A DNA stretch of 63,835 nt, filler included, from Licmophora abbreviata (Eukaryota): the NCBI GenBank assembly GCA_900291995.1. It is 31 parts of 31 records of this genome, joined end to end, with 100 filler letters (N's around TTAATTAATTAA, not from the genome) between each part and the next. Parts side by side here need not be neighbours in the genome. Positions count along the whole stretch, not along the records: positions 16,435 to 18,695 come from OLMU01006435.1; 30 more parts are not named here. One strand, 5' to 3'. Shown piece by piece: positions 1 to 63,835 of this stretch (its first letter is position 1; the number at the start of each line of letters is the position of its first letter). The translations under genes and the position numbers were made by a program. The notes under the pieces were generated by a model. That model saw only the letters and a program-made list of their open reading frames with translations, was not told where the DNA came from and ran no database searches.

Positions 1-1
1 C

Positions 2-2242
2 ACCCTCGCCGACGCTCCCTGGTCGTACGGCGAGAAGATATCAAGCATCACTCGCGGGCCCCACAAGTCCGCTTACGAGCATTTGGAGTTCCTTCGGGAC
101 GACATGGCAGACATGGTAACCAAAGGGTTCTGGGTGGTCCTCCCGTTTGCGGCGGTCCAGCACGAGCCAGGCTTGCGCATCAGTCCAATTGGGGTGGTAC
201 CGCAGTCGGGGCGCCGCTCCCGCCCGATCGTCGACTACACGTACTCCGGCGTGAATGAGGTGACCCAACCCAACGCCCCCATGGAAGCGATGCAGTTTGG
301 GCGGGCACTCGATCGGCTGCTGAGACGAATACTGCTGGCGGACCCGGCCAAGGGCCAGGTCCACCTCATGAAAGTGGATCTGGCCGACGGATTCTCCCGG
401 ATGCACCTCAGCCCCCGTAATGCGCCTGCCCTCGCTGTGTCCTTTCCAAGTCTCCCTGGTGAGCCGCCTCTCGTGGCTATCCCGACGCGACTCCCCATGG
501 GCTGGAAGTTATCGCCGCCTTTGTTCTGTACCGCTACAGAAACCATAGCGGACGTTACCAATCTGCAACTGCTTCGCCAAGTTACCGCGTTGCCACACAC
601 GCTCGATGCAATTGCATCCAGTCCACCGCTCCCACCGCGTCCATCTTTGCCCGTGGATACCAACGTTGCCGTGCCAGTCCCCAATATCGCCGACCCTCAT
701 CTAAACCCGGGCCGACGCCGGCGGCTGGCCTACGTTGACATCTACATGGACGACTTTTTGGGAGCAGTGCAAGGATTACCCGCTGCTCAGCAAAACCTGC
801 GGCGTCTACTGATGCACAACATCGACAGCGTCTTCCGCCCTCTCCAAGCCCAAGATCCTCCGGCTCGTAAGGAACCCATCTCGGTCAAGAAGTTAAAACA
901 AGGCGATGCCGCCTGGTCCACACAAAAGGAGGTGTTAGGCTGGCTCATAGACACCCACGCTATGACAGTACGACTCACCGACCGCCGCCAGGCCCGCCTT
1001 CAAGCGCTTCTCCACCAAGAGGTTCCCCGGACACGCCGCCGCATCACTGTCACCGACTACCACAAGCTTCTAGGCGAGCTCCGTTCCATGACCCTAGCTC
1101 TACCCGGAGCTCGAGGTCTGTTCTCTGTCCTCCAAGAAGCCCTCCGCCATGTCCTACCGGACTCCCGGCTTCGGCTGTCCGAAAATGTTCACGCCACCCT
1201 GGACCATTTCCGGCAGCTGCAGCGCGACCTTCACCGTCGTCCCACCCGGATTGCCGAGCTGGTTCCGTTGCTCCCCACTGTGCACGGCTGTCACGACGCC
1301 GCCGCTCCGGGCGCCGGCGGCGTCCTGCTCCCGACTGCAACCACAGTACCCCGAGCTGCGCTCCTCAGCACTACCGGCTCCCGGCGTCAGACCTACTCCT
1401 CCGCCGGCCCCGTCGTCTGGCGAATGCCCTTTCCTTCCTCCATCGCCGACAACCTGGCCAGCTTTGAGAATCCCCACGGTCCCATCACCAACACGGACCT
1501 GGAGCTGGTTGGTAGCCTAGTCCAAAGCACGGCCGCCACCGAATGCTTTGACCTTCGCGAACGGACCCACCTTCAGCGTACCGATAACCTCGGCACGCTG
1601 TATTGGCAACGAAAAGGCTCCGCTACGACGATCAAGCCTGCGTCCCAGCTGCTCCGATACCAAGCCGCCCATCAGCGGTATCATCGCCACGTAACCGTCC
1701 ACGACTACATACCGGGGCCGGAGAATCAAGCCGCCGACGATGCGTCCCGCATGCAACATTTGTCCAACTCACAGTTTTTGCATCATTTCAACACGCGTTA
1801 CCCGCAGACTCACTCTTGGCGACTCTGGACCCCGCCACTCGAGCTGCGTTCATGGCTGACCTCCGTGCTTCTGAGCACGCCGTCAGCTTCGGGGTTACCC
1901 CTTCGCGCTCCGCCGCCGCCGATACCCACTGGGACCTTTGGACCAACTTCTGCGCCCAGCTGGCCGTCGACCCACTACTCGAAAGCGTCCCCGACAAGAT
2001 TGTACTCCTCCAAGTCTACCTCCACCGGTACCGAACGGGAGTCCTTGCACCCCGCGGTCGTGCCGTCCGAGCGCGTACCGCTGAAGATGCCTTACGGTCG
2101 GTTGGCCAAACGTTCTCTGCGATGGGGACCCACGATCCACGCCTCACTTCCCAAGGCAGCATGGATTTCCGGCTCTCCCGACAACTTCGCTACTACAAAA
2201 AGCAAGACCCACCGCCCCACCGTGTCAAACCCGTCCCAATAG
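2..2242 (+). CDS. Reverse transcriptase-RNase H of the YR retroelement (5' partial)
   Basis: Frame is open from position 2. RT motifs ISPIGVVPQ, KVDLADGF, LPMGWKLSP, YMDDF; RNase H motifs HDAA, ITNTDLEL, RTDN, ADDASR. Confidence 0.9.
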   Translation, partial: TLADAPWSYGEKISSITRGPHKSAYEHLEFLRDDMADMVTKGFWVVLPFAAVQHEPGLRISPIGVVPQSGRRSRPIVDYTYSGVNEVTQPNAPMEAMQFGRALDRLLRRILLADPAKGQVHLMKVDLADGFSRMHLSPRNAPALAVSFPSLPGEPPLVAIPTRLPMGWKLSPPLFCTATETIADVTNLQLLRQVTALPHTLDAIASSPPLPPRPSLPVDTNVAVPVPNIADPHLNPGRRRRLAYVDIYMDDFLGAVQGLPAAQQNLRRLLMHNIDSVFRPLQAQDPPARKEPISVKKLKQGDAAWSTQKEVLGWLIDTHAMTVRLTDRRQARLQALLHQEVPRTRRRITVTDYHKLLGELRSMTLALPGARGLFSVLQEALRHVLPDSRLRLSENVHATLDHFRQLQRDLHRRPTRIAELVPLLPTVHGCHDAAAPGAGGVLLPTATTVPRAALLSTTGSRRQTYSSAGPVVWRMPFPSSIADNLASFENPHGPITNTDLELVGSLVQSTAATECFDLRERTHLQRTDNLGTLYWQRKGSATTIKPASQLLRYQAAHQRYHRHVTVHDYIPGPENQAADDASRMQHLSNSQFLHHFNTRYPQTHSWRLWTPPLELRSWLTSVLLSTPSASGLPLRAPPPPIPTGTFGPTSAPSWPSTHYSKASPTRLYSSKSTSTGTERESLHPAVVPSERVPLKMPYGRLAKRSLRWGPTIHASLPKAAWISGSPDNFATTKSKTHRPTVSNPSQ

Positions 2243-2393
2243 CGGTGCTCCAGTGGATCCTGCATGCTGCCGCCCAGTCTTCCCGGCCTAGCACCACGGC
2301 CATTGCCGACATGATTGCCTTAGCCTTTTTCTTCCTCCTTCGGCCGGGTGAATACACCGCTACTACCTCGGATACCACCCCCTTCCGCCTGGC
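1852..2393 (+). CDS. Tyrosine recombinase, N-terminal part (3' truncated)
   Basis: ATG at 1852 in the frame of ORF 1603-2445; YR box AFFFLLRPGEY; overlaps the RT-RH ORF over 1852-2242. Confidence 0.85.
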
Positions 2394-2493
2394 NNNNNNN
2401 NNNNNNNNNNNNNNNNNNNNNNNNNNNNNNNNNNNNNTTAATTAATTAANNNNNNNNNNNNNNNNNNNNNNNNNNNNNNNNNNNNNNNNNNNN

Positions 2494-3030
2494 AGTCGCA
2501 CGTTACCGATGCCACAATGACAATGTGCGAGTACTGAGGCCTTTCGAGGACTGAGGTGGGAGGTAAAATAATCAGAATGGAAAAAGAGGGTGAAAGAGTG
2601 AGTCGATTCTCGTCTCTGAAGTGTCCACAGTGTCCTCCTAAGTAGATTACTGTACTACTGCAGATTGCGGATGCTCACCTGGAACCAAGTGTGACCGTTT
2701 CACGCGATAGGTCGAGCCCTTGGTGTATCGTATCTTGACTCGCTGTTCTTGCGTGCTTGACGATAGAGCAGTCGTAGGACCCTCGTTGTCGTCATCTTTT
2801 GCTACAACACGCGCTCGCTCAAACAATTTCGTTCTCTGCGAATCATTCAAACGACTCTGCTGTCCCTTGCTCTGAAGGATCCAACAGAGTGTGTCGTTTT
2901 CAAGCAGCAGTGGCGACGATCCGAAGAAGGTAGATTCCACGTCGTCGCAACAGACGTACTGGTAAGTCGTAGAAGAGGTGAGATGCTGTCGTGGCTGGGG
3001 TAAGGACAGTTGGGGTGAAGGAGGGGGGAG
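2494..3030 (-). CDS. Hypothetical protein, spliced, 3' truncated; start uncertain
   Basis: GT-AG intron 2551-2678 joins ...SHLVP to VLERPQYSHIVIVAS in frame. Confidence 0.45.
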
Positions 3031-3304
3031 GAGGCATTGTGGAAGAGGCAGTGATGAGGAAGTGATCAACTTCAAACTACCAGGGTACCTGGTACTTTTC
3101 TTGTCGATCAAATCAAAACTTTGAGGCCAAAGGGTCGAAGGAGTCAAATATTGGAATGACGCCACGTGGAGTGTGATGATGAGAGATTGAAGATCCTGAA
3201 GGTTTCCCGTCACCCATCCCATTCGATCCGAACTAAGATAATCCGACGATCGATCGCTTTCTGTACCCCATTGTGGATGATGTGAGGATTCTAATCTCTC
3301 CACC

Positions 3305-4222
3305 ATGACCACTAGTTACCTTGCTCCCCGTCCTCTCACCATGCAACGGTTGGATCAAGAGGAAGAACTGATTCTGGCTCAGTCCACGTCGCAGTGTTGC
3401 CGTTGTTGCTGCTTTCAACCCAGCATCAATTGGGTCGTCGCCCAAGGGGACAATTTCCTCCCCGGAACGGATCCATTCACGCTCGATACGGTGGGTTGGA
3501 TTCATGAAGAGAGTACGTACTGTCAGAGAACGTGCTCTTGGATCTTGCCGGGCTGTCGCGCTGTAACCTACGTGCAGCATCATGGACCGGCGCCGGCGAG
3601 TATCATGGGGGAGAATCAAAGCTGGTTTTCCTGTCAAAAGGGTCTCAGGACGGATGGATTGCTAGATCAAGATGCGAAGCAGCATGTCGTTGCGACGCAT
3701 ACAAAGAAATGTTCCTGCGGTCACTTTCTCAATTGCGGTGACTGTAAGTTTCCCATTTGTCCATTGTTCTGTGGTGCTTGTGGTCCCCTCCCCTACCTCG
3801 AGACGAAAAACACGGCAACAGACCAAGTCATTGGCAAAACACAATACATTTGCGATATCTGTTGCTTTGTTCCAAAGTACGATGTTCTGGATGCTGCTGG
3901 AAAAAAGAAATACAGCATTCGACCCGATACTTGTGTCTGCGGTTGCTGCGTTCAGTGTCGATGCGATGGGAATCGAGGAAAGTGCTGTCGCGTGCCCTTT
4001 ATTATTCGCCATGTCGAAAGCAAGGAGCCTATTCTCACGGGTGGAAATGAACAGAATGCACAAGTAGACTGTCTGTGGAGTGGGTGGAAACACGAGTGCT
4101 GTACGCAAAAGAATGCCTATCACCTGGCCTTTCCCCAGGGTGCGTCGGTGGATGAGAAGCTGCTCCTCATGGGCTCGGCGGTATTGGTCGATGTTACCAT
4201 GTTTGAACAAGAGGACAGTTAG
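3305..4222 (+). CDS. Cys-rich phospholipid scramblase-like protein
   Basis: 305 aa; EES..CQR.C motif, CCxCC clusters, and scramblase-type C-terminus YHLAFPQGASVDEKLLLMGSAVLVDVTMFE. Confidence 0.75.
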   Translation: MTTSYLAPRPLTMQRLDQEEELILAQSTSQCCRCCCFQPSINWVVAQGDNFLPGTDPFTLDTVGWIHEESTYCQRTCSWILPGCRAVTYVQHHGPAPASIMGENQSWFSCQKGLRTDGLLDQDAKQHVVATHTKKCSCGHFLNCGDCKFPICPLFCGACGPLPYLETKNTATDQVIGKTQYICDICCFVPKYDVLDAAGKKKYSIRPDTCVCGCCVQCRCDGNRGKCCRVPFIIRHVESKEPILTGGNEQNAQVDCLWSGWKHECCTQKNAYHLAFPQGASVDEKLLLMGSAVLVDVTMFEQEDS

Positions 4223-4410
4223 AAAGCTGCACAATGATGTAGGACAGGTACCGTACCAGTATTGTACCCATGAAATGTGTTCAATACTCTACCAACGTAC
4301 GATACTACTGAACTAAGTAGGACGTACTGCAGTAGTGAGACAATAGAGTGGTGAAACAAGCGTTTTTTTAAATCACCAGAACTACCCCTGCATACGCGCT
4401 CTCTCTCTCT

Positions 4411-4845
4411 CTAGTATAGCCACGCAGACAAGGACGCCAGAACGAAAGAAGAGATTGCCCCGACCGCAAGAATGGTCTTTGTAGCCCCGGATGTATCTTC
4501 AGGACAAGCCGCGGTGGTACAGGGCGTCGCGAGCCTGTAGCCCAAGATACAGTTGCTGGCCGAAAACTCTTCCGTTTGGCCGGGACCAGTGCAATCATTG
4601 GATAGAAAAGCAGTGGTTTTGAAGGTTCCAGTGGTCAAATCACAGTAGGAAGCTGTCGTGGATCCTGAAAAGCCCAGCGAACCTGTGACACACTCCGTGG
4701 AGGGCTCGGTGCCGACTTCGAGGTAGTCGTTGGAGACGACGCCGAGGTTGCAGTCGCGCTCTTCGTGAAGGCCCAACTGGACGCAGGCGCCGTGAGACTG
4801 ATGGAGGAGGCTCAAGAAGAGCAAGAAGAGAGAGGGGCGAATCAT
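4411..4845 (-). CDS. Small Cys-rich secreted protein, possibly GPI-anchored
   Basis: Hydrophobic N-terminal signal, multiple Cys, and TSGA followed by a hydrophobic C-terminal tail. Confidence 0.6.
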   Translation of the reverse strand: MIRPSLFLLFLSLLHQSHGACVQLGLHEERDCNLGVVSNDYLEVGTEPSTECVTGSLGFSGSTTASYCDLTTGTFKTTAFLSNDCTGPGQTEEFSASNCILGYRLATPCTTAACPEDTSGATKTILAVGAISSFVLASLSAWLY

Positions 4846-4947
4846 CCNNNNNNNNNNNNNNNNNNNNNNNNNNNNNNNNNNNNNNNNNNNNTTAATTAAT
4901 TAANNNNNNNNNNNNNNNNNNNNNNNNNNNNNNNNNNNNNNNNNNNN

Positions 4948-6525
4948 CCCGAAGGTCACGAAGAAGTTAGTGCCAACACTGGGAAGCAGATTGAGAAGAT
5001 TATCCCCATTGGCAAGGCCTGCCAGGTAGTTTGCAGGCATATTTGGAGGGACAACAGCAGCCCAAAGATGATGGAGAACGTTCAGAAAGCGCGGCGGCTG
5101 CCCGTCTCCATGACAGAACCGGCGGTTGCGCCAAGGACCAGGCAGTTCATCGTTGTTGGCACCCACAAGATAGTTGGGGATACCAGCAAGATCCGGGTGC
5201 CTCTCCACCAAGGTCATGCTGTTAACCCCATCTGGAAACAAGTTGGCCTGATTGTCCTCTACAATCTCCTCGCATCGTGTGACTTATGAAATGGCGGAAG
5301 CGAAGCATTAGTTACCGAAAAGAGACATTCAAAACACAACAAATCAAATACAGCGTCGAATCTTACCAAGGGGAGTGAGGTAGTCTTCCACTGTGTCTCC
5401 AGATACAGCCCATCGCATTCTGTTCTTCACAACACGAGTTGCCTCCTCACGCGTCTGTCCCCCAAGAATCATATCGCACACCGTTTGATTGACCATTCCA
5501 CGACGAAGACTATAAGATGTGAAGTACCAATTCGGGAAGCCAGCCTTGACAGCATATTCATTGATCTCTTCATCCAAATGAATGACACTCATGTAGCCAA
5601 ACAGGGTGTTCGGATCTGCCCATTCCCTGAAAGGACGAGACCTCAAGTAACAGCGCATCCATGTAGACGCACGCTCGCCCAAAGTGTATTCATGGAGGCG
5701 GGAGGAGGTCATCTTGACATCAAACAGATTAATGATCCTGTAGCGATTTGCACCTTCAACACGCACGATGTCGGAGGGAAAGGCAGTCAGGTACATCGCT
5801 GCACGATGGCCAAGCTCAAATGCAAGAGTGAGGTAGGCTCCAAGACGGTGTCCACTGGGAGTCGGAGGAAGGTGGTCAAGGATGGCAACAAGATCCTCCT
5901 CCAACATAGGATTAGCAGGAGTTGTCTCACGATCACGTCCACCAAGCGTGGCATACACAAAGTCCTTCATTCGAATCAAAAAACGGGATTCACGAAGCAA
6001 AAGGTTGACGCCTTCTTCCGGATTGACATGTGGATTGAGACCGGGAAATCGCCTGCCCAGCAAGTCATACACATGACGAAGAGGAGCACCCCAGAAATAG
6101 TTGATGCTTGCAACTCCTTCATCACTGTGGAAGGAGCACATTGCATGTAAAGGAGTGATGTGAGAACATGGATGAAAGAGCAAGCGGTTGAAACACAAAC
6201 CAACCGACGGCAACTTGCTTACTTACCGGTGGAAGTGATACCACTGGACGAAAGTGCCCAAGAGCAAACCAAATGTATCGTTTGGTGCAGCAGCCTGGTA
6301 GAAGGGAAGTTGATTAGCACCTGGTCCATTCTGTGCTACCTGGAACTGCAGGAATGATGGGATCAGGGCATTGTCAATCTGTTGGCGGAGCCTTGCAACC
6401 TTTGAGTTAGGAGCAAACACATCACGCTCATAAACAACATTGTCATCTGCCAAGGCCACAGTCTGTCCCATCGCATTCCGGGGCAAAGCACCACCAGGAG
6501 CAATCCGACCACCTGCAGTGAACAT
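4948..6525 (-). CDS. Intron-containing divergent tyrosine recombinase (Crypton-like or domesticated), 3' truncated
   Basis: Exons 6525-6227, 6124-5367 and 5282-4948 splice in frame through GT-AG introns 6125-6226 and 5283-5366 (at least 464 codons). Motifs LGHRAA, DVK, TSYSLRRG, MRW...VEDY follow the YR catalytic order. Confidence 0.65.
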
Positions 6526-6700
6526 GATTATAAAGAATTGGGTACTAAATAAGTGCCTGAAAAGAAACAAGGGGTGGTAACAAGGGGCAGTGAGTAAGAC
6601 NNNNNNNNNNNNNNNNNNNNNNNNNNNNNNNNNNNNNNNNNNNNTTAATTAATTAANNNNNNNNNNNNNNNNNNNNNNNNNNNNNNNNNNNNNNNNNNNN

Positions 6701-9028
6701 TACGGGACCAATGGCAAGGAAGTAGATATCATGCACTGGGTTGGGTCAGAATGCAAATATGGTTTGGCATTTCCCGCCGAGTACAAGCCCTCGGCCACAA
6801 CTGGTTGGAAAGAGCTTTACTATGGGATCGCAGAGGCATGTCGTGAGCAGGGATTCGCCATCATCTCCACGGGCTCAAAAGGCGAGCGTGTGATCAAATG
6901 CGCCCATGGGAAGCTTGCCCAAGCGTGCCAGGAAACCCTTCGAAGCTTTGACAACAATGATCCTGTCTATGCCAGGGGAATAAAAATGACCAGTATGGTG
7001 AATAACAGGAAACATTCACGAGGTGCTGTAGGCTCAACGCTGGTCCGTCGGACTGTGACGGTGAGACCAACCTCAGCCGGTGGGTTGTGCAAGTTTCGAA
7101 TTGTAATCCGGGAGGATTACACACGTGACGTGTTTTATCTAGCTACCTACAATGATCGCAGTGACCACAAGCACGTCAAGCAAATATGCTGTGGCTGTAA
7201 CTGTCACACTGGGCACCCAAGGCTTGAAAAGAGCGAAGTCAAAACTAGCACAAGGAAAGCTACTCCCGAGGTGAAGAAGCTGGTGCAAGACGTGTTGGCA
7301 TCGCAAGGTGGCACAGGGCTTGCTCGAAATCTTGTCTACTTCCGACATGGTGAACTACTCTCCCCTGACCAGATGATCTACTTGAAATCGATCCGAGAGG
7401 GGCCTCGCATGTCCAGAGACGGCAAAGACCGCACCAATGCAGACAAGCTCATCGAATCGCTTCGTGGCACGGAAGGGTGCTCCTTTCTTGTACTCTATGA
7501 AGATCGCAAGTATGAGTTATCTAATGAGCAATCCCTCCTGACGGAGTACAGCAGTCGCAACAACCGGAAAGTGACGGGAAGGAGTACCATCTTCTGCGAA
7601 ATGCATGTTCCGGACACGCCCACTGTTGCGACTCGGCAGATCAACATTGGTCAAGACAATCACACTGTAGTAGAAGAAATCGATGACATTCGCTCTGCTC
7701 TCTCGGTGTCAGACGGGGACCGCTTGCTGCTGGCAGTTGCATGGGTGACGGAAGCCGAGCGTCAACTGTTCGAAAAGTATCCGGAGGTGCTTTTTGTCGA
7801 CACTACTGAAGGAACCAATCGGGAGAAGCGACCCCTATTTATCGGTGCTGGAAAGGATGCAGAAAACAAGACGTTTACGGCAATTCGAATTTTTCTTCCC
7901 TCTCAGCGGCAGTGGGTGTTCCAATGGCTATTTGAGAACGCTATTCCTCAACTTCTAACGCACGATGCGATCATGCTGACGGAAGCCGTCATCATGGATG
8001 GGGATCGCAATGAACAGCAGTCATTCACAAATGCAACTCTCAAATTCTTCAAAAACGCGCAGCTCATCTCTTGCATGTGGCACCTCATCACTCAGAAGCT
8101 ACAGGAGCACAGGAAGCGGCTGCCTGATACTGCTCTGGCCAAAGCCTGCTTCGACACATTCCGCAGCTGGTGCATGTCATTTGGCACTAGTGTCGAAACG
8201 CGCGAAGAGTTCACCATTTCTAGCCGCCTGCTCAAGCACTGGCTTCGGCTGCCCGGTACTGTGTCGGCCATGGGCGAACAAAAGGTTTGCGAGCTTGAGA
8301 ACTGGCTTACAGCGAATCTCTTCCCACACGAATCCAAGTTTGCATTTTATCACCGCAAGGACTTGCGTCACTTCGAGAACAAGACCAACTCTGTCGTTGA
8401 ATCTGGGAACTCAAAGATCAAGAAGAAGAGCTGTGGGGTCAAGGCGAATGCAAATCTTGCATCGACAGCGGAGAATCTCAATCTCAATGCGGACATAGAC
8501 GGCTTGATACGGAATAAGCAAGCGTGATGCGCGACTATACAATGCAACACCACTGTGGAGCAACTCTGAAACTGCAAAAGCAGTAACTGACTTTGCGGAA
8601 TCAAACCTGTCTCGTCTGTGGAGGCGTCGAAAGAACCACGTCTGGGTGCGTGTGTCAGCAGAGAAGTGGTATGTTAGACGGGCCAACATGACAAAGCTCA
8701 AGAAGGCCCATCCAATTCCCAGGTTTGAACGTACCCGTACTGTGCAAGTTATCCAAGATGGCAATCTCAAGTATATGCGGTGTGACTGTGGCTACCGAGA
8801 GCGTAACGGGCTCCCTTGCGAGTGCGTTCTATGCATTCAGAATAGACTCGAGCCGGAAATGGTGGCTGTCCGATGGCTGAAGGTACATCAGTTCTACTTC
8901 GAGAGACCGGGCTGCGAGCAAATCACGAGAATTCTTCGAAAAATGCGAGAGCGAGAGCCTCGAGGAGTACCCTTCCAGGAAGAAACATTGCCCACAAATG
9001 ACATGTACCCAATCTTTGCTCCCACTAC
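6701..9028 (+). mobile_element. Mutator/MULE (FAR1-like) transposase with SWIM finger, frameshifted near 8520
   Basis: FVDTTEGTN, IMDGD, CMWH, VES and SWIM CDC..GLPCEC. After TGA 8525-8527 the protein continues in another frame (KRDARLYNATPLWS...). Confidence 0.85.
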
Positions 9029-9198
9029 NNNNNNNNNNNNNNNNNNNNNNNNNNNNNNNNNNNNNNNNNNNNTTAATTAATTAANNNNNNNNNNNNNNNN
9101 NNNNNNNNNNNNNNNNNNNNNNNNNNNNCGCAAGTTCAAAATTGACAGAGTCCTGAAAGTGCAGGCTCTAGTCAACCGAATCACTCCACTGTATCACC

Positions 9199-11057
9199 AT
9201 GGCGTCGCCTCCGCTCACACCGCGGTCTCCAGAAGAAGAGGACGATATCTTGCTGCCTCTCGATTCATCGAAATCTTATCAGAATGCGCTGCCGTCGACG
9301 AACGCGCACATCACGACCTACACGGCCGGGGAGGACGCTGGAAGACTCGCGGATATGGCCAAGCAGTTTGGGCTACAGCACTCCAGAAATCCAAGAAGAC
9401 AAGTGAGGAAACAGAGAAGCTTTCGAAGAGGGTCACAGGTCGTACTCAATGTAGTAGAAGCGATATTGGATCCCTCGTTTGAGGACATTCGTATGCGTGC
9501 GATCTACTCTGCCCATGACGACAATGATGCCAGTACATTTATCTTGGATCGATGGAACGCCAGCTGGGCGGACATGGACGTGATCGACGAAGAGGCAGAA
9601 GCGGAGGATCCCCATGCTGCTGGACTTGGAGGAAACCTCACCTCGGCTGTCCTTGGTGTTATCAAGGGCATGGTGGGGCCTGCCATTCTGTACCTACCGC
9701 ACGGCTTCGCGGCAGCCGGCTGGATTGTCTCCTTGCCCATCATGGGACTGTCTACTATCATGTATCTTCATGCTAGCAAGTGTCTCTTGGATGCATGGAA
9801 ACTGCAAAGTGAAATGGAAAGCATCGCGATAAATCCCATGGATCGTAATGAACCTACATCTATCGACGAAGAACGAGCGCCGCTACGACCAAATGACGCG
9901 ACCAGTACTTCCACGCAGCAGCCACTGCAGGTGTCGTCTCATGCCCAGCGCAAGAAACATGTGCTGCTCTCGTATCCTGAACTTGCCTATCGAGCGCTTG
10001 GAACCACTGGCGAGAGCCTGGTCAAGACGGGGATTGCCTTGATGCAGAGCGGCGTCTGTTTGACCTATCTCATTTTCGTACCCCAAAACTTGCACACGAG
10101 CGTGTTGATTCTGACTGGCATTGATATATCTCCTTCCTTGTGGCTTGTCGTGATGATTGGCATTCAGATTCCGCTTTCGTGGATTCGTGACATCCGAAAG
10201 TTTACCATGACTAATCTCCTGGCGAATGCGTTGATATTGTATGGACTGTTGACGTGCCTGACCTTTGCGTTGCATTCCGAACATGCGGCGAAGATGAGTA
10301 TCATTGACAGATGGAAGTATCTGCGACCCTACGCGCCGACTTGGTTTCTCTTTATTGGAACAAGCGTGAGTGATCGAGAGATGTGCTCTTGAATGCACGC
10401 GATCGAAACTTTTGCTCATGGACTATTTTTTCTTTGCAGGTCCTGATGTTTGAAGGCTCCATTACACTTTTAGTGCCTTTACAAGAGGCAGTACACAACC
10501 CACAGGATCGCGAAAACTTCCCGTCTGTGTATCGTCGAGTCATTATTGGTATCATTTGCTTCTATGCTTTCTTTGGAATAACCTGCTGGATGTCCTTTGG
10601 TGACGGGGTGCAAACTGTTCTGACCACGTCGCTTCCTTCCGGCGTGCTGGCAACCACTGTTCAGTTGGCCTACAGCGTGGCCGTGATTTTTACTTTTCCT
10701 TTGCAAAACTTTCCCGCCTTGGAGATTGCCTGTCGATCGATCTCGAAAGGACTGCAGCAACGATGTGGTGTGTCTCGAAGGACAAATGTGTGGTATACAC
10801 GACGCAATGTCATTTCGTCGCTTCTGGTCTGCTCCTTGGCGCTGGTTGCAGTCAGCACCATGGATTCCTTGGACAAAGTCGTGAGTTTGATGGGAAGCTT
10901 ATTGGGGTGCCCCATTGCCTTTGTATTTCCTCCGTTGATTCATACACGGTTGGATCCGAACGTGAGCCTGGAGAGGAAACGCGCAAATTATGCCGTGGCG
11001 GGCCTGGGGTTCGGTGCGATGGTCATGGCATCCATCACCACCATACTAGAATGGTAG
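9199..11057 (+). CDS. Amino acid transporter, Aa_trans (SLC36/AVT3-like)
   Basis: KGMVGPAILYLPHGF and MFEG motifs, many hydrophobic segments; intron 10366-10439 restores FIGTS|VLMFEG. Confidence 0.9.
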
Positions 11058-11555
11058 AAAAACTACTGGTAGAGAAAAAGTTTTTCATTGTGCTATCATA
11101 ATGGCGCCAAGATGGACGCGAGCCTGTTGACTTTCAGCTCAAGGCAAAGGTCTCGAGCGGGCTGATGCAATGAAGTCGCCATTCAGGGACGGCTAGAAGG
11201 ACGACGACATGTCAGTTTGTACGCTTATCACAGATCATACCAATGAGATTGCTCGGTTAACACTGATGGTTATCATTGGAGCTTATATTCTGCAGAGCTC
11301 CACTGTCATTAGTCTGCAAACAAATTCTGGACTGACTCAACGGTCCCCATGATGCCAAAGGCGACTCCCATCGCAATTAGCCCGACATCCATAAAGAGCT
11401 CAAAGTACGTCAAATTTCCCTGAAAGACTCGCAAATGGAAGTAGCACGGCAAGATNNNNNNNNNNNNNNNNNNNNNNNNNNNNNNNNNNNNNNNNNNNNT
11501 TAATTAATTAANNNNNNNNNNNNNNNNNNNNNNNNNNNNNNNNNNNNNNNNNNNN

Positions 11556-12842
11556 AACCTTTGTCAGTAACAAACAATTGGCAACAAGAGTGACCACGCG
11601 AAGACTTAGCTGCTTTCTTCGTCGCGAAAAACGTATCCATGAAGAAGTGTTCACTAAGCCTTGCGTATCGGAGCATCTTGTCGTTCGTTGCATAGTTGCG
11701 TGATAGGCTTGCGTTCGGCATCCTTGTAGAATTCTGGGAGGTGATTTCTAGGGTCCTCTTGGCCGAATCAAGGTCTATACGCCAGATCTTACTCAAGTGC
11801 TCTGCATCGACAGTTCTTCGGGACCTTGCATGTGCAGCACTAGCCATGAATTCATCAAGATCGTACATTGTAGGATCCAAAAGGTGTTCATCGCTTTGCA
11901 TCGATGCGTCGCTGTCGATACTTCTTGAGTCTTCGTCGGAGGTGATGTGATCAGTGGCATCGTCCAGTAAGTACTGTCCGACATCAGCCATTGTAGCACC
12001 CACCGACATCTTGAAGTGGCTCTCCGCGACCTTATGCTCCATACACGAACACATTCGCGACGGATCAAAGATGGGAGACACTTCAAACGGTTGCACCAGT
12101 CGCTCTCTATTCTTGCTACTCAGCAGTGAGGGAGCGTCCTTGAGGTTCAAATCAATTGCATCCGCTTCCACTTGGCTAATGAGAGCAGCAACCGAGATTC
12201 CTTCATCTTCTGGCACCTCCGCCAACAGTACCTGAACTCGATCCTTCTCTTGGATCATGTTTCCTTCCCAGTCAAGCATGCTCTCTTCATTTGTGGCATA
12301 CGCTTCTGAGTTGGGATCCCATCTCCCATTCGGTGTGAGCAGATAAACATCATCGGTCTCTTCTATCTGCTGAACCGTTGGAGCCGTCGTAGGGAAATAT
12401 GAGAATATTCCCCACAGCGATAAAGGGATGCGAAACTCGTGTCCAGGAAACACTATGGAGTGGTCTTCCTCCGTAGGATCCTTGACATGTATCTTCGGTA
12501 CTTCGTTGACGGTCAATCCTGCTTCACGCAGGACAAACGGCGGTATCAAGTTGTGATCCATGGAAGGCACATGTAGTGCATTCCGTACCAACAAAATGTA
12601 GTCTCTTCCGCTGTACGGATCAAAATACGCCAGTGCTGCATCAACAATCGGAACTTCGAGCGTATCGAGGTCCGGGCTGAAAGCACTAACGTCGGCTTTT
12701 CTCCCTGTACTTTGGAGAACAAGACAATGTTTTCCCACGACAACCATGTTGGCATGAGAATCCAGCTCAGTTCTGGAGTGAATCGGATCGACATGATCGT
12801 CATCATCGTCCCCAGAGCTCACAATATTGGAACCGATCATGC
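11556..12842 (-). mobile_element. Ty1/copia CoDi-like pol fragment (protease to start of integrase)
   Basis: Protease ELDSHANM; NLIPPFVLREAG; GIFSYFPT; integrase start FFMDTFF. Homologous to 16435-17864. Confidence 0.85.
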
Positions 12843-12942
12843 NNNNNNNNNNNNNNNNNNNNNNNNNNNNNNNNNNNNNNNNNNNNTTAATTAATTAANN
12901 NNNNNNNNNNNNNNNNNNNNNNNNNNNNNNNNNNNNNNNNNN

Positions 12943-13908
12943 ACGCGAGTACGTTCATTCGGGAGTTGGTACGCAATGTGCTCGGCGCACTGCTGAAGCA
13001 TCACAAACGCGTTGCGATGCTGTCCTACGAACTTCTCAAGAGCAAAGTTCGTCTGTCCTTTCCAGATGCGGTTATGCATCACTTCCTCCTGACGCTTCCG
13101 CTCACTTTCCCATTTATCCTCACCAGCATACTGGTTCTTGATCGCAAACAGAGCCGATCTACCATCCTTTGCACGTTGAAATGGCTTGAGCGACGACGCA
13201 TACTGCGTACTCCTCGTCGCTTCTTCGAGTGCATAGTAGACTTCGGCGTTGTCGTCTCGATACAATGGATGGTTGTGAGTTGCAAGAGCGATGAGCTCCA
13301 ACTCGACCGATCCATACATCTCACTGTTTGGTAGGTTGGGGGCAAGCGGCGGGATTGGCGGCGCAGGATTCACCTCCTCACGGGTCACATAAGCTAGTGG
13401 GATGTATCGCTTACCGATGCACCTGGTCAGGTGATCATCGAAAGCTTCAGCCCACATCGCACTTAAGTACCGGGAGTGCCTTGGTGATCTTCGGCACCTC
13501 TGGTGCCTCGTCTTTCTTGCGGTCTTTGAGCGCCTTGAACTGTTGCTGAAAGTTTCGGACAACAGGATCAAAGCGGATGTTGGCTTGCGTCAAAGCTCGT
13601 CCCGTATCTCGATAGTACCTCACGATGTTAGACACCGCCAGCATCCTCTGCTGTAACTTTGCACTAAAGATGTAGGGTTGGGTTGGGATGGTCGTACCAG
13701 GAGCCGCATTCGGGTCAGGGTTCGGCTCACGACCTCCCGGACGTCTCAAGTTCTCAGCCACCATCGACAGAGTGTCTTTCTCAAAGTCAACAAGGTCTCC
13801 TGGTGAGGAGATCCCCTCGTTGGCCAACTGATTCACTGTCCTCTGGGGAATACCCAACTGGTCAGCGTTCGTGAAGAACGCGGTAACCTGGGCCGCAGTC
13901 AATACCAT
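12943..13908 (-). mobile_element. Copia CoDi-like gag, disrupted by an apparent 7-nt insertion at 13455-13461
   Basis: Two ORFs join as ITKALPVLK|WAEAFDD when TGCGATG is removed. C-terminal part (HNRIWKG..FALEK..HRNAFV..YQLPNE) matches the gag at 17865-18695. Confidence 0.8.
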
Positions 13909-14434
13909 CTCGACGTCGCTCTTCTGGCAAAGTAAGAATGGGTCTGATAAACNNNNNNNNNNNNNNNNNNNNNNNNNNNNNNNNNNNNNNNNNNNNTTAA
14001 TTAATTAANNNNNNNNNNNNNNNNNNNNNNNNNNNNNNNNNNNNNNNNNNNNTGCTTGTTCCCTCGCCCTCCGAGATGCCACCGTCGCTGGATCTTCTAC
14101 TTTTGCTACGTTTGGAATGACGTCTGCGCACTTGAAGTTCAACTCGGAGGATCGCGGATGCAATAGATTTTTAAAGTTCTTTTCTAATATGCGTAATACG
14201 AGAACGTGGTCCTTTGTTTTTTTAAAAATGTACCGTATACTCCGGTAGGACCTGCACATTATGTGTTAGATGTCAAACTTGCAAGGCTAGTTTAGTTGTC
14301 TTGGCCATGGCTTGGGACGGCGGCCCTCAAGATGTCCGAAGATCAGGTGAGGCTGTGTAATATGCAAGATTCAACTCATATTGCTGGATGGCTGTGCAAC
14401 ATGGATGCGGTGATATGCTCAACGCTATTATACA

Positions 14435-14773
14435 TTGGAAGAGCGACCTTTCACAGGCAATACATATGGACGCACCCCCAACGACAAAATGTATGAGTTT
14501 TATATGGATAAACCACGGGCAGGAGTTTTCGGAGTTGGTTGCGAAGATGATGCTGTGCACGAAACGATTCTGACCAATACGATAGAAGCGTGTCGGCAGG
14601 CTGATACTGTGAAACATGTTGTAGTGATTGAGGCACCTGGTACTCCACCCTCGCTTGACTCGTCTCGATTGTCATTCACCTATGTGCGAATACAAGGAAA
14701 GTTAGAAAGCTTCCCGGACTACACATACATCAAGGGATTTCAGGGTGAGCTGCAGTTTTACACTAGCTGGTGA
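14435..14773 (+). pseudogene. Possible degenerate gene fragment of unknown function
   Basis: Protein-like 112-aa stretch with no clear ATG and an abrupt end. Confidence 0.25.
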
Positions 14774-15270
14774 CTAGGAGTAGTGTTTTAACTTCAGAGA
14801 ACCGTTTTAAAAAATTATCAATTGTTAGCGAATTCGCGAATTCGTAGTATGCATACGTCACGTCGCATCGAATGCTTTCTAAATCGAAGCTCATAGCCTT
14901 TGCGTATTCATGAATTGTATAAGGCACCATACCACAATAGCAAAAATATGATATATTGAATGGACACAGATGTGTCAACTGATAAGTGCTAAAACATAAT
15001 GACTTTCTCTCACAATCCGTTGTGCCTTCCAAATTTTTTAGCCTGGATGATATCTTTGATGGGCTACGTGCGTACGAATATATCGTCGTATTTAGTTACG
15101 GTGGGAGCACGTATCATAGGAAGAGACGGAGCTGCGCACCTCTCGTGAACCTCAACTTCAAATTGCGTTTTGCATCGCATACAGCTATACCAGGGATTGT
15201 CTCTAAGACACTACCTGTACCAACCTCTTGAACAGAGACGTCTTGGGAGCACAGTAACTGAGAGAACGCC

Positions 15271-16334
15271 ATGATCCGACTTGCGGTTCTCATGCTTGTG
15301 GGACTTTGCGTCCTTGGAGCATACGCTCACGGGCCTCACGATACTATCTTGGCCTTGGCTGTTTCTGAAACAGGAAACAACGTGTACGCCGTTGTGAGAG
15401 GAGTCCTTTTTGCCTCCTCGGACGGCGGACAAACTTGGATCATGCTTCGCGAATGCGCAACTATTTCCTACTTGGCTGTCTCTCCCAGCGAGACACTCTA
15501 TCTCATGGAGCCTGGGGGAGGCGGGGCTTCTGTGTCTCGGACGACCGATCTGGTTCATTGGGAGTCTCTACCGATCAGTCCTTGCACCGCTTCTTTCACT
15601 ACCTCGGCATCCTACCCCGGGAGAAAAACTTTGCTTCGTCGAACTACTTTTGTCGCCGAAGGACGAGCCCTCATCGCCGGCAAGAGAGGAGTCCTGCACA
15701 AGGAACTCGTCGATGGAAGTTTTTCCTCGATCAACGCCGGTCTTGGTTCTTGTCCAGCTCTTGCCGCAGTGGACGCGACTGACACCGTATACGCTGGAGG
15801 ATCTAAGGGCCTAATGCTCTCGACAGATGGCGGGATCACCTGGGAAATGATTATCGCAATGGAAGACATTAACCAAGTTGTGGCAAAAGGAGGTGAAGTC
15901 TTCGTCATGACAACCGACGCTGTCTGCCGCATGAATGCTCTGAACGAATGTGTCAGCGTAAACCTTCCCGCCGTCGAGATAGATTTGCAGAAGAAGAACG
16001 ACGAGCCCTCTCCCCCGACCGATATTGACTATTATAACGGAACTCTGTTTGTCCTGCGACGCAACTCCTATGCGATCTTTTTCACGAATGATTTTGGAGC
16101 AACGTGGAACAATCGCGGATCTTTCCTCGAGTTCTTATGGGAAGGTGAAATCAGACGCACGGGCCAGAGGATAAAATACCAAGATTTCACGCATGTGGAT
16201 AATGGAGTCGTCGGAACCTTCTATGGACTGCATTCGACGGAGAATGGTGGAGTCTCATGGACTTATCATCCAACGATCAACACAATTATTACCACGCTAA
16301 GTCTTTCCGGTGGAGCTTCAGCCGGGGAATTCCA
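15271..16334 (+). CDS. Secreted BNR/Asp-box beta-propeller protein (3' truncated)
   Basis: Signal peptide; Asp-boxes SSDGGQTW, STDGGITW, TNDFGATW, STENGGVSW. Confidence 0.8.
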
Positions 16335-16434
16335 NNNNNNNNNNNNNNNNNNNNNNNNNNNNNNNNNNNNNNNNNNNNTTAATTAATTAANNNNNNNNNN
16401 NNNNNNNNNNNNNNNNNNNNNNNNNNNNNNNNNN

Positions 16435-18695
16435 GTAACGAAGAGTTGACAGCAAGTGTTTCCTCTGGACGATTTTCCTGCCTTCCTCGTCGCGAAGAAG
16501 GTATCCATGAAGAACCACTCATTGATTCTTTTGTATCGCAGCATGCGATCGTTGGTTCCATAGTTACGGGAAAGCTTGGGGTCATCAGTGCGACGATTGT
16601 TTTGCGAGGTAACTTCAAGGGTACGCCGAGCCTGGTCGACGTCAATACGCCAGATTTTCGACAGATGCTCGGCGTCGACTCCCTTGGGTTTCCTTGCATG
16701 GGTGGCACTCGCCATAATGTCATCCAAGTCAATCGTCCCGTTGATGACACCATCATTTACCCGTTCAAATAGATCATCTTCTGTGTATTCATCCATATCG
16801 GTGCTTGGAGCGGCTGTGGCATCCTCGTCTTGTAGAAACTTGCCACCCTTTGCGTCCGTCGAGCCAATAGACGCCCCGAATCTTCCGAGTTCCGCTCGTG
16901 TAGATAATCGATCGTAAAGGATCTGGTCAACTAGCAGTGGAGATACTTCTGCCAGTACTCTGTTGACCTCATCAGCAGCACCAGGGACAGGATTGGAATG
17001 CTCGTCCTGTTTCCCTTCTTCTTCGTCGACGGTCTCTAACAATGTCGTGCTAGCGGCTAAACCTTCGACGGTTGAAACGGCATAGGCGGAAGCCATCTCT
17101 GCATCTTCTTCAATCTCATTCAGAAAAATGGTCTGCCTATGTTGTTTCGCGATCATGTTCCCTTCCCAATCGGTCATGAGGTCCTCATTCTGGGCGAAAG
17201 CTTCATCGTGAGGATTGAATCGATTGGGAGTGAGCATGTATACATTATCCGATCCCTTCAACTCCTCTACCGTCGGCTTACGGGTTGGGAAGTAGGAGAA
17301 GATTCCCCAAAGCTTGAGTGGGATTCGGAAACTTGTCTCTGGAAATTCGATTGCATGATTGGTTACGGTTGCATCGTTCACCTGTATCTTCGGTACTTCA
17401 CACACTTGTATTCCCTTCTCTCTCATAATGAAGGGCGGAATTAGATTATTCTTCATCGCTGGGACGGACAACGCATTCCGTATCACCAAGATATAATCTG
17501 TTCCAGTGTATGGGCACGAGTATAACAATGCGGCATCAACAATCGGAATCTCCCTTGTCTCGTATTCCGGAGTGTATGGGGCAACTATCGCCGTTTCATT
17601 TGTGTCGGACAGAATGAATGCGTTGCTCCCAACTACCGGCATGTTGGCGTGCGAGTCAAACTCTGTCCTCGTCAAATATGCTCCTTCCGTACTCTCCTCT
17701 CCTCTGACGGGGACATCTAGTTGGACGTCAGCGTCAGCGAGGCAGATGAAGCGTGACAGGTAAGAATTAACATGCACGTGGGGACCCACACCGGGGTCCC
17801 AGGTTCGACCCGTCTGTGGCCTATCGGTCTCCTCCATCGCAGAGACCGAGGCCGACGGGCCGAGTCAAGAGTTCTGCGAGCGACGCAGAATGGACTTGAG
17901 AAAGTTCCTGCTGGTTGTGCCTGCGACATCACTGACAGTGGTCTTTGGAGGGGTAGGATTGGCAGCGGGCGCTCCTGCCATCTCTTGAATAACTTGCATG
18001 ACAAAGCCCTTTGCTTCCGTCTCCTCCTTGTCTTGTTTGGCGGCCTCTTTCAGCTTTTCATCCACTTGCTTGGCGACCGCCGCCGCGATTGCCTTGCTAG
18101 TTTCGGATTTCTGCTTCTTGCCTCCTTTAGTCTTGCTGGCCTTCGTCGCGGCTTGTCCAGCCTCTGTCTTCCTCCATTCGCGAAGCTCCTCTTTCGCTTC
18201 CTTGGATAGTTTGACGTACTCGCTGTGCGTATGGAAACGCAAGTCTACGCCTGTCTTGGGTCCCTTTCCTGAACGAAGGCTGAGAGAGCCAATGTCACAC
18301 TCTTCATTCGCTCCCCAGGTCACGCTTGCATTCGTGCCGGAGATCTGAGCCGCTTCCCTCTTACCGGGTGCCTTGATGAGCTTCTTAGCGACAGGATCAG
18401 CTGGTAGGAGGGTGGCTACCGTGTTCTCAAAGCTTTCACGGAGTCCTCCCGGTGCTTTGTCCGCTCGCACGCTCGCCATAGCTGCTTGGAGCTCTGCATC
18501 CGTGGTCTCGATGCTGTTCAGGAGGTATCCAACCCTGGTATGATCGTTCGGGAGTTGGTAGGGAACGTGGTTACTCGCTGCTTCCATCTGCACAAATGCA
18601 TTGCGATGGGCATTGCAATGCTTTTCCAAGGTAAAACTGCCGTTACCCCTCCATTTTTGATTGTGGAGCAACGCGTCTTGTTTCGTTAGCTCGGC
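16435..18695 (-). mobile_element. Ty1/copia CoDi-like element: gag C-terminus, in-frame UGA, then pol (protease to integrase start)
   Basis: gag 18695-17865 and pol 17864-16435 share one frame; EFDSHANM, GIFSYFPT, FFMDTFF. Confidence 0.9.
17781..17867 (-). promoter_or_regulatory. Candidate stop-codon readthrough element (UGA-CUC plus two stem-loops)
   Basis: TGA at 17867-17865; three-segment stem over 17863-17805; second 7-bp hairpin over 17800-17781. Confidence 0.6.
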
Positions 18696-18795
18696 NNNNN
18701 NNNNNNNNNNNNNNNNNNNNNNNNNNNNNNNNNNNNNNNTTAATTAATTAANNNNNNNNNNNNNNNNNNNNNNNNNNNNNNNNNNNNNNNNNNNN

Positions 18796-19892
18796 ACTCA
18801 CGGTACCCCTCGGGAAGAGTGACAACGTATCGACCTTTTATCTTGCGCCAGGATACGAGAAGTTCAAAGCATTTGTCGCAAAGACAGGGACCTCGACAGA
18901 GTCGGAGGATCACGAACCGATGATCCTGTGCCAGGAGACGAATGTCATTAGCGACGACGAAGATGATGAGAATGACATCACTGAGCCGTCACCAGTACCA
19001 GAATCACATCAATGGAGACGACCTCAGCGGAATCGAGAGGCGTCACCCGATAGGAATGAGGAGCAACCGACAGAGGTAGACTTCGAGATGAAGGGTACTC
19101 CCGACTCAGAGGGAGCTACAGCACCGAACATTGTCGAAGAGGAGGAGGACCTGCAGCCGACGAACACTGCCGCAGAGTTACTCCGCTACCACCAGCAGTT
19201 CGGCCATTCACCTATGTCAAAGATCCAGCTGATGGCGAAGAAAGGGATGCTTCCTCGGAGACTGGCGAACTGTCCCATACCGGTGTGCTCGTCATGCGCA
19301 TACGCCAAGGCAACGAAGAGAAAGTGGAGAGACAAGACCCGCAAGCGGGATCGCGATGAGGTGGAGTCTCCCACGCAGCCTGGGCAAGTCGTATCAGTAG
19401 ACCAGATGGTCTCGCCAACTCCAGGATTGATAGCCCAGATGACAGGCTTCCTCACGACGAAGAGGTACAAGTACGCGACGGTGTACGTAGACCAGTACTC
19501 CAGGCTTGGATACGTCTATCTCCAGAGAACAGCCGACGCGGAAGAGACCCTGCTCGGTAAGAAAGCCTTCGAGCAGTACGCAAAGTCGCACGGCATTGAA
19601 GTCAAGGCGTACCACGCCGACAATGGAATCTTCAAGGCAAAGGCATGGGTGCAGGAGTGCAGGACGAAAGGACAGGGACTCACCTTTGCAGGCGTCAATG
19701 CTCATCACCAGAACGGAGTTGCAGAGCGAAGCATCAGGGAGCTCCAGGACATGTCACGCACCATGCTCATCCACGCGACCAGAAGGTGGCCGGACACGGT
19801 AACTGCTAACCTGTGGCCATACGCATTGCGCATGGCCAAACGCATTGCGCATGGCCAACGATGCGATCAATGAGACACCAAGCCTTCAGCAT
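18796..19892 (+). mobile_element. Ty1/copia integrase fragment of a second lineage
   Basis: HHCC (YHQQFGH...CSSC) and DDE (VSVDQ, HADNG, GVAER); a 19-nt tandem duplication frameshifts the end. Confidence 0.9.
19821..19858 (+). repeat. Perfect 19-nt tandem duplication
   Basis: ACGCATTGCGCATGGCCAA twice; removing one copy restores YALRMANDAINETP. Confidence 0.9.
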
Positions 19893-19992
19893 NNNNNNNN
19901 NNNNNNNNNNNNNNNNNNNNNNNNNNNNNNNNNNNNTTAATTAATTAANNNNNNNNNNNNNNNNNNNNNNNNNNNNNNNNNNNNNNNNNNNN

Positions 19993-21141
19993 AGAAATGT
20001 CTATGGAGCCCATGATGCAGGAAGAACCTGGAACCAATACTTGGTCAAGAAGCTGACAAGTAAGGAGGTCGGCTTCAAGCAATCGAAGGTAGACGAATGT
20101 GTGTTCTACAGAGGTAAAGTCATGTATGTACTCTACACAGACGACAGCCTCATAGCAGGACCTGATGAGGAAGAGCTCAATCAGGTAGTGAAGGATATTG
20201 AGAAGGCTGGATTGAATATAACAATCGAGGGGGACATACAAGACTTCTTGGGTGTCAACATTGATCAAAAGGACAAAGGAGAAGTGCATCTCACACAACC
20301 TCACTTGATCGACCAGATCCTGAAAGATTTGCGTTTGGACGGTGACAACGTGAAAGCAAAGGATACACCAGCGGCATCGTCAAAGCTCCTGTCACGTCAC
20401 AGCGATTCGGAACCATTCGATGGGTCGTTCAACTATCGATCAGTGATTGGCAAGATGAACTACCTTGTGGCAGGGAGTAGAAGCGACATTGCCTATGCAG
20501 TACACCAGTGTGCAAGGTTCTCAGCTAATCCGAAGAAGGAACATGGAGTTGCAGTCCGATGGATAGGGCGATATCTGAAAGGGACTCGTCATAAAGGTAC
20601 GATTATGCGGCCTGATTTGCAACAGAGTTTTGATGTATATGTTGATGCAGACTTTGCAGGAAACTGGGACCGGAAAGAAGCGGCCGTTGACCAAGGCACC
20701 GCACGATCACGACACGGATACGTAATTTTCTATGCAGGTTGTCCAATCGTATGGAAATCACAGCTACAAACTGAGATTTGCCTGAGTTCTACAGAGAGTG
20801 AATACACAGGTCTGTCTTATGCGTTACGCGACGCTATCCCCATCATGGAACTACTCAAGGAGCTCAAGAAGATGAAATTCCCTATCAAGTCTCCCAATCC
20901 AAAGGTACATTGCAAGGTATTTGAAGACAACAGTGGTGCTTTAGAAATGGCAAAGACGCACAAGTACCGCCCTCGCACGAAACATCTGAATGTCAAGCTA
21001 CACCACTTTCGCGACTACGTCACTCGCGGCGAAATCTCGATCCACCCCATTGACACAACAGAGCAACGAGCCGACTACCTCACCAAACCAGTGAATGAGT
21101 CTATCATGTCCCTCTTACGACATATAGTAATGGGATGGTAG
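19993..21141 (+). mobile_element. Ty1/copia RT C-terminus and RNase H
   Basis: LYTDD, YVDADFAG, SSTESEY, FEDNSGA, ADYLTK; uninterrupted ORF. Confidence 0.95.
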
Positions 21142-22656
21142 TTAGTGNNNNNNNNNNNNNNNNNNNNNNNNNNNNNNNNNNNNNNNNNNNNTTAATTAAT
21201 TAANNNNNNNNNNNNNNNNNNNNNNNNNNNNNNNNNNNNNNNNNNNNTAATAGTTTTTAAGTGCCCACCCGCATCCACCCGGTGCAGCTACCTGGCACTA
21301 CGGTCAGGTAGCTAGGTGGTGGCGCATACGCCATCGTAAATCTCCGATTACCACCATGTGCGTCCTTCCTCTCTAACTTAGCAGGTATTCACCGATCGCG
21401 CGTACCACGCGCGAACATGCTTAGATTGAGGTCGGACGAGGGAACACGGACTAGCCGAAGCGGCGTGAGCCGCCATCGCGATGTGTCTTGTTTGTGTGTG
21501 TGTGTGTCCATGGTTGTATCGGGCGTTACTCGTATCGTACCGGGTAAGTACCAGGTATAGTACTCGTATGAGTGAATGAATCGAATCAAATACCGGTACG
21601 ACTCAAGCCCCCAAAAATACCGCGCCGGCGAGAAAAAGCTCATCTCGTGACGTCGCGTCGTGATGGCGCCGTTGACCATGGAGAAATGACTTTTTTTGCG
21701 CTTGAACGGCCCTCTCCGGACCTCTCCACCCCTGCACGCCTTCCTTATTAACCGCCATTGAGTGTCTCGAACATCGGAAGCAAGATATTCACTCTACTTC
21801 CCTCGAAATGTGGATCGCGAGTAGTACCGACTCTACGGGGACCTCCAATGATGGCGCTCCGCCATGGCTTTCCTACATTTTCCAACACCGTGACACGACC
21901 AGGCAGTGCGGATGATGGAAGAGTGCGACCGTAGACGACTGTGGGATCTGCGAAGGCTCGCTGACATGATGATTTGTGCGAAGGTTACAGCACCCGTTGC
22001 GTGACAAAGGCCGAGAAGCTTCCTGGAGCAGTGTCATCATGTCCAGCTGTCTCCGTGTCGACCCACCACACGAAGGGTCACATTTGAGACAGACGCTGGT
22101 CGGGTCGTGCTTGTTCAGTGTCTTGGACATCAAAGAGAACCAATTAATTGGACGTTTGGCAATGCGAATCTAGCTCTGTGTGCGCGCCATATCGACGGCG
22201 GAGTGTCTGCAGAATGGATGGAACAGGGTGCGTGGCTGTAACGGGTCCTCATTCCATAGGCGACATTCATTCGACTATGCTGGGGATTGTACTCCACCAC
22301 CATGACGACGAGGGGGAATTTGTATGAATGTATTGCCGCACTTTTGGATGGGTATCAGCGAACGAAGCGGGGACACAAAGCATTACACGAGCTACGTGCT
22401 CGGAAGGCAGAAGAGTGAGCGCAACACAACGACGTAGAGAGCTACTTAGACTGAAGACGGCAATTGTACATTCAGAGCACTATTTACTACTATCCTCGTG
22501 GTTGTAGTGATCTACTGCGGCCGTAAGGAAACTGTCGTAGCGATTCCAATTATGTGATGAAACTTAAATGAGCAGACGGCATGTATTTTTACCACAGCGT
22601 ACTAGCTTGTCGTGCATCACATATATATGTAGTGTGTATCGTGGGGTTGGTAGGCT

Positions 22657-23286
22657 CTAACACGCCACTTCCGCATCCGCTGGCGCCTCGACGTTGGCCG
22701 AGACCTCGAGATCCTGGAGCGAGGGCTTTGCGATCGGCTGCTCCGACATCACCTCCTGCGATGCCTCCATCATTTCCTCTTCCTTTTCCATGAAACGAGG
22801 TTCAGGAGTCGTCGCGTCTTCCACGTGCGCCTTGAAGATACTGGCAATGTACATGATCTGCAGCGGAACTTGAACGGCAGCAGCAATGCCGATGAACTGG
22901 GACCTGCCGCTGAGACCACTCACCACATCGTCACGCCTGTCGATCTCCCACTGCTTGGCAGCGTATCCCATGACAAGCATATCAAGCATGCAGGCAATCA
23001 CTCCCACACCGATGCCCACCAAGCGTGAGGCGTGGTTCCATTCCTTGACGTGCAGCATACCGGCAAAGGCGGAAGCGACACCGATCATGCTGACAATGAG
23101 CGTAGTCTGGACGAGAATCGGGGTAGCAGCGTTCTCATCGTCGACAAGATCCACGACTCTACCGTCGACCATGGCGTTGAGACGGTCGTTCACCGAGATC
23201 CCGCCTGTGACAGCTCGAGCTGCGTACAGACCTAGACTCAACAACGCGAGTCCTCCAACGGGAGTTTTCATCGAACGCGACGACAT
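22657..23286 (-). CDS. AWPM-19/PM19-like four-helix membrane protein
   Basis: 209 aa from ATG 23286; NAAT...IGVASAFAGMLHVKEW...S...MGYAAKQ resembles the plant pattern NxAT...VGxAS..AG.HH...W..S...FGLACKE (recognised by eye). Confidence 0.6.
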   Translation of the reverse strand: MSSRSMKTPVGGLALLSLGLYAARAVTGGISVNDRLNAMVDGRVVDLVDDENAATPILVQTTLIVSMIGVASAFAGMLHVKEWNHASRLVGIGVGVIACMLDMLVMGYAAKQWEIDRRDDVVSGLSGRSQFIGIAAAVQVPLQIMYIASIFKAHVEDATTPEPRFMEKEEEMMEASQEVMSEQPIAKPSLQDLEVSANVEAPADAEVAC

Positions 23287-23590
23287 GTTTCGTTTTCTGT
23301 TTCGAAGAACAAGAGAAGCGCATTCTGTGCCGCTCCGTGTGTCAATCTTGCCCAAGCATCAATGCTTGACACTGTGACACTCTTCGGAGTTTCCCTTCGC
23401 GGGTTTGATTGAGAATCGAATCATTTCATCATTTCGACCGTGTCACACATTCAAAATGTCATGACAGTTCCGAGTCGAGTGGGTCGGAGANNNNNNNNNN
23501 NNNNNNNNNNNNNNNNNNNNNNNNNNNNNNNNNNTTAATTAATTAANNNNNNNNNNNNNNNNNNNNNNNNNNNNNNNNNNNNNNNNNNNN

Positions 23591-24926
23591 ACTCGATGAG
23601 GGCAGTTGTAGGACTAGTCGTGGGTGTTGCTGCTGGGCCAGAAGGAGCCGCTGTTGGCGATGTTGTTGTTGATGATGGTGGAGTACTCGATGAGGACGGG
23701 CTCAATGTTGGCGGTTCCGTTGGAACACTTATGGGAGCAGCAGTCGGCGAACTTGTGGGAAGCGGCGTTATTACGGGAGCAGAAGTCGGCAAACTTGTGG
23801 GAAGCGGCATTATAGCCTATAGAAATGGAAACGAGAGTGGTGTTAGTCTCTGCCCTCTTTTGCAAGTCAATGCCTACTCAAAACTGTTAAACTTACCACC
23901 GGGGATTGTGTCGTCCCTCCAATGACCACACATCGACCAACCACCACTCCATTCTGGCAAGCGTAAATGACGGTATCCTCTTCAATAGAAAATAAAGTGA
24001 AACCCGAATCGTTTGGAATGAACTCAGCCCCCTCAGGTGGGCAAGGATCTCCAGGTCCCAGAAATCCTCCGCCGCCACCTCCACCACCACCAGTGCCGCC
24101 TCCGCCACCACCAATGCCAGATCCGCTTAAAAAGTAAAGACTGCATCCAGTGCACCCACCAATGCCAGCTACACCTCCTCCACTGGGGATGTTGAAGTTA
24201 AACGAGATAAAATTGCCCACTGCAGCTCCTTGAAAACTGAACGTGATGTATCGCTGAAAGTAGGGTAGTAACAGAGTGCGAATGCATCATAAAAGCGTGA
24301 GTCGTCAACAAGAGGAACCAATTTCACATCAGGATGCCCTCTAAAGTACTTACTGGACTGGATCCATAGACATGAATGCATCTACCGACAATGACTCCAT
24401 TCTGGCAAACATAAATGACAGTGTCGATCCCATTCAGTGGAATGACGATGAATTCGCCGCTGCCTTCAACCTCGGAACTTCCCGACGGCGCTGGTGGACA
24501 AGTGGCGCCTCCAGTTTCGATATCGTCTTGCATACCCGAGGCAAACACTTGAGCACCAGGGGGGTAGAATACTTCGACAATGGCATCAGGGCTAGTCACA
24601 ACAGCTTCAAGCTCTATAATGTTCGAAGGACTGGCATCGCCAAAGTCTGCTTGCACCGTTTCCACGACACTTGTTGGAGTTTCAACCGGAAACGATGTAG
24701 TAGGCGATGGTGATGACATCGGAGAGGACTCGGTTGGCAAGGGCGTAATGGCGGGCGTAGGTGATGAAGGAACACTCATGTCCACCTGCAAAAGTCTCGA
24801 CCAGTAGTTCTTGTCCTCTTTTCCTGAAGCACCCGTCTCTACATCCATCGCATCTTCGCCAATACGGGCCTCGGCAAAAGACGGCATGAGCGCCAAGAGC
24901 ATTACAAGGGTTTTGAAAAGGTGCAT
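23591..24926 (-). CDS. Secreted Pro/Thr/Ser-rich protein with a duplicated Cys-containing domain (3' truncated)
   Basis: Exons 24926-24354, 24253-23897 and 23816-23591 splice in frame; signal peptide; RLLQ motif; two DTVIYxCQNGVxVGRC modules. Confidence 0.8.
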
Positions 24927-25187
24927 GGCAAGACAGTTGATTCTTGTCGGCTTGATGTTGGTTATTACATGAAGGTTCTTTTGTTAGTTGCGACGCTCGT
25001 TTGAGCGGCACAGGATTCGCAAAATATAATGCCGTACGCTCAACATCATCTCTCAAACGATCGTATTTAGCCTGCAACTTCCGGGGATATCGCCGAAAGT
25101 GGCATTGCGTGCTCGATATTTGCATATGTGATCGCTAAATGATAAAAAAATTATCAGCGAGCCAGCCGGTTAATTCGCTGATTTTTC

Positions 25188-25264
25188 TGCGGATTGTTCA
25201 CTATACGGATTGTATCATACTCGTACATTGCGGATTGTCGGGACAATCCGCATTTGCGGATTGT
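25188..25264. repeat. Cluster of direct and inverted (TG)CGGATTGT motifs
   Basis: Five copies, including the perfect 11-bp inverted pair 25229-25239 / 25242-25252. Confidence 0.75.
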
Positions 25265-25419
25265 TCTGGACCGTGCGGTATATTAGCGTATACCTGACAA
25301 ATATATACATATCATTATANNNNNNNNNNNNNNNNNNNNNNNNNNNNNNNNNNNNNNNNNNNNTTAATTAATTAANNNNNNNNNNNNNNNNNNNNNNNNN
25401 NNNNNNNNNNNNNNNNNNN

Positions 25420-26895
25420 CATGAGCCGCATATGTGTGCACGACGACCATGGGACACTCAAGGTGCGCCATCAGTAACGGCATGAGAGCCGTCAACTGTT
25501 CCGTCGTGAATTGGTTTCGGAACGTAACAACAAACTTCAACGCCGTGGCCCTGAGCATTGGACGGAGAGACATGTTGGGCTCCTGAAGCTCCGGGAAAAC
25601 TTGCGTGGTAAAGAAGGACATGACATCGACGGCGTCGTTGACCTGGGAAACTCCATGGAATGGGCTTTCCGCGCGAATCGAGATCCCAAACATGAGGTGA
25701 ATCTGCGAATGACGACAACGAAGACAAGGTGAGACACCGCAGGAACGGTAAGGCACATCACTTTTGGCCAAACGTCCCAAAACTCACAGCTGCGTCCTTT
25801 TGTGCCCATTCGTTTGCCGGATTGGCTGCGTACTCCGTCAGCATAGTTCCCACATGCTCCGAACAAATAGAAGTGCATTCTGCTTCAAATTGGCGACACA
25901 TTGCCTTCAACAACTCTTGACTGCGCTTTCGTCGCGAGTCACTGTCACCTCCTTCAAGATCTGTCGCGATGAACTCTTCAGGGTCATCTTCGAAGCGTTC
26001 TTCGTCAACCTGTGATGGCCAGCGAGGAAGAGGACGGTGAGTATCTGACCATACCAAAATCACACCAACACGACTGCATGCCGTAAACACGCTCTCTTTA
26101 CTTACTTCTCGAAGCATAAGGTTCGGAATGACAATCCTGGAAACGATCTGACGCAACGTTGCTTCCTCCTTAAAGAGTTCTCGGTGCATCGACTTTTGAA
26201 CCAAGGAGCTCAAGAAACGGATGCTCGACGTAGCGATGATATCATGCTTGGGCTTGTCTGTGATTTGCATAAGATTGTTCCACACCAAAGTGGTGAAATT
26301 GGGTAGGTAAGGAAGGAAGGGCTCCTCTGTGGATGCGAACAAAACAGAGAGAGGAGATCTATCGGTAAGCATGCAGTCGGTCCAAGCGCGCATTCAGATT
26401 CTATTCAAAGACGAGATTCAAACTTCTTACCATCTTTTCCACCGTAGAGGTCCAGATTTGCAACGATGGCAGCCTGCAACTTGTCAATGGGACTCGGTTC
26501 GTCGTCCTCGTCCTCGTCTACAAGCACAGGATTTTGATACTCAAGATACTTGGCAAAACCCGTCATCCACTCTTTGATATGATCTTCGAAGAATTCCGGA
26601 AGGTCATGAAAGTTCAGGGACATGAAGATTCGACAGATCAAACGAAGAGACTCAAAACGAGGAGCAAGCTGACTCGCATCGTTCGCATACGCATCGACCG
26701 CCTGTCCAGTCGTGAGGAACAAGGTCAAAAGCGGAGCTTGAATACGTTGTAAAACATAAATAAGGACTGCATAGAGTTCATCCGACTTGGCCATGTGTCG
26801 AAAACGCTTGAGAATCGAGTTTGCGGTCGCCAAGACGCCATTCACGACCGCGGTATCCGTCGATGTGAACTTCTGCACGAGTTCCGGCAAGAGAT
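25420..26895 (-). CDS. CSE1: Exportin-2 (CSE1/CAS), internal fragment
   Basis: NGVLATANSILKRFR, DLPEFFEDH, FEDDPEEFI..DLEG.D.DSRR; introns 26327-26430, 26010-26105 and 25703-25787 splice in frame. Confidence 0.92.
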
Positions 26896-26995
26896 NNNNN
26901 NNNNNNNNNNNNNNNNNNNNNNNNNNNNNNNNNNNNNNNTTAATTAATTAANNNNNNNNNNNNNNNNNNNNNNNNNNNNNNNNNNNNNNNNNNNN

Positions 26996-27016
26996 CATGG
27001 AGTCGCGCGTTATTCT
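26996..27016 (+). repeat. 21-nt contig-end overlap with 36217-36237 (reverse complement), probably within an LTR
   Basis: CATGGAGTCGCGCGTTATTCT is the exact reverse complement of AGAATAACGCGCGACTCCATG. Confidence 0.8.
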
Positions 27017-29559
27017 GTTCAGCAGGGTTAACGATATTAGAGCACAATTTTCTTGTTGACGATTGTCGGTACCGCAGAGAGAGCGTCTGCGGTCACCTTT
27101 ATTCAGTTTATCTAGACCCATGTATCTCTAGTAGACCGAGCACACTACTAAATGAGTGAAGGAAGGGCAAAAGCTTTGCCCGAGAGAGCGAGGAAAAGCT
27201 CTGGAATTTGAAGCGATTTGGTCCATGTCCGAGGGGACAATAATTTCCTATTTTCCTGGTTTGAGACGCCAGACAGTTTGAACCAAGTTCTCCGAACGAT
27301 AGCCACATGTGCCGATGATGGTTTAGGCACGGTGCGTTTGTGACATGTGAAAGCCCATTGGAGCGCCATGTACCAGAACACAGGGTAAGAGAGGGACGCC
27401 TCACACACCCTTCTTGATCCATCCAAGAGAACCACACGACAGTCAACGAGGACTGAGTGATATATGCTCGGGAACCGCCTGATTTATACTTGTGTATTCA
27501 GTGCTGGTAGAGTCATAGTATGTCTTATGCATGTTGCATAATCGATTGGGACCGTTTTGCTATTATGAGCATTAGATATATATACGCAATGAATGTTGTA
27601 TTCTGTGCTTCCCCAACTATTTGTGAACGATACCATATTACTGGTATAGCCTGCAGGGGATCAGGCCGGAGATCTATGTTGGTTTCCGAATTGGGCCTAT
27701 TCGGCTCAAAGTCAGTTAAGTATTTACTCACGTTTGGAGATGCCATAATATGCCCAACGTTGAAAAGACACGTGACTCACCAATTTGCAAAATGTGATTG
27801 CATCTAAGTGATGTCGGAAATGAGAGCAGCAGGACATGTTTGTTGTTGCCTTTCCGGTATGCACCTGTTTGCGCAGCAAGCATGGTGACCAATCTAGCTG
27901 CCCTATGCCAAGCATGTGTTCGCCTCAGTGGTGAATTCCATCGCTCAGTTGACGATACTAGCACTGCCGATGAAATGACGTCCAGATGACGTACGGAGTG
28001 TCGTTCGCGAGCTAAGAAGTGGAACAAGGTCTTTGAAGCCAAGTCAACCCCGTGGAATGTTCCCGGGTAGTACTAAAGACATGAATTGGCGAGAGACAGA
28101 GGACTGTTCCTGGTCCTTCTACGATGCTTCGAGGTGATAGGTGGATTGAGTACTCCCCTAGCCAAAGTGAAGTGCGACGATAATGGAAGTGGCTGCCTGA
28201 GTGCGATGACCCGAGTACTTGCTGTTGTGCATTACTCCGCAGAAATCATTCGCAAGGGACCCACGATGCCATGGTTCGTCAGACTTGTCAAGCGACAACG
28301 ACAAAGTCTGTGAGATCATCGCCAGGATGAAGCATGATCTTGATTGTTTGACTGACATCAACAAGTCGGTGCAGAGTCGCCGCGATGGACGAGAAGTGTT
28401 CCAGGAAAAGATCATCCACTACCTTGACATATGACATGTTGAGAAGAAGATGGCTGCGATAGCCAATGATAAGCTCGATCCCATGCATTTTACGAAACAA
28501 TGTCGTCGCTGGGATTCATCACAGAAGCTTATGAAGACATCATGTGATCCTTGTTGGCGTATGCCCCAAGGAGCATGAATAAGAGAACGGTAGAGAGTTG
28601 GTGCCAAGCACCATGTGATCCTTGAATGCCTCATGGAGCATGAGTACGATTCAAGCTTGTGCAACCACTTCCGAGTTTGTTGAATTGTTATCAGGACGCA
28701 CTCCATCTCGCAGAAGAAAATTGTTGGAGACGATGGCATTGATCGTTTCGTCTTCGTGGAATGTTTCCAAGACGCAATGTTGATGTGCGGACTGGTACGA
28801 TACAACTCGAATTCTCGACCCTCACGCATGCAGCGTGATTGTTTACGCAGGAGGCGTACAGAATGCGATGATAAAGCTGGCTATAATGGGAAAGCGAAGA
28901 TGGGGGATGAGCTGCTATGCTCTCTCTCTCCCTATGTGGTGATGCTGTTGACCCCTGGAAATGCCGATGAGGATTTGGATACGATATCCAACACCGGATG
29001 GTACATCCAGGAAAGCGGCCACGGAGGCAATAAGCAATTGCTATGGTCCTGCCTCGAGTGTGCAGTGACGAGTTTAGAGACGAGACGATCGGGAGACTCT
29101 AAGTCATGGAGACTCACGCCGACGTTGCTCTTCTTCTTAGTATGCGCTGACGCAGGTGTCGTCATTTTCGCATACTGAAGACCAGTCAGGATGACTGAGG
29201 NNNNNNNNNNNNNNNNNNNNNNNNNNNNNNNNNNNNNNNNNNNNTTAATTAATTAANNNNNNNNNNNNNNNNNNNNNNNNNNNNNNNNNNNNNNNNNNNN
29301 TTCATCGCGCGTGGTCCACACTTCAACGTCTCATAACCCGTTAAAGATCTTCGAAAATGTAGTCGTGGCGTGACGTGTACATGTCGCAAACGACACCACG
29401 AGACAGTCCGCAAGCTGGATTTGATCCGATTCATTCGTCATAGACAAGGGTGCCAAGGTGGCGACGTCGGCGTGGCTTGAACGCCGCGGGTTGCTTGAAG
29501 TGTTGAGGATGCGGAACCATTTTGACAGGGGCTTCCAGACTTGAACGTTCGCGTCTGTT

Positions 29560-31161
29560 ATGGAACGCAGAAAGGAGCCAGAAGGGGCTGGTAGCGACTT
29601 GGTTGGGTCCTCGCAAGAATGGGATGGGCGACAAGGGGGGCCATTGGAATCAAGAGCGTGGTCAAGGCAAGGCAGTGATTCTGAAAATGAAGGGTTTCGT
29701 TCAGGAGAGGCTCGTGTGCCATACTCGGTGGCTGTCGACGAACAGGGGTACTCATCGTCTGGGGCCATGAGCGACGAGCGCAACTTGGCCTATCGTCCAA
29801 TGCGTCTGAGTTCGACACGGTCCGTCGGCTCAGTGGGGTCGCAGGGGAGCGGGGAGCGATTTGTTTCCTACTCTGCTGCATCGCTTAGAAGCTACAGTGG
29901 CCCACCCACCGCAGCTCACCTAATGAATGGAGAAGCTCAATTCCCATCAGCAGGTCTCTCGTATGCGGCCTCGGAAGCAGCCAAGAGTGATATCGCTACA
30001 GTCTGTTCAGGAAGTGTCGCAGATGACATTGAAGTATCTAGCGTGCTGTCGGCAGAACTTAACGGCCCACAAGCTTCCTCTGGTGGTGTGGGGACTAGCC
30101 GACGACAGGCAAGCGGTGGGCGAGTGGAATTCGCTAGTCTCGCACAGTATGCTACTATCCTCCAAAACCCTGGACTGCCATTGACCTTTCAGCCGGACCG
30201 AATTTCACCGTTCCATCATGCGGAAACGGAACCTTCTTCCATGGTGGCATTGAACGATATGGGACCGCCTGTTTCAAGGGGTTTGCTCCTTCAGCCCGCA
30301 GGGAGCGGGTCGCGTCCAGGATCCGTCAAATCGTTTGGGTCCAGGGGAAGCGACGTCATCGCTCATGTAGATACGGATGACTGCGGTGGGTCCATCATTG
30401 AAAGCGTGACCGATGGTCATTCTGTTCACAGTCAGGAAGACACAGCTGTGGTCTCGACTGATGTCGGTGCCGTACATGCGCTGGAACAGGAGACGAACTC
30501 TGGAAAAGCTCCTCCGCTTGTTCATCCGTTGCTTCAGAATAGCAATGGCCGCGTCAGTCCCGGAGGTACTGTCTACAAAGGCAAAGGCGTTAGGCGATAT
30601 CAAGGTCGATATATGCATTTACCGCTCAAGCGCTTCACACAGAATGGAGTCAACATGGAAAGCGTGTTTAGAGACCCGCTTGTCGCAGGTCCGCTTCCGA
30701 CACCTCGTCAAGGGCATACGGATGACTATGATTGCCGACGATTCGGTCGAGACCACGACTGGAGAGAGCAGGAGCGTGAGCGCTACCCAGGTCGAGGTGA
30801 CTCGCCTCCAAAGGAACGCGCGTCACCACTGGAGCGGACCAGTGAGCGGCGACGGCAAGACCAGCGACGAGACAGCCATTATTTCGAGACGAGAAAGCGC
30901 TCTCAGAGTCGAACTCGGAGCAGAAGTAGAAGTCCACCTCCGCGTACTCAGAGTCCCAAGCGCAAAGGTTCTTCCCGCCATTCATTTCGAAGGAGGGAAG
31001 GCAGTAGTAGAAGTCCAGTTCGGAAAAAGAACGAGCGCCAAAGATCTAGAGGAGGTCGTTCAAGTCGCAGCAATAGGAATGGAAAACCAGGTCACCGAAA
31101 CGAGAGTCCTTTGGCAGGCAATCGGAGTCCAAGCACATATCGACGCACGCGTTGGAGCTAG
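29560..31161 (+). CDS. Hypothetical disordered protein with RS-rich C-terminus (true start may lie upstream)
   Basis: 533-aa ORF, Ser-rich, with an RSRSRSP tail. Confidence 0.65.
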   Translation: MERRKEPEGAGSDLVGSSQEWDGRQGGPLESRAWSRQGSDSENEGFRSGEARVPYSVAVDEQGYSSSGAMSDERNLAYRPMRLSSTRSVGSVGSQGSGERFVSYSAASLRSYSGPPTAAHLMNGEAQFPSAGLSYAASEAAKSDIATVCSGSVADDIEVSSVLSAELNGPQASSGGVGTSRRQASGGRVEFASLAQYATILQNPGLPLTFQPDRISPFHHAETEPSSMVALNDMGPPVSRGLLLQPAGSGSRPGSVKSFGSRGSDVIAHVDTDDCGGSIIESVTDGHSVHSQEDTAVVSTDVGAVHALEQETNSGKAPPLVHPLLQNSNGRVSPGGTVYKGKGVRRYQGRYMHLPLKRFTQNGVNMESVFRDPLVAGPLPTPRQGHTDDYDCRRFGRDHDWREQERERYPGRGDSPPKERASPLERTSERRRQDQRRDSHYFETRKRSQSRTRSRSRSPPPRTQSPKRKGSSRHSFRRREGSSRSPVRKKNERQRSRGGRSSRSNRNGKPGHRNESPLAGNRSPSTYRRTRWS

Positions 31162-31610
31162 CTAAGTTAAGTAGAATTCCCACCATTTCATCTCGTCCCT
31201 GCCCATCTGTCAAGCAAGCGGTGTCGATGCCATTTTCCGCCACATGATGTACTTAGTATACGAGGCCTCAGTACATCATACAGTTCAAGGTGCAGTGACT
31301 GGTTTACAAAATAATGGCCGAGCTCATATTGACCGATACCGAACCGCCCGTTTTACTTCTGTCGCCGTTGCAAGCAGAGACGAGATTGGTCTCGTTGCTC
31401 TACTCGTAGCTCTACCAAATGGGTAATGCAGCCTCTGTGTTGACCTTGCTGTATCGACGCACTGACGATGAACAACATTTATGGCGTGACGTCCAAAACG
31501 AGCTCGCAGGNNNNNNNNNNNNNNNNNNNNNNNNNNNNNNNNNNNNNNNNNNNNTTAATTAATTAANNNNNNNNNNNNNNNNNNNNNNNNNNNNNNNNNN
31601 NNNNNNNNNN

Positions 31611-31656
31611 TGATAACGATAGTAAGCCTATCAAATTAATGTTACCTTATTTATAA
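31611..31656 (+). CDS. rpl35: Plastid 50S ribosomal protein L35, C-terminal fragment
   Basis: DNDSKPIKLMLPYL* directly upstream of rpl20. Confidence 0.8.
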
Positions 31657-31675
31657 ATATTTATAAACAAATAAA

Positions 31676-32017
31676 ATGGTCAGAGTAAAACGTGGAAATG
31701 TAGCTCGAAAACGTCGTAAAAAAATATTATCACTTGCTAGTGGTTATCGGGGTGCACATTCAGTGCTTTTCCGAGTAGCTAATCAACAGGTAATGAAAGC
31801 TTTAAAACATTCATATGTTGGTAGAAAACAAAAGAAACGAATATTTAGAAAAATCTGGATAACACGAATAAATGCTGCATCAAGATTGAATGGTTTAACT
31901 TATAGTCGATTGATTCATAAATTTAAAAAATCTGATATTGATTTAAACCGAAAAATGCTATCTCAAATTGCTATTTTAGATACCGCTACATTCAAAGAAT
32001 TAATTGATGCGACTTAA
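31676..32017 (+). CDS. rpl20: Plastid 50S ribosomal protein L20
   Basis: [16 protein letters not shown]...WITRINAA...[12 protein letters not shown]-rich. Confidence 0.97.
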
Positions 32018-32019
32018 TT

Positions 32020-32056
32020 AATTGGTTAAATTTTTTTTGTAAAAGTTTAACCAATT
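32020..32056. terminator. AT-rich stem-loop after rpl20
   Basis: AATTGGTTAAA...TTTAACCAATT inverted repeat. Confidence 0.6.
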
Positions 32057-32287
32057 TTTCCATATAGAATACGGAAAAACAAAAAATTATTATTTTATTC
32101 TTACGAAGTATTTCATAAAAATTCAGATATAAAATACCAGGACGCTAAACTATATTAGGTTCTGGTACCGTATTCAAAAATTAGTTTTTTAATGAATAAT
32201 TAAAAATGAATTTTATAATAATATGTATATATCTACATTACTTATATTTCATACAAGTTAATGTAGAAAATTATTCAAAGTTTTTAT

Positions 32288-33670
32288 ATGATGAGTGAAA
32301 ACGATGATTTAGAAAAATTAATTGAAAATCTCCCTTTCTTTCTTCAAGAATATTTAAATCAACATGATTCAAAAGATCAATTAATTGAAATTGTTTTAGA
32401 TTTAGGTCGACGGCCAGAAGCTCGTTTTATTACGGGCCCCGAATATTTATCTCAAAAAATTATTTCCTGGCAAGATATTGACTATATAACAAAACGAATC
32501 AGCAAATTTAGTAATGAAAACCGTGCAGGCATTGAACGTACTCTTCATAGAATAAGTTGTATTAGAAATAGGCAATTTTTAATAAATGGTTTAACATGTC
32601 GAGTCGGACGTGCTATTTTTGGAACCATTTCAGTCGTTCGAGATTTACTTGAATCTGAAAAATCTATTTTAATTTTAGGGAAACCTGGTGTTGGCAAGAC
32701 AACCATTATTCGTGAAATTGGTCGTGTTTTAGCTGATGAAATGGAAAAGCGTGTAATTATAATTGATACTTCAAATGAAATTGCTGGTGATAGTGATATA
32801 CCTCATTCTGGTATTGGACGAGCTAGAAGAATGCAAGTATCAAAAACAGAGTTACAACATCAAATAATGATTGAAGCTGTTGAGAATCACATGCCTCAAG
32901 TTATTATTATTGACGAAATTGGTACTGAGCTTGAAGTATTAGCAGCTAGAACTATCGCGGAAAAAGGTGTTCAACTTGTAGGAACAACGCATGGTAATTG
33001 TTTGGAAAATTTGATTAAAAATCCACCGCTCGCTGATTTAATTGGTGGTATTCAATACGTGACATTAAGTGACGATGAAGCAAAACGCCGAGGCACACAA
33101 AAAAGTATTTTAGAACGAAAGGCTTACCCTGCATTTGAAATTGTAATTGAAGTCAATGAGCAAAATTCATGGACTATTCATGAAGATGTTAAAAATTCTG
33201 TTGATCTTTTCCTTCGAGAGAATTTTTCAATAGGTCAAATACGACACTTTTCATTGAATGAAAAAATTCAAATCAGATGTCAAAAATCTCAGACTAACTA
33301 TTATCATTTATCAAATGGTAGAACTAATTTGACAGATTCTTTTGTTTCATCAAATAAAAATTGGCTTATATTAAATCAAATTCTGGATGGGAATACTTTA
33401 AATTTACAAACTAAAACCTTATTCATTTATCCTTACTCCTTATCAAGTAATTTATTGAGAGAAGTTTTACTGAAAACTGGGATAAAATTTGTGTTAACCA
33501 ATGAAATTAAAAAAGCAAATCTCATTGTAGGATTAAAAAAACATCTGAAACAAAATTTTAAATTGAAAAATTTAGCGAAACAACGTAATATTCCAATCTA
33601 TAGTTTAAATCAAGTTAGTTTATACCAAGTTACAAAATTAATACGTTCTCTTAATTCTAATCGTAGTTGA
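32288..33670 (+). CDS. ycf45: Plastid Ycf45 (SpoIIIAA-like AAA ATPase)
   Basis: [10 protein letters not shown], Walker A GKPGVGKT, Walker B IIIDEIG. Confidence 0.93.
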
Positions 33671-34348
33671 TGTGAAAAAGTTTTACTCCCACTTCCTAAA
33701 ATTGTTCATTCAAAATTCATGTCTTTTTGTAGCTTATTTGTGATTATTTAATAAAATTTTCAAATTAGCATTATACATTCTTTTACTAAAATTTATTAAT
33801 TAACTACTTACGAAATNNNNNNNNNNNNNNNNNNNNNNNNNNNNNNNNNNNNNNNNNNNNTTAATTAATTAANNNNNNNNNNNNNNNNNNNNNNNNNNNN
33901 NNNNNNNNNNNNNNNNTAACGGTCGGTTGAGCTGGCTTGTCTGTCAGCCAGCATGTCACCGCCCGACCTCCCAGTCCCGAATCTCTTGTCGGTGTCTGCT
34001 CAAATCATCTCGTCCCCGCGCCAATTTCAAAACGAGAAAGACGGAGAAAAACACACAGCTTGGCTATGCTTGGGCGTTCACAGCCTCCTCCTACAAGCAG
34101 ATCGACCAGCCGGAAAGCAAAGGGGAAAAATCCGTCACATTCTTTACTACGCCACAACAAAAGCGATCTTTGTAGGATCGGGAGTGGGCGAAACGATCAA
34201 GCATAGCTAGCTAGTTTCCCGGTAGCATAGTAGTCGAACAGACGAGACGGAGAACATTGATCTGTACAAAGTATCAATCAACGTAATCAACGTAGGCTAA
34301 AAGAATTAACAAGTCTCGACTCTCCTCTGCTACCATTCTCTAAGGAAG

Positions 34349-35523
34349 TCAATAGCAATCGTACACTAGGACGTTTCCATCCTTTACATGGTTCGCTCGG
34401 GCGTATCGGCCGGCAAAACGAGCCCCCGCTTCAGTTGGACTGGAGAAGGCTAAGAGTTCGGCTGAAACTACAAGCCCAAAGACCAATTTCGCACGTACAG
34501 CGTCAATGAGTCGCGTCGCAACGCCTTGCTTACGGACCGATGCGTGTACCCACAGCTGGTGAATTCCGGCTAGTGCTTTATTAGACGTCGTCGAGCGAGA
34601 CGAGGAAGATGCCTCGAGACGATAGGCCGATTGGATTATTTCGGCGGTCGCCATGCCAACGACACGGTTCTTGGCAATGTAGAGATACGCAGTTCGTTGA
34701 GCACCAGTGTCGCCGGTAGGTGAGAAACCAAGATCGTGGTCGACAATGGTCTTGACTCGCTTCACTTTGTTTCGAAGAGAAGCGCTGTCTGATGGGCGAA
34801 CCTGTAAACAGTGACAACACACACAAAAAACAATTTAGCGCAACGACCCCGCGTCCACAAAAACTCTGTCACGTCAATGCATAGACGACGAAACGCCATC
34901 GAATGAACGCGAACATACCTCGACAATCGAACCCAGCTTGTCACAATACACGACGCGACAGGACGATGCACTAAACGGAACCCCTCTTATGTAGTCTTGA
35001 CAAATTTTCGCGTGGTCCTTGGAATCTTCCACCAGACCATGGACAAAGAGCATCCCGCACGTACTACAGATTGTCCGCTTGGCAAAGTTGGACTGTCCCA
35101 AATCAAGGTACGTCTGTTGGAGCGATCGAGTGTGTTTGGTTGATGTATACGAAGCGGCGGTCGGTCTTTCATTAGCTGAATCACGAGAGGAACAAATCGA
35201 CACATCAGCAATAAGAGCTGACGGTAGAATCTTGCTCTTTTTAAAAAAAGGTGAATCTCTTCTGGTTCCGTCGTGTCTTCGGTGGGTGGCGTCCCTGAGG
35301 CCACGACGACTGGCGCATCCGGTGGTGTCCGAGGTGTCTGCGGAGAAACTGGTGTGGGTGGCGTCATGGGAAAGTCCGCTCTCGTTCTCTTGGACGATGA
35401 CTTCGGACAGTCACCAAACGAAATCATCTTTGGAGCGTTCGCTGGTCTGCCAAAGAAAGTCTGAAGTGAGGTTTGCCGTCGCTTGCCGGTCGTCGCGATC
35501 GGTGTATTTTTCGTTTCCGACAT
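34349..35523 (-). CDS. ECO1: ESCO/Eco1 cohesin N-acetyltransferase with an apparent -1 frame break
   Basis: PIP-like QTSLQTFF, QTYLDLGQ, C2H2-type CSTCGM...H...C, acetyltransferase GIHQLWV...AFSSPTEAG; intron 34802-34918; frame change somewhere in about 35410-35200. Confidence 0.85.
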
Positions 35524-36216
35524 TTCGACTTTCAAAGAGGTCGATTCCAGCGATTTCTTTTGACGTCTATCCACAATCTCGATATCACAGCTGCAATAAC
35601 TAGAGTCGGGTGGGAAAGGAGAGGGAAAAGAGCAACTCATACAACAACAAACTCAAACTGAGCGACCGTCGTGATGTGGAATTGTGCTGGTGCGCGCCAA
35701 AAATGAAAACGACCCAAAACCGCAACGAATTTGCGAGCTACCGCGAGCTACCCGGTATATTTCTCGAGCTCTCGATGACCCATAGAAATTCCTACCGGGA
35801 CGACGCCAAGCACATGGCATGTCCATCAACACACCAACGCCTCTAGAGCTAGCAACTGGTTAACACGGCATCTTCGTAAACTTGTACATATGAGACACTC
35901 TTACTTCTCTAAATTGAGCTAGTCTCGAGTAAGTGCAGCATGATGAGCTGCATTCCCGCTCGACGTTGCGAAGGAGTTGGCTAGTCAGATGGGAATCGAA
36001 GTCTCCTGGAACTGCGCGATATCACTCCGCTCTCTCGACGAAGGACAAGACGACCCACATCGAATGATCTCTCCTTATGCAGACTGGGACGTAAACGCCA
36101 AGCTTCCGCACGGAATNNNNNNNNNNNNNNNNNNNNNNNNNNNNNNNNNNNNNNNNNNNNTTAATTAATTAANNNNNNNNNNNNNNNNNNNNNNNNNNNN
36201 NNNNNNNNNNNNNNNN

Positions 36217-38412
36217 AGAATAACGCGCGACTCCATGCGCCTTTTTTCAGTCCCCTCAAACCAATGGTAGGTCTCTCTTACCATCTCCGACACTACGTTC
36301 CGATTCAACTTACCTAACGTAGTCTTCACGTCGTATCTCACATTACTGTATGCATCACCATGACCGTTGACACCGGAACTACCAATGGTTTGCTTCCAAA
36401 GGCGCCGTCAATGCTTGATATTTTGCTCGTACTAAGCGAGCAGGGGAACCTTCACAACCCTCAAACCCATCCATCTGGGAGGTACAATCAAGCTTAGTCC
36501 ATGATGCTTTGCATAAACTAGATCAAACATATGATCTCACTTCTGTTCACCAAGTAAAACCATGGCACAGATATCAGTCGTATCCTTAGCAGTAGGAACT
36601 TGTCCGGACCAGGACTCGCATTGCTAACGACTCTCACATCGCATGACAACACAGTATCGAATGCGTTTGCATATCCAACGTTCCCTCACGCTGGCTCCAT
36701 ATACCAGCGGTGGTCCTATCATAGGTACCTCCGTCCGCTGCAACTCGTAGCGTTCATCGCTATTCGCTGTGCCCCGCTTCGGTGCGGCAAATCTGGCTTC
36801 GACAGCACCTGTGTCGCTAGCAGCCAGCCGCTTCGAAACAATCGGCTAGTGACATATTCAGGCACGTAGCAAAGCCAGTCCTCGAATGTCATATCACCTC
36901 GAACCCTCCTTGCTTCAGTAGGATCAACGAACCATCTCAGATAAATTTCCTTCGTCCTCAGTGGTAGTGCCTCAGGCAGCCTTGCCTATTCCTGCACCAC
37001 GCCGTCACCTCAGAAAGAATATCTTCCATTCGCATCCCTCGCAAGAGTTTCTCACGGAACGTCAGGTACAGCAGCCCATGCCTTAATTTGCTCTTCCACT
37101 CCAGGCAAGTGTGAAGTGGTGGACAAATTCAAATGTCTCTCTCAAAGTAGCGCCAAACAAGAAGTCAAACAAACCTCTGTGGCGATCTCTACCCGTTCGA
37201 TCGCAACGCATCATCGCAAGATCCCTCCCTGCGACTGCTTGATCGACATCACTTCTCCTGGCGTCATATCCATCTTGGACGACAGCCAGCATCAAAGGAA
37301 ACTGTGGCACGTTACAATAATGTACCACCGTCAATTTCTCTCTCAACAGGAATTCTCTGCAACATGATCAGCCGCTGACTTTTCACTGCTGGATCTCATT
37401 CTCCAAGCAATAATACACCGCCAACATCATCGCTCGATCCTTTGCTTCAAACTCGTTGGCCCCGAGAATAATCCGGGTCACCATAAGCGAGCCTTTCTTC
37501 GTCCTGAAGAACTGGTCAATCTCCCTTAGATCGTGACGGCGTTACCAAAAACATTCCGTCTTCTATACATAGGAGGTCCATCCTCTCATGTTTCATCTCG
37601 GACCGTCACTGCAGGTCTTGGTTAGCCCGACAAAAGGCTCCCATCATCCAAGACGCTCCATGCAGTAGGTCCACACGGTTCTGGGACACAGCGCCAGGTG
37701 ATTTCAATTAATAAGAGTCACTCACTTGGTGCTCCACTCTCACCAGCGCCGGTTCCCAACTCCGGTCCAGAGACACACCAACGAATCTCCGCTACTCAAG
37801 CCGTAAGATTATCGGGTTCCCCTTTTACCGCCGTATCCATAGGCAGACCATCGCACGCGGTCATCGGTGTGAGCACAGTCTCCACCGACTCGCGTGATGC
37901 GACGCTCGCTTGCATACACCTTATCGAAGTGTCTGACATAAAGCAATGCCCACTTTCGACTGTACCGAGCGAGTCTGTCGTCTAGTAAGGTCTTCAGTCT
38001 TGACATCAAGTCAAGAGACTTCCAAATATTGGTATCCTGGCTCTTCCAGAATCTAAAGTCGAAACTCATCTTGCGACGCCATGCCACAGCGTATTGCCGT
38101 TCCCATATCGAGCTGAGCGACCTGGCTCAATCCAATCCCTTGGTGCTCAGACGTCATGCTTCCGGCAACGCTTTTGCTCGTGGTGATATCGCTGCTCGAC
38201 AGCCGACCTTTCCTCATAATGCTTCGTCGCTTCTTCGCATACGGCGCCTACCATGCGAACACAGGTTCATCACGCCTGAAATTCACTTGCGACCGCATAT
38301 TTCGCGACCTCGAACAACCGGGTGTGGCTCACACTGTGTTCTGCGAATTTCTACCACATGGTAGCCTTCCCAGTATACTTACAGGTGTCACCCCTTGATG
38401 GTCGATTCTCAT
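36217..38412 (-). mobile_element. Heavily degenerate CoDi-like copia pol (RT-RNase H) with PPT and start of the 3' LTR
   Basis: Relics EYAVA..DEPVFAW, PGYQ..DVK, SVASRESV, RYELQ..VPMIGP..VYG with many stops and frameshifts; GAGGGGAC at 36257-36250 followed by TG at 36249. Confidence 0.7.
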
Positions 38413-38512
38413 NNNNNNNNNNNNNNNNNNNNNNNNNNNNNNNNNNNNNNNNNNNNTTAATTAATTAANNNNNNNNNNNNNNNNNNNNNNNNNNNNNNNN
38501 NNNNNNNNNNNN

Positions 38513-39191
38513 GTACAACGCCAATCCTCGAGTTGGACACTTGGATGCAGCATACCATTTATTTGGTTACCTCATGAAACACGATCGGTCTAAAGTCGTG
38601 TTGGACGCAGAGATGCCGCAGGTTGATGAGACGGCGTTCCAAGGGAATGTCGACTGGAAAGATTTTTACGGTGATGTGGAAGAAGATTTACCACCCCGGA
38701 TGCCGAAGCCACGCGGTAAGCGCGTGAAGTTATTTTGCTTCGTCGATGCTAATCATGCCGGGAATGTCGTTACACGACGGAGTCATACAGGTTTTATCAT
38801 CTTTCTGAATCGAGCACCGATTCGATGGTATAGCAAGCGACAGAACACAGTCGAATCCAGTACATTCGGCAGTGAATTCGTAGCGTTGAGAGTTGCTATG
38901 GAGGAAATTAAGGCATTACGGTACAAACTAAGGATGTTTGGGGTGCCTATGGAGGATGGACCTTCGGATATCTTTTGCAACAATCAAGGTGTCGTCAAGA
39001 ACTCAAGTATCCCTACGTCCATGTTGAGTTGGAAGCACAACTCGATTAACTATCATGCGGTTCGTGAGGCCGCAGCGGCTGGTATCATTCGTGTTGGGAA
39101 GGAAGACACAAAGACCAATTTGGCAGACATCTTGACGAAGATTATACCCGGTACACAGTTTCGAGAGTTACTCAGACGGATACTGTGCTGA
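38513..39191 (+). mobile_element. CoDi-like copia RNase H end, probably inactive
   Basis: FVDANHAG, ESSTFGSEF, NLADILTK; FCNNQ replaces the usual FCDN catalytic Asp. Confidence 0.9.
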
Positions 39192-39397
39192 CGGAAGAGG
39201 CCGGTTTACGGAAGAGGAGGATAGCCCTGGATCGATGTCATCATGGGACGAGATCGATCCACCTGGACGTCAGAGGGAATGGCGGGGTTTGCCCAACCAG
39301 GTTTTGGAGATTTACATGTAGTACAGTACATGCACATCATTGCTTCGAGTCCATCATACCACAGTCTCAGTCTCAGGTACAATGAACTCGTGGGGAC

Positions 39398-39651
39398 CGA
39401 GCAAAGTTGGATGTGATGGTCGCGAAGGAGCGGTTGCTGACGTCAGGTGCGACGTTTTTAGCTCTAGGTACTCGTAACCTCACAATTTTAGATTCACCTT
39501 TGTGAACACCACCTTTCAATCTCCTTGTGGTCTATCGGCACATTGACAACCCCAAGGTAAGCGGGAAATGCTGAGACGACAAGCTTTTCACGAGACTGGA
39601 CGTTCGTCGTTAGAGTGGGACACGCGCGCTCCTTGTGAGACGTTTATCTCA
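39398..39651 (+). repeat. Putative 3' LTR
   Basis: Follows PPT-like GTGGGGAC; termini CGAG...CTCA; boundaries inferred from a single copy. Confidence 0.4.
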
Positions 39652-39786
39652 CTACAACCTCGTACCGGTACCTTTATTTAGCCTGCCATCGGTACTCATC
39701 ACTCTCTCAACATTGTCTCATCATTGGTATTGTTTTGGCTCTCCTTCCCGTCGTTCCCCCTTGTTCCATTCTATTTTACGAGAAGC

Positions 39787-40019
39787 ATGCCCTCCTAAGA
39801 ACTTTCACCGACTGAGGTCTTGCAGAAGGGCTTGGCATATATCGATATCAGTCGGAGCGAACAGGCCAATATTCCGTTGCATGAAAAGATGGACGACTTC
39901 ACGGCGCATTTCGGCTCCCAGCCTCTAGTGATTGCACAGATATGGACTGATCTATGTCATTGTACTATCCCAGAAGCGCGTCTTTCACTGAAGGATAGGT
40001 CTGAAACAGGATTCAAAAG
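39787..40019 (+). pseudogene. N-terminus of a possible PIF/Harbinger-like DDE transposase
   Basis: MPS*ELSPTEVLQKGL...F.AHFGSQPLVIAQIWTDL; in-frame TAA; catalytic domain not in the contig. Confidence 0.35.
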
Positions 40020-40275
40020 NNNNNNNNNNNNNNNNNNNNNNNNNNNNNNNNNNNNNNNNNNNNTTAATTAATTAANNNNNNNNNNNNNNNNNNNNNNNNN
40101 NNNNNNNNNNNNNNNNNNNAAGCGTCTTCGGGGATGGTTGGACTCGTGATGTATCTTAACGAGAACGCTCAGCTTGATTATATGGTGGGTATAAGGCCGC
40201 AACGGATTTCGTTAATGTCTTATATGTACAATCACGATACGACACCTGTACACGACACGTCGGGGAATCAGTCAA

Positions 40276-40560
40276 CTAGCGTCTGTGTTTGAGATTCTTT
40301 CGTTTCTTTTGCAATTCATTCTCCGTCAGTCCAAGTGGCCCTGCCGCCGCTTTCTTCTTTTGATCTCGCTTTATGGTCTGCTGCTTCTTCTTTCTCCTCT
40401 GCTCGGGATCTTCAACATGCCTCAGATTTTTCTTTTGATTCTTGCAGTCTTGAATGTGTCGATGCAAACCAGGATCTCGAAAGTTGTTGTTTTTGCGTTG
40501 AGCATATTTATCTGCCTCGGCTCGATGTGTATTCTGGGGCTTGCTACTCGTGCATCCCAT
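40276..40560 (-). CDS. Small acylated protein with WH2-like motifs
   Basis: MGCTSSK N-terminus; LHRHIQ...NLRHVE and ELQKKRKNLKH. Confidence 0.6.
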   Translation of the reverse strand: MGCTSSKPQNTHRAEADKYAQRKNNNFRDPGLHRHIQDCKNQKKNLRHVEDPEQRRKKKQQTIKRDQKKKAAAGPLGLTENELQKKRKNLKHRR

Positions 40561-41185
40561 ACTCTCTCGTGATGTGGGGATTAAACGGCCTTGATAGCAG
40601 CGCCTCGAGTCCTCACTGTCTCATCGTCGGCGTCGTCCGGTCGTCAAAGTTTGAAGTTTGGAATGCATCTTTCAGTCGTGCCTTTAATGACGTTGCAGTC
40701 GTGCTTACGGAAACGTGAACTATCATAGTCACAACAGGACCTCTTGATCTCTCTCGTGAAAGGCTTTTGAAAACACGCGGAGGCGCGCGTCGCGGTTTGG
40801 CAGGATTCAATTCATCACTTCTTGACCTCTGGTATCCCCCTTTTCTCTCCTGTGTATCATGCAAAACGACGACGATGTTACCAACGAACAAGAAGACGAA
40901 CGGGGCCTACCGGAGGTCGAGAGTGTACTGATGACTGCAGCTGCTGAAGAGGCTGCAGCGTCATTTCGGTGAGTTTTCGAAGGCATTTATTTCTTCGCGT
41001 AGACTAACGGCGTCGAAAAAAAAGTCTCGTCATAAACTCGGTATTGATGACGCTGTGCCGTTTCAGACATGCATCCCAAACACGTCTCGCTCACAAGAGT
41101 TCACAACACGTCTGTGCACTCACAACTGCTCATTCATCACGCCACCACGAACATTATCACTTTACATTCTAATTTTTTTGTTTCA

Positions 41186-42306
41186 ATGCCCCTCTACAAC
41201 AATGATCATCATGCTACCTACAGGTCGACTCCGATGCTCGAGTCGGTCGATCTTTTGCGGTCGTTTCGGGGGAGTGCAACTTTCCAAAGCAAGGGCCCGG
41301 TTTCTACAGCTACTTCTTATGCTCCCCCGATTGGACCCGGTTGGGCGCCACCTCCTCTTTCCAGTTCGCGATTTCAGGCTCCAACTCCCTTGAGGCAGTC
41401 GTCGTCAGGTGCTTCCCAGGTTGCGGCTCTTCAAGAGCGGCGGGACACGGCCCGTCCCATCTTTGTCCGGCGCATCCAGACAGATGATGATACGCCATTC
41501 TGTGGATGGGATCTTCCGGCCGTCGTTCAACAGCTTCCGAAGCACTGCCCCCTGCGCAAGCATCACAAAATTCTTTCCATTGCCAGTGATGCTGACTTGA
41601 AGGACATCCTGACCAATCTTTCGGAGGTATTTCGATACCTGAGTCTGCAAGTCAAGTACTTTAATCGGCCTGTGAGTTCTAGTAGGCACCAGGGTGATTT
41701 TTGTAATGCAATTATGAGTCATGCAAAGCCTCTGAACTCACCGAGTGTTGTTGATTGTCACTGTGATACACATACTCTTATTGGGAATCGACAGGCCGTG
41801 TCCGCTATTGTGAATTCCATGGAAGGCGTCGAGGCTAATGTAACCTTTATGAGAATATCAGACGACGCTAGCGATGGTCAGCAACAAGTCGTCGTCGAAG
41901 TACATCGTTGTTGCGGTGACTCGGCCATATTTGCCACGTATGCGTCCAATATACTCAGAGCCGCGGTAGGAGAGATGGATGTCGAGACTCTTGTACATGG
42001 CGGCGACGATGATACGGACTTTCTGTTGCTCAGCGACAGCGTTGGTGACAAGCACTATGCCATACAAAAGGAAGCGACTCTTCTTTTGGAACGCGCACAG
42101 AAAAGACAGCGACTCGGTATCCACGACATGACTCTGGCCATTCCGGGTCCACGCAAGTCGCTCGAGTCGATTCATGCACTGATCCAGTCGACGTCTACGT
42201 CATCGTATCGTGGAATTCATGCTCGTCATATGGCCATGGGACGTCTGAGTAGCTTGCTTGACCCGCGCAAGTCAAAGGCAGATATGTGCCGCCTCACCAG
42301 CCGTGT
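41186..42306 (+). CDS. Hypothetical protein with a possible KA1-like domain (3' truncated)
   Basis: Long ORF; likely in-frame intron 41672-41794; VVEVHRCCGDSAIF. Confidence 0.5.
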
Positions 42307-42486
42307 NNNNNNNNNNNNNNNNNNNNNNNNNNNNNNNNNNNNNNNNNNNNTTAATTAATTAANNNNNNNNNNNNNNNNNNNNNNNNNNNNNNNNNNNNNN
42401 NNNNNNTAAGAGTAAGTTGACTTTTTTATCTTAAAAATGATACATTGTTTTACAGTAATTAATTACAATTTTAAAATCCATATTTT

Positions 42487-43353
42487 ATGAACACAACCGT
42501 AAATTTACAGGAAGAGTACGCTAAAACAGAAATTGCTAAAATTTTAAATTTATTAGATGAAGAGCTTGTAGGTCTAGCACCGGTTAAAGCTAGGATTCGA
42601 GAAATTGCAGCATTACTATTAATTGATAAATTAAGAAGAAGCTTAGGTATTACTGCTGGTAATCCGGGTCTACATATGTCATTTACTGGGAGTCCTGGAA
42701 CAGGTAAAACAACTGTTGGCTTAAAAATGGCAGATATTTTGTACCAATTAGGGTATATTAAAAAAGGTCACTTATTAACAGTTACCCGTGATGATTTAGT
42801 TGGGCAATATATTGGTCATACAGCACCTAAAACCAAAGAAGTTTTGAAAAAAGCAATGGGTGGTGTGTTATTTATTGATGAAGCGTACTATTTATATAAA
42901 CCTGATAATGAGCGTGATTATGGCTCAGAGGCAATTGAAATTTTGTTACAAGTAATGGAAAACCAACGAGAAGATTTAGTTGTTATTTTAGCTGGTTATA
43001 AAGAACCAATGGATAAGTTTTATCAATCGAATCCAGGTTTATCATCACGAATTGCAAACCATATAGACTTCCCAGATTATACAACTGACGAATTACTAAC
43101 GATTGCTAAAATGATGTTAGAAGAACAGCAATATCAATTGACGCCTGATGCTGAAGTTGCTTTAACTCAATATATTATAAAACGAAAAGAAAAACCATTA
43201 TTTGCAAATGCTCGAAGTGTTAAAAATGCTCTAGATCGTGCACGAATGCGTCAGGCTAACCGAATCTTTGATAGTCGTGGTCAAGTATTAACAAAAAAAG
43301 AATTAGTAAACATTGAAGCTAGTGATATTTTACAAAGTACAATCTTTGATTAA
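42487..43353 (+). CDS. cbbX: Plastid red-type Rubisco activase CbbX
   Basis: [41 protein letters not shown]. Confidence 0.97.
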
Positions 43354-43376
43354 AAAAAATTTGATATAGAATAAAT

Positions 43377-44336
43377 ATGAGTCTACTTATTATTGGTGGG
43401 ACAGGAACATTAGGTCGCCAAGTTGTTCTTCAAGCTTTGACAAAAGGCTACCAAGTTAGATGTTTAGTTCGTAACTTTCGAAAAGCTAATTTCTTAAAAG
43501 AATGGGGTGTAGAATTAGTTTACGGTGATTTAAGTCGACCCGAAACAATCCCTCCTTGTCTAACAGGAATTAGCGCTATTATTGATGCATCTACAAGTCG
43601 CCCAACGGAATTAGATTCACTAAAAAAAGTGGATTGGGATGGTAAGTTACGTTTAATTGAGGCAGCAAAAGCTGCGAATATTAAACGTTTTATCTTTTTT
43701 TCTGCTCAAAATGTAGAACAATTTGAGAATATCCCATTAATGAAGTTAAAATATGGAATTGAGAATAAATTAAAAAATTCAGAAATTCCATATACAATTT
43801 TTAGATTAACTGGATTCTATCAGGGTTTGATTGAACAATATGCTATACCGATTTTGGAAAATTTACCTATTTGGGTTACAAATGAAAATACTTCGGTCTC
43901 TTATATGGATACACAAGATATTGCAAAATTTTGTCTTCGGTCTCTTCAACTTCCACAAACAAGTAATCAAACTTTTTTCTTAAGTGGTTCAAAAGGTTGG
44001 GTGTCTTCAGAGATTATTAGTTTATGTGAACAACTTGCTGGGCAGTCAGCAAAGGTTCAAAAAGTTCCATCATTTGTTTTAAAAGTTGTGAGTCGATTTT
44101 TTGGATTTTTTGAATGGGGACAAAATATTAGTGATAGATTAGCTTTTGTTGAAATTTTAAATGTTGAAAATAATTTTACAAAATCAACGTTCGAACTTTA
44201 TAAAATGTTTAAGATTGATCCTTCAGAAATTATTCAATTAGATGACTATTTTTTAGAATATTTTATTCGTTTATTAAAACGTTTACGTGATATCAACTTT
44301 GAAGATGTCCAAAAACAGAAAAATTTAATTATCTAA
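43377..44336 (+). CDS. ycf39: Plastid Ycf39 (atypical SDR)
   Basis: GGTGTLGRQ Rossmann motif; QYAIPILE..PIW. Confidence 0.93.
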   Translation: MSLLIIGGTGTLGRQVVLQALTKGYQVRCLVRNFRKANFLKEWGVELVYGDLSRPETIPPCLTGISAIIDASTSRPTELDSLKKVDWDGKLRLIEAAKAANIKRFIFFSAQNVEQFENIPLMKLKYGIENKLKNSEIPYTIFRLTGFYQGLIEQYAIPILENLPIWVTNENTSVSYMDTQDIAKFCLRSLQLPQTSNQTFFLSGSKGWVSSEIISLCEQLAGQSAKVQKVPSFVLKVVSRFFGFFEWGQNISDRLAFVEILNVENNFTKSTFELYKMFKIDPSEIIQLDDYFLEYFIRLLKRLRDINFEDVQKQKNLII

Positions 44337-44357
44337 ACACAGAAGGATAGTATCATC

Positions 44358-44588
44358 ATGAATTACGTGGGTTGTATCGCTCGAATCTTAGAAACTCCAC
44401 GATTAGATTTTATAAATAATAACATTAGTCGAACAGAAATTAGAGCCCAATTCCCACAAGTTCGAAATGAACAATCTCTTACAATTATTAAATTAGTTTT
44501 TTGGGGTGACTTCGCTCATGATATAGTGAATTATTATCGAATTGATGATTATATTTTAATTGAAGGTTATTTATCATTTCGAAATAAT
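44358..44588 (+). CDS. ycf41: Plastid Ycf41 (SSB-like), 3' truncated
   Basis: MN...ARILETP...VFWG...DYILIEGYL, directly after ycf39. Confidence 0.8.
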
Positions 44589-44688
44589 NNNNNNNNNNNN
44601 NNNNNNNNNNNNNNNNNNNNNNNNNNNNNNNNTTAATTAATTAANNNNNNNNNNNNNNNNNNNNNNNNNNNNNNNNNNNNNNNNNNNN

Positions 44689-44909
44689 ATGGCATGAATG
44701 GCCGTCGAGACGAAATTGTCATTCTGCATAATCACTTGTGCATCGAGTGTTGTCTGCAGTCCATGCTGTTTCTCTCCACTTCGAAAGCGAAACCAGGGGA
44801 GTCCGTTGACGCGAAACTGATATAAGGGAACCCGAGGCTGCAAAACATGAAACAGAGTCGCGGCCGGTACGAGGACCAGCGCACCAATCCAAACTGCAGC
44901 AATAGGCAT
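44689..44909 (-). CDS. LEA_2-like membrane-anchored protein, N-terminal fragment
   Basis: N-terminal TM, PRVP.Y, and V.MQNDNFV pattern. Confidence 0.45.
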
Positions 44910-45379
44910 GATCGCAGTGATGCTGGTTTAACAACAGGAGAGTATTCAAACAATCGAGAGGTGCTCTTGCGTTCGCCTCTGATTCTGCCACGAGGAAGCA
45001 GTCGTGAACATGATTGTCAATGTTAGTGACTTTCTCACTCTTTCTGTTGTTGTCGATGATCTGTCGTGCGTGGCGCGCCATCAGCATCGCGAGAGAGAGA
45101 GCCCGCCGCTTCGATTATTGGCGCGCGCTTTTTTCTTGGATCTCGTCTGACGCAGTACAGACAAAGTGCGTCAGCGTCAGGTGAAGTAAGTGTGCGTGCG
45201 TCCGTCAACACGATATTTCCATCTCTCTTTTTGAAACACGACGCACAATGGTGTTGTAGCCGCCGGCGACGTCTATTCATTCCGTTGCCTGGCTTCGCTG
45301 GACCCAGTGCGGTGATCCCAGCAATGCTCCAAGGGAGATCGGAGAAAGCTTGTTCTACTTCTGTTGCTTTGTTTTGACC

Positions 45380-45847
45380 ATGAGCTCAACTCCAGCAGAC
45401 TACGGTTCCGTCGAACAGCAACCGGTCAACACGGGGGATCAGTCCTACGATATAGACAACACGTACTATGTCAAAGAGCGTCCTCTGTCTTGCAAGGAGC
45501 GAACCCGGAAGCTTGTATTGGTTGCACTGCCTATTCTGGCTGCCGTTATGATTATGGGAGGGTTCGCCTTCTTTCTCTTTCACGATTTCGGAACTCTCTA
45601 CCCGCATCATTCAGGAGGTGGAAGTAACGACCCGTCTTCTGTGAGTCAGACTCCTCGAAACTACTATTCTGGAGACAGAACTTCTGCGCCGAAAGGATCA
45701 AACGAATCAGTGCCCGTTACTGAACCGAAAGGGTCTGATACGAAAACGACTTCGTCGTGCTCAGCTAATATCAAATGCCAGAAGCTTGGACTGACCGGAG
45801 AGTGTTGCCCAACGGCGCAAGGAGTGAAACTTGGATGCTGCGGTTAA
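45380..45847 (+). CDS. Small single-pass membrane protein with a C-terminal six-Cys module
   Basis: TM helix, S/T/P linker, CSANIKC..LGLTGECCPTAQGVKLGCC. Confidence 0.7.
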   Translation: MSSTPADYGSVEQQPVNTGDQSYDIDNTYYVKERPLSCKERTRKLVLVALPILAAVMIMGGFAFFLFHDFGTLYPHHSGGGSNDPSSVSQTPRNYYSGDRTSAPKGSNESVPVTEPKGSDTKTTSSCSANIKCQKLGLTGECCPTAQGVKLGCCG

Positions 45848-46081
45848 GTACGATCTTCACGGTGTGCGTAGTGTGGACCTGTCTTGAATGGCGTGCCTTC
45901 CGCTGCCTGCACGTTTATGGAGCTAACTGCCCCAGCAGCCTGTCGCAAGCCTCGATCAGTGTTTGGGCGGTCTGATGGTCCCAGACCCCACATCGTTATG
46001 ACGCTCTCTCTCTAATCAAACTATATTTCTTTCTCTATGTGACGCTATTTCAAAATACACTCTAGAGAGAGCGACAAAGCC

Positions 46082-46867
46082 TCACTTTCTCGCCACACTG
46101 TCGTCGATCTCGGGAAGCGCGCTGCGAAGAGGTTCCAGTTGCCCAAGCGGACTCAAACCACTGCTGCCTTCCGTTTCTTCGTTCATGTCGGGAAGCTTCG
46201 GAGGCAACACTCCAGTTGAAGGAGCATGCAATGACTCCGTCTTCTCGCCCACTTCAACCCTGCGCTCCGCTTCTTGTTGGTGCTTCTCGACCCCGTCCGT
46301 TTGGTGTTCCGCCGACTGCGGTACACCTTGAAGTTGACTCTCATCGTACCAGCCACTGCCAGCGGACTCGGCTCCCCTGCCAAGGCCTTCGCCGCCCTCA
46401 CCATGAAAGCTGCCACCACCGACCCACTCGCCGCCGCCACCATAGCCTCCTTGATGGGCATGGTGTTGATGCTGGTGGTCGTGCGCACGAATCTGCTTGT
46501 GTTGCACCTTCAAACGCTTGTTGCCGATCTGTAGAGAGCCATCCGACAGTACGTGAGCAGTCGAATCGATAGTGCAAAGAATCTACCAAAAAGACAAGCG
46601 AAATTTACGTACCGCGTATCCATTCAGCTCCTTGATGGCCACAGCGGCTGATTCAGGATTATCGTACGAGACAAACCCGAAGCCACGACTGCGTCCTGTG
46701 TCTCTTTCGATCATTATTCGAACACTCAGGAGATTACCATACGAGCAGAACAGGTTGTACATATCGAGATTGGTAAAGTTGTTGGGAATGTGAAAGATGA
46801 ACAGATTCGCACCATCCGGACCTTTGTTGGTTCCGGCTGTTTGAATTGGTGGACCGGGCGATGCCGG
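46082..46867 (-). CDS. CELF/Bruno-like RNA-binding protein, last RRM and C-terminus (5' truncated)
   Basis: Manual translation GPDGANLFIFHIP...SRGFGFVSYDNPESA...LNGYA|IGNKRLKVQHK across intron 46529-46612; the RRM exon is absent from the ORF track. Confidence 0.88.
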
Positions 46868-46967
46868 NNNNNNNNNNNNNNNNNNNNNNNNNNNNNNNNN
46901 NNNNNNNNNNNTTAATTAATTAANNNNNNNNNNNNNNNNNNNNNNNNNNNNNNNNNNNNNNNNNNNN

Positions 46968-47843
46968 GATTGTCGTACGCCAGTCCTTTTCGGTCATCTT
47001 CGACCAAAGCTTGCGGAGTACGGCATCGTAGATATCATAGCGACTACTGATTTGATACGTCACCCCGACAAGACGCTCCGCATGCTTTCCCTTGACGGGA
47101 GAGTCATCGGGCCGGGTGGCTTTGAGCATCACCTGCTCGAGTTCCGAGCTAGTCAACCCTCTGACTTCACGGTAAAGTGTGGAAGAAACCTTCGATGATG
47201 TTTGTCTCGCAGCGCTCAATGTCGAAGTGGCAGCGTCCCGAATCGAGGAGGGGTCGGGTAGATTGTCCCGAAGAGCTGAGATACCACGAGTGAAGGCGCC
47301 AGGTGTCTGCTGGCCGTAGGGGACAACGGATCGTCGGCCCGGGGGCGGACGTCGACCTCTTCGAGGAGGAGGTCCTCGTCGAGAGGTTGGGCCAGAATTT
47401 CGACGCGGTCGATTATAGTTGTAATCGTCGTCATAGGAGGGTCGGCGACCACTCGGCTGCTGCCTCTTTTTATTCTTGGTACTGCTGCGCTCAGGCTTTC
47501 GAGGGGGTGGACCCCGACTGCCGCTACTTCGGCGACTTTTCATAGGCCTAAGAACTTCATCATCTTTCTCGTTCTCTTCCTCCTCTTCATAGCCCTCCTC
47601 GCCAGGGAAGTCAAACTCCTCTTCGTCGTCCTCCTCTTCCTCCTCCTCGTCGTAATCATACACGCGACGACGAGACACTGGCGGAGCCCGCCCGGAACCG
47701 CTTTTACGACTACTAGCACGAGATGCCGCAGCAGCTCTGGAACGACTGCCACTGGACTTTTTGGCTTCCACCGAAACGATACAGTCAGATGTGACGGTCA
47801 AGGTAGCAAGCAGGATTGCGACAGCGGATGGTAAGATTCTCAT
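46968..47843 (-). CDS. ANTH/ENTH-domain protein with an N-terminal signal peptide (3' truncated)
   Basis: MLKATRPDDSPVKGKH...DWRTTI; hydrophobic leader ending VEA. Confidence 0.75.
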
Positions 47844-48325
47844 TTTCCAGTTCGAGTTCTGTCTGTGTCAACGTAGTCTAGTACCGATTTCTCTCAACTC
47901 AGATGATTCCAATGAACTCAGCAGCTACTGAAGAGACCACAAGAGACCTGATCACAACAAAACTATCGATTGCCACCGAATAGATCCCATGCGCTGACTG
48001 AGCATCAGAAGTCAAAACTGATGTGTGTGGTTGATGGCTGATGATGCGATTGCGCGTCATGAAATGAAGCATACCGGGGCGCACGTAGCCCAGAGAGCTC
48101 CACGCGTCAGTTAAAGAATGGAATCAGGAATGTATGGGAGAGACAATTGTCCTTCCAAGAAACCCGTGCCGAAACTGAAACCAACCGCCGAAAGAGAGGC
48201 TGAATCATTCACACATCACTCACACCCATGCTCCTGAGAACGTCGGCGTCTCTCTCTCTCACGTACTCGAGACCTTTTCCTCGTGCGCCTTGACTTTCGA
48301 GAGTGTGCTGTTTACTAAACTAGCG

Positions 48326-49134
48326 ATGGGAGCTGGTCAGTCGAGATCGTCCACCCACGAAACGTCAGCGGCACGCGTGACGCCTATTTCGTCGTCAACC
48401 GGTCGGCGAACGACGAAACCTGGCAAAGATGCCCAGAAAATGGAGTCCAAAGTGCTGGACACCCCGATCTTCATGGAGGACAGCGATATAAGCGACACCC
48501 CCGAGGAATCCTTTCCAATCCCTACGGGGCATGAATATGATCTCATGGACAAAATTGCATCGGAACTCCCGAGCTACATTGACGACGAGAGTCGACGACA
48601 GGTCGAGGACTACATGGAGGCTTGTGACAAAGGCAAAGGCCCTATGGTGGCATGTTTCGCAACTGCCGAGTACTTATCCCTCTTCGAGCGAAAGCACAAG
48701 GAGGCCTATGAGTTGTACAAAAACTGTTGTTTCAGGCCAAAGAAAGACAAGAGTCCTAACGGCGTTTTGGTTGACGGCACAAAGGCGTACCCTCCGGCGT
48801 GTTTCAATTTGGCGCAAATGTTCATGACGGGCAAGGGCGGAACAACATTTGATAGAAGAGAAGGGTACAAGCACTTTGATCGGGCCTGTCGAGGCGGACA
48901 CGGCGGCGCCTGTCATATGCAGGCTCAGATGCTCTTGTCAGAACCGGGTGCCCTCGGGAAGGGCATTCCTTACAATCCAAAGAAAGCAGCTGACTTGATG
49001 CAGAAGGTCTGCGACGATGGTGATCCGCTGAGCTGTTTTACACTGGCTACCATTCTGTTGCGCGGTAGCCAAGTTTCGACAGAGGCTGAAAGTGTGACGC
49101 CGCAGGAGGCTCGTGGGGAGGTAGTGGTGGATGG
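48326..49134 (+). CDS. Sel1-repeat COA7-like protein (3' truncated)
   Basis: Cys-flanked Sel1 repeats ACFNLAQMFMTGKGG, ACRGGHGGAC, CDDGDPLSC. Confidence 0.7.
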
Positions 49135-49840
49135 NNNNNNNNNNNNNNNNNNNNNNNNNNNNNNNNNNNNNNNNNNNNTTAATTAATTAANNNNNNNNNN
49201 NNNNNNNNNNNNNNNNNNNNNNNNNNNNNNNNNNCATGATCGTCTCCTGTGCCGTGGACAACCACGACACCCAGAAGCGCCAAGAAAGCAAGGTACGAGA
49301 GGCAGCGGACAGTCTTCATTGTGGCTTGTTGCGAGAGAAAAAGTGAGCAAGTGATGTGACGACTATCATATCTTTGCTCTGTATGATATTCTCTTGCTAG
49401 AGGCCATTGTGTAGGCTATTCGACGTCAATCCACGTCATCCTTAGATAACAGCGTTTCTTCATTCGACCGGAGAGGCCATTCATTTTTCATTCGAACACG
49501 TCATCATGTGATCCCCCGTCTATGTTCCAACAGGCACGGACCGGTACAAAATGTATCATGGACGTCCAAGCTATACTATACCAGGGTTAGGGTTAGGTTT
49601 CAGTGTACGTACATACTTGTAGACGACTATCTGGTCCTTTCAGTAGCTACTTGTACCTGGTGAGGTACGGTACCTTAAATGGTTTAGCTCTCTCTCTCTC
49701 TACTGCCTGGTAGGGAGTAGTAGACCTTCGCCTCTACGTTGCTGGTAGCGCGATTTGATATGTCAAGGCAAGCTACCTTGAGGCACCAGGTATATCGGGG
49801 AGCGCTGACGGAAGAGACTCATGCAATGTTACGTGACAAA

Positions 49841-51127
49841 TCAAACCGAACATGTGTAGCACATCGGCGTTATTGGGTCGACGCCCAAGCCAGTATTGGG
49901 ATCGTCCTGCTCTGGACAGGCTGAATCGGTAAACGTCGCATTCGTATACCGAATGGGGACGCCACCCCGCATCCTTGGTCCCCACTCACAGAGATTCTGG
50001 TTGAACTTTCGAGCCTCGCGAAACACATCTCTCATGTTGGTAACCTTCGATACATTCCAAGCTGCAATGGGTTGATTGAACTCATATGCCGCTTGAAACA
50101 TGTCTCTCAAGCTGCGCACCAGTCGTGTGTTCCATTTGTCGATAGGCTGGTTGAATGCGCGAGCACTTCGAAACATGTTTCGGAAGTAGCCGCAATTGGA
50201 GGTGTCCCAGTCTTCTATGGGCTGATTGAAAGCAATGGCAACCCAAAACATATTCCTCATGTCGTATACCTTGGAGGTATTCCATTTGCCAATAGGTTGG
50301 TTGAATCTGTAGGCTTGTTGGAACATGCTAATCATGTCGTATACGTTCGAGACGTCCCAGTCTCCAATTGGACTGTTGAATGTCCTAGCGAGAAAGAACA
50401 TGCCATTCATGTTGGTGACTTTCGACACGTTCCAGACACCGATCGGTTGATTGAATGATGCAGCCAGGTAGAACATTTTATTCATATTGGTGACTCCGGA
50501 GACATCCCAGCGGGTGATATCTTCATTGAAGCTTGTCTTGTTAAACAACAGATAGCTGAAGTCTGCGATTTGAAAGCACCAAGTCTCAATCGGTCCGTAT
50601 GCAGCTTCGATACTTGCGGACCTATAGTCGTTGAGAGCTTCGTCCAGTGCAGCACGGCTGTCGAAGCAGTCTGGAGACGGGGGATTCGAAGGCATTCCAC
50701 TCGGCACGGCGCTTGGCACATGCGAAGGCGTTCGCGATGGACTGGTGGTAGGATCCTCCGAGATTGGTGGAAGAAGTGGCGGATCAGGTGGTGCTGAGAG
50801 TGGTACTGGGCAAGTATCACAGGTTTCGGGACAATGCTTCCTGTATCGCTTGTAGCGGCGGCAGAGATTCTTTCTTCTTCTTTTTGAACGTATCCGCGAT
50901 AGTTGGCGACAGCTCTTGGCAGGAACGGAGCCGAATCGCTTGTTGGCGTCGTCTTGGCATTCCTGTTGTGAAGTACGAGCGTTATTCAATCGACTTTCAA
51001 CTCTGTCCCCGGAGTCATTCCTAATGATGGGTGATCGAGATACACCAGATGCGGCATGCGCCGGCATCACACCCGTAGTGACAAGGATGAGCGCAACGAA
51101 CACTGCGGAATGAAGAAACTTCCTCAT
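49841..51127 (-). CDS. Secreted DUF285/BspA-type repeat protein
   Basis: Signal peptide, ShK-like HCPETCDTC, PS linker, and about seven to eight ~25-aa FNQPI..W..S.V.NM..MF repeats. Confidence 0.9.
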   Translation of the reverse strand: MRKFLHSAVFVALILVTTGVMPAHAASGVSRSPIIRNDSGDRVESRLNNARTSQQECQDDANKRFGSVPAKSCRQLSRIRSKRRRKNLCRRYKRYRKHCPETCDTCPVPLSAPPDPPLLPPISEDPTTSPSRTPSHVPSAVPSGMPSNPPSPDCFDSRAALDEALNDYRSASIEAAYGPIETWCFQIADFSYLLFNKTSFNEDITRWDVSGVTNMNKMFYLAASFNQPIGVWNVSKVTNMNGMFFLARTFNSPIGDWDVSNVYDMISMFQQAYRFNQPIGKWNTSKVYDMRNMFWVAIAFNQPIEDWDTSNCGYFRNMFRSARAFNQPIDKWNTRLVRSLRDMFQAAYEFNQPIAAWNVSKVTNMRDVFREARKFNQNLCEWGPRMRGGVPIRYTNATFTDSACPEQDDPNTGLGVDPITPMCYTCSV

Positions 51128-51913
51128 GGTAGGATCGAAGAAATCACTCGCTTGCTGTCTCAAGGAAGTGAAAGGTAACTTGTGAATCAAACTCAATTGG
51201 ACTTCACCTTTGTCGAGACAACTTTATGGCGCGTTATTTCCCGGAGAAAACGTGATTGCCATAGAGCAGGGCAGGCGCGACTTGTTTAGTAGATGCCATC
51301 TACTCCCAACGCACAGAAAGAAAAGATTGAGTCGGGTGAGTCAAGCATGTCTCATCAGTCGAAAACGGAGGGCCATTACTTCCCAGCACTNNNNNNNNNN
51401 NNNNNNNNNNNNNNNNNNNNNNNNNNNNNNNNNNTTAATTAATTAANNNNNNNNNNNNNNNNNNNNNNNNNNNNNNNNNNNNNNNNNNNNGCAAGGCAGC
51501 GCAGACTTGAAGCGAGTACGATCGAGCTTTACAGTCGAGCTGCTCTAATCGCTACATTCTAAGAATTCTTTGTTCGACAATACGATTGAGTATGACACCA
51601 GTCGATTCTTTCGTGCTAGTGAATCAAAGCGGACAATGCCGGCAACGACACAACGGACGTATCATACTCGTGCGCCAGCCTTAACAATCGTAGCCGTGAT
51701 ACGAGTATAAGCTATCCGATACGCAATGTTTGTCATTGTTTACATGAGATGTGCCTAGAGTTACTAGTTCGTATTACGATGCATTGTCAGCAATTGTCTA
51801 CGTCTTCATTTTTTATACCGATTCATTCGCCGTATTCGTTCCAGCATGCCTCCTCCAAATAGACAAGCGCCTCGCCCATGTCTGCACCATCTCTATGCAA
51901 GCAAGATAACTAT

Positions 51914-53153
51914 TTACAGAAACTGACATTCCATCTTGTGCCGCCCCGAACGCCAATCGTAGACCTGGCAGAGTTTGCTGCAGTACTTGGCACGGCAGCA
52001 GCGGCTGCACATCTTCATCCGCGAGACTCGCGCTTCGCCATAACTCTGAGCGACTTCTAAAGCAGGAGAGCTGTGGTCCTGGCGAAGAGCATATCCTGCA
52101 CGGCGAGAAGCCGGTCTGTGATGAGGATGAGGTCGGGTGGCTGCGACGGACCGCAAAGGAAAGAGGACTGTCTGGCCGCGGACCACGCTAGTAGCCTTGA
52201 AGGCCCACCGTCCGCAAAGGGGGTTCCAGCAGTGGCTGGTGTTGACATCGCGAAGATGCGAAGACTGGAGATAGAAACGTCCCAAGAGTCGATTAAGGCC
52301 GACAGGATCAAGATGACGACGAAGCTCCGTGGCGTCAGGTTCGCCGAAGCGTGCTTTCATTTCGCGCGCAGGGAGGATTTCCTGCAAGGCGGGCAAGTAC
52401 CCCCTGGACGCAGCGTCATTGAAGTAATGGTTAGACTCTTCTAAGCACGTGTCACGCAAGATGAGCCCAAGCGCGTAAGAAGAACGAACGTATCCGAGCG
52501 AGGACGCGAGCTTCAGGAGAAAGATGCCCTTATCGATGTCGTCGTAGCAATAGCTCTTGATCATTCCTAGCCTGAAGTATCGAGGAGCGAGACGAGACGT
52601 GACAAAGCATGTGAGAAACAGCCACTAGGATGAAGAGGCAAATCAAATCAAGACACCAAGGATCGAAAAGCGAGACTGACATGTACGTGGCCTCCAGGTT
52701 CTTCGCCCGAGCAAAAGGTCGAAGCTTGGCCGCAGCCGTGGATGGAGAATCGTTGTCAGTGAGAATTCCCTTCTCGCCGGTCTGGAAATGGCCAGCGAGC
52801 TTGATATTGACGAGCATGTCATCATTATCGGATATCCTACGGAATTCGCGACACGTAGACTGCAGAGAGAAGCGATCGTCCGTGGTGTTCAAGAAGCCCA
52901 GGACATGACCGACGACTTCCTGCGGAACTTTCATGAGAAGATCGCAATCGGCCTGAGGATCAGCCTTGCGCTGCCTGTAGGACGCTGCGAGGGAAGAAGG
53001 CAGCGTTACACGGAGACGCTTGACCGTACGTGCTCGTTCCCCATCAATAATGAGCGTGGGAGTCCGGCTGAGATGGTACTTGGTGGCCACGGCAGGAGTG
53101 TCACTTTCGTCATGGCGACTTCTCTTGGTTCCTCGCTTCTTCTCGACATTCAT
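51914..53153 (-). CDS. F-box / Sel1-like / MYND zinc-finger protein
   Basis: F-box LLMKVPQEVV..VL.FL; CWNPLCGR...CSRC..AKYCSKLCQ..DW..HK.EC; intron 52572-52680 in frame. Confidence 0.85.
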
Positions 53154-53991
53154 CGGTTCCACCGTCGATTTCTCCTTCTTGGGGGGCTCCCGACCTCTGA
53201 ATGCTCCCCCAAACAGCCCCCCCAGTCATCCTGGAAAGCAACGACGGCCCCTTCATCTTGCTGCTGCCTCGGCGTCACCCGCGGGCAGACAGAAGTTGAG
53301 AGTGATGCTGAGTGTTGCGTGTTGAAGGGTCTTGTCGCTACCAGCGAGGCTATCCCTACGACAGAATTGGTACAAAACCTACGCGTCGTAGAACTTGCCG
53401 CGGCAGCGTCATTCCGGAAGATTTGAAAAGTTCTGCTCGTATAAACAATGATGACGTAGATAGGACATGGAAGACACATGCTCCAAGATCGAATGATTCG
53501 ATTCAAGATTCAATCGAATGAATCAATCTTTTGATGATGTTTTTGCTTTTCATACAAAAGAAGCCGCCGTGCCGAGGTCGCTACAGGGAGTCCGCGGACG
53601 AACGAGGAAACGACCAAGACACAAACCATACCTGTTATNNNNNNNNNNNNNNNNNNNNNNNNNNNNNNNNNNNNNNNNNNNNTTAATTAATTAANNNNNN
53701 NNNNNNNNNNNNNNNNNNNNNNNNNNNNNNNNNNNNNNCCAGTAATTGTAATTTTTCCTACGAATAGTACGACTACTAGCATTGGCCTAACGAGGGATAA
53801 TTACTCTACAGCTGCAAACGCCACAGGCACTTTCAATATATGTGCAAGTCTCATCATCAGTAGTAATTTTCCACGCTCTACGTAGTATACGGTACGAGTA
53901 TGAAAGCTTGCATCGACGGAGCTCACTCTTGTGAAGGTTGTGGCACCCTATGGGTTAACGTTAGTGGCTCTGAGACTGGGCTTTAGCAGGC

Positions 53992-55863
53992 ATGATGGAC
54001 GCCCTCAGGCTGCGTCGACGTGATCTTCCCGTGTCGTTTGCTTGTGTACGGTCCGGATTCTATGTTCTTTTTGCCGTTTCGGTCATGACCAACATGTCAA
54101 TCCTGAATTTCACGGCTTCTTCACGCATCCAACTTCCTTTCCTGGCAGGGAATGTCGGCTTCCTGGAGACCTCTTCATATGATGCCTCACTTCACGACGA
54201 CCACAAGTTTTCCAGCGATGCGTGTGTCTCAACATTTGATAGGGACGCGCTTCCTCCAGAGGAACGAGGCCTGCTTGTTTTTACCGCTCCGCCCCCGATC
54301 GATGTTCTGTCTGTTCCCATGGAAAGTTGGAATGATAAACTTAAGGGGAAAGGAAGGCTCGTTGTCCTTGCCAATGACCCTAGCTCAAGACGCGTTTGCA
54401 AAGAACGTGATATTCCTCTTATCTGTATTGAAAACACTGACGAGGGCCTCCCTCGCGTTGATAGAATTTTTGAAACTATGGAAAGAGCGCAGCCCGATGG
54501 TGTTGTCGCTTTCGTCAATTCCGACATTGAAATTCTTGACTGTGGCCCGCTCCATCAACTTTTCATGGCGCTGGAAACAAAAGAGCTAGAGACTTTGAAG
54601 CCTACACGAATCCACGGAGAATACGAGAAAACTGGGGTGACCAGCAAGTATTGGTTCTTGGCCACAACCAGATGGGACATCCTGAGGAATGGTACTACGA
54701 CGCTTCACGCTGGTGGAGGTTATGATCTATGGGCCTGGAATTTGCTCCCACGTGGATTATCTTTGCTGCCTTTCCAGGTACCTCCCTTCCGATTCCCATT
54801 GGAAATGTACGACAATTGGCTCTTGGATGTGGTCAACCAAGTTGGACAAAGGAATGTCATCGATGCGTCTCAATTTGTGCAGATTTATCACCGTGAGCAC
54901 AAGAACGCCTCCGATGATTGGTCCGGACGCACGAAAAAGGACAATACTGGCATCTACATTAACAAATTTCTTGGTTACAATGAACCTCGCTTATCTTTGA
55001 TGAATATATCAGACAACAATTTGCAGAAATACAAAAACATTCGGCATCGGTGGAAATTTGGTACAACCAACGAAGCTCCACATTATGCCAGGATCGACTC
55101 CAATGGAAAAATCCTTTTGAGCAAACGAAAGTATTGGAGTGATATAACGGAGCACGAACTCACTGCTGCAGACTGCCCGGGTACCGATTGCGTTAGGTCA
55201 CAATGGATTGAGACTAACACTGCCAATCAGGAATCGTTGGCAAGTACAATCCCTTATTTCTCGGACGATGACACGAATTCAACGAAAATGAGTCACTTCG
55301 ACAAGATTGTGGCAGAACATTGGAGATACACGATGGTCGAGCAATTGAGGCTGCATGCACGAGCAGATGGATTTGTTTTGTTGACGGCGATAGACTACGG
55401 GTACCGTGAACATCTTGCCAATTTCATGTGCACTCTTGCTAGGGCTGGAATGGTCGATCATTACGTCATAGCAGCCCTTGATAAGGACGTGTACCGTTGG
55501 GGAGTTCTTCAAGGTCTTCCAATTTTCATGGCTCAACACAGTGTTCAACCAGTTCATCAATACCACGTCGAATACGGGGATCAGAACTTCAATGTCATGA
55601 CAAAGCTCAAGAGCAAGGTGGTTCTGGACGTGTTGAGGAAAGGGTACTCCGTAGTATGGAGTGATGTCGACATCACGTGGTTTGTTCATCCCTTTGATGC
55701 CTTGTCGCCTTACATGACTAATTTCAGCGGGATCGCAATACAGAGCAATGCACCTTTTGTTCACAATCCGATGGCGGAGGCACGTCCCCACCCCACGGTG
55801 GGTACCGTGAAAACAGACGATCCTGCATCACGGTATCCTCGTCTTAACTCAGGTTTGTATGTT
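53992..55863 (+). CDS. Type II membrane nucleotide-diphospho-sugar transferase (GT77-like), 3' truncated
   Basis: N-terminal TM; K..VV.DVLRKGYSVVWSDVDI.W; LNSGLY. Confidence 0.8.
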
Positions 55864-55963
55864 NNNNNNNNNNNNNNNNNNNNNNNNNNNNNNNNNNNNN
55901 NNNNNNNTTAATTAATTAANNNNNNNNNNNNNNNNNNNNNNNNNNNNNNNNNNNNNNNNNNNN

Positions 55964-57732
55964 CACCATCGATTCGCCACCACTTTCCACTTGTCGAAGC
56001 TTTCTTTTCCAGCAAACAGTGGACGAATGTGGGCCCAGAAGTTCTTCCAGAGATGAAAGATACACAGCAAGTGAATTGTCCCAGGCGGTGGCCATATTGC
56101 AGCTAAGGCCGATGCCATCCGCGAATCGCCGTCGGTGAAGATGACTTTCGATTGTCCCAGGGCTTGTCCAAAGCATTGAAATACCCACTTGAAGCTGTCG
56201 TGGTCCTCGTACCGAAGAAACGACGCCGCAACAATTCTGGTCTTTCCATTTCCGTCAATTGTGGAGAGACACCCCAGTTTCATGCCATACCTATTGGTCC
56301 CATGCTTCGTATCATACAGGATCACTCGACCTCCTGAGTGCTCCCACAAATCCTTTCCATTTTTCAGGACGAAGAAGACTTTGTCGGGATGACCGTATGC
56401 CTTGTCACTATCAATGGCAAATTCAAGCGACGGATCTTCCTTCCTTCGGTTCTCAAGGTGCTGGTAGAAATTGGAAAAATCAAGAGCGTGCACGGCGGAT
56501 GAGCTGCCGTACTTGTTCTGTATGTCTCGCTGCGTGAAGCTAATGGGAATGCCCAGCGCGCGACACTGCTCCATAAGACTGTAATAGATCTGAGACGGAG
56601 TGCTGTGACCTTTGTTGAGGGTATCAGCGAAGTCAAGAAGAGACTCGGGTATCCCGCGAAGTGCAGCGTCAAGGTTGCTAGCTGCGTCACTAGTAGCCAA
56701 GGTATGATTGTGTGCGCTCATGATGTCTGATTCCGACGCTGCGCTCATACAATTTTCTTCTGGAACAGAGATAACCCAGCCCTCAGTAACATGCTCGTAC
56801 TTGATGCACCATGGGCAGCCACACTTTTTTGATGAAGAATTGCGGTTGCCGTTGGATTTTGACCGATTTGTTCCGTATTGTCCACACTCAATTCGACCAT
56901 GTGCGCCACGAACAGTATTCCCTTGTACGAAGCCATTGAGTGATATAGAGAACTTCCCCCCGTTCTTCCCATCACTAGCCCACGTCCTGATACGTTGAAT
57001 CAGCTCTTCTTTGCTTTCAAATGGTCCCAATGGAAGTCCTGGAGAGAAAATTTTCCCCTTGGCGGCCATTTTCTTTTCGCGCTGGGAGACGACATCGCCC
57101 AACGAGCGCTGCTTTGTGATCTTTTTGTTCTTCCCGGAAGGTTGACCCGAACAACTGTGCCCATGGTTGGAGGAAGGGAGGTTGCTCGCTTGACTGGCAT
57201 GGGTGTATGTCGGTGTTGATGTGGGCATTGGAATTTGTATAGGAGCGCCGCAACCTTTTATCAACGTTGAGTCTCTCAGCGATGCGAAGAAGGGCGCACT
57301 CGAACGATTCGTGTTGTCGACAGTACGCTTCTGGCTAGAATGACTGTTCTTATGACCATGGGTGTGGTGCATTGAGGGCGTGACCATTCCCATAGGCATG
57401 AAACCCATTGGTTCTTGTACGGATGCGACAGTTGTAGCGAGACGCATGGGCAGATGAGGAGGAAACCGGCGGAGAATGGCTCCAGCTTCGTCAAGTCCAG
57501 GTTGAACATCAGCAATCCATTCATCAAGGGAATTGCCAATGAATGGGCCAGAGAATTCTCCAGGATTCCGGTGGGGAGTAGCCTTGGAGTCTAGACGTTT
57601 CGTGGGACGACGGGGAGAAGTGTTGTTGAGCCCGTGTAGAAATGCTGCTCGCAACAAGATCGCCTCGTCGCCGTGGGGTCGTCTTTCATCGTCGTCGTCA
57701 TGTGGTGCACTACCACTAGTAGTACCATCCAT
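55964..57732 (-). mobile_element. Mutator/MULE (FAR1-like) transposase, 3' truncated
   Basis: SKKCGCPW...HNH finger; YDTKHGTN, FTDGD, LCIFH. Confidence 0.88.
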
Positions 57733-57866
57733 GATTGCCTGTGGGTGATAACAGTATGTTAATGCTGACTATAGCTGCTATGAGCGTCTCTTCGATTGTG
57801 GTATTCACGTGACGGTGTTTACACAAGAGAAAATCAATCCAATGCGATCATGGATGTGTCGTCGGG

Positions 57867-58084
57867 GTCCGTGCGTGCGTTTAAGTGATTGGAATGATTG
57901 TTTAACAGTTGAAGCGTCCAGAAATATTTTTACTTTAGTGTCTGTATATAGAAGATAGATCATCTGCAATGCAGATCATCTGTGAATAGGCGAATCGTCC
58001 GTGCGTGCGTTTAAGTGATTGGAATGATTGTTTAACAGTTGAAGCGTCCAGAAATATTTTTACTTTAGTGTCTGTATATAGAAG
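57867..58084. repeat. Direct repeat, 130-nt period, 88 nt identical
   Basis: 57867-57954 equals 57997-58084; cut by the contig end. Confidence 0.9.
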
Positions 58085-58184
58085 NNNNNNNNNNNNNNNN
58101 NNNNNNNNNNNNNNNNNNNNNNNNNNNNTTAATTAATTAANNNNNNNNNNNNNNNNNNNNNNNNNNNNNNNNNNNNNNNNNNNN

Positions 58185-60291
58185 GGCAAACGGTTAACTG
58201 CCACACTAAGATCTGCCCAGAGGCCTGGCGTAGCTTGGGGGACCACGCGGTTTGCCGGTACGAAACTTCCGGCACAATCTCTCCGCGTCCAACATTGCCG
58301 TCACTCTAGCCGCTTCAATACGTTCGTACTGCTGAGCTGCCTCCTCAGACCACCCATTGTCCCTGACCGACTGTTTGGAGCTGAAATGCCTGTTCAAGAA
58401 GCCCCTCCCTGAGTAGTCGGCGCCGAAATGTATCAAGTACCGACGAACAATACGAGGATCCTGACATTTCAGGCGTCGTGCATGAGCGGTGACCACTGGT
58501 GGCATCCAATGCCCAAACGCCGTCTGGTAGTGGACGTCTGTCCAGACCATGCGATGGTCTCATGGCGCCTCTAATTCCGAGTAGCCCGAGCGAACACCTT
58601 GGATAGTGGCTGAGACAAATATCCCGTCAATTGGGCGTGAGCCACGCTGGTGCGTAACTAGATGGTAAGGCGTCCCCATACCGTTCCTGAAGAATATTCC
58701 GTAACCCCATCGACCAAAACACTGTCTCCACCTCGTGATCACGAATATCGGTATTGATGTCGCCTCCTATGATCACTTGGTCGCCCGCGGCTAGCCAGGA
58801 GTTCACAGCAGTGCAAAGATCCTCGTAAAACGCCACTCGGGGGCACCGATTGTCCCCTACGGAGCGAAGATACCGCAGTTGTTGGAAATACGTGCTCCTT
58901 GGCCCTGTGGTATTCTTGACTGGCCGATACACCGACGCCACTCGTAATGCGATTCCATTGCGACCCCGGTAGCGAGTCCACACCCATCGGCCCAATTTAG
59001 TCTGATCTCTGCCAGAACTCGTAACGCGATGGGAGCTTTGATTGCAACTAAAAAGCGCCACTCCGCCCGGTTGAAACGCGCCTTCTTGCCAATCACTGGC
59101 CGTCAGGTTATGGGCGACAATCAAATGTAAAGCTTCAAACCACATCCGCGAACGTTCCACCACCAGGCGGTGTGATGTAGGTATCTTATGCCAGTGGACG
59201 TTAGTCTCGGAGATGCCGACTGTGTCCAATTGGTGCTGTTTAATCCATGTTCGCAAAGCCTCATTCTTGGGGGAGAATCTAGACTGTTCCATCGACCCCA
59301 CATTAAGAAAACCCACTTTGAAAGTGTTGTCGTGTTTAAGGGTTAGTCGATCGCCGAAAGCCATGATCGTGTTGCTATTCTGTTCCTCCATGCCTTCCGT
59401 CCTCCGAATCGATTTCCGATTGCTGCTTGCTTAAATCCGTTGCTGTTGCGTTGTCCTTCCCTCCACGGTTCTTTACTGTCAGTGCACTCGCCAAGCTACG
59501 TGTGCCAATGACTTTGTCCTCTACTTGGGCTCTGTGGCGCCAGACATCTGTCCCAATCCTTTGGTATCCGGGTTCTGCGCCTGACGCGCTGAACTTAATG
59601 TTGCCCCTTGAGGACTCGAGGCCCGCCTTGTATCCAGGGGAGGCGAGGAAAAGTCCGAGGGTGAGGTAGTATTCGAGTGAAGGATGCCTTGAAGTTGAAG
59701 AGCCTCAGTGAGGCGCATGACCTCCGCCTGTAGCTCCCGGATCTGTCTGGGGCCGATAGAACTAATGGAGTTATTGCTGTCCCGAGAATTCAACGAGGTC
59801 ACAGAAGCACCCCCGCTGGACTGATAATGGGAAGTGGGAGAGCGTTGAGACTGGAGGTCGGAACGGCGGGAGCTGGACGCGCCTGCAGTGCGAAAGGTGC
59901 TGACAGAATCATTTTCATCAAGAAGGGTCTCTCGCTGAAGATTGGCTGGATTTGGCCTCGACGGGTTAGATCCCGATTCGCCTCTGGCGCCAGGTAGACG
60001 GTCCACAGCGTACGTGCCGGTCTCCAAAATTGACTCATCAAAGTCCAAAAAGGTGTTGTTCTTAATATCATCCAACTCCTGTTGGTCGGGCCCCTGAACC
60101 TGACGGGTAACCGGATCCCAAACATAATCCCTTAGCCTCTCCACAAAATCGGGTCAAAAAATTCCGGAGAACCCGCTCCCCGTGCACATGGCGGAGATAT
60201 ACCATCAGACCGGACAGCATGTACTGAGCTTCCTGGGTCAACTCCGGCCGACACGTCAATGTAAACTGATCCTGTTCTCGAAAGTGTGGAT
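58185..60291 (-). mobile_element. Non-LTR retrotransposon (LINE, possibly Ambal-like): ORF1 end and APE endonuclease, frameshifted
   Basis: GFLNVG, GISETN, VYRP, GGDIN, IDGIF, DHRMVW; frame breaks near 60150, 58660 and 58560. Confidence 0.85.
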
Positions 60292-60478
60292 NNNNNNNNN
60301 NNNNNNNNNNNNNNNNNNNNNNNNNNNNNNNNNNNTTAATTAATTAANNNNNNNNNNNNNNNNNNNNNNNNNNNNNNNNNNNNNNNNNNNNCAGCAGTTT
60401 GGTGGCCATTATACTTATGATTGTTAGTTTTTACAATGGTCACATGACATTCTACAGCAACTACCACCATCAGAATTC

Positions 60479-61366
60479 TCAGATTTCTGCGTCGGCGAGC
60501 TCTGCAAGCTCAATCTCCCTGCCTTCGTCGATCGCACCCACTTCAGCCTCTTCCATGGCCTCGTCTTCATTGAGATCTTCCGCAGCATCCAGCTCGGGTT
60601 CTTCCGCAAACACGTCCAGAATGCCCATCACAAAACTGAGGAGGAACTTCTTGAAGCTTTTACGGAACAACATGGAATCGTAGAGGTTTTCAGTGGCAAT
60701 GAGCCCCAGCTGCCCATAGATGACTCCTGCAGTTCCTGCGAACACATAGATGACGGGGAAGAACAGGCAGGCCATAAAGACTCCAAAGCCTCCAGCTCCC
60801 GTTATAGTGTCCTGGGCGTTAACGTTATCATCGGCCCAGCAAGACAACATGCAACAACCAAGGGCCGAAATGAGAGAAGCTCCGTGAAGGGGTAGCGTCC
60901 ACGGAAGCGTCAATAGGATCTGTCCCCATTGTGAACGGTGCTGCGTATCGCCATTGTAGGCTGCGCTGGCAATGTCGCGGACTTCTTCAAAGGACTGGCT
61001 CACAGCGCGACGATCAGCCTCATTCATGTCTTGAGTGGCGCACCACTTGGCACCCGATGGATACTGGGTAAAGCCATGAGAGAAATGAAGGACTAGGGAG
61101 CCCAGAAAGAGTGCCACGGCCCCAACAATCTCCGCAGTCCCGGAATCATAGCCAAAGAGGATCAGGAGGGTGATGACGTTGCTCGTCCAGTTAAGAATGA
61201 GACGAAAGACTACCACGCAGGGACTAAAGTACCAGAGGATCTCCATTTGGAAGAAGGAACGTATCTTAATGTTGCCAAGGCGGCATGTCAGCCTTTCACC
61301 CCCATCACGAATGAAGTCACGAAAGGCCGTTGCCTCTTCTTCATTGATGTTCATCAAGGTGCGCAT
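60479..61366 (-). CDS. Hypothetical multi-pass membrane protein with an acidic tail
   Basis: 295-aa ORF with several hydrophobic segments. Confidence 0.55.
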   Translation of the reverse strand: MRTLMNINEEEATAFRDFIRDGGERLTCRLGNIKIRSFFQMEILWYFSPCVVVFRLILNWTSNVITLLILFGYDSGTAEIVGAVALFLGSLVLHFSHGFTQYPSGAKWCATQDMNEADRRAVSQSFEEVRDIASAAYNGDTQHRSQWGQILLTLPWTLPLHGASLISALGCCMLSCWADDNVNAQDTITGAGGFGVFMACLFFPVIYVFAGTAGVIYGQLGLIATENLYDSMLFRKSFKKFLLSFVMGILDVFAEEPELDAAEDLNEDEAMEEAEVGAIDEGREIELAELADAEI

Positions 61367-61733
61367 GGTTGGTGTTTTTTCTTTCTAAACTTTGATAGAA
61401 AAGCAAAGTGCAACCACGGTTGGATCGTGCCGCTCCACGACCATGGGTAGCGGATTTATAAATCCTACCAGGAAGCCCTGTAGAATTGGGCGTATTTGCA
61501 AGATCTGCTCAGGCGGAATGTAACGGAGTGAACGGTATGGCCGTATGTAGAGTTGCTCGAACTTCAACTGCAGGAAGCATTCACTTTTGGATAACCACTT
61601 CCGCTCGACTCTCGGCACTTTACTAGTCGGCTCNNNNNNNNNNNNNNNNNNNNNNNNNNNNNNNNNNNNNNNNNNNNTTAATTAATTAANNNNNNNNNNN
61701 NNNNNNNNNNNNNNNNNNNNNNNNNNNNNNNNN

Positions 61734-63546
61734 AAGGTTCGCTAAGTCGTCTGCATTATACTGGTAGATGCACTCAAGAAGCTTTCGAAAAGCAATTGCG
61801 TAGTCACAATGTGTGTCACGGAGCGTTTTGGAGATTCGTTTGATGAAATGAAAGAGACCAAGCCGCCCAACAAGGTCTGGACCGAAAATTAACTTCCAGA
61901 AAGGCTCACCTTTGGGCCAAATATCAGAGTATATGACCTTGGGGCTGAAGCCGGGACGACGTGCCAGACTTTCAGTTGCGTGGGCGATCTCCTTTGCGGC
62001 GGTTGTTGTCACCAGAACTGTTGACGCAATCTCTCCAGTATTGACAGAAATGTTGCACACAGCTTTCACTCCAAGCTTCTTGGGGTAGTTCTTTGCGGTG
62101 TCAAACGTCCAGTCCACCGCGATACTGGAGTCGCACTTGACGCTCTGAATCTCTCTCATGTGGCGTTCGTAGTCCGAGACGTTGCAGAGAGTGAGGGATG
62201 AACGCGCTGCTTCATCTCTTAGATCCCGCAAGTACCTACCCTCGGGTGGATAGTGACCAATCCACTCGGCGAGTTTTGGAAATGGAAGGATCGGCTTCAA
62301 GCATGCGTCATCCGGCACAGGTCATAGTAGCTCGCCTCCCTCAGCTCATGTGCCTTTCCCATTTTTTCGACGAGCGACTTTGCAATAATGTCAGCATTGC
62401 GTGTGTGAGTGACAGCATACTGAACCAATCCATAAAGTTGCGACTGAAATGGAACGTTCCGGTTGCATATCGCGGGTCCACAGGGTATAGTTTCTGCATG
62501 GGAAGCGGGAGCGAGTGTATAAGCTCGCCATTGTTTCCATTCACACGCTTGCCGCACGTTTTGCACTGATAGATCATCGAGCACACCCAACTTGTCTCTC
62601 CCGAGAGCCGGTAGATAGGAGTGAGAGTGCGAGACTTAGTGAAGTCCCAACGGTCGTGAATCAACTCTCCTGCACAAGTTGGATCAGTGCATCCGAGGCC
62701 GATCCCCGGCGAAATTAACTCCCAACGGATGAAGTAGACGGTCAATCCCTCAATGGCATTGTAGTAGGGACTCGGTGCAACTTCCAATCCCTCCTCTGGG
62801 AACGTAATTGATGCTGATTTCCCGATATGCTTTTCGTACCAAGTCATCGCCTCGGTCGCTCGTTCTGTGCCAGGAATTTCATTGGAGTCGCTCTTGAACC
62901 TTTCCGGAAACCGCGACAGTAGATAATCTACCATCTCACAAATCGCGATTGGGGCAGCTTTTGACTTCAAGGAACTTGCGCTCTTCTTCTGGTTCCCAAG
63001 CTCCTCCATTCGCTTGTCAAGTACAGCGCGAAATTCAGCGGCCCCCATGACGGCCATTTCCATCGATTTTTTTGACATACTGCCACCAACGATTCTCTTC
63101 ACCGGCGGTCGACGCTTCCGAAAAAAAAGATCGATCTGGTCCTGATTCTTGATGGGTCGACACCTCTCGTGCTCGGTGAGCGGCAGGAACGCTACAAGCT
63201 GAGGCGCGCACAACTCTTCCACCTGACGAGGTTTCTTTCGCCCTTTGGAGCACTTCTCGTGATGGGATCGCTTCGGGGGTGTCTTGCCGATCGCTACTGC
63301 TCTGCACACGACGCAGTGTTTCGTAGGATCGAATTCTTCCTGCTCCTCCTCCTCTGAAAATTTGGATGCTCGTTTAAGTTGATGTCTGCGTTTCTCGCGG
63401 ATTGCTTGGGTTCCTTTCTTGCGCCACTGACTCTGCACTCCCATCTGACCTGCGTCTTTGTTTTCCTTATCGTGGTCGATCCTTCTTTGTTCCGGCTCCT
63501 CTGGAGCAGCTGAAAGCCCGAAGTATTGAAGAATATCCGACTGCAT
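61734..63546 (-). mobile_element. Degenerate DDE-like transposase of uncertain superfamily
   Basis: CxxC motifs, VDWTF, YSDIWP, GLFHFIKRI; frameshifts near 62400 and 62320. Confidence 0.55.
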
Positions 63547-63835
63547 CGCTGCTGGCTGGGTAAGAAGGGATCCTCACGCTCCCTTGTTCTTCAACAGGAA
63601 TCGCTGCTTCAGCTTTGATGGTGATGAGGTCTCCGACTTGGGGATGGCACATTAAGTTGAAGCTTGAAAGTGGCATTTCGGACTCTCTCTCTGGCGCAAA
63701 GACAGCGCGATCTTGGTCCACTTCCCCTGAACCTATGGCTAAGGCACTAGCAAATTCGAGAAATTCAATAACTAAAAGAATAAAATTCATAAGTACTAGA
63801 AATATCATCTCTCTTCTGATTGGTTGGATTTAGCG

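Follow-up and report, generated by a model that had tools for sequence, protein, structure and literature searches.

A 2,261-nt contig (OLMU01006435.1, positions 16435-18695, minus strand) very probably holds part of an LTR retrotransposon of the Ty1/copia type from a diatom-like alga, in which a UGA codon splits gag from pol and would be passed by programmed readthrough to give Gag-Pol. A diatom is the likely host, as judged from the leads available. The reading, which an earlier note had proposed from this single copy as UGA readthrough driven by structured RNA, is supported by a conserved stop, a conserved frame and a covarying stem. Young, intact copies of the element keep the in-frame stop, and a bulged stem-loop about 7 nt 3' of the UGA is conserved with compensatory changes in its basal two helices. 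No independent conserved pol start codon follows the UGA.

Gag and pol in the window contig

The window, i.e., the whole 63,835-nt stretch that was analyzed, is made up of 31 short contigs with N44-TTAATTAATTAA-N44 spacers between them and is no continuous stretch of genome; the element is restricted to the one contig named above. Read on the minus strand, gag runs through ...FLKSILRRSQNS to the TGA at 17867-17865 and is followed by CTC GGC CCG..., which translates as LGPSASVSAMEETDRPQTGRTWDPG... As the earlier note had described, the same frame stays open beyond the stop, and it extends 276 codons upstream to 18695 and 476 codons downstream to 16435 (Table 1).

The two ORFs of the window matched no Pfam family at E values up to 0.1, and the names "gag", "protease", and "integrase" therefore needed relatives. 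Rfam at gathering thresholds and ARAGORN returned nothing on the window. No LTR was found in the 2.26-kb contig and no RT in the window, RVT_2 being absent because the contig stops before reaching it. Gag is named by position only, since no Pfam family was assigned to it: the gag ORFs of the window and of two relatives (L006 and L026) gave no capsid or zinc-knuckle family in Pfam, and the Atlas matches for gag were unnamed Bacillariophyta clusters only. The window and its relatives have in common the motif L(K/Q)SIL(K/R)RAKN at the gag C-terminus.

The earlier note had placed protease and integrase after the stop. For the protease this was borne out at the level of the fold, as the AlphaFold2 model of post-stop residues 62-189 resembles retropepsin-like proteases with middling Z scores (DDI1 RVP, Z 5.8; XMRV protease, Z 5.4), and 50 of 50 structures among the matches listed were retropepsin-like. 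In the protease-like motif, D70 and A73 are invariant, while S71 and H72 are shared by 90% or more of 40 sequences. Integrase, however, is represented by just the first ~25 residues of its core. This part was recognized via the relative P0228, where a Pfam rve match covers aa 404-495 with E 8.5e-6, falling short of the curated threshold, and RVT_2 lies downstream at aa 936-1157. The pol order of protease, integrase, and RT is read from the retropepsin-like fold of the window and the position of rve before RVT_2 in P0228. The copia-type RT family RVT_2 (PF07727) was precomputed on all 120 longer homologues among the matches listed. A PDB sequence search with the pol of L006 or with a profile of alignment A1 found nothing relevant.

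Table 1. Features of the element fragment in window coordinates.
Feature	Position	Strand	Basis
Gag-like ORF, 5'-truncated by contig end, 276 codons	17868..18695	-	Open frame up to TGA; end ...LKSILRRSQNS
In-frame UGA between gag and pol (putative recoded stop)	17865..17867	-	Frame reading; TGA in 68/69 related junctions
Extended stem-loop with bulges, past UGA; 23 pairs over three helices, one further pair at the apex	17805..17863	-	MFE and centroid fold (U8-A66)
Basal helix 5' arm, CCGUC here, CCGGC in most relatives	17854..17858	-	A2 columns 37-41, 93% of cells paired
Basal helix 3' arm, GACGG here, GCCGG in most relatives, within Q-P-D/E codons	17810..17814	-	A2 columns 126-130
Second helix 5' arm GGCC	17850..17853	-	A2 columns 42-45
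Second helix 3' arm GGCC; 3-nt bulge (ACA) before basal helix	17818..17821	-	Fold and alignment
Apical stem and loop of window copy (UCGGUCUCU/GGAGACCGA), ATG at 17837-17835 inside	17824..17849	-	Fold
Second hairpin GGGACCC/GGGUCCC across W-D-P-G codons	17781..17800	-	Window fold
Pol ORF in gag frame, 3'-truncated by contig end, 476 codons	16435..17864	-	Open frame; RVT_2 further downstream in relatives
Protease-like motif D-S-H-A-N-M-P-V-V-G	17628..17657	-	70 codons past stop
Start of integrase-core-like region (…FFMDTFFATRKAGKSSRGNTCCQLFV), cut by contig end	16437..16514	-	Via relative P0228

Conservation of the in-frame stop among relatives

Relatives of the element are encoded by 265 metagenome stretches, of which the best 80 were kept, with amino acid identities of 40-58%. 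Among these best 80 of 265, the junction was recognizable in 69 loci and carried TGA in 68 and CGA in one (L030). Non-redundant junctions from the same set had TGA in 49 of 49 and TAA or TAG in none. The possibility raised in the earlier note, that sister copies carry a sense codon at this position, was thus encountered at one junction of 69 and at none of the 49. At least 100 codons were open on both flanks and in the same frame in 55 of the 67 loci tested.

The frames of L030 are open on both sides of its CGA. Three junction-spanning proteins likewise have a residue in place of the stop, glycine in P0044 and tryptophan in P0001 and P0099, and their best matches among the loci collected are only 57-67% identical. 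Tryptophan at this site may in some proteins represent TGA read under another code. Since these stop-less copies exist, having gag and pol in a single ORF is at least tolerated at the sequence level. The stop falls within a poorly conserved linker of the proteins. Among the matches listed, 3 of 120 protein homologues of near length span the junction, while none of 120 longer homologues span it contiguously and 46 of these 120 begin within ~40 residues past the stop. P0186 was considered as a fused gag-pol form and rejected, as its gene model skips gag residues 43-333.

Intact relatives were found with closely matching LTRs. In L006, LTRs of ~700 nt at 1-698 and 6701-7395 are 98-100% identical and enclose a gag-TGA-pol arrangement with a pol of 1,528 codons carrying RVT_2 (aa 1018-1199, E 3e-11, Pfam). 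The LTRs of L026 are 100% identical across at least 300 nt, and this copy has kept the TGA as well as RVT_2 (E 4e-10), whereas those of L057 (~660 nt) are 92-98% identical. Pol ORFs longer than 1,200 codons follow 19 of the 49 junctions, and in 10 of these 19 intact copies pol is terminated by TGA too.

A ~91%-identical contig of 1,387 nt from a DNA-type run (X2) crosses the junction and shows no change at 17865-17867 among the differences listed; its support for an intact TGA is weak because 78 further differences are unseen. Matches to sequencing runs came from three runs, each with only 5-8% of the words of the window; no RNA run was among the matches listed.

The stem-loop downstream of the stop

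The segment 17870-17770(-) folds with an MFE of -55.5 kcal/mol, giving z = -3.55 relative to dinucleotide-shuffled sequences, of which 1 of 200 is as stable. The fold returns exactly the hairpin arms that had been described before, namely UCGGCCCGUC/GACGGGUCGA (10 bp, one G-U), GGCC/GGCC, and UCGGUCUCU/GGAGACCGA. The earlier note had put the start of the hairpin 2 nt past the stop, but the conserved stem begins ~7 nt past it. The 3-nt bulge on the 3' side was seen again in the folds of relatives. In the X2 contig, two uncompensated changes fall on paired bases of the window, at 17809 and 17849.

RNAalifold predicted no pairs on the gappy MAFFT alignment A2, and the structure was therefore defined manually on the aligned arms before being tested by pair counts. 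A2 is a plain MAFFT alignment that was not fitted to structure, and A4 is a model-based alignment. On A2, 77.4% of 742 cells pair, compared to 31-53% with partners slid, and the covariation score of 0.259 stands against at most 0.101 in the slid controls and was reached by 0 of 500 shuffles. In A4, pairing reaches 97% in helix 1 and 85% in helix 2, where each of the five pairs shows double changes. Pair 43-121 occurs as GC (12), AU (11), UA (10), and GU (4), and pair 44-120 as UA (23) and CG (12). When mapped on a tree based on pol residues that lie outside the RNA element, four helix 2 pairs changed state 10-13 times. In the basal helix, the window, L010, and L076 have exchanged a G-C pair for U-A by a double change. 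Pairing in the window is maintained though both encoded peptides change, from P-A to P-S and from Q-P-D/E to Q-T-G. Conservation of the stem, which the earlier note had treated as decisive, therefore holds for the basal two helices, which are kept with compensatory changes.

All five basal pairs were present in 36 of 49 single-sequence MFE folds, and the basal helix was absent in 10 of 49. A long-range stem begins 3-8 nt past the UGA in 42 of 49 junctions and at +7 in 20 of 49, and a stop-to-helix spacing of 3-8 nt is typical for recoding stimulators. All 20 relatives that were folded had negative z values, ranging from -1.0 to -4.9. Two parts of the structure as described earlier, its second hairpin and its apical stem, are present in the window, but neither is conserved. 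Helix 3 (apical) is just 64-67% paired, with apical parts varying among relatives, and the second hairpin was rejected as a conserved element, with a mean z of -1.08, z < -1.5 in 8 of 26 relatives, and partners that differ.

Six non-redundant junctions (L020, L043, L045, L049, L063, and L080) lie outside the common architecture and were omitted from the covariance model, which later matched L020 and L043 weakly. Searched over 481,791 nt, the model found one site per locus, always at the junction and always on the coding strand. The window hairpin matches the model R1 with 39.3 bits (E 1.5e-8), the window row being part of its training set. The only further match, at window 3766-3833(-), was discarded as noise (E 0.92), as its contig is without gag or pol similarity.

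Stop context, start codons, and alternatives to stem-stimulated readthrough

The nucleotide at +4 is C in 32 of 49 junctions, followed by A (10), T (5), and G (2), so that the UGA-C context pointed out in the earlier note is a tendency and no rule. Although CUN follows the UGA in 22 of 49 cases and CGG and CUA in four of 49 each, 19 different codons were found overall. GAA is among the commonest codons before the stop (7/49). It is conceivable that the immediate context alone makes the UGA leaky, with the stem-loop serving packaging, dimerization, pausing for Gag folding, or RNA protection. UGA-CU type contexts suffice in fungi and animals, Tj1-type elements conserve GAA-TGA-CT only (PMC10085805), and ~1% readthrough was obtained without structure in alphavirus reporters (PMC3159437). 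The variable codons after the stop nevertheless make context alone a weak candidate, and the base of the helix is held at a steady short distance from the stop; this explanation is considered unlikely.

About as unlikely is a separate production of pol by termination-reinitiation, internal ribosome entry, or a subgenomic RNA, starting at an AUG past the stop. A minor promoter lies in the Tca2 junction (PMC2194720), and an ATG in frame lies 10 codons past the stop in the window, as one does within 25 codons in 17 of 49 relatives. Many database proteins are also annotated to begin just past the stop, which merely reflects the behavior of gene callers. Against this, an in-frame ATG upstream of the protease motif is missing from 14 of 49 junctions, and elsewhere its position ranges from codon 5 to codon 77, with the first ATG of L006 only at codon 59. 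The alternative offered in the earlier note, that translation restarts at the ATG in the loop (17837), is unlikely, as in-frame ATGs are not conserved and the ATG at 17837-17835 is ATA in the ~91%-identical X2 contig. Separate expression would need neither pol in the gag frame nor TGA each time, yet the frame is shared in most of the loci tested and the stop is TGA throughout the non-redundant set.

Decoding of the UGA as selenocysteine, with the hairpin acting like the SEPN1 selenocysteine redefinition element, is highly improbable. Selenoproteins exist in diatoms, and the stop is invariably UGA (49/49). The stem-loop 6-7 nt downstream also resembles the SEPN1 element with its 6-nt spacer (PMC3159437). 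Yet no SECIS family was detected in L006, L026, and L057 (26,064 nt; Rfam, E up to 1), where a divergent SECIS could escape the models, and this search returned nothing at the junction either. The stop-less copies carry Arg, Gly, or Trp at the site and never Cys, in a linker that is poorly conserved.

Equally improbable is that splicing or editing takes the stop out of the RNA ahead of Gag-Pol translation. In some copia elements, namely Drosophila copia and copia elements of Arabidopsis, Gag versus Pol is indeed regulated by splicing. In the assembled contigs, which come from DNA-type runs only, no joint over the stop was found, and both sides of the stop are constrained as base-paired, in-frame coding sequence, whereas an intron needs neither this constraint nor a TGA. 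That a dead copy acquired the stop as a private nonsense mutation and the hairpin by chance, as a 2.26-kb fragment without Pfam match might suggest, is ruled out by the same TGA in 68 of 69 related junctions (from the best 80 of 265 relatives), by covariation beating all controls, and by intact copies with near-identical LTRs.

Proposed mechanism

From these comparisons, we infer that the UGA is bypassed by ribosomal readthrough, that this is stimulated by the hairpin, and that it sets the Gag:Pol ratio. Most ribosomes would terminate at the UGA and release Gag, and a minority would read it with a near-cognate tRNA and go on through protease, integrase, and RT to yield a Gag-Pol fusion. The leaky UGA, often with C, CUN, or CGG next, would favor this event, while the bulged stem-loop is probably the main promoter of readthrough. 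With its base ~6-7 nt past the stop, the stem-loop would lie at the mRNA channel entrance while the UGA occupies the A site. More speculatively, the hairpin could be a switch that makes UGA decoding depend on cell state, for instance on selenium supply via SEPN1-like Sec insertion or on nutrient stress that activates diatom copia elements; we regard this as very unlikely.

Comparison with known readthrough systems

The gammaretrovirus MoMLV expresses pol by readthrough of a gag-UAG-pol junction with a 3' pseudoknot. As in the present element, gag and pol lie in one frame with a single stop between them and structured RNA after a short spacer, and the solution to the Gag:Gag-Pol ratio would be the same. 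The two differ in the stop, which is UAG-G in MoMLV and UGA here (0/49 junctions with TAG), in the structure, which is a compact pseudoknot in MoMLV whereas an extended stem-loop is predicted here, and in the order of pol, PR-RT-IN there versus PR-IN-RT here.

A closer likeness is found in the type II signals, defined as UGA-CGG or UGA-CUA with an extended 3' stem-loop (Firth et al. 2011, PMC3159437) and present in alphaviruses, tobra-, pecluvi-, furo-, and pomoviruses, and a coltivirus (PMC3159437). Both have UGA as the sole stop (here with C, CUN, or CGG often but not always next), a phylogenetically conserved stem few nt past the stop with a variable interior between the arms, and an upstream product fused to polymerase-containing parts. 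In contrast, the type II signals belong to RNA viruses and our candidate to an algal retrotransposon. The element described here is shorter (~55-95 nt versus ~140 nt), has a recurrent 3-nt bulge, and bears no sequence or Rfam relation to the viral signals.

The earlier note had regarded readthrough in a copia element as unusual. Gag-pol readthrough is already known in some LTR retrotransposons (PMC10085805), and the finding is therefore less unusual than was implied. In the Ty1/copia element Tca2 of Candida albicans, a UGA likewise divides gag from pol, and a pseudoknot has been proposed 3' of it (Forbes et al. 2007, PMC2194720). The Tca2 junction by itself did not confer readthrough in S. cerevisiae, and how the stop is passed was left open (PMC2194720). 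Tca2 and the present element belong to one superfamily, use the same stop codon, keep gag and pol in a common frame, and have a structure predicted 3' of the stop, but the abstract of that study mentions no large comparative or covariation support, whereas the support here is wholly comparative (PMC2194720). Among Ty3/gypsy elements, Tj1, Tosmo1-3, and Tcry1 of fission yeasts carry a conserved GAA-TGA-CT (Jia et al. 2023, PMC10085805). They likewise have an in-frame TGA between gag and pol, and CT is often next here too (22/49), as GAA is at times found before the stop (7/49). Besides belonging to another superfamily, they keep a strict 8-nt context, and no structure is reported in the accessible part of that paper (PMC10085805), whereas here the flanking codons vary and the helix is conserved.

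Diatom Ty1/copia elements with the order PR-IN-RT-RH have been described as CoDi (Maumus et al. 2009, PMC2806351), and the present element resembles them in superfamily, diatom-type host, and this order. The main text of that paper contains the word "readthrough" 0 times and describes no RNA signal. In the open full-text literature, which does not extend to subscription journals, no paper describing such readthrough in diatom-like algae was found. Readthrough by a stop plus hairpin is known in viruses and has most likely not been described before for diatom-like algae, as far as the literature found goes.

Significance

Resting on a covarying helix and a single invariant UGA in dozens of diverged copies, the candidate recoding signal is well supported, and to our knowledge few eukaryotic recoding signals outside viruses match such comparative evidence. 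For annotation, it matters that gene callers split such elements or invent introns around the stop, as in P0186. The junction is also a candidate for a compact natural readthrough cassette for diatom genetics. Readthrough at this stop would extend the alphavirus-type signal of UGA plus extended stem-loop to LTR retrotransposons. It would also explain the expression of Pol in an abundant copia-type lineage from diatom-like algae, for which the CoDi work, in its main text, noted only "ORF1/ORF2" (PMC2806351). If the hairpin did act as a switch, the environment would tune the Gag:Gag-Pol ratio and hence transposition.

Structure of the element and its host

The element was carried on the minus strand of contig 9 (16435-18695; 2,261 nt), one of the 31 contigs of 1,010-2,393 nt that make up the window with spacers of N44-TTAATTAATTAA-N44. 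Since the window is a chain of short contigs, features adjacent in it are not genome neighbours. The gag-side frame was open for 276 codons from the contig end at 18695, ending in ...FLKSILRRSQNS, and was interrupted by a TGA at 17867-17865, beyond which a further 476 codons remained open in the same frame, up to the opposite end of the contig. No Pfam family was detected in the gag-side or pol-side ORF of the window. When the stop was read as X, a protein search returned 266 matches, 120 of them listed, and RVT_2 was present on the longer homologues. A scan of metagenome contigs identified 265 stretches encoding relatives, of which the best 80 were kept (40-58% amino acid identity). Locus L006 (7,419 nt) was complete, with LTRs of ~700 nt that were 98-100% identical, a gag ORF, a TGA, and a pol of 1,528 codons in which RVT_2 covered residues 1018-1199. 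LTRs were also found in L026 and L057.

The protein encoded after the stop in the window was modelled with AlphaFold2 from a 40-row alignment; the mean pLDDT was 65, and residues 61-230 were confident. Residues 62-189 aligned to retropepsin-like proteases, with XMRV protease as the best Foldseek match (E 7e-3), while VIA-align gave Z scores of 5.8 for the DDI1 RVP and 5.4 for XMRV protease, and 50 of the 50 rows shown were retropepsin-like proteases. In the database homologue P0228, a weak rve match at 404-495 preceded RVT_2 at 936-1157. The protease fold and the position of rve before RVT_2 therefore give the order PR-IN-RT of Ty1/copia; the upstream ORF is a putative gag, identified by position only. 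In the protease-like motif, D70 and A73 were invariant and H72 occurred in at least 90% of the 40 sequences. D70 is the catalytic Asp position by offset, model residue 62 aligning with residue 17 of HIV-1 protease and residue 24 of XMRV protease, and D-S-H-A-N would, on this model, be an unusual protease active-site motif.

A second, diverged copy of the family was represented by a pol piece on contig 6 and a gag fragment on contig 7, both of which stop short of the junction (the gag end, in-frame stop, and pol start). Genes on two low-GC contigs encoded ribosomal protein L20, two AAA proteins (one an AAA/SpoIIIAA-like ATPase, the other with AAA plus AAA_lid_6), and an NmrA-like protein, a combination resembling rpl20, ycf45, cbbX, and ycf39 in plastid genomes of the red lineage, the type found in diatoms. 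The element's host is probably a diatom or close relative, on the basis of leads only: these plastid-type genes, one protein match named from the diatom Cylindrotheca closterium, and Atlas clusters labelled Bacillariophyta, with very few records behind the label. Contig 1 (1-2393) had a GC content of 0.615 compared with 0.47-0.55 in others and may come from another organism.

Features of the window and helices of the junction alignment
Feature	Position	Strand	Description
Protease-like motif	17628-17657	(-)	D-S-H-A-N (retropepsins: D-T/S-G-A); protein alignment A1
Bulged hairpin	17863 (second nt after UGA) to 17805	(-)	helices of 10, 4, and 9 pairs and a single apical pair
Second hairpin	17800-17781	(-)	7 bp; same fold
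Pol piece, diverged second copy of same family	11556-12842 (contig 6)		50% identical; query aa 334-746
Gag fragment, second diverged copy	12943-13952 (contig 7)		46 residues; junction not reached
Low-GC contigs	31611-33816 and 42407-44588		GC 0.28 and 0.31
Helix 1	A2 columns 37-41 with 126-130
Helix 2	A2 columns 42-48 with 116-122		behind 3-nt 3' bulge
Helix 3			apical; CUCCUC/GAGGAG

Conservation of the stop codon

When pol frames were translated upstream of the protease-like motif, one pattern recurred locus after locus: a gag C-terminus of L(K/Q)SIL(K/R)RAKN..., one stop, and x-x-P-A...S-S...R-R...Q-P-D/E..W-D-P-G-G. A recognisable junction was found in 69 of the 80 loci, with TGA in 68 and CGA in one. 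Contig ends cut nine of the 11 remaining loci (L011, L029, L054, L062, L065, L070, L075, L078, and L079), while L067 had an internal deletion and L031 was rearranged. Among the 68 TGA loci, L077 carried a 4-nt insertion directly after the TGA and further stops, and L015, L041, L047, and L061 were decayed elsewhere. The same frame was open for at least 100 codons on both flanks in 55 of 67 loci tested. After removal of the decayed L015, L041, L067, and L077, 61 junctions including the window formed 49 clusters below 90% identity, and TGA occurred at all 49. The following base was C (32 junctions), A (10), T (5), or G (2), and the following codon was CUN in 22 and CGG in 4. Of the UGA-C context described in the earlier note, the UGA was invariant in this set and the C at +4 a majority feature.

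Among the loci, L030 (2704-2779) alone had a sense codon, CGA (Arg), in place of the stop. With its hairpin retained and frames open for 240 and 474 codons, L030 represents a naturally occurring single-ORF form of its close relative L028. Three of the 120 near-length protein homologues listed spanned the junction, with G at the stop position in P0044 and W in P0001 and P0099, the latter being either TGG or TGA under another code. A separate set of 120 listed longer homologues (1,335-1,779 aa) included no contiguous junction-spanning protein. P0186 was rejected as a fused form: in this eukaryotic gene model, gag residue 42 is followed directly by pol-side sequence, ~290 gag residues being omitted, a skip that avoids the stop.

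Conservation and covariation of the stem-loop

Folding of 17870-17770(-) gave an MFE of -55.5 kcal/mol (z -3.55), and 1 of 200 dinucleotide shuffles was equally stable. This fold reproduced exactly the hairpin arms previously described from sequence, and translation and folding confirmed the in-frame TGA, the frame open across it, and the adjoining hairpins. The window hairpin next to the stop, taken alone, is suggestive only.

Across the lineage, the junctions read TGA-N6-CCGGC(G)..., with the partner (CA)GCCGG 50-85 nt further. All 49 junctions were aligned structure-blind with MAFFT over the segment from -9 to +117 (A2). RNAalifold found no structure on this gappy alignment, and the structure was therefore written from the aligned arms. 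In A2, 77.4% of 742 cells were paired compared with 31-53% when partners were slid by 1-3 columns, and the covariation score was 0.259 compared with at most 0.101 in the slid controls; neither value was reached in any of 500 shuffles. Helix 1 was paired in 93% of cells and helix 3 in only 64%. The helix 2 pair 43-121 was GC in 12, AU in 11, UA in 10, and GU in 4 junctions, and pair 44-120 was UA in 23 and CG in 12. The basal helix was CCGUC/GACGG in the window, L010, and L076 in place of CCGGC/GCCGG, a G-C to U-A exchange that alters both peptides (P-A to P-S; Q-P-D/E to Q-T-G or E-T-E). What is retained in this helix is pairing and not peptide. On a quick IQ-TREE tree (LG+G4; pol residues downstream of the element) of 48 of the 49 junctions, from which L073 was absent because its ORF was too short, the four best helix 2 pairs required at least 13, 11, 10, and 11 switches between standard pair states, and the covariation therefore represents many events and not one inherited change.

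Single-sequence MFE folds contained all five basal pairs in 36 and at least four in 38 of the 49 junctions, and the long-range stem started 3-8 nt after the UGA in 42 (at +7 in 20). Twenty of the 48 junctions from outside the window were folded against shuffles, and z was negative in every case (range -1.0 to -4.9, with a median of about -2.0). A covariance model was trained on 43 junctions; the remaining six (L020, L043, L045, L049, L063, and L080) departed from the common architecture and were left out, L080 forming another 10-bp hairpin 8 nt past the stop. When the window and the 80 loci (481,791 nt, both strands) were searched, the model matched 63 loci in full at one site each, L011 partly, and the window, always at the junction and on the coding strand. 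Training rows match by construction; the model also recovered the unseen junctions of L030, L047, L048, L051, L052, L015, L041, L077, L020, and L043. The sole other match, at window 3766-3833, was rejected (E 0.92). In the model-based alignment, which leans towards the model, 84.2% of cells were paired (helix 1 97%, helix 2 85%). The compensatory stem changes anticipated among relatives were found, including the basal exchange and double changes at five of five helix 2 pairs in this alignment.

The second hairpin was present in the window, but its conservation across the lineage was rejected, with a mean z of -1.08 (mononucleotide shuffles), z below -1.5 in 8 of 26, and differing partners. In one subgroup (L002, L006, and L012), the W-D-P-G codons, which lie directly downstream of the main hairpin, paired as a local CCUGG/CCAGG hairpin with z from -2.4 to -4.1, unlike the GGGACCC/GGGUCCC of the window.

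Proposed readthrough and alternative explanations

The comparative evidence, TGA at every non-redundant junction and a covarying stem, supports the readthrough interpretation, and it is judged quite likely from these sequences that readthrough of the UGA is programmed, with the conserved 3' stem-loop as its stimulator. Counted against it were the C at +4 in only 32 of 49 junctions, the sense codon in a few copies (L030; P0044, P0001, and P0099), the absence of the basal helix from 10 of 49 MFE folds, the six junctions outside the common architecture, and two uncompensated changes at paired bases of the window's hairpin, 17809 and 17849, in a ~91%-identical contig of sequencing run X2.

Separate initiation of pol downstream of the stop, raised earlier as reinitiation at an ATG in the window's hairpin loop, is unlikely. 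This ATG is ATA in the X2 contig (17835 C>T, plus strand), no in-frame ATG precedes the protease motif in 14 of 49 junctions, and elsewhere its position varies from codon 5 to 77, the first ATG of L006 lying 59 codons past the stop. It would also leave the conserved frame and the exclusive use of TGA unexplained. Selenocysteine insertion at the UGA is highly improbable, as no SECIS was detected in three full-length elements with E allowed up to 1 and sense variants at the site were Arg, Gly, or Trp, never Cys; removal of the stop from the RNA by splicing or editing is given an equally slight chance. At 19 of the 49 junctions the pol ORF that followed exceeded 1,200 codons, and these ORFs ended in TGA in 10, TAG in 7, and TAA in 2; TGA is therefore a genuine terminator in these hosts, which contradicts its use as a sense codon. 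A private nonsense mutation in the window copy, with sense codons expected in sister copies, is excluded by the TGA in 68 of 69 related junctions.

Relation to known recoding signals

An in-frame stop between gag and pol is a known strategy, used by MoMLV, Tca2, Skipper, and the fission-yeast elements Tj1, Tosmo, and Tcry1 (PMC10085805, PMC5009743), the last three with a conserved GAA-TGA-CT (PMC10085805). Among copia elements that combine gag-UGA-pol with a 3' structure, Tca2 is the only one to have been studied, and its junction drove no readthrough in S. cerevisiae (PMC2194720), which was also counted against programmed readthrough here. Type II viral signals combine UGA-CGG or UGA-CUA with an extended 3' stem-loop of variable interior, and this class is the closest likeness of the present signal (PMC3159437). 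The junctions of three full-length elements had no Rfam match, the main text of Maumus et al. on diatom copia elements never mentions readthrough (PMC2806351), and full-text literature searches returned no description of this signal. The putative signal is of the alphavirus type, found in a protist copia lineage, and introduces no new principle; the finding is of clear interest for research on recoding and on diatom transposons.
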